A stretch of DNA of 63,269 bases, filler included, from Rhabdomonas costata (Eukaryota), in NCBI GenBank assembly GCA_019059605.1. It is 52 parts of 52 records of this genome, joined end to end, with 100 filler letters (N's around TTAATTAATTAA, not from the genome) between each part and the next. Parts side by side here need not be neighbours in the genome. Positions count along the whole stretch, not along the records: positions 7,316 to 8,434 come from JAHMHO010027648.1; 51 more parts are not named here. One strand, 5' to 3'. The first letter of the stretch is position 1, and every line of letters starts with the position of its first letter. Shown here in pieces: positions 1-63,269 of the stretch. Below the pieces are notes generated by a model. That model worked only from the letters and a program-made list of their open reading frames with translations. It ran no database searches and had not been told where the DNA came from. A program made the position numbers and the translations under genes.

Positions 1-78
1 GGGTTTTGGTGAGGCACAGTCATTCCGGAACAGCACCGAAGTATTTGTGCGTGTGTGTTGGTGTGGATTATGGTACAG

Positions 79-751
79 CTCATGGATGTGCTCAAGAGGC
101 CTGCCCCGCTGTTGCCGAGGATTGTCATGCCCTTCATCCGGACCTTCCGCACCATTGTGCAGCAGCAGCCCAGTGCGTGTCCCCGTGGGGTGGGGGTGGG
201 GGGATAAAAGGAAACGGAGGAAGTTAATGTTGATACAACGCCCTTCATTTTTGTTTCCACCGCCGTCGTCCATCGCTGCGCGCTGTCTTGTTTTGTTGCT
301 GTGCGGAATGTATGCTCGTCGCATGCGGATGCTGCTTCAAGCAAACTGTCGCTCACTCATGCACTGCTTCAATCATTCGCTTCGCTCCTTAATCAGCTCA
401 CTTGCACAGTCCAAGCTTCATCAGTGATTTCATAGGCACACCCCTCTTTCCCCATTTCGTCATCATTTGGGGCAGGCGAAATCGAATTGATAGACAAAAA
501 GGATGGCGCACAAGACACTTCAGTGTGGTGGACTCAGACAACCTACTGGTCAGGGCTGTTCCATTGTCCTTTGCCTCCCATTTTATTGTGCCCGCCTCCC
601 CTCCCCATCGAATTCCGCCTCGCAGTGCTGGCCACGGAATTCCTTCGGCGGACGGACCAGGTCACGGCCTTCTTTCCGCACCTCCAGAGCAATGAGATGG
701 GCACCATTGTCCTCAAGCTCCTCGAGGCCCACGACGAGGACGAAAACCTCA
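79..751 (+). CDS. SIT4-associated/PP6 regulatory subunit (SAPS-domain) protein, partial; exons 79-172 and 626-751
   Basis: GT-AG intron 173-625 joins in frame to LMDVLKRPAPLLPRIVMPFIRTFRTIVQQQP-MLATEFLRRTDQVTAFFPHLQSNEMGTIVLKLLEAHDEDENL. This resembles the SAPS pattern (PLNPLLASFF...HIGTSAIMDLLLRL). Confidence 0.5.
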
Positions 752-1119
752 GTACGACTTCGAAGGGGAGGGAACAGTACGGGAGGCACAGCAGTGGTGC
801 CCAGCCGAGGCCCCACTCCTCGCGCGGACACCCAACTGTGTGCAGATTCCCACTCTAGTGGCGGTGGGTCAATCAATCTCAAGGGTTCAGAGCCCGCCCA
901 CAACCACAATTCAGAAGCACTCCCCCACTTCCAATGACAGACATGTTTTGCGTGGCTTGAAATTGCAGCCCTTCCAGTGTACGAAGATAAACCATTCAAT
1001 CAGTACTCACGTGCTCTTATTTAAGAATGACTGCCAGTTTGGATTCTGAGAGACTCCAAAAAAACAAAATCCCCAGCCTCAAAACACAAAATCAAAAACA
1101 AACCAAACAGACCCAACAC

Positions 1120-1219
1120 NNNNNNNNNNNNNNNNNNNNNNNNNNNNNNNNNNNNNNNNNNNNTTAATTAATTAANNNNNNNNNNNNNNNNNNNNNNNNN
1201 NNNNNNNNNNNNNNNNNNN
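1120..1219. other. Artificial contig linker (N44-TTAATTAATTAA-N44), first of 51 spaced about every 1.22 kb
   Basis: The same 100-nt spacer with a six-frame stop cassette recurs throughout. Contigs between linkers are 1112-1124 nt. Confidence 0.99.
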
Positions 1220-1785
1220 TGTGTTCGGTGTGTTGGGGGTGGTGGTTCGAGATAGCAGAGTCACACGGGAGGAAATATGGAGAGAAGGGTCAACAGAGAG
1301 CAAGAGAAGACTTGATGGCCGAAGAGTGAGGAAAGGGAACAGGTAGAAACTGCAGGTTACTTCAGCCTTGAGCTTTGAGAAGCACATGCTCGTACTGTAA
1401 TGTCTTGATTTCTATGGAATGTGTTCTCAGTTGCCGTTGGGAGAGCTTTCACCATCTTTTAAAATGTCGAGGGATGGGGGGGTGCCGAATTTTATGCGAC
1501 GTTATAGGGCTCACCTTCAAGCCGGGGCTGTTTGTGGCGGGTTTCATGTCGGGCTGCGCTGGTTTGAGACTCACCTCCGCCAGCGTTGCCGCACGGACCT
1601 GCGGAGACTGGCCCCATACGTAAAAGGTTTGATTCTCGGTCACCCCCGCTCTCCCACCTGTGCTGAGGTATGCCCATCATCACTTTCAAGGAAAAGGTTC
1701 GTAAAAGTCCTAAAAGTTCCTAAAAGTCCAAGAAAACCCATGCTCCGACTACCACACTCCGGAAAAAACACAGAAGGCAACATGT

Positions 1786-2339
1786 GTGGGGAGTTGGAGC
1801 CGAAACTTACGGCAGCGTCCTTGCGATGTCCCTGGTGAGCTCAAGATCACGCAAGTGAACAGTATCATCAAAAGTTTCAAGGCCCACTGTGGGAGCCCCA
1901 CAGTGGTTCGGTGGTTTGTGCACCCGAGGGAGGAGCACCTAGAACAGACCCGCGCAGAGACGAACCCAGTGCGCAGAAGTACAAGCGGGCCATCGAGTTT
2001 CGCAAGAAATCAAAGCCCCTATGCTAGGGCCAACGGGAATCGACAGTTCTCGCAGACGCACCAGGGCAAAGAGCCAGTGAGGCAGCCTCGAGGTACCGGA
2101 GGCTCAGCGGAAGAGGTCAGGAATAGCCCGTACCGCAAAGACAGAGCGAAGTGCTGGCACGGCGACGCCTGCAGATACCGGTGCTGCCCTTTTACCCATC
2201 CGAAAGAAAAGCTCCAAGGGGCGTTCCCGCGAGAAAAGACCCCAGCCCCCCAAGGAAGGAGTGTGGAGTCGCAGAGACCTGAGCCGCAATGGAGCAATGC
2301 AGGTAGCCGGTGGAAAAGAGCAGCTGCGCGACAATGGCC
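1786..2339 (+). CDS. Intronless basic ORF fragment with one CCCH zinc finger (2152-2199), possibly retroelement ORF1/gag-like
   Basis: CWHGDACRYRCCPFTH fits C-x5-C-x4-C-x3-H. Flanks are Arg/Gln/Ser-rich and upstream frames are interrupted. Confidence 0.4.
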
Positions 2340-3781
2340 NNNNNNNNNNNNNNNNNNNNNNNNNNNNNNNNNNNNNNNNNNNNTTAATTAATTAANNNNN
2401 NNNNNNNNNNNNNNNNNNNNNNNNNNNNNNNNNNNNNNNGTGTTGGAAACAGTGTGTCTTTCATGTCAGCATTACATTGGTGCCATTCCTCAGTCACCGG
2501 TAGATTGCAGTAGTTGCCGTTTGACATCCAGATGACCTTGCGTTCAGTCATTCAAGTGCCTGGCTAAGCTTCGATGTAGTTACTCAGGCGTCCCCTTTCA
2601 TACACCTCCACTTGTAGTTAACTGACGACTTCACTGTTGCCGAATTCCCTCATCTCACCATCTCAGCGTGGATATACCGAAGGACATCATGAACCCGAAA
2701 CCCAAACCACAACGCAGAACTCCGCCTCACTAACATCCTCAACTCGCAGAAACTAACCGCTTCTTACATACGAACCCTACGCACCAACCTCCGAAGAGAA
2801 ACCATCCATCCAACTCCGACTCCGAAACGCAAACACACAAACACCCAACTCCGCACTCGAAACATCCACGCTCATCCAACTCACACCATCAATCACCACA
2901 GCACCCGAATACCCGACGCACAAACGCACAGAAGGCCCAATACAACGCACCACGAATACACACGCACCGACACAGCCTCGAACCAGCACGCTCCAACCCA
3001 CCACATCGAAACCCAAACGCATGAACCCAATTCACTCAAATACATCAACCTCCGATCTCAAGCCTCGAATCCAAAACCACACCCAGAAATCGAAAGACGA
3101 AACCCAAACACCCAAAAGGCCAAAATCCACCACCAACTCAGAAGACCAGAACCACCACACCTGCGGTGCCATCACCTCTCCTACGCATGGACGCTACGCA
3201 CCAATCCTTCGTGCCACCAAACCTACCAGCCTCCAATTCAGGGTAAGATGGATATGGGACTAAAAGTCTAAAAGTGGACATTGTGATGATTTCCAAGTGA
3301 CTCCCATTTGACCACCAAGATGTGAGATGCAACAACAGCCCACATGACCACCAACACATCCCCACTCATTCTCGCATGCTCGAATTCGTGGGGCCACTAT
3401 TCTTTGCTGGTCTCATGCTCCACTACCTTCAGTATGCTCCATACATGCTGAAAGACGAAGATCGAACCACGAACTCCTACTACCTAACATCCTCAACTCT
3501 GGAACACACATGCACTCAAGAAGCACAAGAACAGAAAACCCGAACCCCAACCCCAACANNNNNNNNNNNNNNNNNNNNNNNNNNNNNNNNNNNNNNNNNN
3601 NNTTAATTAATTAANNNNNNNNNNNNNNNNNNNNNNNNNNNNNNNNNNNNNNNNNNNNGTACGTTGGCATGACGTTTGAAATGTGTAGAGGGGCAAGTGT
3701 GATAATGTGAGGCTGTGAAGCTGTGAGGCTGTGGCACACGCATACCCACTGCGTTGTGCAACCGAATCTACGTTGTGATAG

Positions 3782-4686
3782 GACAAGCGCAATGTCATCG
3801 TGCAGCAGTTCGTGCCCAGTGAGTTCCTGGCAATGATGGGGTTGAAGAGCCTGTTCGACCTGCAGCTCGGGAACTGCATGCTGAAGCGCGCCACGATCCT
3901 GTGCAGCGAAATCCGGAACTTCTCCAGGTACGCTGTGCTCTGCGCGTGTTAGTTTGCGCCTGTGCTTGGATTTCTGTTGCTTGCGAGTGGTTGCGCACTT
4001 CTTGGTGAACTTGTTGGGCCGCATTTTGGACTTTGGGTACCGGTGCAACGATACATTACTCCATTTTGCGTGTGAAAGTGATTACCGTGCACCGCTGGTG
4101 TTCACTACTACAATGGCCTTGGAGCACAGCCGTTGCTCTGGCGTGAATCGCTCTCCAACTCCCTGCGAGACCTTCCTTAACTTTCTCCCAGACGTTTTTC
4201 CAAATCAATGGTAATCGCTGAGGGAACATGAATTGTGGGCGGGATTGGATTGATGCTCCGCCCCCACCCCCTTCCCTCTCCACAAGACATGTGCCCGTCA
4301 CAACCTGTAATGCCCTATAATTTCAAGGATTTTAAGGACTTCAGGATGCCACCACCGAGGCCCTCGCATCTCTTCTTTACTGTTCTTGTTCTGCTAGTCG
4401 ATGCCCGTTCTCCTTACCTCTCTCTTTGCCTTCGCCTTGAACCGCGAGCGCCCCGCTATTCTACTGCAGGAGGGTTTCTGATGTCGGACTGGTGTGACCA
4501 TTTGTGTGTAGGCTCTCGGAGCGCATGGCCCCGCAGCAGAATTTCCAGTTCCTCAGCCTGTGGCTGCAGGACAGCGGGCCGATCATCCGCCGTCACGGCG
4601 GGTTCATCGAGAAGTTCCGCGGCAATGGCCTCACGTCGATCTTCGTGGACCCCAACGATGCCCTGGATGCCGGCCTGGAGCTGCTG
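3782..4686 (+). CDS. Class III adenylate/guanylate cyclase-domain protein with degenerate active site, partial; exons 3782-3927 and 4512-4686
   Basis: Spliced product QQFVPSEFLAMMGLKSLFDLQLGNCMLKRATILCSEIRNFS-R-LSERMAPQQNFQFLSLWLQDSGPIIRRHGGFIEKFRGNGLTSIF. GT-AG intron 3928-4511 keeps frame. Confidence 0.85.
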
Positions 4687-5183
4687 GTCGGAAAGCACCC
4701 CTCCTCCTCCTCCACTCTCCCGCTTCCTCGTCGTGTTTCCATTGATCTTTCACCTTCCTCTTCCTCCCCACCCCCCCNNNNNNNNNNNNNNNNNNNNNNN
4801 NNNNNNNNNNNNNNNNNNNNNTTAATTAATTAANNNNNNNNNNNNNNNNNNNNNNNNNNNNNNNNNNNNNNNNNNNNGTGGTGGGTGTGTTTGGGGGGGT
4901 TGGGTTGGGGCTGCCCTTAGTTGCTGTATTGTCCCTGAGATGCTACTCGGTCTCGGATTCCTTATTATGCCTAGATGAGACTCTGTGAGGGTCCATTGTG
5001 AGGGCCTTTCGTGTGAACGGTGCACAATTGGTGCGAATGGTGCACATGCCACGCATGCTTAGGTTTCGTCGAGGTCTGCTTAACATGGACATAATTACAT
5101 GCTGGCACAGGGGTGAGCCTGAGTCACTGTTGTTGGGGAGGTTTTTGGTGGTGTTACTGCTGGAAATGTTTGTTCACGTTCAG

Positions 5184-5494
5184 GCCCGTCGAAGAAGGGA
5201 ACGTATGGCGTCCCTGGGACTGCCATTGGGCATGGGTTCACATCCTACAAGGGAGACGAGTTCAAGTACATCAGCGACCCCTACGATGCACCCAAGCTTA
5301 AGAACGCCACGAAGGGCGTGTCCGAAAAGCCTTTCAAGGTGTACCTTTCTCTTTCAAACTCGTGCCATGATTCCAGTCCTGAAAAATATGGGTGACGCTG
5401 CTTTTTGCCCGTTCACAGACTGCGTGCAAGCGGCTGGACTACTTTGATGGGCAGCCCAACGTTGCTGCGAGCAAGATCTACTCCCTCGACAAAC
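5184..5494 (+). CDS. CFAP96/C4orf47 (UPF0602)-like flagellar protein, partial; exons 5184-5338 and 5419-5494
   Basis: PSKKGTYGVPGTAIG...KYISDPYDAPK...KPFK-TACKRLDYFD. An 80-nt GT-AG intron keeps frame. Confidence 0.6.
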
Positions 5495-7651
5495 GTATGC
5501 CCATGGCTAAATTAAGGAAAGCAAGGTTGTAGCGAGTAAGTGCGGCACAAAGCTTAACCCAATCATGGCCGTTGAGGCTCGCTCAGCTTGTTTTGTTCTC
5601 ACACTCAGACTATTTTGAAAGGAACCCCTTTCTTAAAAAGAAAAAGTCGCTGGTTTTGAGCTTTGTGTGGTAAGATTGAGGGGTGGTAAGATAGCGTTCG
5701 CTATTCATGAACAGTGAAAACTATTCAACCATGCGCATAAAAGTGTTTTCTATCACCTTTCTCTTCTAACATCTCACAGAACCCTTTCGTAGGCGAAACA
5801 CTGCTCAAATGAGAGCAGCTTTACACACAGGTGCATGAGAGTCGCCGACGAAGGAAGAGGTGAGAATTGGAGAATGGAAAGTAGTGGAATTGGAGTGGAA
5901 AGTGAGATGAGAAAGTGAGGAGGAAACGGAACAAATGCGCAGCGGCGGAGAACGGCGAAACACACAAAGAGCATGACATTAGGTGGCACAAAAACANNNN
6001 NNNNNNNNNNNNNNNNNNNNNNNNNNNNNNNNNNNNNNNNTTAATTAATTAANNNNNNNNNNNNNNNNNNNNNNNNNNNNNNNNNNNNNNNNNNNNGTTG
6101 TTGGGGAAGGGGAAAGGGTGAAAAAGCATACTGCTCGTTTGAGTGTGCTTCTCATGTGCAGCGAACTCGAGTCCACACTCGGAGAACACACATCGTTGTT
6201 GAATCTGAATTTTCCCCTTGCTGGGGACAACAAAAAACACAAACGCTTCACCGACCACTGTCTAGGCTTTAGAATTACAGCTCTGACAAAGACCGTGCAC
6301 GACTCGCAAGTTTGCATATGCGCGCCCTCGATTCTTGTGACTCATCCCCACATGTCCCTCTTCACCGTCAACTATAACATTCTTCATAGGTGAATCTTTG
6401 GCTCGCTTGCAGGCATCAGGAGCTTGACAACTTCATCGTCGTCCAGTACTGTGTTTCTGGTGCCATCCAGCAAACATCACAACATCACGTATGCACATCC
6501 TGTGGAATCACTGCTAAGAGCAGGGCCTAATAGTCGCGACCGTCCTGCGGACCTCCTTCTCACCAGTTGGGGATAGTGACTTACCTTTCTATTTCAAGGC
6601 GCATCGACAAGTCCACACTGCCTCATAGCGTCTTCCACCCTTCAACCCACAGAACAGAGACGCAGCTTCTTTCCTGCGCTGACCAAGCCCCCTTGCTGAA
6701 AGTCCGTGACCAACAGAAAACTTGGGAAGAGGCCGTTTTGGGTTTAACAGAAACAAAGCAATGGGTGCATCCATATGTGCTCAGCAAGTCAGGCGCAAAA
6801 ATGGGAAAGCAGGAGTGCTGTCCATAGAAGGTTCCAGGCAAACCGGGTCAGGGCACTCGCACGCACCCACAGGCATATACGCAAGGTAGCCTGTGCACGA
6901 AGAAGGAAGGAGCAGCACGGCACAAATCTTTTAAAAAGTAAAAAGGACAAAAAAAAAAGGTAAAAAGGACAAACTGCACTGAAGCTGCACGTTCGCGCCC
7001 GCAGAAGAAAGGGAGAGGGGAAGAGACATCACGGCATACAGGAGAGAGAGGCAACTGCGGAGATCAAAAGGGCACTCAGAAGAGAGGCACACAGGCACAC
7101 CGGAGCTACAGCTCGCCGTGTATAACTCGTCATGAGCTGGCGCTGTGCACCACGTCTTCCCTCTTCCCCCCGTCAGTGCCCTCTCTCCCAGCGATGCCAC
7201 GAACTACACCAAAACNNNNNNNNNNNNNNNNNNNNNNNNNNNNNNNNNNNNNNNNNNNNTTAATTAATTAANNNNNNNNNNNNNNNNNNNNNNNNNNNNN
7301 NNNNNNNNNNNNNNNGGTGTGGGGGGGGCGCCAAAAAATGTTGTTGTTCAAAAAGTCATTGTTCTGAGCACGGGGGTTAGGTTTACCTATACTCACTAGA
7401 TAATTATTTACAGCGAAAGGGGTTTGGTTAATTGTTCTGGATGCCGATTTTTTAGTATAATAACTTTCGACTGTTTAACGGTGTAAACATTAAACGCTTC
7501 GCCCCAATACAACAGCCCCTCGTCGGGCGCCCATGGCGTAGAGGAATTTCCCACCGCCAGCACGCGCTACTGTGTGATCTGCTGTTGACCCGCTGAATTT
7601 ATTTTGCTGCCTTGGAATGAGGCCAACACAGATGCGCAAACGATCGGATAC

Positions 7652-7762
7652 CAGCGCAGCAGACGGCTCGGGTGCACGGCCCCGCGGTGCACTCGGTGTC
7701 ATCACTTGTGGGTGTGAATCCCGCAGGGCAGTCATACCCACTGCGGCGACAGGTGGGGTACA
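7652..7762 (-). CDS. Cys-rich repeat module exon (111 nt, phase 1-1)
   Basis: cag|..YPTCRRSGYDCPAGFTPTSDDTECTAGPCTRAVCCA-G|gtatc. Same Cys spacing as the exons at 42351 and 50170. Confidence 0.75.
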
Positions 7763-9560
7763 CTGCGCGACAAAGAGCCATGGGAAGGGACAGCTCGCCA
7801 ACTCCAACGAAAAGCAAACAAAAAGAGGTGAGGGTTTTGCAGCCATCCATACTCCCCACACAAACACACACATTATGCATGCATGCATCCATGCACAAAT
7901 CAGCTCAGCTCATTGGGGCAGCGCACTGGGGGCACTACTGCTGTGCCGACTACAATCAAATCTTCCCTCTTCATCACGGGTCAAAGGTCAAAAAGGTCCC
8001 ATATTTTATACCCACCTTTGTACCCCAAAATGGACCCCCTCGAGGGCACGCACCGGAAGGGGCCCAAGCCGTGCGGCCCGTTCGGGAGGAGCAGGCAAAA
8101 AGGTGTGCAATCATAGAATGTATCCACCCCACAATACCATAACAAACGTGTGCAAAAACACAAAAAAAAAAAAAGGACTCGCAAGAACGCGCAAACCCAA
8201 GGGCAAAATCCAGAAATACAGTTCGGGGAACTGCTGCGCTTAGGCTTCGGTACCAAGGATGTGTTTGCATTGAAGAGGAGGGAGGTCCGGACAGTTGACG
8301 GAAGATTCGTTTTTTATACTTTATGCTCACCTCACTGCCCAGCAGATGCATTGAGCTATCCCCCCGCATTCCTGGTTCACATCTTGCATCTTGCGGAATG
8401 CAGCCACATCAAGGTCATCCAACTCCAAAACCACNNNNNNNNNNNNNNNNNNNNNNNNNNNNNNNNNNNNNNNNNNNNTTAATTAATTAANNNNNNNNNN
8501 NNNNNNNNNNNNNNNNNNNNNNNNNNNNNNNNNNAGTAGCATGTAAGGATGTCTTACGTGTTCCGAGCAAAGTTTCATCCAAACATGAAGATGCACAAAA
8601 ACCACGTAAGACATCCTTACATGCTACTACGGAATGCTCCACTACGTGACCGTATGCCTTCGTGATTTCCACCATAAGGCTCATCCATGCACTCATGAAC
8701 CCCGAACTCAGAGCCCCGAAACGCGAACAATTCTACGCACCGACTGTGGGACCCCTCAATACCCACATGTCATGACGTAGGGTGATGGGATAATGCTGTT
8801 ACCTGGGGGGCCCACATACATGCGGTGCCCTCTACTCCGGGTGGTAGCCGACGCACCCACACTCCATCTCAAAATCGCCCGACATACCACACACTTACAT
8901 CCTACTACAGCATGCCCCTGCGGATCACGCATACGTGTCCTTCCAACCACCACCTCTAACGAAACCACATACCCCTATACATTCGAGGTACCGAGAATGC
9001 AGACATCTCTTCTCTTCATACACTAAAACGTGTGAGTGAACGGACCGCGTAGCGGGAAGTTAACGAACCATCATTCATAGTGAGTGATGGAGCGCAGAGA
9101 CCTCACGACAAGCAAACACAAAAAGGGCGCCACTAACGCATGTGAGTGGGAACTTATACAGTGAATGCCACATACATCCTTAGGGCTGGGAGTGGCATGA
9201 ACTACGGAACCTTATGGAGTATGCGTAGCATACGAACAGCAAAACATTGGGGGCCCCAGTCCTGTAATGGTATTTTAAGACCATCTTACATGCATCTCCC
9301 ATCATTTTTACATATTTTTTGGTTTTTATAATTTTCTTAATTTTTTTGGTTTTTAGGATTTTTTACCCTTATGTACTTCATAGTGCATAACCATATGTGG
9401 TGATATGAACCATTGCATTAAAGGCTCTTGAAAATGCAAAACGTTGTGGAATTTTTAGCGTTTTTTGACGTTTTAATAGCACCGATAAAAACTTTACATA
9501 TGTTTAAAAGGCTTAACTGGACTATTGGACCCACCGTCTTGGTAAAAGTATTTTGTTGCA

Positions 9561-9653
9561 GGTGGTTAGTGAGCGATGAACGTAGGGTGGTGAGTCTGGG
9601 GTGGTGGAGACCCCCCAGACTCACCACCCTACGTTCATCGCTCACTAACCACC
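9561..9653. repeat. Contig-terminal perfect inverted repeat (about 41-bp arms), probable amplification fold-back
   Basis: 9561-9601 is the reverse complement of 9613-9653 and ends exactly at the contig edge. Confidence 0.85.
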
Positions 9654-9992
9654 NNNNNNNNNNNNNNNNNNNNNNNNNNNNNNNNNNNNNNNNNNNNTTA
9701 ATTAATTAANNNNNNNNNNNNNNNNNNNNNNNNNNNNNNNNNNNNNNNNNNNNAATCCAAGATCCGTTAGTTCCTTCAGCTGCTTTCGCAACTACTGATC
9801 TTCAAGGGGGGACATGCGGTAGAGTCGTTGAGCTGGAACTTTGGCGTCCTTCACCAGGTCTATTTTGTGATCGGTAGGCCTGGAGGGGGGCAGACCTGGA
9901 GGCAGCTTGTCTGGGAAGAGATGCGCAAACTCTTGGTTGAGTTCAAGGACCTCCTTAGGCACGGCGGCCTTATGGAGCGGGGGACCACAGAT

Positions 9993-10872
9993 TTAGTGGT
10001 CGAGGTTTTTGGGGTCAAGCTGCATCTCAACGAGACGGCGTGGGGACAGCTTTCGTCTTCTCTTGGATTTTAGCTTCGGCTCTGCTAGGCTACAGATCTG
10101 CTGGCGGTCTCGATCGGAGAGTTCCTCGGCGTCCTCTGAAGAGATGGCAAATAGCTCGGATGGTAGCGAGGACTTCGCCGAATCAGCGAGGGGGGCATCT
10201 GCAATGTCGGGTTTGCATGGGTATGTCTTCCCTCTGTCTGGCTCTCCACCTGCTGCGGAGTTCGTCGGTGAGAAAGCAACTTCGACTCGTGTGGGCTTCT
10301 GCTCCGCTGGTTCATTGTCTTGCAGCCACATTGCGTGGGGCTTGATTAGCCTTCCAGCCATTCGGAATACGTCAGACGCAGGTAGGGCGGGGATCTCGTA
10401 GGTGATCTCACGCCTAACGATCTGAACTTGGCGCTTTCTCCAATCCACCCAAGGTTGATGTCGGTGGAGAAAGGTGTAGCCCAAAACTACGGGAATGGGG
10501 GTGGAAATCACACGGAAGAACAGACGCACAGGCATTTTGCCCAGCAAGGCGGACACTCTGACGAAGGTGTCGACCACCAAGGTGGTTCCGTTAGCGACTC
10601 TGACTGACATCAACTGCTTCAGACGCTTGCGCGGTAGTTGCAGTTCAGTGACCAGGGCTTCGCTCATGAAGCAATCTGAAGCTCCTGAATCCAACAGGGC
10701 GGGCACTACATGCTTCCCAAAGGTAAGCGGTAGGAACAATAGTGGCCTCGGCGGCGGGGGGTCTGATCCTTCTTCAATGGAAACGTCAACGTCGGGGACC
10801 ACCCGCTCAGGAAACAAAGCCGTCAGCGTTAGTTCTTTGGGAACAAAACCGGTAGTGGTTGCAAAAGAAAAG
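9993..10872 (-). mobile_element. Ty3/Gypsy-like LTR retrotransposon pol fragment (retropepsin aspartic protease)
   Basis: Intronless ORF with ALLDSGASDCFMS, VRVANG, VVLGYTFL and PWVDW, the hallmark retropepsin motifs. Confidence 0.9.
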
Positions 10873-11104
10873 NNNNNNNNNNNNNNNNNNNNNNNNNNNN
10901 NNNNNNNNNNNNNNNNTTAATTAATTAANNNNNNNNNNNNNNNNNNNNNNNNNNNNNNNNNNNNNNNNNNNNGTTTTTTTTTGTGTCCCGGGACAAGCCG
11001 GACAATCTGGAATCTTTGGTAGAAATGGTTCTGTTCGTTACTTACACGTTACAGAAGACTGTGGTGCTGGAAGGCTATAGCCTGTTGTTTGTGGTCGTTT
11101 CCAG

Positions 11105-11216
11105 CGGATTACTTAGTGGAGCTGGACAACGACGACGAGAAGTATCTTCAGTACCTTCAGTGGAAGTCCTACAAGTCCGTGGATAGGCTGAACCCCAAGT
11201 TTGTGCAGCTGGCAAG
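11105..11216 (+). CDS. Alpha-1,3-fucosyltransferase (GT10)-like exon
   Basis: cag|.DYLVELDNDDEKYLQYLQWK...|gt matches the GT10 C-terminal motif LAxYLxxLDxNDxxYxxYFxW. Confidence 0.65.
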
Positions 11217-12547
11217 GTGTGCATTTTGAATTAGTTTTCGTTTCGGGTGGTTATTGGGTTTCCACGAAACGGGTGGTTTCTCAGATTCTTGCATGCTAGC
11301 TGGGACGACGTTTTTAATGGCTGATCGGCCAGTGGGTTGACCATACTTGCCTGTAGGGTGCAGCCGTTCCCTGTGCCGTCAGCCCCAGTCTTTGCGAGCA
11401 ATTTCCCAATTTGCGACTGGAACTCCGAGCTAAATAAAAAGGGACCTCATCTATCTGCTTTTAGGTTTTATGATATGCCCGGAAGCTCATTCCGAGGATA
11501 CTCAAGGTCGTGCACCTCCCTCCTCTTTCTGTGGCTGTCACTGTATCAGGTCATTTTTTTCATTTTCCGTTTTTCAACTGAGGACCGGTCTCAAAGCCTG
11601 TACTCTGGTGTTTGTCTCGCAACTTTGCAACTGAACTTACAACGAATCCATGGCTCCAGATTCATAATGCATCCACCATCCACACATCCACACACATCCA
11701 CCATCCATCTCTAAAAGGAGCGTCCAAGCCATTCTGCCCAGTCCTCGCCTCCTTTATTTGCCTCGCGTCCAAAAAGAAAATTCGCCGACTTTAGCGATTT
11801 CAGTTGATTGCGGCACTCGCTCTTTATGGCACCTTTATGTTACCGTCATTTGGGAGCTGCTTGTTTGTCCCTTGCAACCTGCCTTGAAAACAAGTAAAGG
11901 GTGGGAGGTGCCGTGAAGTCCACAATCCCCTAAAATCCGAAAATGTTCCTGAATGAATTGCCACAAATGCACTTGAACAACACCAACAGAAACAATAGCA
12001 GTCACGGCACATTTCCCTTCGAAAGAGTGAAAGGTAACGCTTACAGTACGTAAACAAACAAACCTATCAAAGAGTGTAACATCACACCCACNNNNNNNNN
12101 NNNNNNNNNNNNNNNNNNNNNNNNNNNNNNNNNNNTTAATTAATTAANNNNNNNNNNNNNNNNNNNNNNNNNNNNNNNNNNNNNNNNNNNNGGTGTTTGG
12201 GACGGACAGCTGAATCGGCTGTTGTGCGATGAGAGGAAACAAAGACAAAACTCAAGATGCGCGGAGGAAACGAAAAGCTGTGCCTGATAAAGACTAGTAG
12301 TGCTACTCTCCCGCGAAGGGTCCAACTGCTGGGAATGGAGTGCCAGCTTTCCAGACAAAAGGACAGGACCCCTTGTTTTTTCTTGGGCTCATACATGAAC
12401 AAGACAGAGAAGGCTAAGCTCAGGCATCTCCATGCGGAGTTGTATCAGAGACCCGCAAGAATGAAAGCGGATAGAGAAAGAGCGGATCAAGAAAAGGACG
12501 TGTGACTGTGCGTGTGTGCGAGTGTGTGGGTAGAAAAACAAACACAC

Positions 12548-13262
12548 CTCCTCTTCGTAAGCGGGCATGCCCTTCTTGACGTCGGTGACGATGGTGAGGG
12601 GGTAAAAAGCAGACCCCTTGGGGCCCTCGGGGATGGTGCCACCCAGGGTCACCTTGGCACCCATCTCCACGCTCTTTATGACCTGCTGGTGCACCTCCGC
12701 CCGGGAAGCCACACTCACCATGGGCCCTAAAAAATCCGCAAAGGCAGAGCGACAGCGCGTCCGTCTGCTTCTCACTCTTTCTGGATAAGTTGGAAGTGTT
12801 GGCATATGAGGAGCTGATGTCCCATTATGATCAGCGCTTGGGAGCTACACATGCGCGCGCCCGTATGGGCCCTCTGAAAACATGTTTCAAACGAACGAGG
12901 AATGGAGAAAAAGCAAAACTACCGAAAGCGGAAATGGACAGTGGGCTGCGTACCGTTTCACATAAACACACACACACCATGAGAGCGAGCGAGCGGGCAG
13001 GCGAAAGAGAAAAATGCGGCCGACACACACCCATCTGGGTCTCTGGGTTCAAGGGGTCGCCCACCTTGACCGCGGCCATCTTCGCCGTGAACAGTGCGAG
13101 AAACTGGTCGTACACAGCCTCCGTGACGACGAACCTCTTGGCTCCGATGCAGCTCTGACCGCAGTTCAGGGCGCGACCTGCGGTGCACATCTGCGCCGCG
13201 TTGTTCAGCTCGGCGTCCTCGAGGATGAGGTAGGGATCGCTGCCGCCCAGCTCCAGCACGGA
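12548..13262 (-). CDS. NAD(P)-dependent aldehyde dehydrogenase, succinate-semialdehyde dehydrogenase (Sad/GabD1)-like, partial; exons 13031-13262 and 12548-12726
   Basis: SVLELGGSDPYL...NCGQSCIGAKR (catalytic E and C)...TQMG-PMVS...MPAYEEE. GT-AG intron keeps frame. Confidence 0.92.
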
Positions 13263-13508
13263 CTATACGTGTGGGAGGGTGTGAGCATGCAGTAGGCGTC
13301 AATACTCACANNNNNNNNNNNNNNNNNNNNNNNNNNNNNNNNNNNNNNNNNNNNTTAATTAATTAANNNNNNNNNNNNNNNNNNNNNNNNNNNNNNNNNN
13401 NNNNNNNNNNTAGCAGAGCACGAGCACGATTCTTTGGTTGCACAATTTTGGGCAGATTTCGCTGCTGTATCACCACGACAGACAACCCCTCCCTCTTTCT
13501 TCCTTTAG

Positions 13509-13757
13509 GTTCTTCTGGTTGACCCTGGGACGATGCTCCTTCGCGACCTTTCCTCGGTGCTGGCCTCCCCGGGGTACGCCCGCACGGGTCTTCAGGGGTG
13601 GCCCTGGGCTGGGGAGCACCCGCCAGGGGCGCTGCAGGGGTTTTGGGCGGCAGTGAGGGCGTCTGGTGGGCGTCGTGGCGCGGACGGTCCTTGGGCGATC
13701 CGCGATGGGGGCCTGCTAGGAGTGCACAAGCGCCGGCACTGGAGGACTTTGCTCCTG
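13509..13757 (+). CDS. GT71 (Mnn2-like) alpha-mannosyltransferase-like exon, divergent
   Basis: VLLVDPGTMLLRDLSSVLASPGYARTGLQGWP...FW...DGGLLGVHKRRHWRTLLL parallels the GT71 pattern LFLDAD...Y..TG..FWPD...ESGQLLIDK.RHW..LLL. Bounded by tag and gt. Confidence 0.55.
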
Positions 13758-15905
13758 GTTTTCCGCGCCTTCGCCTTCCTTTTTGCTGCTGATGGCGGGC
13801 TTGTGTCCAGCCTTAGGGGCGGAGATGGGTGTTGCTCGGCTGCTATAGCGGGGGTTGCTGTCGCCCTGAAAAGAACGGGTAGGTATAAGGCTGTCTCTCT
13901 GAAGTCACAAAAACAATCCCGCTATTTTACTCTTTTCTGTTTTCTGCAGGATAGTACTCAAGCGAAAATATCGATCAACCGCTGAATGGGGATGGGGAAG
14001 GAAAGGAAGCCAGCCGTTATTAATTCCTCTCCACGCTGTGCAAGCGCCAACCCGCAGACTTCTTTTTCTTCGGTCCATTCATGTGAGCGCCGTCGCTAAG
14101 GTTGGGAAGGTTACTCTTAGAAGGTGGAAGGAACGAAGGATGGGTGCGTAGCGATCCATCCGTAGTAGGAAGCAACGAAGAAGGGTTGAGATGGAAGGGT
14201 TCTTGCCTCTGGGTTTCTTCTACAGTCATGCTGAGTTACTGCATTCTTCACTCATAGTCATGCTGATACCCGTAGCCCTAACTCACGAACCCCTCACACC
14301 TCAACCCTCCACAGAAACGCCAACACCCCAGAACCCAAGACGTGAACCCTTCAACACATAAACGCAGTAGACAGTAACACCATGACACCTTGACACAGAA
14401 ACGCAAAGACCATGACACCGTGAGACGTAAAACCGTGACACACAACCCCACAGCCCAACACTCCAACGCACCACAGAAGCAAGCAACCAACACACCATGC
14501 CACGCTGAACCCCTCACACCTCAACCCTCNNNNNNNNNNNNNNNNNNNNNNNNNNNNNNNNNNNNNNNNNNNNTTAATTAATTAANNNNNNNNNNNNNNN
14601 NNNNNNNNNNNNNNNNNNNNNNNNNNNNNCTGTGTGTTGTTTTTTCCAGTGTTCCAGGGGCGAGTGTAGCTCGGTTGCCCTTCTCGTCGTGCGTGTGTGG
14701 GGGAGTGCGGGCTCGGCACCTTGCACCTTGCTGCGGTGCAGGGGCTTCGTTGCATTTTTGCATGGAAGCAGACCCTTCTGAGAAGGCCGACCGAGGCTGC
14801 CCAGAAACGAGCTTGTGCCATAATCGTGGTTGTGAATGACCTTTCCTTTGCGGTTCAGTTGTAATTGCCCTGTCTCTCCTCTCTCTCTCTGTCTCCTGAG
14901 TGTTGCCTGCTTGTCACCCTGGCTTCGACCTTTTCAGTACCATTGCTTTTTTTGTCTTTACAGTGGTCTTCTGTTGCGTTGCTAGTGGTTGCGTCGTGTG
15001 CAAGCCTGACTCATTGATGGGGATAGTGTGGCAGGGAGACGGGGAGATGGGTCGTCTCCTATTGATTGCACACTCCTTGTTTACCGTCTTGACGGGAATA
15101 CGGGGCGTTAACAAAACAAAGGAGTCGACTACGGGGGCGGATAGAGGGGCATCATCATTCTTCTTCATTACAGGGCAGTAAATGCATTGCAGGTGAGCAT
15201 TTGGTTTGGATGACAAGGACAGTGTATACAAATACACTGTACAAACTGTGCAAGTTTGAATATGTTTGTTCGCGAAAGAATAAGACGGAGAAGGGAAAAA
15301 GTGAGATGTGTCTTAGTCAAGACGCGCGCAGCCTATGGGTGCTCGCATGGGGGTTCTATGGCAGTGTGAGGTGCTGCGGGTTGTCGGCTCACCGTAAAGT
15401 AGACGGTTCCCGCCCTTCCTTCGGCCGGACGGCGTGACCGGAAACGACTTACCCGTGGGCCTGCCCGAGGGGTCCGCGGGCCCACTACCACCCAATGTGT
15501 GCGCCCTCTGGCACCATCACTGGGCTCTTTTCAGCCTTCGGGGGGCACTTCTTTTCTTGTTTTTGCAGTCCGCAGGGTGAGTGTGGGTGACTGCTGAGAT
15601 TGTAGAGGCAGAGGGGCTTCCTTTCGGAGCTGTGGGTTACTGAGAGAGGATCACTGGAGAGGGGCGGGAGAGGCAGTGGAGAGAGGTTCAATCGAATTAT
15701 CTCTTGAGGAGAAGGGAGGGAGGCTCCTCCGCCGAAGACCACAAACCCNNNNNNNNNNNNNNNNNNNNNNNNNNNNNNNNNNNNNNNNNNNNTTAATTAA
15801 TTAANNNNNNNNNNNNNNNNNNNNNNNNNNNNNNNNNNNNNNNNNNNNGGGGGGGTGTGGGGTGCGGGCAATTGGCCGACACAGGACTGTGTGAGAACGC
15901 CTTAC

Positions 15906-16573
15906 CTAATGGGAGGGATCCTCTCTGGTGCCCATCTCCGGTGCAGCTCCACCAGCCGCGCCTGCATGTCTAGAGAGGCCCCCACTGCGGCCCGCTCGTG
16001 GGCCCTCAGCCGCTGCGGAGCGTTCCACAGCGCCATGATGCAGTCTCCGATAAACTGGGAAAATGAAGCAGAGCCAGAAAAACTGCCGAAGAATTGAGGG
16101 GGAACCCTCTGCCTTCAAGTGAGCAGACAACAGATGAGCACACAGATGATGTAACACCTGTGCGTGCATGCGCGTTGATCGGCTGGCGTCATGGTCATAA
16201 AGCACCGAGACGCAAAAACTTGCAGGACGCAACCATAGCGTGAAAAACCTAGGTCCTGTGCGTGTATGAGACAGTTTAGTGAGCTTCCGAAAACGGTTCT
16301 GGGGGAGGGGGGATGTACCCATACACACATGCCTTGTCCAGAGTCCCGTTGGAGTCCACAATGACCTCGCACATTGCCTGCAGATAGTCCTGAGTCAGTT
16401 TCATCAATTGGTCGGGTTGGATCCGCTCGCACAGGCTGCTGAACCCCGCGATGTCCGCAAACAGCACGGTCACCACGTGGCGGCTCATCACGTTGGTGCA
16501 ACTTCCCGTTTCGCCGCTCAGCATCGTCCGCACCACCTCCCTGGGCACGTACTTCACAAACGCCTTCAGCCCC
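15906..16573 (-). CDS. Class III adenylate cyclase (receptor-type) catalytic domain, partial; exons 16333-16573 and 15906-16054
   Basis: KYVPREVV...VTVLFADIAGFSSLCE...GTLDK-FIGDCIMALWNAP, joined by GC-AG intron 16055-16332. Confidence 0.93.
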
Positions 16574-18657
16574 CTACCAGACGGAGCCGAAACCCGATGG
16601 TTTATCAAAATGAGTCAGCAGTCATACCAAAATCTCCAACTCCTTGTGTCGATTTCAGCAGCTTATCCTTCCAAAGCGGAGTCGAAATGCAGCGCGCAAT
16701 GAAACACACCGCGCCCCCGCTTCGCTCCTTGGCTTCACTGGTGGCTGCATTACTCTCAGAAACACGCTCAGAAACAGGTCCCGTCACTTAAATCACGAGC
16801 TCATACCATATACAAGGTATAACGCACCTTTATCTGAACTAAATAACACCGTTTGCACTATTGAGGCAGCGGATGTTTATCATCAATTGTATATTCTTCT
16901 TAAATCGAAGACAAGAGATGTATCCTGTCCGAGTAAGAGAAGATCGGGAAACCCGAGAAAAAACCACNNNNNNNNNNNNNNNNNNNNNNNNNNNNNNNNN
17001 NNNNNNNNNNNTTAATTAATTAANNNNNNNNNNNNNNNNNNNNNNNNNNNNNNNNNNNNNNNNNNNNTGTTGGTGTGGCCCGACGCCAGGGGGGGGGGCT
17101 GATTCAAATATCGTGTCAGAGGATCAATGTAATGCAGATGGGAAGTTGCCCGGTTCTGGCAGAACGTAAAGGATAGGGAGAATTGTGCGCGGAACGCATT
17201 GCAAGGAGAAAAAGCAGAAAAAGGAGGGTGCAGGCACTCGATACCGATGAAGGTGTGGCGGGCATGCTCCAACCGTGCAGAAGTTTCCTTTTCTTCGCCG
17301 TGGCGGGGCGCTACAGAAAACGAAAGTCAAAACGAAAAACTATGATAATCATCAATCATCAAACTTACTCTACTTTCGTCACCAAGTCAGAGACATCAGC
17401 GAACATTTGTGCGGATGCGAATGCCGAATGAGCAAAAAAATAAAAGCCAGGAGAAGAATCCGTGCAAGGATGAACCAGCACTCCTACCGCCGGAAGCGCC
17501 GACGGATCGATGGGGCGAAATATTTTCAGCGCCTCCTCCCCGTCGTACCGCTTCCCTGAGAAAGGAGGGCCCACCAGAAACCAGATAAAAATAAAAAAAC
17601 CCAACATGCAGGGCGCTCTCTAACTCCTCAAAAGAGAAGACAGCGCATACACACTTGGGGACTGGTTTTGGGTGGTGTTCTGCGGTTTACCGCAACGATG
17701 CACAGAAAACTAACCGATTTCATCCAGTTTCCAGAAAAGCACAGATCTCCCTCTCTGGGGGCAGGAGAGGCTTCCACGTGGGCCGATGGTGAGAGGGATG
17801 AGAACCATCCCCCAAATGTGCACGCGGGATTGCATTTACCGCACTGATATTTCCAAAATACACAGAAAGGGAAAGAAAGTTGGAGAGAAAACCGTGGAAG
17901 TGTGCGGCTTCAAACTCGAGCAGGAACTTTTCGTAGATTATCTTCAGCTGCTGAGCAGCATTACTGCCTTCGAGTGAGTCGTAGAAGCCAAGGTCCTCTG
18001 TGCGCAGCGAGCACAGCGCGAAGTAAAACCTTACAAAAAGCAGCTCAGGCGGCGTGGCGAACCCAGAAACTACAGTCGTCCTGAGGGCGAGATGGAGGAA
18101 CATCTGAAAAGATACTTGAGACACTAACGTTAAATGACAGATAAACAGGCCTGTCAACGATTCAGCATACCTCCCCCCCAACCCCNNNNNNNNNNNNNNN
18201 NNNNNNNNNNNNNNNNNNNNNNNNNNNNNTTAATTAATTAANNNNNNNNNNNNNNNNNNNNNNNNNNNNNNNNNNNNNNNNNNNNGTGGGCTGGTCACAG
18301 CGCAGGAGCTTTCAGCCTTGCTTAATGTTCGCCCCCCTCCCAAACTAACACACACACGTCCTTCCGAATCTGCCTCGCTACTGTTCATTTGAACTTGACA
18401 AATCCGTTGGCTCTCATGTCCACCATTGTAAGGAGTTGCTTAGGTGCTGATTTGTGGAGGTCCCAGCCCGGTTTTTCTGTGTTAGTCCTGGATTCTTCTT
18501 TTTGGTTATATACGCTTCTGTGAGTTTTGATTTTTAATGCTTTCTGTTTCCGCCTTCTCGGGTGATTACGGTGTAGGTGGGGGGTGTTGGATATAGAGCT
18601 CCTTCAGTCAGTTCAACTCCAGAGACCTTGACTCGCCATGGTCCTGGTTTGACCCAG

Positions 18658-18872
18658 AGGCCGCGCACATGCTGATGCGTCGGCTTCGGCATGACGTGTC
18701 CGTGCTGGGCTCGTCCGTGCTGGACAGCGCCCACGTGGCTGTGAATGCCGGGGTGTTCGCGCGCAAGGCTGTTGAGGTGCTGGTGCAGCTTGTGTTTGGG
18801 GTGGTGGTGCAGTACGGGCTGAAGGCTGTGATGTTCATCACGGCGCTGTTCTACCTGCTCGCCAACGAGGAG
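18658..18872 (+). CDS. TMEM245/AI-2E family membrane protein exon
   Basis: ...VQLVFGVVVQYGLKAVMFITALFYLLANEE with GC-rich codons and cag/gt borders. Confidence 0.55.
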
Positions 18873-19749
18873 GTCTACTGGGCTTTATTTCTTGCTGTTT
18901 TTTTTTGGCCGGAAAGTTCTGGGTAGTGGCATTGCCCTACACCGCAGACGTTGCTTGTTTTCTTTTTACATGTTTGTGTTGTTGTGTGTGGGGTGCAATA
19001 CTGCGCCAATTCAGCAATTCAGCACTGAAGCTAAGCAAATGGGAAAGCAAGAGCGAAGAAACGACGTTGAGCGGAAAAGTCGGGATAACAAACAAACGGC
19101 ATCGGGTGCTAGGCGAGGAAAAGGTAAAGAGCCAAGCTTGGTGTTCGGGAAGGCATCCAACAGAGAGTGCAGCAGGAGAGCCGCATGAGGGAACAAGAGG
19201 GCGTTTTGACCTCCTTCAGCAGTACCCCTAGTACTGACCGATCCGAGCAGTTGAATACATTCTTGTTCACGTGGAGAATGAATTTTCCTGGAACACGCGC
19301 TTCTGCTTCTTCTGCGTAAATCTTCTTTGTAATTCCAACTTCCCAACGTTGAGCCCCAAAAAACGCCAATTCCCCCCAAAAATGCATCGCACCGCTTTGA
19401 GATTNNNNNNNNNNNNNNNNNNNNNNNNNNNNNNNNNNNNNNNNNNNNTTAATTAATTAANNNNNNNNNNNNNNNNNNNNNNNNNNNNNNNNNNNNNNNN
19501 NNNNGGTGGTTGGTTAAGAGAGGGGTGATGCTGATTGCAGGTTTGGCTCATTTGAAGGAGGAGAAAAAACGAAGAACGTGAAAACAGCGAATTGCTGGAG
19601 AGGAGAGAAGAATATTGCAAAACTTGATAGCCATAAGCAGACAGAGAAGAGAGCAACAGATGAAATTAATCAATATGGGGAGAGTGGATGTCCGAGTAGA
19701 TGCGTGTTCCTGTGTTCGTGTGTGTGTGTATGTGCATTTCTTGACGCAG

Positions 19750-19923
19750 TCGGGAACCACCCCTCTTCCGGGGAGTGGGCCGCAGTGGCAGGCCCTGCGG
19801 GATGGCGACCTGGGCGCCGAGGTTGAGCACGTGCTCAGCCCGGCCGTGCTGCAATTGGTGCGGCGGATGACCCAATCCGTTGCCCACGAGCGGCCCGACT
19901 CGTACGAGCTTTTGCAGGACAGG
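19750..19923 (+). CDS. Wee1/Myt1-family protein kinase, C-lobe exon
   Basis: LPGSGPQWQALRDGD...LVRRM...ERP..ELL matches the Wee1/Myt1 LPxxGxxWxxLRxG motif and subdomain XI. Confidence 0.7.
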
Positions 19924-22900
19924 GTACGTTTGCGAAGAGAAGGGGGGAGAAGACGACAACCGTCCGGACACACCTTCTCAATGTCCACTTTGATGCACAG
20001 CTCCTGCACGGGGCCAGCACGCACTGCTTCATCATTGTGATGTATTTCTGTTTTCCCGTCGTCCTTCTTTGCTTTTCTCAAGAGTCCACCGTGACAATTG
20101 GAAGCATTTCGTGTCAAGTTCCTCAACCCTGTCTTTTATCCCCTCTGTCCAATTGACATTGGGAGTGTGTGTGGGGGCGGGGGCGGGCGGTAACAGCTAC
20201 CCGGTGGAAAGAGAACACCGACTTAGAATTGTTGTTTTTTCAGTGCCAGGTAAAATGTATCAGCTTGCTCGAAAGGGTTTATTTTCAAAATTACTGCTGA
20301 GTAAAGACTAGCCAGCTACTGTGTGGAGGAGTGGGACAGCATTTAGAGGCGAGTTTCAGTTCGTGGTGAGTTTAAAATGCATGTTCTCATGGGGAAATTG
20401 CTACCACTGGTGACCGTTGCTTTCCACTGCCCACCTCAAGAGCACCAACCCTCTCCCTCTGATCAGCAAACTTGTTGCGCACTCCTGCAAATTTGAACTA
20501 CGTATGTTGTTTTGTTGCGTTGCCCATCCCAATTTTCCCAATCTCTGTGTGCGGGCCTTCCTGCACATGAGTCCGCCCGAATCCCTAATCACGCCGCTCT
20601 GCAGTGCGGCATGACAACACATANNNNNNNNNNNNNNNNNNNNNNNNNNNNNNNNNNNNNNNNNNNNTTAATTAATTAANNNNNNNNNNNNNNNNNNNNN
20701 NNNNNNNNNNNNNNNNNNNNNNNCGAAGATCGCAGCGCGGTGGTTAGATTCCTAAGGGGTGGGAGCTGGAGACTCCTGTCTGTCGAGGGAGAATCCAGTA
20801 CAGTAAGACGATTATATAGCCGTTCTGGTTCAGAGACCTTTCTTTCTCGGACAACTAGGCAGCGGGAAATCAAAAAGCGTGCGTGCAGAAGGCGCCTTGC
20901 GGGGTGCGGGGTGAGGCCCTAAGGGCATTTTGTGGCGTCCTTGCCTGCGGCCTTTGCAAAGATTCTTCCCACAACCCCACTTCCCCTGTGCAACGTGAGC
21001 CACGACGAGATCCTCTACCTTCACACCGACTTCATCATTGGCAGCCTGATGAGGGAGCACGCAGACCCAAACAAGTGGTGCGTTCGTGCCCTGTTCGGAA
21101 ACCCATCGAGGTGACGAGGCGGAAAATGTTGTTTTTGTTGGCAGGAGCGTCCTTGGCTGAAGCCTAAATCACCGATGAGGTTCAGCAGTGGGAATCACTG
21201 AACTTTGCCAGTGTAAGAGCTCAACCAGTGTAGAAACGAACATGCAGTGAAAAGAACTCGCAGACGGGAATCGACCGTGCTGGCAACTCAGAATACGATG
21301 AGATGCTTCTCTACGATGAATGAACGAACCAAGAGCATAAGATAAGTGTCTTCACCCACAATCACAGAGACTCTAACTTTCCGGTGGCAAGAAATTCTGT
21401 GCTGGCGGCAGTTCTTGGCACCAGTTCCGGACCCTGGAACCTGCTGCTACCCAACCGGATTTCTGATTTTCTGAGTATTACATTCAACTCCTGTCCTGTC
21501 CTGTAATTAAAACAAGGACCTACTCCAACTTTCCCAGTTAAAAACCCTGCTTCCAGAAGCCAGGTCTTCCAAGATCCGATAGGTATAATGATTGTTGTTT
21601 TTCATTGGGAGTTGGGACCCATGACCGGCGTTTCCGTCTTCCCTTTGCCGCTGACACCTGCCTCATCGCACCTTCGGATCGCGGACATTTCAGCCACCAA
21701 TAGCAAAAGCTTATGCGGTGTGCACCGTGACCCTTCAATTCCAGGAGGGCTGTGGCTATGCTGAAGCCCAGCCTGGGCCGGCCTGCAGTGAAGCGGGCCC
21801 GCTCTCCGGAGGGCCGCCTGCCCCACCCAGCACCCCCACCCCNNNNNNNNNNNNNNNNNNNNNNNNNNNNNNNNNNNNNNNNNNNNTTAATTAATTAANN
21901 NNNNNNNNNNNNNNNNNNNNNNNNNNNNNNNNNNNNNNNNNNGGGGGGGTGGTGCAAAGCGCGTAGCGCTCTTTGTAGCGACAAGTCGTCTCGTGGTAGC
22001 AGAGTCTATTGGGGAGAAGTTTCGTACGAGTCAGGTTCGTATAATACCGCCTGAGGCATGGAGCCTGCCAGCGACACGCAAAGCGTTGATCGCATTGATT
22101 TGTATAAGGCGAAGAAGGGACCTGTATTACAGAGTGTGTGTTGTGTCCCTGACCAGAATCAGGAGAAGGCGAACCACCGGCGCAAAGCATAGAGTAGACA
22201 TTTAAATCTTTCCTGATTCACTCAGCGTCTCTGTTTTGACAGAGGGCAACACAGCAGTTGACGGACAGTCTGGTTCAGAGATTAAGAGTAACGGGTGGAC
22301 TTCCAAGTGAAGAAGAGGGCCCAGGAGCCGGAAGAGCAGCAGTACACGTGACAGCTGTGCCGAATCAGGCTGAGTTAGTGAGTGGAGCTCTTCGTAAACT
22401 GCAGTAAAAGGACCCCAATTTTCCCAAATACCACTGGAACGCAGCTAATTTCCTCCATTGGTTGGTGGCAGTGGATGAGATGAAGGACTTTTTTAGGGTC
22501 CCAGAAAGCCAAACCTAGAACACGAAATCGGAATTCCTAAATAACAAGGCAGAATTCACAACTCCCTATACACAACCCTATCTGAGACCCACAGTACCCG
22601 AATACAAGAAACTACAGAATGCAAAAAACGGAACACATACACCCACGTGAAAAACACCGGTGTCAGAAAATCCACCCATGGTAAAAGAACGCTAAATTTT
22701 TACTTTCATGGGCACTCATGTTACCTTACTCCAAAACATCCCGGTCTCATTTGTGTAAAACGCTCATTTACTACCATCCTGCTAAACTTGCATACTGACC
22801 TGGTACCACTAGGGTTTTTGACGTCTATGCCACTTAAGAGCCTATGAAAGGTGTGATTTATGCCCTAAAAACGCCCGGCGAGAAAAAAGACGAAAAAATG

Positions 22901-24656
22901 TCCAAAACGTCTTCTTTTTTGCTCTACTCTGTATCAAGATATAATCTCATAGTCACTAAATAGCCAGGTGGTTGTGTAAGAAGTAAAAAGGAGAAAAAAC
23001 CGCGCATTTTGGGTGAAAGAGATGAGTGACCATCTAACACCTATACACAAGAACAACAACCNNNNNNNNNNNNNNNNNNNNNNNNNNNNNNNNNNNNNNN
23101 NNNNNTTAATTAATTAANNNNNNNNNNNNNNNNNNNNNNNNNNNNNNNNNNNNNNNNNNNNGGGGGGGTGGGGTTTCCTGAGTCATTCTATTTCAAAATA
23201 CTGCCCCCCTTCCCTAACATTCAGCTCTGTGAAATAGAATGACTCAGCAAACCCCCCCCCCAGCTACCTGTATTGCTGATGTTTCCGCAATCAGTGCCCC
23301 ACAATACCCCATTTTTCTTGCTTACAGCTATCTTCCAGTTTCTGGTTTTGGTGTAAAGTATTGCCTTTTCCTTACGTACAGTATGCGACCATGATGCTGT
23401 TCAGGTCATTTTTTGTGGATCCACTTGTTTGTGTGCATCCACGCGCGTATTTGCAAGATACATCCTTTTGTCCCACCTTTTCTATTCGTGTGGCTTTAAA
23501 GTGAATATGATCTCTCGGAACACAGCGGATAACATGTGAAGAAAGGCTAACGACAGTGGCGAAAACGTCCAATAAATCGGAGAGAAGACAACCAGAACCG
23601 CCGTGGGACCAGGCGCGGAAGTTGTGCAGATCAAGGAACCCAGACGACAAACCCACAACTAAAGCGCAAAGGAACCCAAAAAAAACCTGGCCCGGAAAAG
23701 AAGTTTTACAGGGCCCATAAGTACGCCCACAGCTTTCGCGCGAAAGCAAACAAAGCAAAAACCAAACCGGAAAAATGCACGTCAGAAAGAGCCACCTGAC
23801 TCGTGCAGCTGTGTTGCTATCTCGGCGAGAGTTCCTCTACGAATACAGGTGCCGTCCAGCAAGACAGGATCGCCCCTGGGGTAGTCCTGAGATTCACAAA
23901 AACCGCGACGCAAGTGGCCCAGCCACCCACTGTCGGCCACAGTCGGCAACCTGCCTCACTACCCGGAGCCCACAGGAAACCCCGACATGATTGCTATCCT
24001 TCTAACAGCCCCTCCCTCCGTTCCAGCCCATACGGCTCCAATCTATTGAACTGCTATACGAACGCGCTGCTATGGAAATACGAACGCGCCGAAACACTGT
24101 CGATGCCGGGTCCCTTGGAGGCACAGAAAATAAATTTCACAGGCCTAAACATAGTGGAGGGCCAAAACTGCATTCGCGCAGCCCAAAAATGATGATGACA
24201 CTGGAGTCATTTCAGGGAGGCACGGCGGAAATTCCGACACAACGGCACGCAGAATTGAGAGACAGGGTACCTTTTTCTCANNNNNNNNNNNNNNNNNNNN
24301 NNNNNNNNNNNNNNNNNNNNNNNNTTAATTAATTAANNNNNNNNNNNNNNNNNNNNNNNNNNNNNNNNNNNNNNNNNNNNGTCGGTTTGAGACAGAAAAC
24401 AAAGGTACGGACAACTTTCGAGAGGTTTACGTTTTCGATTAGTACGACAAGTAAATATACTAAGCACGCCAAAGCTCAATTTGATCCAAAGCTGCTCCGT
24501 GATACTAACCTTGGTACCTTGCCGCATTAAAGAATACGTGTCCACATCGAACTACGAAAGAAACCAGGCCATAATATGAAAGCGAGAATCTAAGTTTTGG
24601 GCATGCTCCAGATTCCATGTCCGTATGTTGACGGTTGGCCTGGACGGCATACAAAC

Positions 24657-24883
24657 CGCTTTTGTCGGGAGTGTGTCGCAGAGTCAGCTGCGGAGTCTGG
24701 CGACGGCATGGGCTGGTCCACCGGAGGGGCTGCCTCCATTACAACGGCCTCTCCAAAGCAGACCCGAATCTCGCGGTCGCTCCCCGTGCTAGAACGGCCA
24801 GGACTCTTCTTCAGGGCACTGGAGGGGGAGATAGGGCTCTGCCGTTCCACGGAGCAAACCGAGACCCAATCTTCACGGGGCTC
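24657..24883 (-). CDS. Ser/Pro-rich hypothetical exon
   Basis: Open frame between a pyrimidine-tract tag acceptor and a gt donor. No family recognised. Confidence 0.3.
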
Positions 24884-25685
24884 CTAAAAAAATGCGCAAA
24901 GTCATCTGCAAACGCCACAACTCTATTTACAAAGACGAAGGCAATACACCCGTTGGGCAGTATTCGTTCCTCCACACCTCGCTTGCCGCTGAATTCAATG
25001 GAAATGTTGGCTGCGGGCTCTTTCGGGTGGGAAGCTGGGCGGCAGGAGTTCGGTAGCCCGGAATCCCCACGGCGGTCCAGAACAAGCCCACGAATTCGCT
25101 TGACGGAGAATTCGCTTGAAAAAACACGCAATGATTGCTTGGGCGAAGCACGCCAACGTCGGTTGTACAATTCCTTGGATGTTGACTAGGTCAACCCCCC
25201 AACGGGAGCGGATAGATATTCATACCACAGAAACCATCTGTCCAGGATTTACACAAATGTCGGAATTACAAAGGAATTCGAATGCCGCAAGTCAAGGGTG
25301 CCCGTGGCTTCCACAGCTACCACGTCTCATTCTCTACACAAGCTGGGGGGGAGGGGGAGAGAAACACCTTGCTCAGAAAACACGCACGCGCAAACGCTTG
25401 TGGACAGGCAATTACCGATTCGGAAAACCAAGTCACCACAGGCCCAGGGCCCAGCCGAAGCCTCTCGTTATTCCCGCTGACCACCCACACCAACACCCCN
25501 NNNNNNNNNNNNNNNNNNNNNNNNNNNNNNNNNNNNNNNNNNNTTAATTAATTAANNNNNNNNNNNNNNNNNNNNNNNNNNNNNNNNNNNNNNNNNNNNT
25601 GTTGGGTGGATGCACGCGCAGTCGAATCGTTGCTCCTCGCCGTCGCCGATGGGGGGAGGGGGCTTGCGGTAGAACAGAAAGAGAC

Positions 25686-25834
25686 CTCACACGGCGGATG
25701 TAGAAGCGGCTCTCCGGATAGTGGATCCCCGGGGTCGCGCCTGCGAGAATGGAGATCGTCCCCGAGGGCTTCACCGAGGTGAGCTTGCGGCTGCACGGGA
25801 TGTGCAGCCAGCGGCTCAGCATAATGTCCCTGGC
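25686..25834 (-). CDS. nrdJ: Adenosylcobalamin-dependent class II ribonucleotide reductase (monomeric RTPR type), single exon
   Basis: cag|ARDIMLSRWLHIPCSRKLTSVKPSGTISILAGATPGIHYPESRFYIRRV|gt. TxVKPSGT plus ATPGIHYP...YIRR is typical of the monomeric NrdJ. The donor could be after 25691 or 25686. Confidence 0.88.
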
Positions 25835-27234
25835 CTGAACAGTCTGAGAAGGCAGGGAAAGACCGGGATAGAGCACTGAAATGGAGCGCTGGAAAGGAGC
25901 CGATAGGAGGTTGCTCGTTGTGTTGCCTGGCGCAAGGATATGACAGTTCCTCAGATCCACCGGCCCTTTTGTTTGATTTGGGGTCAGTTGTTCCCAATAC
26001 CGCTTGACTGCTCGGCAGTCGAAAAAACATGGGATAGCATAGGGAGAAAGGGAGGATAGTTACGACTGGCCGCGATGGACACTGCACTGTCAGCATCCTG
26101 ATGAACAATCGTGCTGCAGGTGCTTGCAAATAGGGAAGTGAAAAATTCCAGTCCTCTATCGGCCCGCTTCGGTTTTTCAATATAATTCACCTCAACCCGA
26201 CCCCCATATAGTCCCACCTTGATCAGATAAGCAAGTCCGGTCTCTAATACATATAAATTTCTGTCACTGATTGGCAAGCAAAAACAAATTGGTCCAATTG
26301 TTCAATTGGAGCCGGAAAGATTCAGTTCAACTCAAAGTTTAACCCAACCCTGTTGTAAGAAAATGGGGTTCTGGTCATCCTGCAAGGTACTATGGCGCGT
26401 TTCATCTCAAAAAGGAAAGAGGGATAGTTTCCCATAGAAACGTCACCCCAGGGAACCGCCAGAGCAGGAGTGGTACAAGCGTTGAGTTCGAAACGCTAGG
26501 TTCAATAAATCCCAGAAGCACAGGTATTTTTCGGGTATAAAAACAGCACCCAGTTCACCCCAAATTCGTCAGTAAACACTCAAAGGTGCATTGCATTCAG
26601 AGAATATCCTTGTCCCCCAAATACAAAAATAAAACCAAAAATAAAGGTGAAAGACGAAACTTTCTCCGTCAATCTTTGTAAGTTCGAAATGTCTGTTCTT
26701 TTTTTTTTTTGAAACGTTNNNNNNNNNNNNNNNNNNNNNNNNNNNNNNNNNNNNNNNNNNNNTTAATTAATTAANNNNNNNNNNNNNNNNNNNNNNNNNN
26801 NNNNNNNNNNNNNNNNNNGTGTTGTGGTTAAAAACTCTCAGTGTACGGTGTAGCCTGCTATATTTAGCGTTACTGCTGGAGTTAAATTAATGCAAGAGTC
26901 AAAGAGAGTTAGGCGTGGGTCCCAGGGTTAAGGTTAGGTACTGGGGCTGGAGATGAGGGTTTTGTCAATGGTTACAGAGCAAATGGCGTTGGGGCTCACT
27001 GAAACGCGGCTAAGGGCAAAGGGAGCGTAAGGGGCTAAGGGTTTCGTCTCAAGCGTTAGGAATGTTGGGGTTGGTGCTATAGATTCGTTCTCGGGGGTCA
27101 GAGAAATGGAGATTTCAGGTTAAGTTTTGGTTTTGGTTAAGAGTCGGGGTTGTTAGGGCTGCGGCCAGGAGTTTGAAATCCAGGATTGGGGTGTTTGGGT
27201 TGGGCACGCACCCCCAGCCGCACTTGGTTTCCCA

Positions 27235-27640
27235 TTGAACTCTCACGCTCACATCACGACTTCTCTCGTCTATGCTACCTGCTTCTTTGCATTCGTGTTC
27301 ATCCTTCGCCACTCACAAGCCGCCTCGATCACCGCAACCGACCTCGATCAAGGCTGCCTGCGCTTCCGTTCTGCTAAACGATCAACACCCTCTACTGGCG
27401 ACCACTGTCCTCCCTCTTGGCTGCATGGGGAGCCTTTCTCGCTTCCCACCCACTGCGGGATTAGACAAGCTTCTTGCCGTCTCCCTGCGCGACCTACCTA
27501 CCCCGGGAGCTCACTCACAGGCACTCCTTCCGCCGCGCGAGCACTCCTCCATCTCGGACTTAACCCTGCTCAACTGCTGGCTTGGGGCCGGTGGTGCTCT
27601 GCCCAAAGCCTCCAGCCCTACATCGAGCACCTTTCGCCAA
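27235..27640 (+). mobile_element. Degenerate tyrosine recombinase (DIRS/Ngaro/VIPER-like or Crypton-like element remnant)
   Basis: R-H-R-W-Y catalytic pattern split over frames: FILRHSQ, HSFRR (about 27523-27537, other frame), ALLHLG...WGRWCSAQSLQPY. No introns. Confidence 0.7.
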
Positions 27641-28037
27641 TGATTCTCCAACCCGACAACGCGATCACCCTTATGTCCCCGGACAAGTCCCTACTACCCA
27701 ACCCCTTGTGCACCCTCTGGCCCTTGCGGCTTTTTCTGCCTCACACAGACCTACCCGATCACCATGTGATGCTCCCTCTTTTGTCCCTGCCGTTGGTGCC
27801 CTGTCTCCTTCCCCGCCAATTCGGCATCTCCCTTCGAGCCGCCTCCTGCCTGGACCACATGCCGCCACCCCTCTCTTCCGTTGATCCTCCCCAAAGTGAC
27901 GACAGCTCATCTTCCCGGATTCCCTTTCCCCACAAACNNNNNNNNNNNNNNNNNNNNNNNNNNNNNNNNNNNNNNNNNNNNTTAATTAATTAANNNNNNN
28001 NNNNNNNNNNNNNNNNNNNNNNNNNNNNNNNNNNNNN

Positions 28038-29156
28038 GGGGGGTGGGTGCTCCCGAGACCGCGGCGGGGAGCTCCAGGTCCAGACTGTGCCTGCCGCTGT
28101 CCGCGGCAGCGAAGATCTTCGCGGAGAGCTCCTCCAGGATCTCGTCAGCCGCGCGGCGGGTCTCGCCCTGGCGGAACCCCTCGAAGAGCTCGGAGAGTCT
28201 CTGCACCTCCTGGAAGACCTGCCGCGCGAAGACCTTCTCGCGACACGCCGCGGCCAGGGAGTCCAGCCCCAGCTTCACCGCCAAGCCGTGTACCTTGTGA
28301 GGTGTGGCACGTAGCACACCCCTCCACCATTCGAAAGAGCAGATGCCGAACCCACACGCGGAGAGAGAATGCGTATGTGAAAATAGAATTCCTCGTGAAC
28401 ATACATCTTGGCTCTGTGATTGGCCCCTGTAGCAGTTCTTGGTCATATCCGAGACCACAGGCGCAGAGAGAGTGTGCCCGAAGAGAGAGGCGACCTAAAA
28501 ACGCTGGATTTCGACGATTCGGTTCGTCCGTTCGCTGTGGTGTGATCACATGAAAAATCCAGCGAACATCAAAAATGAAGTCCCGAAAAGTCCCTTTTCA
28601 CCGAAGTATTGCTTCTGCTGTTGAGCCACTGGAAACCTCATGCCGGGGACAGTCCCCTCCTCTCAAAGAAGGCGAACACCACCATCATGTGCTTTTCACC
28701 ACCAATGTGCGTTTGTAGGGGATGAGGCAGGGGGAGGCCCGTTGCAACGCATTCGAATCAGCCGCATTGCCTTCCAAAAACAGAACCGGTTTTTACCGAG
28801 CTCAAACAGCAAAAGGCCTAGTCAGCACTCCAGCGCCCCTACCCCCGCACCGGCACTTTTCCTCCAAGTCTTTCCGCAATGCCTTGGATGCGAGCGACTT
28901 GGTCCCATAGTTCACATAACCCCCACCCTGTTTCTGACCCACGCTCACCAGCAGCAGTACAGCCCTCTCCGAAATGCCCAAGTACGTACCTTGGGCCGCA
29001 GCTTGGGCGGAGGCAGCTCGTCCAACGTTAGGAACCTCAGCACAGCCTGAAAGGCATCGGGCGGGGCGTCTTCGACGATGACCTCAGACTGGCCGGCCTC
29101 GGCAAAGCCCCCCAGCAGCAGGCTCTCGAAGTATGGGCTTTGGCTGGCAAACACCC
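28038..29156 (-). CDS. BTB/POZ-domain protein, partial; exons 28990-29156 and 28038-28293
   Basis: ASQSPYFESLLLGGFAEAGQSEVIVED..PDAFQAVLRFL, then VHGLAVKLGLDSLAAAC. GT-AG intron in phase 0. Confidence 0.88.
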
Positions 29157-32100
29157 NNNNNNNNNNNNNNNNNNNNNNNNNNNNNNNNNNNNNNNNNNNN
29201 TTAATTAATTAANNNNNNNNNNNNNNNNNNNNNNNNNNNNNNNNNNNNNNNNNNNNTTTTTGGGTTCTGAGTGCAGGTTGGGTGTGGGTTCAGGCATCTC
29301 TGGTGGGTTGAGGCATTCGGGTTGTGAGTTTGGGTCTTTGGTTTATGAATTCGGGGTTTGGGTGTTTGGTTTTTGGTTTTCGTCCAATGCTTACGGCCAA
29401 GGCTGCAACCCTACCGGTAAAGCCAGTGGAACGCAAGGAATCTGAGGTACTAAGGAATATGTCCGCAACGCTGTCATTGACCCGAAATTGGTGTGTGTGT
29501 CGTAAAAAGTGACCAGGGTTAAGTCTGTTCGACTTGTAAAATGGCACGTGAGTTGTGTTAACATCCTCTAGAGAGAGTTGATATCTCAGCCACACCGTGT
29601 TTTTCTACGCTTGCTTACCCATTCTTGCTTGAGTTGTGTGGTCTCGATGGTGGTCAGTGGTTCTGTAGCTTTGGTGAGTCGGCGAGTTTGTGTCTATGGT
29701 TCGGGTGTCGTGGGTAGTGTATCGTGATGTGCTTAGTTCTGTCTCCGTTTCTGTCTTCGGGTTTATGCTGGAGGGTTCGTGTGTGTTGAAGGGTTCTGTG
29801 TGTGTAATTCTGCTCCGTTAGTGCTCACCTATCTCTCTCGATGTGGCTTTCCCATGGATTCCGGTGTTCTATCGTTGGTACTGTGTCTTTCGTCGAGCAG
29901 ACTGGAGGTGATTGGATAGGAGACCAAGGTGGACTGTGTGATCATGCAAGAGGCGCTACCTGCAACAGCTACGACCTAGGAAACTACACCAACACGAGAA
30001 CACACGACAAGCTGAGATCCCACGTAGAAAACAAGGAAATGGAATGTGGAGTACTACGTGGAATGCCGCTGGTAACAGTTGAGCTAAGGCTATGCATGAA
30101 CGCCACAGGTTGGTCAAGTGCAGATGCTGAGGTGAGGCTGAGTTGGCATGTGACGAGTCATGCGCGTACCTCACAGGTTGTCACACGTTCATGTCCCCAT
30201 GTATCCAGAGACACAACCCCGTAGCGTACATGCCATGGTAAGAACGTATGGCATAGTTACCATCTTTCTACTACTATGTGTGTGTGTTAGAACCAGGTTT
30301 TGGGATAGGCGTAAGGTCAACGTCACCATTTGAGTGAGGGGTGCTAATTACCTGATGCTCGTGAGACCCCACACCNNNNNNNNNNNNNNNNNNNNNNNNN
30401 NNNNNNNNNNNNNNNNNNNTTAATTAATTAANNNNNNNNNNNNNNNNNNNNNNNNNNNNNNNNNNNNNNNNNNNNTGTATTGGGAGTGTTTGGGGTTTTG
30501 TGTAGGCCTGTCGTGATGAGAGGGTTGTTGCATTGGCGCTTTTGAAGTTTCCTGGTGACCCGAAAGAGTGACAGAAGACGGAAGAACTTGTGCGCGTGTG
30601 AGGGACTTGTTATGAGCGTGTTGCGTCGGCGCGGAAGTGCAAATTACGGCGGCGGAAGATTATCGTCGTCGAGCAGGAGCTGAAGCGGAAGAGGATGCAT
30701 CAGCAGGACACGGAAAGGAAAAGGCTTTTCTGCAAACAGTGGGGGTAACTTGCACCCCGAAAATTGGGCGCTGGTGAGAATGCGATGAGAATGAGACATG
30801 TCGAACGCTGCACGCACCCGGAGAAGGAGGAAGAGGCGCAGGAATCATCTCGGTCACAGCCGAGGAGACCCAGGTTCCCTCCACTCCGTCCTCCCGAACA
30901 GGCTTTACGGAATATCTGAGAGGAAAACGAAGTGATAGATATTTTTTTTGGTAATGAGGAAGTGCTCATCTGAGTCGAAAGAGGAGCTAATTGAAAGAAA
31001 GTGTAGCGTTCAGGTTGGTGAACCTCCTGGGTGATTGAACGAGGCGGCGGTCTCTCTCTCCCACCAAAATAAATAGATTCCGCAGTAAAGGGGTAGAATA
31101 GAAAGGGGAATAGGCGTAACTGGGGGTATCTGGACCTGAGTTGGCATCCGTAGTCTTCGGAGCAGGGCTCATACTGGCTGCACGGACCGCCCTGAAAAGG
31201 TACGCAACCACGGAAAACCCGTGATTCGAAAAGGGGGGGATACGCTGCACTCCATTGCAGTGCCGTCAAAGGCATCTCATCCCCATACTGACCTAAGCGT
31301 TGCCTTCCTTTTTGTTTGGAAGAAATTCGCACCCGGAGAGCACCCGGGACGCTGGAAACAACCAATATCGACCTGAGAAAGAAGAACTCCAGAAATTCTC
31401 ATAAAGGGTACGAGGAAAAACTCCGTGTGTTGTGAACCAAAGGGACCTTTCCTCTTTATGCCCGTCTCCAGGTCTCTAATTCCGAAAGAAACATCGCAAA
31501 GAGTATGTTTCTCACCCGAGCAATAACAAGAAAAAGCCCCCTCATCCCGACACATCCTCCCGGCCATAACCTCAGCTGTACGAAAGGAAAAACANNNNNN
31601 NNNNNNNNNNNNNNNNNNNNNNNNNNNNNNNNNNNNNNTTAATTAATTAANNNNNNNNNNNNNNNNNNNNNNNNNNNNNNNNNNNNNNNNNNNNTGTGGT
31701 GAAGATGTAGCATGATGCAGTGTTGCTTTTGAAATAATATTGTTTTGCAATTGTTAGAAAAATACAAATTTCAAAAGCAACACTGCATCATGCTACATCT
31801 TCATCACACATTGCAATGTCCGCCGATTGTGAAGGAATGAACTACGAAAGCGAAGGATATCCTGACAGTGATAGTGATTATTATTCTGTCAGGATGAAGA
31901 TAAGGGATATTATCCCAAATATTGCGCTGTTTATTATAAAACTGAAGATGATGACGAAGAGAACTGTACAAAAGAAGTCGAACGACTTACAAAAGAATTC
32001 ACGGTTCAGCAACTGAAAGACATGCTCGCATCAAGTGACATTGAACTTGTTGCTCAGCAACTGTCAACATCTGTGGCTGCGTTGAAGCAAGCAATTTAAG

Positions 32101-32380
32101 CTCTTCGCTTCGTCACAGAGATGTCCGCCGTCGCCACCGTCGCCGTCCTTACCGCAATTCCCACAGCCACAGCCACAGCCACAACGACAGCCACCTTCGT
32201 CCCCACCTTCATCGCCACCGCTGTACAAACAGCCAGGCCCTACGTCCCTGGCTTTTGTCGTTGCGGAAAGCGCACTAAGCCCAACTGAAGCTACTGCCAT
32301 GAATGTTGGGCTTGGCGCGAAGCACTATACTGCCGCTGTGGCAACGCAACAAATAGACGACTCGTGTTCATTAATGCGAG

Positions 32381-32813
32381 ATGATCCCAATTTACTTCAG
32401 AAATGAAGTCGATGATTTGTTGCGAGTCCAGAACGTTTCTGGATTTGAACAAATCGTCATGCATCTGGCAGACCAACGGTTGGGTGACTATGACGTGTCG
32501 ATCATTCTCACGGAAGATCTTGGAGGGATTATTGGCAATGCCCGATATCTTTACAAAACCCCTTCTTATGGCACTGATGGCTCAACTGCTCTCTGCAGTT
32601 AATCATCTGCACAATCTGCAGATCTGCCACGGAAACGTGAAACCTGCAAATATGCAGGTTAGCGACGATGGAGAGCTCCGGCTTGGTTTTTCGAGGCAGA
32701 TAACAGAACTTGATAGTTCAGTAGAATATCATCTTGCACCAGAAGTCATCACAGGATGTGAGCCGATAACAACTGCGATAGACATTTGGGGAATTGCGCT
32801 GTTCGTCATCCAG
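32381..32813 (+). pseudogene. Intronless degenerate Ser/Thr kinase (CMGC-like)
   Basis: QLLSAVNHLHNLQICHGNVKPAN (HRD changed to HGN), DFG absent, LAPEV...IDIWG present. Frameshifts and stops lie upstream. Confidence 0.7.
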
Positions 32814-34295
32814 NNNNNNNNNNNNNNNNNNNNNNNNNNNNNNNNNNNNNNNNNNNNTTAATTAATTAANNNNNNNNNNNNNNNNNNNNNNNNNNNNNNN
32901 NNNNNNNNNNNNNTGTGTTAGGTGTGTTGGGTTGAATATGGCGCACTTAGTGGACCGTTGGGATATTTCATTATAAAAAATCAAGAACTACACTAACAGC
33001 CGCCATTAGCCGAAGAGAGCAGAAGTCAACACCCTAAATTCGACCAGAAGAAGAGGCAATGTTTGCATCTTGCCTCACAGTGACGTCTCCGAAGCCAGCC
33101 TTGCACCTGGTCGCGCATCGATGTCAGATGATATCATGGGAGGCCTGTTCAACTGACTCTCCTCAGCTGTTGATGCGCATCGATTGTGGATCGGAGGGCT
33201 TTTCCATCCCGGGAAGCAGTCGCAGCATCAGTACCCGAAAGGATTGTGGCTCACGGATGGGCCCTGCAGTGTTCAAGCGAGGAAGTTTCTTTCACAGACC
33301 ACCGTGAGCAGAAGCTGCACCAGAGTTTCCTGAGGGAACCCAAAGAAATGGGCGTTGTCTTTCGAGGTGTGCAGCATGGGGTGTGTGGGAGCGTGGTAGT
33401 CAGCAATGGGAATGTCCACCCGAGGGCAATTTGCGCTGCGTAGCCATCCCGTAGCCCAGCGATTCATCAGAAGGAACCGATGGCTATTTCTCCAGTCCCG
33501 CTTGGAGCGCACCCAGCCGTCGGTCCTCACTGGGAAGGCGGGAATGGTGAGCCAGACTATCCTCTGGGAGCCAGAGAGTCCAATCACTGACCTAACCACC
33601 TGTTGTCAAAAGGAAAGAAAAGGAAGGAAGGCAATTGCTGAGACGATTCCTGCAGACTTGAACGCGATCCCAGTTTGGTGAATACGCACTTTGTCGGGAA
33701 CAGAAGTCATTGCGTATTGCACAGAGTCGGGGAAAGTGGAATCCAGGAGGGTTAAGAGACGCTCATCATCCAACTCAAATACAAGACGCACAGTCTGAGT
33801 GTGTCAAAAATTAGCATTTGTTGCAGCAAAATGACCGAAGGGTCATACCAGCTGGAACTCCTCAAAAGTCCAGTGAGCTTCCGAAGCGAAGTGCTGGCCA
33901 ACGCAAATAAACACACAATCGTAGCGCTTGTCCACCATCCATGTATCTTCGAGGTGCGGCGCAGTCCACCGTGGTAGCATCTTTCGGATGGTCGCAAACC
34001 TGAAGACAGCGCAATGGGGGGGGGGGGGTTAANNNNNNNNNNNNNNNNNNNNNNNNNNNNNNNNNNNNNNNNNNNNTTAATTAATTAANNNNNNNNNNNN
34101 NNNNNNNNNNNNNNNNNNNNNNNNNNNNNNNNTGTTTGTGTTTGAGGACATTGTGCCCACTGAAGTGCCTCGACCACCAGCATGGGAATGGGCACAATGT
34201 CCTCAACCACGAACGACAAAAAATGCACGACCAATTGCGCGGCGTGATGCCTTGCCCAACAGCATGCGGAAAAATCGCGGGCGAATAATGCACAC

Positions 34296-34644
34296 CTGTG
34301 AAGTATCCAGTGGCTGTGCAGGTAGTTCACTGCTTCTAAGAACTGCAGGGTGATGCACTGCGAATCCCCCCGAAAAGCTCCGCGCCACCGTTTTCGTGTT
34401 TGCCCTCACCCTCACGTCTCCTCAGAGAGAATGCTAAACTAACACATCCGAGAACTGCAGTTATACGGGCGGTGCTCATAAACCGGTTGAGCTTCAAAAA
34501 AAAGACTCGAGAACAAACCCGTAAGAATAACTATAACGCTCCTTAACTTGGCAGACCTTCACTTGGGGGGAGGTGAAGCGGATCTTCCGCTGCTCCATGA
34601 GCGTCCGCAGGTCGTGCTCCACAAACTCCATCACCAGAAATACG
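34296..34644 (-). CDS. CDK11/CDK10-like cyclin-dependent kinase, partial; exons 34557-34644 and 34296-34357
   Basis: VFLVMEFVEHDLRTLMEQRKIRFTSPQVK-CITLQFLEAVNYLHSHWILHR with a GT-AG intron in frame. Confidence 0.88.
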
Positions 34645-36596
34645 CTGCGCGGAGGGAGGCACTCGAACCCACTCATACATCAAGCATCAAGAAGCGTCAG
34701 TTGGTACAAAAAGACAGCCAACCACAAGCTTAAAGATACATCCTGCTGTGGAAGTGCTATATAATAATAGGTGAGACAAAAAGACAGATGGGCACAGGAA
34801 GTTTTTAGATTTCAAAGGGCTAAGCACTACACACATGTACCATGACCACGTGCTTTCTTTGATTTGCAGGAATAAGAGCAGCCCCTCTAACAAAGCAACT
34901 TTCAACTGCGAACCTCGACTTCCCACATTTTAGCAGAATCCTGCAGATAGTCAGGCGAATCCTTTTCAGTGCAAATATTGACTCTATCGGACCCAGGACA
35001 CGGAGGTACAGTCAAAGAATGGACTCCACATGGCTACAAGGGAAGACACCCTGATTTTGCAAGTTTCCGAACAGATCTTCGAACACCTAAAATTAATACA
35101 AAAGCGGTCCGATGCATTTTTCTTTGGGTTAAACGGCTCAACGTTGTCAAAACGGTTTCACGCAACGGCGATGAGCAGTCCACAGGAGTTGTCACACAAT
35201 AGGGACAGAGTTATTTAAGTGGTGAGGGCCAGCGCCGCTGGCCGCCACCACNNNNNNNNNNNNNNNNNNNNNNNNNNNNNNNNNNNNNNNNNNNNTTAAT
35301 TAATTAANNNNNNNNNNNNNNNNNNNNNNNNNNNNNNNNNNNNNNNNNNNNGGTTGGTTGGCATACACACTTTCAACACAGATTCACAAAACGCTTCTAT
35401 CATCTTCATCAACACCCAGCTGCCCGCCACCCAAACAGCATATCCTGGGAAGATGTCTCACCGGACTCTGGCGACCAACTACACATCCACGAAGCCATCC
35501 GTCCGCTTTCCGGGATGGGCCTTAACAAACCAAGAAACGCTGGCTTGAGCTGGGTCGTTTACCAATAATTCCCAGCACAGAACCCTCCAATGGAGCCCCG
35601 CTTTCCCACAGGGGCCCATGCATGCGCTCATCGCATCTAAACAGCTACCACACACACACAGCATCTCTGCACCGGTTCGGCAGATTCCCATATGTGAAAA
35701 CTGGAGCCACACTTGGGGAAAGAAGACAGGAATGCAGGTCAAGCCAGCAAGTGGTGGAAGGACGTCTCAGAGGTAAAGTCACGGAGAGCTATGCAAGCCT
35801 TTTCCGCGCAGAAAGCACAACACAACAAAATGGGGATATCTTGAGAGGAGAGTTCTATGTGAATAAAGGAGGTGAACTCCGGGCGGAGCAGCTAACTGAT
35901 CTCATGCACTGCCCCAGTGCCTGATGTTTCGACCCCGACAGAAGGAGAGAGAGAGAGCGAGAGAGCGAGAGAGCGCAAAACAAACAAATCTGGCCTCGGA
36001 GGGGGCCAAAGTAAAAAACAAAAAGTGTCCAACGGGACCGCAACTATTACAACCAGAGTCACATGGGTCTCCAAACTACATGAGGGAAGGCAAACAGCCC
36101 AACCCAATCCCGGCCGACTCGGCGGCAGGCTGTTTCCGGAGCCCACTCTGGGGAGTAGCCAAGTATTCGTGAAGAAAGCCACGTAAACACGGGCCTTTCG
36201 TAGGCACGAGGGGAGAACATGTCCTCCCGACACCACAATACACAAGCAGACGAGCTCAAGAGGACCAGAAGGATAGTCCCATGAAAAGCACGCAAAGAGG
36301 GGGTGCGCCCATAACTCTGGGGCACGCCGACACACAAGGCATGTGCGGGCATGCAGTCAAGCGGGCTTGCAGTGCAAGTGGATTCCTGGAGGCAGCGAGC
36401 GGGATCGGGCTGGGGGTGAGAAGCCCGACAGAGAAGGAACGCACGAACAACTTCCAAAAACTGCTCGAAANNNNNNNNNNNNNNNNNNNNNNNNNNNNNN
36501 NNNNNNNNNNNNNNTTAATTAATTAANNNNNNNNNNNNNNNNNNNNNNNNNNNNNNNNNNNNNNNNNNNNCTGCACTGGCTCGAGTTGGTGCGCAG

Positions 36597-37543
36597 ATGT
36601 ACGCGAAGATCTTCCACCCGTACACCGTGAAGCAGTGGGGAAAGCCCCCGCGGCAGCTCGCGGCGGAGGTGCTGGACCGAATCCCCGTGCGCTCGGACTG
36701 GAATGACCGGTACTTCCCCGGGGATGAATTCCAGGCGCTACCCTCCCGGGGCTACACCGCGATGTTCGCAGCGATGCTGGGGCACCCCAAAATCACCGTG
36801 GTGCTGGGCACGGACTACTTCGAGGTGCGGCGTTTTTGTCGGTGGTCCACTCGTGAAATCGCTGACCGCCGGCTGAGTCTCTTCGTGCATATTCACTTTT
36901 GATAATCCCAAGACGTCTGTTGTCCACCGAAATATTTGCCTGCCTCACTCCTTCATCTGCCTCGCGAGGTGCAGCTGCGCCGTGACTTTTTATTCATCTT
37001 GCCGCGTAAACATATTTATTGCTCGTTGGACTATGCCGAGTATTTCTGGCGATGGTGGTGGTTCCCTTTTCAACTAATAATCCAACAGGAAAGCAAATTA
37101 GCGGGCTAATCAAACTCCGACTCACCAGAAGTCCAGAAAAGATGAGTTTGTTTTTGTGAAATTAGGCGCGCTATCAGTGGAATCATGAATCCTGTCCTGT
37201 GTGGTCATGTAGTCTCCTGCATCTTCTTCCGAGGGTTGGGTGGGTATCTTAAGTGCCCATACTCAGGATTTCTGGTCGTGTGACCTCTTCTAGGATAGTC
37301 TTGCCACTCCATGTCTCCCACCCCACCAAGACCACCTGCACTTTCATATCTGTTTCATGTGCCCTTGCCGCCCTCGGTGCTGGGCAGGTCAAGAAGGCGC
37401 TTCAGGGGAGGTTCCAGAGGCTCTTCTTTACCGGCCCGATCGACGAGTACTTCAGCAGCCAGGGCTGGCCCAAACTGGAGTACCGCAGCATCATCTTCCA
37501 GAGGGAATACGCCAAACCCCGAACCAGGGCAGGGTACTACCAG
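36597..37543 (+). CDS. glf: UDP-galactopyranose mutase, prokaryotic type, partial; exons 36597-36824 and 37388-37543
   Basis: YTVKQWG...RIPVR...DRYF..DEFQALP..GYT...TDYF-...FTGPIDEYF....KLEYRS. GT-AG intron 36825-37387 in phase 0. Confidence 0.92.
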
Positions 37544-37943
37544 GTCTTTGATTGTTGGGTTGGTTCCAGGATATTGAAACAGACTTTTATTTAGCACGGA
37601 GCTCCACGATGGACGCGGTGGGGTTGTGGAACCCAGGATCTTCACCGACTTGTTTGTGAAGAGGTTGAAGATGCTGGGCCCCACCACCCNNNNNNNNNNN
37701 NNNNNNNNNNNNNNNNNNNNNNNNNNNNNNNNNTTAATTAATTAANNNNNNNNNNNNNNNNNNNNNNNNNNNNNNNNNNNNNNNNNNNNTTGTTTTGTGT
37801 GCGAAAGTGTGAGCTTTGGTCTGAAAAGTCGGTTTGAAAAAGGATAGTAATGGAACACATCAATCGTGCTGAGTACAGCAGCTAGCAACTTTCTTGAAAC
37901 CCCTCTCCGCTGCAGCCCTTCTTCTTCCCTCATAGGCAAACAC

Positions 37944-38168
37944 CTGCCCGAAGAACCGTGCCGCGTCCATTAGACTTCCGGCGAACGCTACGGTGCCCTC
38001 CTCCATTACCACGACCTTGTCGAAGCAACGGTAGACCTCAGGCGGGGGCTGCTGCACGGTCATTACGACAGTGGTGCGAAGGGTGCGGCACCAGATCTTC
38101 AGTGCGGAGATGATATCGCAGGTCGTCGCGCTGTCCAGGCCATCGGTAAGGTGGTCCGCCAGCAGAAC
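37944..38168 (-). CDS. ABCG/PDR-type ABC transporter nucleotide-binding domain exon
   Basis: VLLADHLTDGLDSATTCDII...TVQQPPPEVYRCFDKVVVMEEGTVAFAG with aag/gt borders. Confidence 0.88.
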
Positions 38169-39430
38169 CTTCGCAAAGATTGCCACCAAAACAGACAACA
38201 TACAAACACACAAGGTACTTCGTGACACCCCTGAGGTTCAGCGTCCAAAGTCCGACACAACACCGAAGAATAGTGGAGAGTGGAAGAATTGGGCATGGGG
38301 AATGCAGCGGAGGAAAGAGCGAAAGGACGAAAAGGAGGGGGAGGGCACAAAACAGCAACAACAAAACCCTGGGAGTGGGAGAAACGGGGAGTTTCCTGTT
38401 AAAGTGAAAAGAGAGGTGCGGGAGAAATACGGAAATGGGGGGGGGGGCAAAATGCGGTTTGTGGGAAAAAAGAGAGAAGGAGGAATGGGAAAATGTGCGT
38501 GTGTGCTGGATGATTTGAACACAAAGCAAAGGATTTGTCACACTGCCCACAGTGCTTGCATGATGCCATTCCAGTCGTCACTGTGCGTAGCGATCGCTGC
38601 GCACGGGTCTGCATGACCGGTCCACGGACCGGATAGATGGCCAAGTGGTAACGAGAAAGAAAACGCCTAAAACGACCATAAGAAACAGTTGGTTTTGTGG
38701 ACCCACTAGCAATGCAATATAGACGAAACCTGTCCTGCTTTGCAAGAATCAAAGAAACGAAATATCGTGCGCCACCACACCTCCGCATCCTCACTCTGAC
38801 TGGAGCATCAGCAGCCTTCTCTCAAGCTTCATCTACAGTTGTGCTTTCTGCCGTGACAAGTCTCCTCCAAACTGCCAGCCACTGACCCCAAAATCTGACC
38901 CACAAACANNNNNNNNNNNNNNNNNNNNNNNNNNNNNNNNNNNNNNNNNNNNTTAATTAATTAANNNNNNNNNNNNNNNNNNNNNNNNNNNNNNNNNNNN
39001 NNNNNNNNTTTTTGTTTGTTTTTTCTTTTACCCGTACTTGTGGCGAGTCATCGGGAAGAGTATGACGTCGGTCATGGGATGCGAAGACGTTTAATGGGTT
39101 GCGGCTCCCATTCTCTTTCCGGTCTTTGCATTGTAGCCATGACTGTGGCTGCATTTCCGATCGTAACGATTGTATAAGAAGTGAACTGCAAATACAGACC
39201 AGAAGTCTCTCTGCTGTGTGATGCTTGCATTCAAAAATACTTCTGTTTGCTAACGCGATTATAGGGAAAAGAAGAAGCTTTCGTACTTCTCACGATATAT
39301 GTGCGAAGGGAATTCAAGAAAGCAATTCAGGGATGAGACCACCGCAATACTGACATGCTCAAGTATTACTTCATTTGAGGTGAGTGATTAATGCTATTGT
39401 GTCGGTAAACCCTTCCTCATACTCTCACAG

Positions 39431-40065
39431 GTGGCCTCGTTTCACAACTGCAGCTTTGACGAGGCTTTCACGCGAATGGCCGCCGGGCTGGGGCGCGGTG
39501 AGAGTTACTGCCAGATTAACGTCATCCTGAACTACGCGTGGTACTTCCAGAGGGAGCACTACGCCTGGCACCTCCAGAGCGTGCTGGGCTCGGAGCACCG
39601 CAACGGCAGCTTCAACACGCCACATATCCGTCTGGGCACTCATGCGAGGTGGGGTGGTGGTTGCGGCGCGAGGGCTCTGCAAGTGTTTTTGGACTTTGCA
39701 AGGTCGCAATGGAAGGTTTGCAATGATACGTTTAAGTTGCCCACACTGTGGCAGCTTTGCATTCATCAACAGAAATGTTCGGTGGACAAGTTATGAAAAA
39801 TCTGTTCAATTGTATTCTCCGAAGTTGTCGAGATTTTGTATAAAAGGCATCCCCTGTTCTGTGCGAAAGGCGAATCGAGGGTCGAGGACGTGGGCAATGG
39901 TTTTTTATAGGGGCCTGACTTCCGGAGCGATCCACAGCTTTCTGATGGAGGGTTATTGCTATGGCTGCATGCACCTTGAGAACTGTGTCCAGAAGGCCGT
40001 GGGACAGGAGTACAGCAGCCGCCGGGTGCTCCACCAGTCTGTACTGCACAATTGGGACCACACCG
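39431..40065 (+). CDS. Hypothetical protein, partial; exons 39431-39648 and 39911-40065
   Basis: Two GC-rich exons join in frame across a GT-AG intron (…YCQINVILNYAWYFQREHYAWH…LMEGYCY). Family not securely identified. Confidence 0.65.
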
Positions 40066-40243
40066 GTACCTCTGAGGCCCCACCCCAATGTCGTCTCACT
40101 GATCCACACATACCCACACCAAAAACANNNNNNNNNNNNNNNNNNNNNNNNNNNNNNNNNNNNNNNNNNNNTTAATTAATTAANNNNNNNNNNNNNNNNN
40201 NNNNNNNNNNNNNNNNNNNNNNNNNNNTGTGGTGGGTGTGGTT

Positions 40244-40245
<2 letters not shown>

Positions 40246-40279
<34 letters not shown>
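40246..40279. repeat. (GT)n microsatellite
   Basis: About 17 GT units read directly. Confidence 0.95.
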
Positions 40280-40280
<1 letters not shown>

Positions 40281-42350
40281 TCTGTGTGTCTTTGCATCGA
40301 CATTTTGCGCTTTTGTAGCCGGCGTTTCAAGCCTCCGTAGGGCCTTCAAGCCCCACGTTCGTGGTGGTGGGCTCTCCGATGGAAAAAAATCCGGGGTCAA
40401 AATTCGGCGATCCTAATTTTTCGAACATAATACCACCCCCCTGAAAATTTTCAATTTTTGGGCCATTGAAAGCTATTTTTGGGCCCTTGGGGCTATAAAA
40501 CAAGTAGTCTTCGAGTCAAGACATTTTGTGGTCACATTATTATTATTAGGACCTTTTTTTGCCTGCTTCGTCGGGACCTTGAAGGGTCAAAAATGGGATT
40601 TCCGGGGTGGACAAAATCGACCATCCGGAAATCGACCCAACATGACGTTTCTGAAGTTGGCTGTTCCGAAAAACGCGCTTTTATGCGGATTTGAGGATTA
40701 TTGAGGCTCTGAGGACGGATTTTGGGGGCAAAAAGCCTTTAAAAGGGGGCATTTTGGCGTCGAAAAGGGCTTCAAAAAGGGGTGGAAATGAGGGAACTCC
40801 GGATAAAGTGGATAAAGTGGTGTTTTGGTTGGTTGCAATAGCGGCAAAACACGGGTGCCCCCATGGCGGGCCGGGCAATTGGTGCCACCTGCCCGTTCGG
40901 ACGTCGGACAAAGAAGTCTAAAGACAAAAAACCACCGAAGCGCATGGCAGCCGCAGAAGAGGAAAACTTTACGACCAAAAAGGTTGAACGTTAAAATACT
41001 CCTGCTTTTTCGAATTGACATCCAACCGCCACCGCCCCATACACATTCGCTGCCGGCGGGCGGCGTCCCTGGCGCTCCACGTCGCCGCGGCGCCTGTGCC
41101 TGGTACCGGTTCACAGCCGACGTCTGGAACGAAAGTGGTTAGCGACAATTTGTACATAGAAAATCACGGAGAGACTCTGCTTTGAGAAGATTGAAGAGAT
41201 CACGAAAGATGCAACATGCAGTCGGCTTGTATGATTGTATTATGCGAATATGTAAATTTAACTCGTGTGCATTTTAATCATCCAGTTTTATCCACGAGAA
41301 TACTGTCGGCGAACGGGGTCTCCGTGATTCGTATTTGTCCAAAAAAAAACANNNNNNNNNNNNNNNNNNNNNNNNNNNNNNNNNNNNNNNNNNNNTTAAT
41401 TAATTAANNNNNNNNNNNNNNNNNNNNNNNNNNNNNNNNNNNNNNNNNNNNGTGTTTGCAGGGCCACCCAACAAAGGCGGAGCATGATACTCCTGGTGAG
41501 AGCGGAAAGAGCAAAGGTAGGGGGGGGTTAATTCAAAAGGAAAGGAGAGGCCCAGCTCGTTTGAGGAGCTTCTTCCAACAAGTTCGCATTATGAACATGC
41601 ACACGCAGCCCCCTGAGAGAAATCATGGAACAAGCCTCACGTATACCAGTATGAGGAACAAAAGGAAAAGTGGGACCCAACATTTTTGCATTCACGTCCA
41701 GGTTTCCGAGTGCTTTACGGAAGCTCACATGAGACCATTTTGCTGGATTTCTGCTTGCATGAGGAGGAGATGACCTAATGATTTCATACAATGCTGACCA
41801 GCGATTCACCAATGGATCACAATGAGCCTGAGGTGCACCAAAACCACACTCAAAACCCAACACAAACCGTGAACCCTCCTCCGCAGAAAAACACGGTTGG
41901 CACATAGAGCTTCAAGGCACGCACAATCTCTGAGTTTGTGGAGTGCATGGCCATCTAGAATAAACCAGCCTTCTTCAAGATGTTCGGCGGACCACCTTAT
42001 CATAGCCTGCTTGCAAAAAGCTCCACATGATGGATTGCGAAATTGCACGAAGTAAGGTTTCATCCTGGACACACGATACAGACTGATGAAGGGTTGAAGC
42101 ATCAAGCACGAGGATTCAGCACACCCAAGATCACGTCAAGAAACGTCGATGAGCCCGGGTTCAACTCTACGCCACAGCCAATAAAACCTTAGAAAACGAG
42201 GAACTCACGATGTCTATCCTCTAGCTACTCGATACATTGGTTGAATTGAGAGAACTTGTGCGTCAAGGGCTCTCAGATCTAAACCTGTGAAGCCCCACAA
42301 TGCCAAGTAGTCCCCCTCACAGCACCCTTCCCCCTCTCCGCCGCAATTAC

Positions 42351-42458
42351 CGATACAGCAGTCCTTCACGTCACACGGAACAGAAGAGCACACGATGCTG
42401 CCGTTCTTGGCGATGTACCCCGTGGGGCAGCTGTAGGTTCCACAGGTGAGGTTCGCAG
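42351..42458 (-). CDS. Cys-rich repeat module exon (108 nt, phase 1-1)
   Basis: cag|.ANLTCGTYSCPTGYIAKNGSIVCSSVPCDVKDCCI-G|gtaatt. Confidence 0.8.
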
Positions 42459-44221
42459 CTGCAGACACAACAGGTACAGAAACATAAAATGCCGGGCACC
42501 CTTCGAAGCAAAAGCACACGCTGGACAACAACGCTGGACAAGATCAGACTGGACCAGAAAAAAACCCACCNNNNNNNNNNNNNNNNNNNNNNNNNNNNNN
42601 NNNNNNNNNNNNNNTTAATTAATTAANNNNNNNNNNNNNNNNNNNNNNNNNNNNNNNNNNNNNNNNNNNNGGGGTGGGGTCTCGCTGAGGGTACCAACCC
42701 ACGTCCCCCTCAGCGAGACCCCATCCCCGCAGCTACGCCGACGCGCTGCGCCGTCGCCCATCCCCACCACCACCGCGCAATTCTCGGGGCGCCATCCGGC
42801 CCCCAAGAAAGCACACGGCTCCCCGTGTGTGTGGTGTGTGTGTGTGGATGGGCACGGCGCACACCCTCCCCCCAATGCCCGTCGTGTCGTCCAGCACGAA
42901 CAGCGGCACAGTGAACGCGCCAAAAAACCAACAGGTTTGCAGAACAAGCAGCACAAGGACACGCCAAATCACACCGCGCCAAGGCGCCATGTGTGTGTGA
43001 CCTGCTTCATGTCATTACATGCACGCATCACACTTATACTAACCAACCAGTGCTTCGAGTAATTTGAGCAGTGTCGTCGAGAAGTTGTGAGATTGCTGTT
43101 ACCATCTCCAATTACACCACCACCTCAATCACTCTACCTTTTGTGGGTTGAGTGGGTCTGTTTTACACAAGCCACTGTGGTTCGTCAGACGGTCAAGTAC
43201 AAAAAGCTAATAACACACACATTTGTTGCGGGTTCACTTCAACCATAAAGGTGGTAATGTACCAATCATGTGTTGAGTCACGCGCTCATTTGCAAAGCCT
43301 TACCTTTGTACTTGCTTGCTTGTTTCATCACGTGGTTCATATTGGGTAAGTCAATTGGTAACAGTGATGACAAAGACGCATAACTTCAGTTGTCAACAAT
43401 ATTACCATGGTAAAATGGAGCTATATTCGATAATGCGATGGCCAGTATGATCCGCCGCTGAAGTGGCTTACACTTACGCGTTTGATACCACAGATATCCA
43501 GTAATTCCAACCCAAAGACCACAAAGCCCAACAGTGACACCAATTACTACAAAAACACTGCAGCCAACCCAAAACACCAGAGATAACCAAACAAACCCAA
43601 GGAGCACACACAGCACCACTATTTATCCAACTCCAAATAACACTATGCTCACCACAGCACCTGAAACCCATCGTCAGCACCAACAAGACTAGCCAAACCA
43701 GACACAACATGACTAACACACCAACCTAAGCAACATCCCCAACAATGATATTGACCCAAACAAGACGAAACCACCAAATGCAAGTACANNNNNNNNNNNN
43801 NNNNNNNNNNNNNNNNNNNNNNNNNNNNNNNNTTAATTAATTAANNNNNNNNNNNNNNNNNNNNNNNNNNNNNNNNNNNNNNNNNNNNGTTGGGGGTGCT
43901 GACTGAGGAATCTCGAGTCTCGAGTAGTTGTAAACCTTGAGATGATGGCGAAAAAGGTCTTTCTAGAGGTATCGCCCCTTTCTATTGATCTGGTAACAGC
44001 ATTGATTTCCGCCTCTCTTGTTTCACTTCCCCTCGTTTCGCTGCTGTTCCCTCAGCTACTACAGGGACCGGCACTCCGGCTGGCGTAGGGTGACCCTCCC
44101 AGCCCACACGACCCTCCCTGCGGTTTAAGCGTTCTGTGACTTGGGGCACGTTACTCAAAGAAATTCATCGTTGTACCCTCCTCCATGTGGAAGGCACGCG
44201 CCAGCGCGCACACACACAAAC

Positions 44222-44562
44222 CCTCATAGATGTGTTGTAATATCCAGCGACGACGAGGTCGTCATCCATCCGGCTGGTCCACTTCGTGTCCTCCCAAAGC
44301 GCATGCTCCGTCATCGGGCACAGCGGACAGTCCCGCGACATCTCAGTGGCCGGCCACATCGTCTGGTTGAACCCCGTGTCGTTGTTGCTCACGGACCAGT
44401 ATAGGTCGCCACTCACGGCCTCCGTTGTCACGGAGAGCATCTCCCCAGTGCCCAGCCCCAGCAACGTGGCCGTGCCCCTCATCTCGGAGAGCTGCCGCAT
44501 ACTCATCATCCGAGTCAGAATAATTTTCCGCAGGTCCTCCGGACAGGAGTTTCCATCCAGTT
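44222..44562 (-). CDS. Hypothetical protein exon, possibly an extracellular receptor domain
   Basis: GC3-rich open frame with cag/gt borders and N-glycosylation sequons NDT, NQT and NTS. Confidence 0.55.
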
Positions 44563-45588
44563 CTGGGGAGAAGATTTCGAAGCAGACCAAAACAAACAAA
44601 GCAAATGGAGAACTGATGTTGTGGGGTTCGAAAGTGGAATCAGCTACAGCAACGACTGGTAACGGTGAACGCTGCTAAGGAAGTCCTTTTTATGGCAGGA
44701 ATGGGTAAAACTTTCCAGCACTCTCCAAAGAATTTTCATCCAGTGTACACGATAAGGTGAACTGTGCTCAAGTGCTCATAGGCGAGTATTCTTGGTCAGC
44801 GAATCAAGATGCTCCGGATGCTCCCCAACGACTAGCCAAAAGAAGGGAATTGGCGACCGAGTGGGACAACATTGAAAAGAAAAGAAGTCCAGAGACGCAT
44901 CCAACCTGCAGCGCCGGACAAAACCGCAGGGCAGAGGTCGATTCTCCAGTTACTGGCCAACCACCCCGACAGAATCACTACTTTTGAAGCGGGCTCCCCC
45001 CACCACCNNNNNNNNNNNNNNNNNNNNNNNNNNNNNNNNNNNNNNNNNNNNTTAATTAATTAANNNNNNNNNNNNNNNNNNNNNNNNNNNNNNNNNNNNN
45101 NNNNNNNGGTGGGGGTGGGTAGGGCTTTCTTTTTTTGCTGTGCTCACTATGTGTTGCGTGCGCGCGTGTCTGTGAACTGAATAAATTTTCGGATGTTTTT
45201 GTTGCAATTTATAAATGAATACGGTGGGACATGGTTGTTTGAGGGTATTATCTGTAAAGCCAAAGAGCCAGCCATTATTCCGTATGTGTGTTTTTGGACG
45301 GCATTCTTGCGGCAGCCTCGGACCAAATTGTTGTCCTCGCTGAGCCAATTGTTGTTTTTGTTCTGCTCGATCGCGACCAGCACGGGCGTTGGAATGAATG
45401 AGGGTTCGATCCGACTTCCGACATCCACGCGCGAAAACTTCCTGCGAAGTTTGGCACACACTGCGCCGCTTTGCGTGACTGTTCACCTCTTCGCCGTCGC
45501 GGTCAAGTCTCAGGAGCTTCCTCTTGTGTGCTGTTTGTGTGCCTCTGTCTGTGGGATAGTCTGTGGGGCTGTGCAAATCGGGGCTTAG

Positions 45589-45763
45589 ATTTGAGGAGGT
45601 GGTGGGCAATGCCGACGCGGGGTTCGCGCAGTTCTCGGCGGAGATGGTGCTGCGGGCGTGCATCCTGGCGGGGTGTGACTACCTTCCCAGCCTGCCCGGG
45701 ATTGGTGTCAAGACTGCGCAGAAGCTGGTCCGCCAGCACGGCAGCCTGGAGAACGTGCTGCAG
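45589..45763 (+). CDS. EXO1: Exonuclease 1 (XPG/Rad2 family) H3TH exon
   Basis: CILAGCDYLPSLPGIGVKTAQKLVRQH. The donor is either GC after 45763 or GT after 45767. Confidence 0.85.
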
Positions 45764-45873
45764 GCCTGTGCGTGTGTGCACACGCTCAGAACCGTTACCG
45801 AGCACCACCATGCAATGCCAAACAGGGGCCTCACTCCGATTTCGACCGTTTGTGGTTTGATTTTTGGTGTTGA

Positions 45874-46108
45874 CCACACGTCAGAGGCATGCGCCCCACC
45901 ATGGCAGTGATTCCATGGGAATCTTTTGGACGCAGCCAAGAGGTTTCATGAAAACGGTTTTTACGAGCGTGGATGACAGCAGATTTTTGGTATTGACTCC
46001 ACACGTCAGAGGCATGCGCCCCACCATGGCAGTGATTCCATGGGAATCTTTTGGACACAGCCAAGAGGTTTCATGAAAACGGTTTTTTACCAGCGTGGAT
46101 GACAGCAG
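45874..46108 (+). repeat. Two-copy tandem repeat, unit about 125 bp, in the intron after the EXO1 exon
   Basis: ccacacgtcagaggcatgcgcccc...ggatgacagcaga starts at 45874 and again at 45999 with few differences. Confidence 0.92.
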
Positions 46109-46895
46109 AGAGCATAGTTAGTATCATTCTCTGTGCCCCCTTCTGGGAGTATCGTGCTGCCACCATACGTTCCCTCCCTTCTGTCTCCTGTGTACTCCAA
46201 AGGCCCTGCTCACTGACCCCAAAAANNNNNNNNNNNNNNNNNNNNNNNNNNNNNNNNNNNNNNNNNNNNTTAATTAATTAANNNNNNNNNNNNNNNNNNN
46301 NNNNNNNNNNNNNNNNNNNNNNNNNCCGATACCACGTCCTCTACGCTGTTCAAGTTTGTTTTTATTTTTTCAAGTTTCTTGGGGGTTTTTTTTTTGCGAA
46401 TGGAATGACGAAAAAGTTAACGGAGCTAATGTATGGAGGTGCCGAGTGTGTCTTCGGGCCATTTTAAGGGATATTTTTTGGGGGGGGGTGCTGTATTTTT
46501 GGGGACACGTGTAATTCGCTCCATGTGCTATACAGACAGTCAACAGGAAACCCTATGCAATCGCTCCCCCCCCCCAAGGACCCAAAGAAAAACGCGGACT
46601 AGCCAGATTTCACTGAACGAAACAGCTGTGCTAGAAGAGAGGGGGGGGGGTGATAATGAACACCTTTTCCTTCAGATCAAGACAGCTTCTGATCACAACA
46701 TAGTCAGTTCTGAGTTCCTCAGAATACATGTGTCGTGTTTTTGCCTTTTTCTGGCACTTCTCCGGTTCGCATTTGCTTCTCTTTCTTTTGCTCGTCAACC
46801 ATACCAAACGGAAGACGGAAGTGGGGTGGAGGTAGATTGGGCGGAGGTTGTTCTGTGGTGGCGACGGAGTGTGTGTGGGCACGGTGTGGGGGCAG

Positions 46896-46961
46896 GCGGG
46901 TGTGACAACGACCGCGAGCTCAGCTGCATGTTCTCCCTCTCCCTGGACCTGCACCGCCACG
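46896..46961 (+). CDS. Small 66-nt exon of an unknown protein
   Basis: cag|.GCDNDRELSCMFSLSLDLHRH.|gtatgg with GC3-rich codons. Confidence 0.4.
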
Positions 46962-47889
46962 GTATGGTGTATTTCCTACTTTCCCGTCGGTCTTCCTTTC
47001 CCTATCACCATTCTCGGGGAACTGTGCCCTCTGTCGCGTTTTTGTCGATCGACGTCTTGTTCTGTGGCCCATTGGCAGCTAAATTACGTTTGGGTTGGGT
47101 ATGCTTTGCTCTGTACTCTAGGCATGGTTTTTTTTCCTAGAACTAGAATCGTCGTCATTTTTCGACCCTGTGAAAGTGGTGCATCCGCAGAAGTGGAGGT
47201 TGATTATGTTTTTTCTGCCCCTGCCGCATGAGTTCGAACCCCGACAGCATTTTGGCGACAACTCGTGTTCGTGCATTGCGTGCATTGTAAACAAGCTGTC
47301 TTTCCGCGTCTCAGGTATGAGTCTCATCGTGTTAGCATTAGTGAGAAAGGGCTCCTTGAGATGGGATGACAGACACTTTGACACTTTTATAACGCCCAGC
47401 TCGCTAACATAAAAAGAAGCGCTCACCCATTTCTCAATGGGACNNNNNNNNNNNNNNNNNNNNNNNNNNNNNNNNNNNNNNNNNNNNTTAATTAATTAAN
47501 NNNNNNNNNNNNNNNNNNNNNNNNNNNNNNNNNNNNNNNNNNNTGTGTTGGGTGTGGGTGGTGTTGGTTGTCAAAACCCCATTATTCAATGAATTCAATA
47601 CAATTCAATGCAGCTTCCTTAATGCGTCCCTTAAATAGTGAAACAAACTGCATTTTCAGAGTACAACGTTTGGGAGCTAAATAGCTGCGTCTGACTGACC
47701 CCGTAACAACTGCAACAGAAGTGACTTGACGTCTAGCCATATTTTTGGTTTTCCCCCCTTGCGCCAATGACATGACCCACAAGGAGGAAAGTGATCAACT
47801 CCACCAAACAAAAGCAAGAAGCACATGGCGTCTCCCACAAAAAAGTCTCCAGGGTGGGCACGTTGGCAGGCACTGTATCATCACTGTAT

Positions 47890-48330
47890 CTAGGCTGGAG
47901 GTCCCTCTCGGACCCTTTCCTTGCAAAGAAGGTACCAAAGTACGGGCGCGGGTGCTCCAGGAGTGGCAGAGCCCCTCGCTATCTCCGCGTCAATTTCGCT
48001 CCCTTGTTGAGCTTGTGCCTCGGCGGGCCCCACAGAATCTACACTCAAGGTGCGGCCCAAGGGGTCCCGCTCGCAGTCAGGGCAGCACAGCAGCCGGAAG
48101 CCAGTGGCCGCAATAACGGTGGGCTTCGTGAAGCCAATGTTGTCAAAAGTGAGGGCCTCGCGGACACCCCACCACTGCTCGGAGGTCAGCCCGCCTCCCG
48201 CGGAGTCCAGGGGAAGAAAGAGGGACTGCTGAAGCAAAGTGGCCTTGCGGGCGCGAAGAAGCTTGCAACCGCAAGTAGGGCAGAGAAGCGCGCAGGGATT
48301 CGTCTGCGGGGCGGCCTCAGCCGAGGCCAT
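47890..48330 (-). CDS. RABIF: Mss4/RABIF Rab guanine-nucleotide exchange factor/chaperone, complete and intronless (146 aa)
   Basis: N..LLCPTCGCKLL...WW.V.....FDNIGFTK...LCCPDCERDPLG...YLLCKERV, with ATG at 48330 and TAG at 47890. Confidence 0.9.
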   Translation of the reverse strand: MASAEAAPQTNPCALLCPTCGCKLLRARKATLLQQSLFLPLDSAGGGLTSEQWWGVREALTFDNIGFTKPTVIAATGFRLLCCPDCERDPLGRTLSVDSVGPAEAQAQQGSEIDAEIARGSATPGAPAPVLWYLLCKERVREGPPA

Positions 48331-48769
48331 AATAATGCTTGAGAGAAAGATTTCAGAGTACAACACAAAATGAGCAAATGAAAGCTGACACTGCACTGAC
48401 ATCGAGAACGCACAGCAGAAAACATTTCCGAGTGACAAAAAAAACACTGGAGCAAAACCTTGTCTGTGCATGGCTTTTCGAATTTTGCACATGCACGAGC
48501 GAAGTGTCAAACCCTCTTTTACTGACCACAGAAAACGTCAGGATTAGCGGATTAGTGCTGTCCGTGCATCATTCGTTGCTAATTGAAAAACCAGGGGCCG
48601 CTGCCGAAAAAAACAGGAATATCCAACTTTCACCTGTCCTCATCTGACACAATACCCACCANNNNNNNNNNNNNNNNNNNNNNNNNNNNNNNNNNNNNNN
48701 NNNNNTTAATTAATTAANNNNNNNNNNNNNNNNNNNNNNNNNNNNNNNNNNNNNNNNNNNNTGTGTGGT

Positions 48770-49438
48770 GTTTTTTGTGGGCAAACGCGGCCCACTTGTG
48801 GTGCAGGACGTACAGCGGAGCGGAGAGCAGAGTGGCTTTCCTGAGCTCCTTCCCGCGCTCCTTGAGGTGCATCTTCATGTGCTCCTGCAGCGGCTTGGTG
48901 CTCTGAGCGTGTGTGCGGGTCCGTTTAGGTGTGGGGGAGGACGTGCCAATGAGACCGTCTGCGGCGCCCACTTGACCCGACATACCCCTCCGTTCAAATG
49001 GCAATTGACATTCCACTGAGCCAGGCTGAGGTTTCCTGCCACAGCCCAGCTACAGTGGGATTGAGCATCGATGAGTGGGATTGCGGCGCTCCAGCTGAGC
49101 ACTGGCAGGCTTTGCTTTCACGATAGCCCAGGCAGAGCGAAGGCTGTCCCAGAAAACAGAATGGGGGAAGCTTGGATTAGCAAAGGGTGCAAATGCGAAG
49201 CGCAGCAGACCACATTACAAGGCTGTGTGAATCGGAAAAGAAAACTGCAAACCCAATCCATGTCTGGGCATGTGTGTATTTAGAATAGATAGAGCGAGAC
49301 TGAGCGCGCGCAATGCCACGCACGTCCTTCACAGCCTTCAGGGAGTCCTTCAGGCCGTCCAGAAACTTCTGCGAGGCCTCGTTAGCACTCCGAAGCCCCC
49401 GCTTCTGCTCCTTCAGCCGCTCCACCACGCTCTCGCAT
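48770..49438 (-). CDS. THOC5: THO complex subunit 5-like, partial; exons 49324-49438 and about 48770-48902
   Basis: RLKEQKRGL...KFLDGLKDSLKAVKD-STKPLQEHM...ATLLSAPLYVL matches THOC5 FLxxL..LK..SLP.Q...A.LLP.PLYV. Confidence 0.75.
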
Positions 49439-50169
49439 CTGTGTCCCGAAAAGTGGCCGGGACAGACCTCCGTCACAACGCGCAACCACCCACCGATCCA
49501 ACTGTTTTTTGACATTCTCACATTGACATTCCCATCGTTGGTTTCATTGCTGTCTGAATGTTGTTGCCCTCACGGATGTTCTTCTCATTCACAATTCGCT
49601 TCTCTTTTTCGGGCTAAGCCTGTTTTTAAATCCCTCCTCCCGATCGATCAAGTATTTTTTTTGCCCTCTCACCATGGAATCGAGATATCCAAAGGAAAAG
49701 GTCCTGGAAAACGCCCGCCGGTCAGTGCATTTCCACTTAACCTTCTGCAAAAGCTTTGATCGAAATTCCAGGGGGTACGCGCGGCGCCCTCTACCATCAT
49801 CCACACATTCTGCATGTACGATCGACATATTCGAACCTCCCACATCACCACCACCTTCTGCCACCGAGGACCCACAACCNNNNNNNNNNNNNNNNNNNNN
49901 NNNNNNNNNNNNNNNNNNNNNNNTTAATTAATTAANNNNNNNNNNNNNNNNNNNNNNNNNNNNNNNNNNNNNNNNNNNNGGGCTTTGGAAATGTTTCGCT
50001 TTTCTGAGCCAACACGAGAGAGTGCCTGGAGCGTTAAAAGGCTAAGTGCAGGATCCCTACCCCTCTGTTTTCACTCTACGTCGCGTTGCCTCCAGTTTTA
50101 TGACTTTAGGCTAATCAGGCGTCACATCCACGGGATATGATGTTGCCATACAAATGGGAAGAGGCGTAC

Positions 50170-50274
50170 CGAGGCAGCAGTCTGCGGTGGTGCACGTTAG
50201 CGAGGGGCAAACCGCACCCGCGGGCTTCGGGACGTACCCAGTGGGGCAGGCGTACGCCGAGCATGTCGGAAGGG
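50170..50274 (-). CDS. Cys-rich repeat module exon (105 nt, phase 1-1)
   Basis: cag|.LPTCSAYACPTGYVPKPAGAVCPSLTCTTADCCL-G|gtacgc. Confidence 0.8.
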
Positions 50275-51057
50275 CTGAAGGAAAGACCCGCAGTATATAA
50301 AAGATGAGCAACGCGACCCCCCGCAAACTAGACAACGTTCTTAGCAGAAGCATACCTTTCATCAAACCCACGCATCAACTCACAACCAAACAGAATGAAC
50401 GAAATCTTGCTCCTGGCCACTGTCTCAAAATCTCAGTGTGGGGCCGATATATGGGGCCCACCTCCCAGTCGGTGATCACCCATCACAAATTCCTTTGGCA
50501 GCCAAGACAAATACCGAAAATGTTCCATTAGTAGCCCAGGCTACTATCTTTTTGGGGGTGAGTTCGGGCTACTTTTCAGGCACGTTCTGCTACAGGTCGA
50601 GAAACCATTTCTCCCTCTCATCCGCTACACAGGTGAGGGTGCTGGTCCCTCACTCTCCTGGGTTTCAGGCCCTCGGCTTGCTAAAAACCACCACAGCATC
50701 TCACGTCATCCAATCAGCAGGGCTGACGGTGACCACGACACCCAGAACTTTTATCTCGAGGGCACGTTGTCTTGAAACAGAAGGAAGTAAATAGCTGCAC
50801 GTACGAAAAAACAATAGCCCAAGCTACTATTTTTTGGGTTGCGTGAGAGCCCGGGCTACTATTCGAGCACTTCTACTACACGAACATTTACCGTATTCAT
50901 GGATGCACAATCATCAGCGCTCGCACGCTCCGTGAAGTTACACAAGACGCACGCACTCCAAGGTCCACTCCAAGGCCACACCCGCAGACGGTCCAAAGTG
51001 CCTTGTCACTCTTCCCCTGGCCCGATACCAAATTGCATTGCCTCCATCTCTTGTATG

Positions 51058-51098
51058 AACAACAGCAACAACAACAACAACAACAACAACACCACAAC
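51058..51098. repeat. (CAA)n microsatellite at contig end
   Basis: Read directly. Confidence 0.9.
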
Positions 51099-51287
51099 NN
51101 NNNNNNNNNNNNNNNNNNNNNNNNNNNNNNNNNNNNNNNNNNTTAATTAATTAANNNNNNNNNNNNNNNNNNNNNNNNNNNNNNNNNNNNNNNNNNNNTG
51201 TATTGGAAGTGTTTGGTTGGGGTGGGGCGAGGCACACTTCAAAGTGTGCAGGCTGGAGGCCTGCGGGCGCGCGGGGGAGGACCTACC

Positions 51288-51895
51288 AGTAGACTTCTCG
51301 TATCCACACCAGAAGTGGCACTAGACTCCAGGAAGGAAATCATCCAGACATACAGAAGCATAGATAGCAATGGATGAAGTTGTGTCAGTTCGCGTGGAGT
51401 AAGCGGAACCTCAAGAACCTCGGTCTGAGAGCTGGAGCACTCACCAGAGCCGTTCTTCAGCATTGTTTCCTCGAATTTCTCTTGTGGTTTGCAGAACTTA
51501 AGCATTGTATGGTAAACTTTGGGCACGGCAGTGCTTAGCATTTGTGCCAGTTCTCCTTCAGGCCAGGCATCTATCCACGCAACTTGTGAACCGATGAAAA
51601 CCCATAAAATGCAAACAACACATGAGTGCCCCTTGAATTGGCCCACCTGGTCTACCAGCGCCTGTGAGGCGAAGGTCGCCACCAAGGCCAGCCACTGTGG
51701 ATCCGGAAGCGGGGTGGCCACCGACGCCTCGGGCAACCCGAGGCGCAGGCGGAGCACCCCAGGCCTGGGGCAGACCCCGGTCACCAAGGTCAGCAGCTCC
51801 GGGCTGGGAGCCAGCCGGTTCAGCTGGCAATGCCGCAGAAGGGCCTCCATTAGACCTCTGCAAGGCCCCATAGGCTCTGCAGTACCGCTGTACAT
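51288..51895 (-). CDS. Hypothetical protein; exon structure uncertain
   Basis: 218-codon open frame whose 5' half is GC3-rich, with a candidate donor at CAG|GTGGGC near 51646. No family recognised. Confidence 0.4.
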
Positions 51896-52439
51896 CTCGA
51901 AAAAAAGAAGAAGGGTTGGGCGGTGATGCTGAAATGACAGGAACGCGCGGGACCACGAGGGAGGTCCGGCAGAAAAAAGAAAGGAAAAGGAAAAGGGGGC
52001 ACAGGAAATCGCACGCTAAACAAGACAATTCAAGCGATGAGAAGGACGAAATATTTCTTTTTACCCCGACTAAACTTGGGGTACGGGAGGGAATTCAGAG
52101 GCAACAAACAAAGTAGACATACTCTACCAGAAAACCGGAGAGATGCTCTTCTAAGACACGGTTCTGGGATTCACTCCACCACAGCTCACTACTGAGCCAC
52201 AGTTAAAACACAGGACTTTAATGAGACTTCACAACAACAGCACTTTGCACCAGCACAACAACAGCTTATTTCATATGCAAGTGCTTCCCTCTCTGCTCTG
52301 CCCTCGAAACNNNNNNNNNNNNNNNNNNNNNNNNNNNNNNNNNNNNNNNNNNNNTTAATTAATTAANNNNNNNNNNNNNNNNNNNNNNNNNNNNNNNNNN
52401 NNNNNNNNNNCATCAGAACCTTAGAGAGAGTGTGTGTTC

Positions 52440-52515
52440 TGTTGTGGTGTGTTGTGTTGTGTTGTGTTGTGTTGTGTTGTGTTGTGTTGTGTGTTGTGTT
52501 GTGTTGCGTTGTGTT
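52440..52515. repeat. (GTGTT)n pentanucleotide microsatellite next to a splice acceptor
   Basis: Read directly. Confidence 0.92.
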
Positions 52516-52519
52516 GAAG

Positions 52520-53029
52520 AGGGAGACGGACATGAAGCTGTACTCAACCTTGGCCTCGATGGATACCGAGTTCTTTGATACTCATTCGGAGAAAGAGGTG
52601 AAGATTTTTTTGGGGGGGGGGCGAAGGGGGTTGAAACGGGTTTCACTTGAGAGTGAAGTGCCCCCCTTCGTCTGTTTGCGGTTTTTTCAGCTTCCACGGG
52701 ACTGTCCAAAAAAAAGGAGAACAAGCAGGTCCTCACCGCAACAAAGCAAGCGAGAGACGGTACATGACGGCCACTTCATGTGCTTTTGCCTGTGTGAGGG
52801 ATTGCACTGGGGTGGTCCGTGATCAGATCAATCACATTGCCAGCCTGACCAGTGAGATGCTGGCCGCGGATCTGCGCCTGCACCACACCGTGGCCCGTCT
52901 CCTTCGCGCAGCAAGCAGGCTGCAAACTGTGTTGCGGGCCAGCCCACGGCTGGCGGTTGGGCTGACTGCGCTGTGGGGGCTGTATTCTGCTACTAACTGT
53001 GCGGTAACATACTGCACCGACATCTGCAG
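52520..53029 (+). CDS. ABC transporter transmembrane-domain (ABCB-like) protein, partial; exons 52520-52597 and 52827-53029
   Basis: KLYSTLASMDTEFFDTH resembles the ABCB coupling helix (LF..LL.QD..FFD). Second exon has SPRLAVGL plus a hydrophobic segment. Phase-0 GT-AG intron. Confidence 0.55.
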
Positions 53030-53771
53030 GTTTTATCCTCCCCTCGCCCCCTTCCGTTAGGTGGTAGGTTCCTCTGCAGAAAGAGATGAGTTACCAATTT
53101 GGTTGTGCTTCCCTTTTTTCAGGAGCAGTATTGTGATACCCATTGACGCAACTGACCTTTCATAGCTTGTTTTCTCTTAGACCTAACCGCCGGAACTTTT
53201 TTCATTGTGATGAAATCATTTTCGTTGTTTCCTCTTCCATTCTTCCATGCGTAAGTGGCCATTCGCCATTTGTCATGTTCATTCTGATTCTTTCTGCGGC
53301 TGCTTTGTGTCTCCAATGGGATGTGATGCGGCCTTTTGGAAGATTTTTTATGTATGATTGTGGTCGGAGGGTTATTTTTTTGCACCGCATCGCGAGCTTA
53401 TATCTTCACGCGCTGAGCTCTTATTATGGATTTTTGAACTGCTGGAAAAAAATAGCGTTCACAGTTTGTTTTCCTGTGTATGTTTCTCCGCGTTTTTCAA
53501 AAAACAAAAACAAAGTGAACCCCCACCCCNNNNNNNNNNNNNNNNNNNNNNNNNNNNNNNNNNNNNNNNNNNNTTAATTAATTAANNNNNNNNNNNNNNN
53601 NNNNNNNNNNNNNNNNNNNNNNNNNNNNNGTTGTTGGTTCTGTGTGCAAGAGAGAGAGAGAGAGAGAGTTCTGTGTGTGTGGACAGCAACAAGTATATAT
53701 TTTGCGGGAACCGTCAGTATTGGTTCAGATGCACCTTCTATTTGCTGCGGATCATGGGCCGCCCACTTTAG

Positions 53772-54743
53772 GGAGGAATGCGTGGTGACGACCTGGGATG
53801 TGTTCTATGAGAAGTTTGGGTTCATGCTGATCTTTTGGAACCTGGCGGGCGTGCCGTTTGTGTACTGCCACTCCAGCTACTATCTGCTCCGGGCGGGCCC
53901 CATCACGCACTCCCTGCCCTACACGGTGTGATTTCTGGAGCGGGAGGGCTTTGAAGTCCGGCGTTGGTTCCGTTTTTTCCATCGCTGTCAGCTATCAGCT
54001 CACATTCGCAAGCTGAGCCTTCCTGTATATCTATCTGCTGTACCCCACACACATTACATATATGGGACTGGGATGAAGCGCGCACTGTGTCATGTACATA
54101 TGTTCTCACTCGTGCTGCAGGTGTTTTGGTTCACGCTTCTTCTGAGCGCGTACTATGTGTGGGATACAGCCAACAGCCAGAAGAACCGCTTCCGAATGCA
54201 GGTATCTTGCTTCTCTCCTCAGCACTACTTTCAGAGCGTATTTACAGTTTTTTCACGAAGTTCTGGAAAGTGTTCTTTCACTTTCTGATTCCAAATTTGG
54301 TTTTATCAATCCTTTTGGATTCACCAGCGCAGAACATCGCTGAAGGCTTTGGTTGAGGCGGTACATTCCGTTCCAATGACCGGCAGTCTTTAATTCATAT
54401 GATAATTGGCTTTTTCGCTTCGAGTTCCTTTGACATACGAACGCGGTGGCTTTAATCATCACAACTTTTCCTTTGTTATCTTCTTTGACTTAGGGACAGT
54501 GGTAGGAATATTTATTGTGCTGATATCGTATTGCTGAACATTATCGTATTTCCAGCAGTTTCCTACGCAGCCGAGGTTTTCCTGTAGAAGGATGGACGTT
54601 TTTCCACCATTTGCACCGCGGTGCCCCCTTTTCTCACTTTCACTGTCCCTCACTCGCAGCGACGTGGGACGTACGTGCCGCGGCGAGCCTTTCCCCAGCT
54701 GCCGTGGGGCACCCTCAGCAACCCCTCGTACATCACCACCCCC
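53772..54743 (+). CDS. ERG4: Delta24(24(1))-sterol reductase, partial; exons 53772-53925, 54121-54201 and 54660-54743
   Basis: [28 protein letters not shown]...[33 protein letters not shown] with two in-frame GT-AG introns. Confidence 0.94.
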
Positions 54744-54964
54744 NNNNNNNNNNNNNNNNNNNNNNNNNNNNNNNNNNNNNNNNNNNNTTAATTAATTAAN
54801 NNNNNNNNNNNNNNNNNNNNNNNNNNNNNNNNNNNNNNNNNNNTTTGTTGGTGTGTGGTTAAAAACTCTCTGTTCAAAGTGTAGCGTGCTGTATTAGTCC
54901 AGCAGTTAACCAGGTCGTTTGTACAAACGGCGCGTTCTCTCTGTCTGTTTTGTCCCTATCACAG

Positions 54965-55492
54965 GAAATGGGCAACACAGCGTTCAAGCGGGGCCACTTC
55001 GAGATGGCGGTGCGGCACTACACCACCTCCCTGGAGTACTCCCCGCACTCTTCCGTGGTGTTCAGCAACCGCGCCCAGGTAACGCCCACACAAAGAGAAA
55101 GCGCCTGCCTCCTCAGTGTCGCCGGGGTGGCACGATGTAGCGCGCATGTCAAAATTAGCCGCCCCCCGCCCCCGAACATCGCAACGCATCGGTTAAACGT
55201 TTCTGAAATTAGCCGATGCTCAAAAAGGTGTCTTTTTCTTGGCAACTTGATAGTTCACATTTCTGCAGACACCGCCACTTCCGTTTCTACACGCAGCCCT
55301 CGGGAGAACCTGAGAAGAATATTCTGATTCTTCTTTGGTTGGCCCCATGTGCGCTCGCCGTAGGCTCACCTTAAGCTTGGGAATTGGGTGGAGGCGAGCA
55401 AGGACTGCACCACGGCCATCAAGTTGAGCTCCGGCAAGGACGCCGAGAAGTGCACCGCGGAGTCCGCCAAAACCTTCTACCGGAGAGCCCAG
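54965..55492 (+). CDS. TPR carboxylate-clamp (Hsp70/Hsp90 co-chaperone-type) protein, partial; exons 54965-55078 and 55364-55492
   Basis: EMGNTAFKRG...YT.SL...FSNRAQ-AHLKLG.W.EA.KDCT.AI...KTFYRRAQ. Confidence 0.9.
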
Positions 55493-56499
55493 GCATGCCC
55501 TCGCAACTACTGAGCTACCCTTTCCCTTAAAGCCCTGGACAATGCCAAATTGGGCTCAGCTGTCATACAACTCGAGGACTAAAAAACGGGCCATTGGAAA
55601 GGACGTGGAAACTCGGACTCGGACTCCTTCACTTCGTTCAAGTTGACCCTCTCCAGATCAGTTTTTAAGAGCCTCTTCGACTTTTCGAGTTTTCGTTACC
55701 TGCGTTGCGGTCGGGGCTGCTTTCCTAATGGTAGAGCCCATGATTACTACATATTGGGACTGGGATGCGGCGAAATACATCTTTTTGTAGCTGCCCTTCC
55801 TGGAGATATCCCAGATGGCTTGCTCATAAATAGAAACGGCCTGTTCCCTGCTTGCTGTTTGTTGCTATCCCAGTATCCAAAGGTTGACTTCGCTTGACGC
55901 ACACCGATTCGGAATTTGCATAGGGAAGACAACCTTTGGATACTGGGATAGCAACAAACACNNNNNNNNNNNNNNNNNNNNNNNNNNNNNNNNNNNNNNN
56001 NNNNNTTAATTAATTAANNNNNNNNNNNNNNNNNNNNNNNNNNNNNNNNNNNNNNNNNNNNGGGTGTGTGGGATGCTGCAAGAACGCTACAGCGGCAGCA
56101 GGATTCCGACACCCCTCCTGGGCCGCTGTAGCGTTCTTGCAGCATCCCACGCATCCGAATTTGCCCTGCCGTCCAAAGAAGCTGCGGTTGGTGGATCCGA
56201 GCGCGGGTGCTGGTGGGGCAATCAGAAGCATCGAGCTCACGGAACCTTCACGTACGTTAAGGAGAAGTGTGCAAAGGTCACACACGGATTCTGTGCGTGC
56301 GGTGAAACTTTTCGACACCGGAAGGGCTTTGGTGATTGCATTGCGAACTTGTAGACGTCTTTGCGGAGAACTGATGTGGCAAGATAGACGCACACCACCA
56401 CTTGTGCGGTGGTGTGTTTTCAAACCCAATTGCAGGCCCTGTTCTTTGGCTTTTCACCGCAGTTCTGGTGGGTCACCAGCATGTGCAGATTGTAAATTC

Positions 56500-57179
56500 G
56501 AGAAGAATCCTTTGCAAGGGTATGATTTCGTGCACTTCGATGACTTCGAGAGTTACAAGGAACCATTTGGGGAGAAGGATGAAGAAATGTTTGCGCACTG
56601 TGAAAGGGGTTACCAGAGCGATGCTGTACCCTATGTACAACGTGACCTACAAGTTTGACGCGATGCTCTTTTGAGATTTGTGACTTGGAAGGGCAGAGCA
56701 GACGTTCTCCAACTGTAATCCCCGCCTTCTTCTTTGTGTGGTGGTTGCAGCCCCACTGATACTGGCCAAGTCTCATTGACGATGTTGGTGTTTAAAGCTT
56801 TACTGTTGCATAAACCTTTGGGAAAGTACAACATCTGGTGCTTGCACATATTCTACGAACCCTTTTTAGGCGAACGCTTCGACCCAAATGCAAAGCGTAA
56901 GGCAGATGCTGTTGTTGATTCCGCTCACTTCAAAACCTGCTGTTGTACAATTCGATTTACCGATACCTCGCTAATAACAACGTCTTTGAGCCCGTCAGCA
57001 TGACGTTGGAGGAGGTTGTGAAGGAAGCGAAAGAATTTAATGAGCGAGGTGAATTCACCAACGGAACCGGAATTGTATACAATCACGGCATCTGGAAGCC
57101 CACAAAGGGCAAGTTCCGGTTCATCGCTGGCCAAATGTCCCCGAGACGCTGCCAGCAAGCCAGCTGGCCCACCCCCCAC
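56500..57179 (+). mobile_element. Frameshifted intronless ORF remnant, possibly the N-terminal part of a Penelope-like reverse transcriptase
   Basis: YNHGIWKPTKGKFRFIAG resembles the RT motif 1-2 pattern Y..PK.HK...RFI. The coding-like sequence changes frame several times. Confidence 0.35.
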
Positions 57180-58497
57180 NNNNNNNNNNNNNNNNNNNNN
57201 NNNNNNNNNNNNNNNNNNNNNNNTTAATTAATTAANNNNNNNNNNNNNNNNNNNNNNNNNNNNNNNNNNNNNNNNNNNNGGTTGTGGGTGCGTGTGTGTG
57301 GCCAATCGGAGTGTGGCCAATCGGAGCACACCACGACGGGACCAGCAGGTGCTGTCTTCCGCTCTAATGGTCAGACAGTGTGGTGTTACGAAATACTTCG
57401 GGTACACTAGGGCATGTCTCATGTCTCATGTCTCACACTCAACGACGACTAGTCGGCTTTACTGCAAGCCGAGTTCTTCCAAGGCAAGCTACAGGAGGCC
57501 GGGAAGGCCCAGTGCCATAACAACTGGCGAGCTGGCTGACCAAGAGCCTTGCAATCAAGGGAAAACAATCATGGAGGAGGATGAGGGGCGCACGGTTACG
57601 GTTACGTAAAGCAGAGCTCACATGTGCACATCATGCGCACTCAGTACTTAGGCTTGAGGCTTGAGCGCTTCAGAAAACTCCGCGGTCATCAAGCCCAAGT
57701 TGCCATTATCCTCCATAACAACTTGGGAGGAGCGCAAAACGGCTACAAACAAAAGGCATAGGGCCACTCCTGTTGTTAATTGGAAGAAAAGAGCGGGGGG
57801 AAGGAGATGCTCATGCGCAGAGTGAGAAGGACAATATCCCTCGTGCATTCAGATCATCGCAGATAACCAATCGAACCAATCGAAATGACCCATAAGATGT
57901 CAAGTGCCGTGTTTCCAATTCAAAAGCATTTTTATCGGAGAAGGCCGCCCGTCTCTAAATGGGCGGTAGGCAGTTTCTTGTTCAAAGACTCAGCAACCAA
58001 ATTTCTACGAGAAGTCTTTGAACAGGGAAGAGCATAGCAACGCCTCCATTCCGAGCCCCACACACCATCCCCCTACCATGACCGATGCTCGAAATCCTTG
58101 GGAAAGGCAATGCATAGAACGCAAAACTTGGGACGCCTGCAAGTTGGGAAGGAGAGAAAGTGACCGGTAGACAAGTGAAGTGACCGAGCGGCAAAAAAAA
58201 AAGAGGCGAACATAAACATGACACCACTGAAGAAAGGTACAAGAGAGACAAACCCGATGCGGATCGGGTGAAGAGGTTTGTTTGTGCTGAAAGAAAGTAT
58301 ACGAAAAGGCTGAAGTGTGCGTTCCTAATGCAAAAAACACCTCTCTCCCCAACGAAGCGGTACCACAAACGCAAGGTGCCGCCCGCCAAAAGAACACNNN
58401 NNNNNNNNNNNNNNNNNNNNNNNNNNNNNNNNNNNNNNNNNTTAATTAATTAANNNNNNNNNNNNNNNNNNNNNNNNNNNNNNNNNNNNNNNNNNNN

Positions 58498-58725
58498 GAT
58501 CTCCACCTTCGACACAATCAGCGCCATCACGCTGTGCGCCGCCTCCTGCATGTCCACCTCCGCGATGTCCCGCAGGCTCTGCTGGCTCTGCACGTAGGTC
58601 AGGTAGAACCCCAGGAACCCCGCGATGACCATCAGGGCAATGAAGGAGACCGTCAGCAGGACCTTCACGGAGAGCAAATTGGTAGCGATGGTGCTGCACA
58701 TGGCGGACGCTTTCGGAAGGGCCAT
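58498..58725 (-). CDS. N-terminus of a membrane receptor-like protein with one TM helix (receptor cyclase or sensor type)
   Basis: MALPK...LSVKVLLTVSFIALMVIAGFLGFYLTYVQSQQSLRDIA with strongly GC3-biased codons. Confidence 0.65.
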
Positions 58726-59911
58726 GCGGGTACAACTTACGAGTTGGGGGTTCAGTAAAAGCACACAGGAAAGGAGCAAGAGAAAGTAGTAAATGCGGTG
58801 CAATTGAATACGACCGGTGCTGTGCACTCACAAATGTCGGCAACCAGTGAAGAAGGAAACGCCAAAAAACAAAACTGCACCGGGGGCCATTACTACAGTT
58901 TTCACGGTGAAATTTCTTGAACCCAGTACCTCAAATCTCCATTTTATGTTCTCTTAGGCCTTTTCTTTGATAGTTTCAAGATTACGATCCTGTACGTTGG
59001 AGTTGGCCCCCCCGACTCCGACTCAAGCATGACACTCATTCCGATAGATGCGGCTCGAGGTGGTCTCGCAAAAGGGGGGGGTGAGGCAGAGCTCCCATGT
59101 GCGGTACAATAGCCTCGAATATACATGCATGATTCTCACATCATCCGTAAAATGTGAGTCAGCCTCAGTTCCTTCCTGTTCTTAGGGTGCTGTGGTGGAC
59201 AAAACCCAATGGTAATAGTACGGCATACATTTGCAAATAAAGTTTTGCAGGTAAGGAAAGACATACGGCCGGGTGAGAGAGACGCAGTACAAGGCTATGC
59301 AAAATGCCAGGCCGAAGCAGTACAGGGCAGTTTGAATAATCCCCACCGATTCAGAGAAAAAGGAGGCCGGGCCCGTTTGCAGTTCTCTGCGTAAATTCAA
59401 AGGACACCCGCCCAGTTCTTCCACAAAGGCAGTTATTCGGCGGCATCAACCGGATTCATTCCCCTGGCTGCCTCTCGTAAGAAAAAACAACAACTAATCC
59501 ACAAAAACAATCAAATGAACATACAATTCGCTTCTGTATTGTCTTGTTTCTGACTTCCCACATAACATGGAAGCCTTGCAGGCTCCATACACAGAGTAGC
59601 AGAACCACAACAACANNNNNNNNNNNNNNNNNNNNNNNNNNNNNNNNNNNNNNNNNNNNTTAATTAATTAANNNNNNNNNNNNNNNNNNNNNNNNNNNNN
59701 NNNNNNNNNNNNNNNGGGGGTTGGTGCGGGCTGACCATCTTACCTGCGGGGGAGAAGCGGTGCTTGGTTGGGTAGAGGCTTCCTTCTCAACAAGTTTGTT
59801 GCAGTTGTAAGTTTAATTGTTTTTGCATCCCTACTCCCCCGTGCGTCCCCTTCAGGCAGTGGTGGTGAGGCGCTGCCTTTGGGAGCGCTGGTGCAAACCC
59901 TACTGGCGGAC

Positions 59912-60518
59912 TTCCTGCAGCTGCTGGCCCAGACCTTCCAGCAAACCGTGGGTGGTCTGCACACACCTGGAAAGCGCAGCAGCAAGCGCAACTAGCAGCG
60001 TGGGGGAAGCTGAGTGCAATCAAAGCACAGCGGGAAGGACGAGTTGAAAAGAGCGCGAGAGATAGACACAGTGGAGAAAGCAAAACCAATCAGTTCGTTC
60101 TTCAGGTAAACGTGGTAAGGGGTCGAATTTCTCGACTCCTGCAACAGCTATTGGTAAGCCAACAAGAAAAAGATGCGCAACAAAACGATAATTGAGGTGG
60201 ATCCGCAAGAACCAAGCTCCTTCCCATAAAATGTTCCGTGGCGGTTCTTAAACAATTACAGGCGACGCTGCTTCAAAAACACGACGGGGTAGGATGGATG
60301 GCGTTTTGCGTGCCTTAGAAAGGGTGAGGTGTACGCCGCGGCGAAGGTGAACCCCATCTTGGCCAGGCGCTGTCCCACCTCGCAGGCCTTGCGGCACCCT
60401 TGCTCCGTCAGTGGGGGGTCGAAGGGCCGGCTGAGGTCCCCATTGCCTCGCTCATGCTCTGGCACGTCGTCCAACCGCTGGCCGTGGCGAATAACAACCA
60501 CTCTCCGGGGAAGACGCC
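59912..60518 (-). CDS. Histidine phosphatase (phosphoglycerate mutase superfamily), partial; exons 60314-60518 and 59912-59966
   Basis: VIRHGQRLD...DPPLTEQG...YTSPFLR-CVQT, joined by GC-AG intron 59967-60313. Confidence 0.9.
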
Positions 60519-61573
60519 CTGCAAACGCGTCCAGCCACTGACACAAGGGGGTGGGCATTTCGCGTCATGCATAGTAAAAATTAGAAAAGCAAAAAAAAAG
60601 AAGCCAGAGCATCATGACTTATTAATGCCAACATTGTGCTCACAGCATCAAAGTAAGGAGAGGACGTGGCGGTGCTGGGTAAACACTTCCCTCACCCGCA
60701 CACTCCATTCTTTGACATAAGAAATGCGTCACCATAATATTCTCTTGGTGCATGGTTGAATCTCCTGTAGCGTAATGTCCCCTCTACCATGTACTGGCAG
60801 CAGTGTCAAGTCACAAACACAACCCAACACACCNNNNNNNNNNNNNNNNNNNNNNNNNNNNNNNNNNNNNNNNNNNNTTAATTAATTAANNNNNNNNNNN
60901 NNNNNNNNNNNNNNNNNNNNNNNNNNNNNNNNNTGGGTGCACGCAACGCAGCAGCTCTAGTTATACTGCTGGCCATTATGGACAACAGTATAACTAGAGC
61001 TGCTGCGTTGCGTGCACTCATAGCAGCCATGCCACGACACACAAAGTACTATTAATAGAACCTATAAAGTTTACTTTCATGCCACAGTTTACAGCGACTG
61101 TTTTTATGCATGAATGGATGCTGTTATTTATTATGCTTTCTAAAGTCCACTGTCGAATGTAAGTACTATCAATATTGGCAAACAACGTGGTTTCATGACA
61201 CCTGATCAATAATTTCAGTGCATCCGCTGTGAGTTAGGAAGTTTTGATAGCGCTCTTTTTAGCAATCTCTGACAATTTGGAACCAGATATATGAGGTCCA
61301 AAGTTGCAAAGTCTGTATTCTTCCTCAACGCAAATGTGCATCGAACTAGTCTTTAGTTTCGGACTCTAGCTCATCGAGCTTTTATTTTTCCTTTCTGGTA
61401 CACAACTGTATCAACGCAACAGTTCTTTTGTTTTACGGTAAGTTCGCATCCACGACGATTCCAGTTGACTGGTTGATTTACTCTAACATATTAAAGGCGC
61501 TAAAGTTATTCATTCTGAGTTACTTTTTTGCATCTAGCAAACAAACAAATGATGTTAGGTTAGGTTCAATTTG

Positions 61574-61617
61574 GTGTTAGGTGTTAGGTGTTAGGTGTTA
61601 GGTGTTAGGTGTTAGGT
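61574..61617 (+). repeat. (TTAGGTG)n tandem repeat, about 6 units
   Basis: Read directly. It lies inside an AT-rich contig. Confidence 0.9.
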
Positions 61618-62446
61618 TCGCTATCTACAATGGTGCAAAATAACATGTGGCATTTATGAATCTCTGGAAGCAGTTTAAATCTGTGCATTGTAATGGCAAA
61701 ATGATTGCATAAGTTAAGTGTTCAAACTTTTTTGTTATGCGTATATTTTATGACATTTGTTTATTCAATACAGTTGTTAAAAACAGCCGGAGCATTGCCG
61801 CCAGCCGTAAAATTATCGGTATCAATTTCTCCTCTCACTTTCGCCGCCGCCGGATCCCCAGGCGTCTTCAACATTCTCTTTGATAGCCCGTCTCATTCTT
61901 TCAATCTTTTTTGAACTGCTTGATGAAATTATTTGTCAATTTTGAGCTGGAAAGCGATCAATTCAAGCGGCGTCTCTTGAGCCAAGGCGTTGTCAACGGC
62001 AAATCAAAGGAAAAACAGATTTGATCCGGGAACCCACAAAACTGAGGCCAANNNNNNNNNNNNNNNNNNNNNNNNNNNNNNNNNNNNNNNNNNNNTTAAT
62101 TAATTAANNNNNNNNNNNNNNNNNNNNNNNNNNNNNNNNNNNNNNNNNNNNGTGGGTGAAGCCCATGTACAAGTACGCAGCAAGGGTTTTTTATTTTTGC
62201 GTTTTTGTGTCCCAAATAGTTGTGACCTCGAGTCACACATGGGGGCACATATTATTGTTGGTTAGAATTCCTCATCCTTTTGAAGCTTTGGCTGTTTGGG
62301 GAATTGTTCGGAGGCGGGGTGTACTTTTTTCCCTTGGAATTCCTCAGTTTTTGCAAAAAAAAAAAATCGGCACTCAGAGTTCCTTAGAAGTCCGCTCCTT
62401 GGCTGCGGCTATGTGCTCAACGCACTCGCTCTCTCTGTCATTGCAG

Positions 62447-63133
62447 ACTGCACTACAAGGTGGACGCCCCGATCTCAATCAATTCGGTGTTCTATGTGGG
62501 TCAGTCCCACACGGAGAAGTTCGGCATTGCCCGCCTGGAGCCCAACGTCAACCTGTACTGCAGGTATGCCGTGTTGGTGTTGGGTGGAAGATCACCAGTC
62601 ACTCCGTAGCCTTTCCTTGACAAACCGGGCCCTGTAGGTGTGGATATTGCTCCAGTGCAGATAGGTTGGTTGTTTTTTGACGTGCTGTTTTCTTTGAGTC
62701 TTTGTTTTCATTAATTAAAAATAATTGTAGTTGCGACGGCTCACAGGAAGGTACTGATCAAGGCGAAGGCAAAGGACGTTCTGCCGGAATGGCTGAGGTG
62801 CCCTCTCGCCCCCCCCCCCTCTCTTCGCAACATGCTGCTCGGCGTGATCAGCGCACACCTTGGCTGTGCATCTTTTCTTTTTGATGCTTTTTATGAGGAC
62901 AAGACTCAGATGACTTCGGTCGTCCGTTTGGGGTTATTCCAAAGAACTGCTCTCCATTCTTCTGTTAGCTTTTGTGCATTATCGGTTTCCTGAGGGGTGG
63001 GGTCGGGGGGAAGGTTTGTCCATGCTGTGGTGGACTCTGAGGACCTCCCGCTGAACATCTCCCGCGAGAACACTCAGGACAGTGCGCAGATCCGCAAGCT
63101 TAATGGAGTGCTTACGGCGCGGCTCATTAAATG
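62447..63133 (+). CDS. TRAP1: Mitochondrial Hsp90 (TRAP1/Hsp75), partial; exons 62447-62563, 62747-62797 and 63014-63133
   Basis: [17 protein letters not shown]...[41 protein letters not shown] with two in-frame GT-AG introns. Confidence 0.92.
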
Positions 63134-63269
63134 GTATGTAGCGAGCCGCGCACAAGGAGCCACATATCCCCAAGCACGCCGCGTTATTTATTGTTTTGTA
63201 TGAGCTCTTGGGTTGCCTGAGTCTCTTTCTTTTGTTTTTCCTTGGGTGAGGTGCTTGCCGCGATCCCTT

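What the first reader, a model, noticed from the sequence alone, without database searches (positions are those of the whole stretch)
7652..7762. One-exon-per-module six-cysteine repeat family (copy 1 of 3)
Seen: three unrelated contigs (7652-7762, 42351-42458, 50170-50274) each hold one exon of 111, 108 or 105 nt encoding TC-x4/5-CPxG[YF]-x8/9-C-x4-C-x4-CC. All are multiples of three, phase 1 at both ends, and end two residues after CC. Three hits in 52 contigs suggests a very abundant module. Knowledge: symmetric 1-1 exons are the units of exon shuffling for disulfide-bonded extracellular modules in animals. Inference: an independently expanded, shuffled or alternatively spliced surface, mucus or adhesion protein family in a protist. 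This is the best candidate for an undescribed system here.
Basis: partly seen in the sequence, partly recalled or inferred. Interest (0 to 1): 0.75.

Follow-up and report, generated by a model that had tools for sequence, protein, structure and literature searches.

The report
Animal-style exon shuffling in a euglenid
A single-celled euglenid builds many secreted and surface proteins from an unnamed six-cysteine block and a few other domains whose exons all begin and end at the same point in a codon, the mix-and-match gene design that has been thought to be almost unique to animals.

Summary
The three exons are real (minus strand, AG-exon-GT, 111/108/105 nt, phase 1-1; 3 hits against 0 in 100 shuffles). 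They are copies of a six-cysteine module, present roughly 650-1,200 times in this assembly, with no match above threshold in Pfam, NCBIfam, PDB sequences or fold searches. Exons elsewhere in the genome translate exactly into proteins labelled Rhabdomonas costata, a euglenid; these show the predicted splicing, and all 7 have an N-terminal hydrophobic segment. This scan noted the module before on other contigs of this genome (three notes). Added here: the partner domains follow the same rule. Kelch and Methyltransf_FA-like domains are flanked by phase-1 introns, PSI and signal-peptide exons end in phase 1, and introns inside Kelch are phase 0. About a quarter of background boundaries are phase 1. 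Modules sit before and after these partners. This meets the published diagnostic for class 1-1 exon shuffling, said to be restricted to animals. Corrections: not every exon ends two residues after CC, some fuse module and PSI, the module is pan-protist, and the one apparent skip matches a DNA deletion. Function (disulfide spacer) is inferred; no transcript of this exon was found.

The parts
7652..7762 (-). Module exon, copy 1 (111 nt, phase 1-1), C-x6-C-x12-C-x4-C-x4-CC; contig 7316-8434 = G000:C27648
   Evidence: nearest paralogs 54-63% identical with the same boundaries
7763..7764 (-). Acceptor AG (CAG, pyrimidine-rich upstream), 11 nt before the first Cys codon
   Evidence: same offset in 54 of 69 modules
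7650..7651 (-). Donor GT, 4 nt after the CC codons
   Evidence: same offset in 54 of 69 modules and 526 genome-wide tail matches
42351..42458 (-). Module exon, copy 2 (108 nt, phase 1-1), C-x4-C-x12-C-x4-C-x4-CC
   Evidence: close paralog on G000:C39226 sharing intron sequence
50170..50274 (-). Module exon, copy 3 (105 nt, phase 1-1), C-x4-C-x12-C-x4-C-x4-CC; contig = G000:C27683

Best explanation
The exon is one of several hundred to about a thousand copies of a small six-cysteine extracellular module in a euglenid that assembles its secreted and surface proteins by class 1-1 exon shuffling. Shown: the signal-peptide exon ends in phase 1; module exons and the Kelch and Methyltransf_FA-like domains start and end in phase 1; PSI ends in phase 1. 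Any of these can therefore be duplicated, lost or inserted into an intron without a frameshift. Modules occur in tandem and on either side of unrelated domains, and one gene copy has lost a module exon from its DNA. Inferred: the mechanism is intronic recombination; frequent tandem gain and loss is recent, moves between unrelated genes are older; the six cysteines form three disulfides; chains of modules act as a stiff, protease-resistant spacer that displays a binding or catalytic head (propeller, Methyltransf_FA-like domain, S8 peptidase) at the cell surface or in secreted material.
For: Phase-blind choice of the best splice site: module donors phase 1 in 142 of 159, acceptors in 154 of 159, against 11 of 47 called boundaries in 33 other putative exons of the window. 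Genome-wide tail motif followed by GT: 526 at +4 and 239 at +7 (phase 1) against 66 at +3 and 52 at +5. Six of 7 R. costata-labelled proteins map to exons; every module or signal boundary placed is phase 1, while 3 of 3 introns in the C-terminal non-module part of P0054 are phase 0, 0, 2. Kelch: 5' end 12 of 12 phase 1, 3' end 12 of 12 phase 1, internal intron phase 0 in 15 of 18 donors and 12 of 13 acceptors; Methyltransf_FA-like exon 5 of 6 and 4 of 5 phase 1. Modules before Kelch on 4 contigs and after it on 4; before Methyltransf_FA on one contig and after it in P0033. 10 of 17 Kelch-linked modules have their nearest neighbour in a gene with another or no partner. All 7 R. costata-labelled proteins have an N-terminal hydrophobic stretch; P0054 also has a C-terminal membrane segment. 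dN/dS 0.28 over 34 pairs, six Cys invariant in 89 modules. Exon loss in DNA: C68737.
Against: Paralogs inherit their introns, so the partner-domain counts stand for about four independent domain types, not dozens of events. No near-identical module was found in two different architectures (best 62% of non-Cys positions), so no recent move between genes was caught. Part of the 159-module set came from contigs picked off the GT+4, GT+7 and tail lists; the unselected figure is 54 of 69 at +4. The background set is small, noisy and only 14 of 33 exons have a Pfam hit. PSI 3' ends scored phase 1 in only 4 of 7 by the blind scorer, although 8 of 8 distinct PSI exons show G|GT in phase 1 by eye. No transcript-derived protein was found for the exon of this finding and its contig shows no second module exon. 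Disulfides and the spacer role were not shown. The assembly is fragmented, so whole-gene structures come from 7 transcript-derived proteins, some partial.
Confidence: 0.72

Rival explanations
1. Tandem exon duplication only. The multidomain architectures arose by other means, introns later entered linkers at phase-1 proto-splice sites, and the module exon then multiplied within its own gene; no exon moved between genes.
For: Tandem arrays and super-repeats are common; modules of the recent PSI family cluster with each other; no near-identical module in two architectures; the same module occurs in intronless genes elsewhere.
Against: Four unrelated domain types plus the signal exon share phase 1 at their borders while internal introns are phase 0 or 2; modules lie on both sides of Kelch and of Methyltransf_FA; both the GT+4 and GT+7 subfamilies are linked to Kelch.
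Confidence: 0.17
2. The exons are splicing cassettes: single genes make many proteins by skipping or choosing modules, giving a variable surface coat or recognition repertoire.
For: Frame-neutral exons permit it. P0055 joins module A to C where three genomic paralogs have B after A. P0003 and P0054 neither show nor exclude it.
Against: Contig C68737 has lost most of exon B and its donor, and its exon C differs from that of P0055 by one residue, so the A-C join is explained in DNA. P0003, P0004 and P0054 join neighbouring exons in order. dN/dS 0.38 at non-Cys codons shows no overall diversifying selection. RNA reads were not available, so low-level skipping is not excluded.
Confidence: 0.08
3. 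The module is a diverged member of a described family (EGF-like, Sushi, RECK CC, a protist surface-antigen repeat) that the libraries at hand miss, and its layout is already known.
For: Weak cEGF scores in 3 of 89 members, best E 0.01, below cut-off; partial CPxG hits to Sushi and MPEG1 chains. Short disulfide domains are hard to detect; InterPro, SMART and CDD could not be searched.
Against: No Pfam family covers the module in 89 members or in 25 full proteins; NCBIfam 0 of 14; PDB hits cover only the CPxG part; no fold match; no description found in the paper searches.
Confidence: 0.1

Closest known systems
Metazoan extracellular proteins assembled from class 1-1 modules (Patthy 2021, PMC8001218; section 2.3.1 and passages read)
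   Same: Domain borders coincide with introns, borders are phase 1, modules are symmetric, proteins are secreted or membrane-bound, and the signal-peptide exon ends in phase 1.
   Different: Unicellular euglenid, outside the animal lineage to which that paper says such proteins are restricted; the commonest module has no library name; only about five domain types seen so far.
Ectocarpus ROCO LRR and NB-ARC-TPR exon shuffling (Zambounis et al., PMC3341825; passages read)
   Same: A non-animal case with one repeat per exon and gain, loss and rearrangement of exons.
   Different: There the repeats are LRR/TPR shuffled within an array and under diversifying selection; 'cysteine' does not occur in the main text. 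Here a cysteine module is combined with unrelated extracellular domains, under purifying selection overall.
Attractin / MEGF8-type proteins (architecture recalled, not from a call)
   Same: Extracellular Kelch propeller, PSI domains and small disulfide modules as a shared toolkit; P0004 and P0036 score weakly on Pfam Beta-prop_ATRN-LZTR1, below cut-off.
   Different: No EGF, CUB or C-type lectin domain found; Kelch and PSI were not seen together in one protein here; no evidence of orthology.
EGF-like / cEGF (PF12662) and Sushi modules
   Same: About 35 residues with a CPxG[YF] turn; six cysteines as in EGF (recalled).
   Different: Terminal CC pair and C-x4-C-x4-CC spacing; scores below cut-off and over the CPxG part only; no fold match.

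Membership tests
Class 1-1 exon-shuffled modular proteins (Patthy's diagnostic) | Introns coincide with domain boundaries | tested here: met
   Module exons, single-exon Methyltransf_FA-like domain, Kelch borders, transcript-derived junctions. Exception: module+PSI share an exon.
Class 1-1 exon-shuffled modular proteins (Patthy's diagnostic) | Non-random, phase-1 use at boundaries against background | tested here: met
   142 of 159 donors and 154 of 159 acceptors against 11 of 47 background boundaries; internal Kelch intron phase 0.
Class 1-1 exon-shuffled modular proteins (Patthy's diagnostic) | Same module in proteins with unrelated domains and in different orders | tested here: met
   Kelch, Methyltransf_FA, Peptidase_S8, PSI partners; both orders.
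Class 1-1 exon-shuffled modular proteins (Patthy's diagnostic) | Extracellular or membrane location | tested here: inconclusive
   Hydrophobic N-terminus in 7 of 7 by a simple hydropathy scan; no signal-peptide predictor or localisation data.
Class 1-1 exon-shuffled modular proteins (Patthy's diagnostic) | Movement by intronic recombination between genes | tested here: inconclusive
   No near-identical module across architectures; exon loss by deletion within a family is seen.
Metazoan class 1-1 module set (EGF, Sushi, LDLa and the like) | Homology of the module to a described animal module | tested here: not met
EGF-like / cEGF (PF12662) | Pfam score above the curated cut-off over the domain | tested here: not met
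   15.7 bits against 26.6, residues 11-25 only; 3 of 89 members at E up to 1.
EGF-like / cEGF (PF12662) | EGF disulfide connectivity | not testable with these tools
   The structure tool returned confidence and secondary structure only.
RECK CC domain (lead from note e1-7140922) | Repeat starts with CC and is helical (recalled) | tested here: not met
   Exon borders put CC at the C-terminal end; model has two four-residue helices only; no fold match.
Alternatively spliced cassette arrays | Several exon combinations transcribed from one gene | not testable with these tools
   No RNA reads for this window; the single apparent skip matches a DNA deletion.
PSI domain (PF01437), partner domain only | Pfam score above cut-off | tested here: met
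   6 of 8 exons above 23.1 bits, the other two at 21.5 and 22.7.

The most novel reading that the evidence does not exclude
Osmotrophic euglenids evolved, independently of animals, a class 1-1 exon-shuffling system for the secreted proteome, seeded by a phase-1 intron after the signal peptide and centred on an undescribed, pan-protist six-cysteine domain that has also passed to giant viruses; it still generates surface-protein variety by gain and loss of module exons.
Probability: 0.55. Interest if true: 0.85.

Novelty: new variant of a known kind. Interest (0 to 1): 0.68.

Why it matters
A 2021 review (PMC8001218) states that proteins assembled by exon shuffling are restricted to animals and asks why all shuffled domains are class 1-1, proposing that the bias comes from phase-1 introns near signal peptides. 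With animals as the only case this cannot be tested by comparison. A unicellular euglenid that meets the same diagnostic, with the same phase and a phase-1 signal exon, would be an independent replicate: it would uncouple class 1-1 shuffling from multicellularity and support the signal-peptide explanation. It also defines an unnamed extracellular domain found across several protist lineages.

Tried and rejected
ESM Atlas gave only sub-0.9 unnamed clusters for the exon and nothing for P0015. Word-based protein searches were insensitive: 4 hits with the module alignment, only itself for P0015, none for the exon of this finding. Viral collection: no match for P0053; one pattern hit, an unrelated cysteine-rich ORF. 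The C-x4-C-x4-C pattern count (5,177 against 2,414) was dropped because microsatellites swamp it; it also shows that the reversed-pattern control understates background, so the +3 and +5 counts were used instead. Single-sequence model of P0015 was unusable (pLDDT 41.7) and was not searched. Fold searches of the 36-residue model found nothing, which is weak evidence at this size. Non-conventional euglenid introns were considered for copies lacking a donor after CC and rejected: the frame runs on into PSI and ends at a phase-1 GT, and several others have GC at the usual offset. Eight of 30 metagenome pattern hits had no module by HMM and were set aside. Paper searches for a description of the module or of class 1-1 shuffling in protists listed none; the library lacks most subscription journals. 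Supplements of PMC8219788 were not opened and may bear on intron phases.

Full report
1. Observation. The window is 52 contigs of about 1.1 kb joined by N spacers. The three exons are on the minus strand at the stated places, each between AG and GT, 111, 108 and 105 nt long, phase 1 at both ends, ending 4 nt after the CC codons. The strict motif has 3 hits in the window and 0 in 100 shuffles. A profile of 89 modules, these three included, finds no fourth copy.

2. Organism. Exons on G000 contigs translate letter for letter into parts of proteins that the source labels Rhabdomonas costata, so the organism is that euglenid or a very close relative. The paper on that species (PMC8219788; passages and the intron section read) reports an intron-rich genome with mostly GT/AG introns; 'shuffl' and 'secret' do not occur in its main text.

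3. Copy number. G000 holds 97.2 Mb in 104,289 contigs; a search with copy 3 gave 351 candidates, of which 150 were scored and 150 matched. The tail C-x3-[DE]-CC occurs 1,487 times against 317 for the reversed pattern. Followed by GT it occurs 526 times at +4 and 239 at +7, both phase 1, but 66 at +3 and 52 at +5. Taking the last two as background gives about 650 phase-1 module ends; the tail excess gives 1,170 as an upper figure for this motif. Copy 1 lacks the D/E and would be missed, and alleles may be counted twice.

4. Exon layout. In 69 distinct modules found by protein search, GT stands at +4 in 54 and AG at -11 in 54; most other acceptors are at -5, -8, -14 or -17, the same phase. A second subfamily has AG at -8 and GT at +7, the intron shifted by one codon; a third has GT at +1, confirmed by P0054. 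With a scorer blind to phase, the best donor is phase 1 in 142 of 159 modules (5 phase 0, 3 phase 2, 9 none) and the best acceptor in 154 of 159; part of that set came from contigs chosen off pattern lists. The same scorer on 33 other putative exons of the window called 47 of 66 boundaries: 24 phase 0, 11 phase 1, 12 phase 2 (14 of the 33 have a Pfam hit). Nine distinct modules on metagenome contigs from another source show the same layout, 8 with GT at +4.

5. Splicing and architecture. Seven R. costata-labelled proteins carry the module, all with an N-terminal hydrophobic stretch: P0004 and P0036 with Kelch, P0033 with Methyltransf_FA, P0003 with a region weakly similar to it (E 4e-4), P0054 with Peptidase_S8 and a membrane segment, P0015 with a PSI-like stretch that Pfam did not call in the whole protein, and P0055 with modules only. 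Six of the 7 mapped to loci held. Every module or signal-peptide boundary placed is phase 1, including the signal exons of P0004, P0033 and P0055; three introns in the C-terminal part of P0054 are phase 0, 0 and 2. No protein was found for the exon of this finding.

6. Partner domains. The Methyltransf_FA-like domain is one exon, phase 1 in 5 of 6 acceptors and 4 of 5 donors. The Kelch propeller begins in phase 1 (12 of 12) and ends in phase 1 (12 of 12, several extrapolated from partial alignments), while its internal intron is phase 0 (15 of 18 donors, 12 of 13 acceptors). PSI (6 of 8 above the Pfam cut-off) shares an exon with a module, and that exon ends in phase 1 in 8 of 8 distinct copies by eye, 4 of 7 by the blind scorer. 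Modules lie before Kelch on 4 contigs and after it on 4, before Methyltransf_FA on one contig and after it in P0033. Paralogs share ancestry, so these are about four independent domain types. Nearest neighbours share the partner type for 21 of 36 labelled modules, but for only 7 of 17 Kelch-linked ones; identity across types never exceeds 62% of non-Cys positions. Moves between genes therefore look old.

7. Skipping or loss. P0055 joins module A to C, whereas C33, C7860 and C17003 have B after A. Contig C68737 matches the A-B intron of C33 at 96.5%, keeps the B acceptor, lacks most of B and its donor, and carries an exon C one residue from that of P0055. DNA-level loss explains the transcript; an assembly artefact is possible, but the protein shows the join independently. 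No RNA reads could be examined.

8. Selection and structure. dN/dS is 0.28 over 34 non-overlapping pairs, 0.38 outside Cys codons. The six cysteines are invariant in 89 aligned modules. The AlphaFold2 model (pLDDT 81) has little regular structure and no match in Foldseek PDB, VIA wide or BFVD. Pfam names no family for it in 89 members or 25 full proteins, NCBIfam in 0 of 14, and PDB sequence hits cover only the CPxG part. Three disulfides are inferred, not shown.

9. Range. The profile found 50 representatives. Of 30 proteins looked up, 10 name an organism: R. costata (5), Rhynchopus humris (2), Cladosiphon okamuranus, Sphacelaria rigidula and Pirum gemmata. Metagenome hits include ORFs mixing the module with TSP1 repeats, and gene-dense intronless contigs of 33-44% GC with DUF285 or tyrosinase-like partners; a giant-virus origin for the latter is my inference, with no marker gene tested.

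10. Comparison. Patthy 2021 (PMC8001218; section 2.3.1 and passages) defines the diagnostic as domain-intron correlation with non-random phase, says such proteins are restricted to animals, and links the 1-1 bias to introns near signal peptides. These genes work like that system and meet the tested criteria except demonstrated recent transfer; the module itself is not a member of any animal module family tested. Ectocarpus LRR/TPR arrays (PMC3341825; passages) are the closest non-animal precedent seen, but differ in repeat type, scope and selection. Other papers were seen as search listings only.

11. Earlier notes. Three notes of this scan describe the same module on other contigs of this genome; they are not independent evidence. 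The phases of the partner domains, the background control and the exon deletion do not appear in the lines shown, and a word search for them found nothing.

12. Verdict. Real feature; an unnamed module in a probable non-animal class 1-1 shuffling system. New variant of a known kind. Interest 0.68; best explanation 0.72.

Noticed in passing
L074 (G000:C68737) 1-560 against L051 (G000:C33) 2780-3560: Gene copy that has lost most of a module exon and its donor while keeping the acceptor; matches the A-C join in P0055.
   Followed up: yes
L139 (G000:C17482) about 1270-1370: Genomic copy of the third module of P0004 has a stop codon at a cysteine position; a dead allele or paralog.
   Followed up: no
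L016, L040, L122: Several module exons have GC instead of GT at the usual phase-1 donor offset.
   Followed up: partly
L005-L009, L013, L014, L017, L019, L023: The recently expanded module+PSI family uses AAG acceptors preceded by A runs rather than CAG.
   Followed up: no
L112 (G000:C29584) 178-1023: An 846-nt stop-free stretch resembling the S8 peptidase domain of P0054 (48% identity), unusually long for an exon here; possibly a recently acquired gene.
   Followed up: no
L084, L086, L089, L092, L099, L102: Long intronless ORFs of unnamed origin with many modules; L086 alternates them with spondin-type TSP1 repeats.
   Followed up: partly
L085, L088, L090, L091, L103, L106: Intronless module genes on metagenome contigs; L085, L088 and L090 are gene-dense, with DUF285 or tyrosinase-like partners; giant-virus origin inferred, not tested.
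   Followed up: partly
window 36591-37501 (+), 12545-13262 (-), 53782-54186 (+), 62454-63146 (+), 48019-48339 (-), 15944-16572 (-): Exons of ordinary genes: UDP-galactopyranose mutase, aldehyde dehydrogenase, ERG4/ERG24, HSP90 family, Mss4, nucleotide cyclase; used as phase background.
   Followed up: partly
window, every 1,219 bases or so: Contigs are joined by an artificial spacer of N runs around a 12-base motif; neighbours in the window are not neighbours in the genome.
   Followed up: yes
L081 2-2356 (-): Viral contig with a 785-aa cysteine-rich ORF of many CC motifs beside a phage-like gene; not this module.
   Followed up: no
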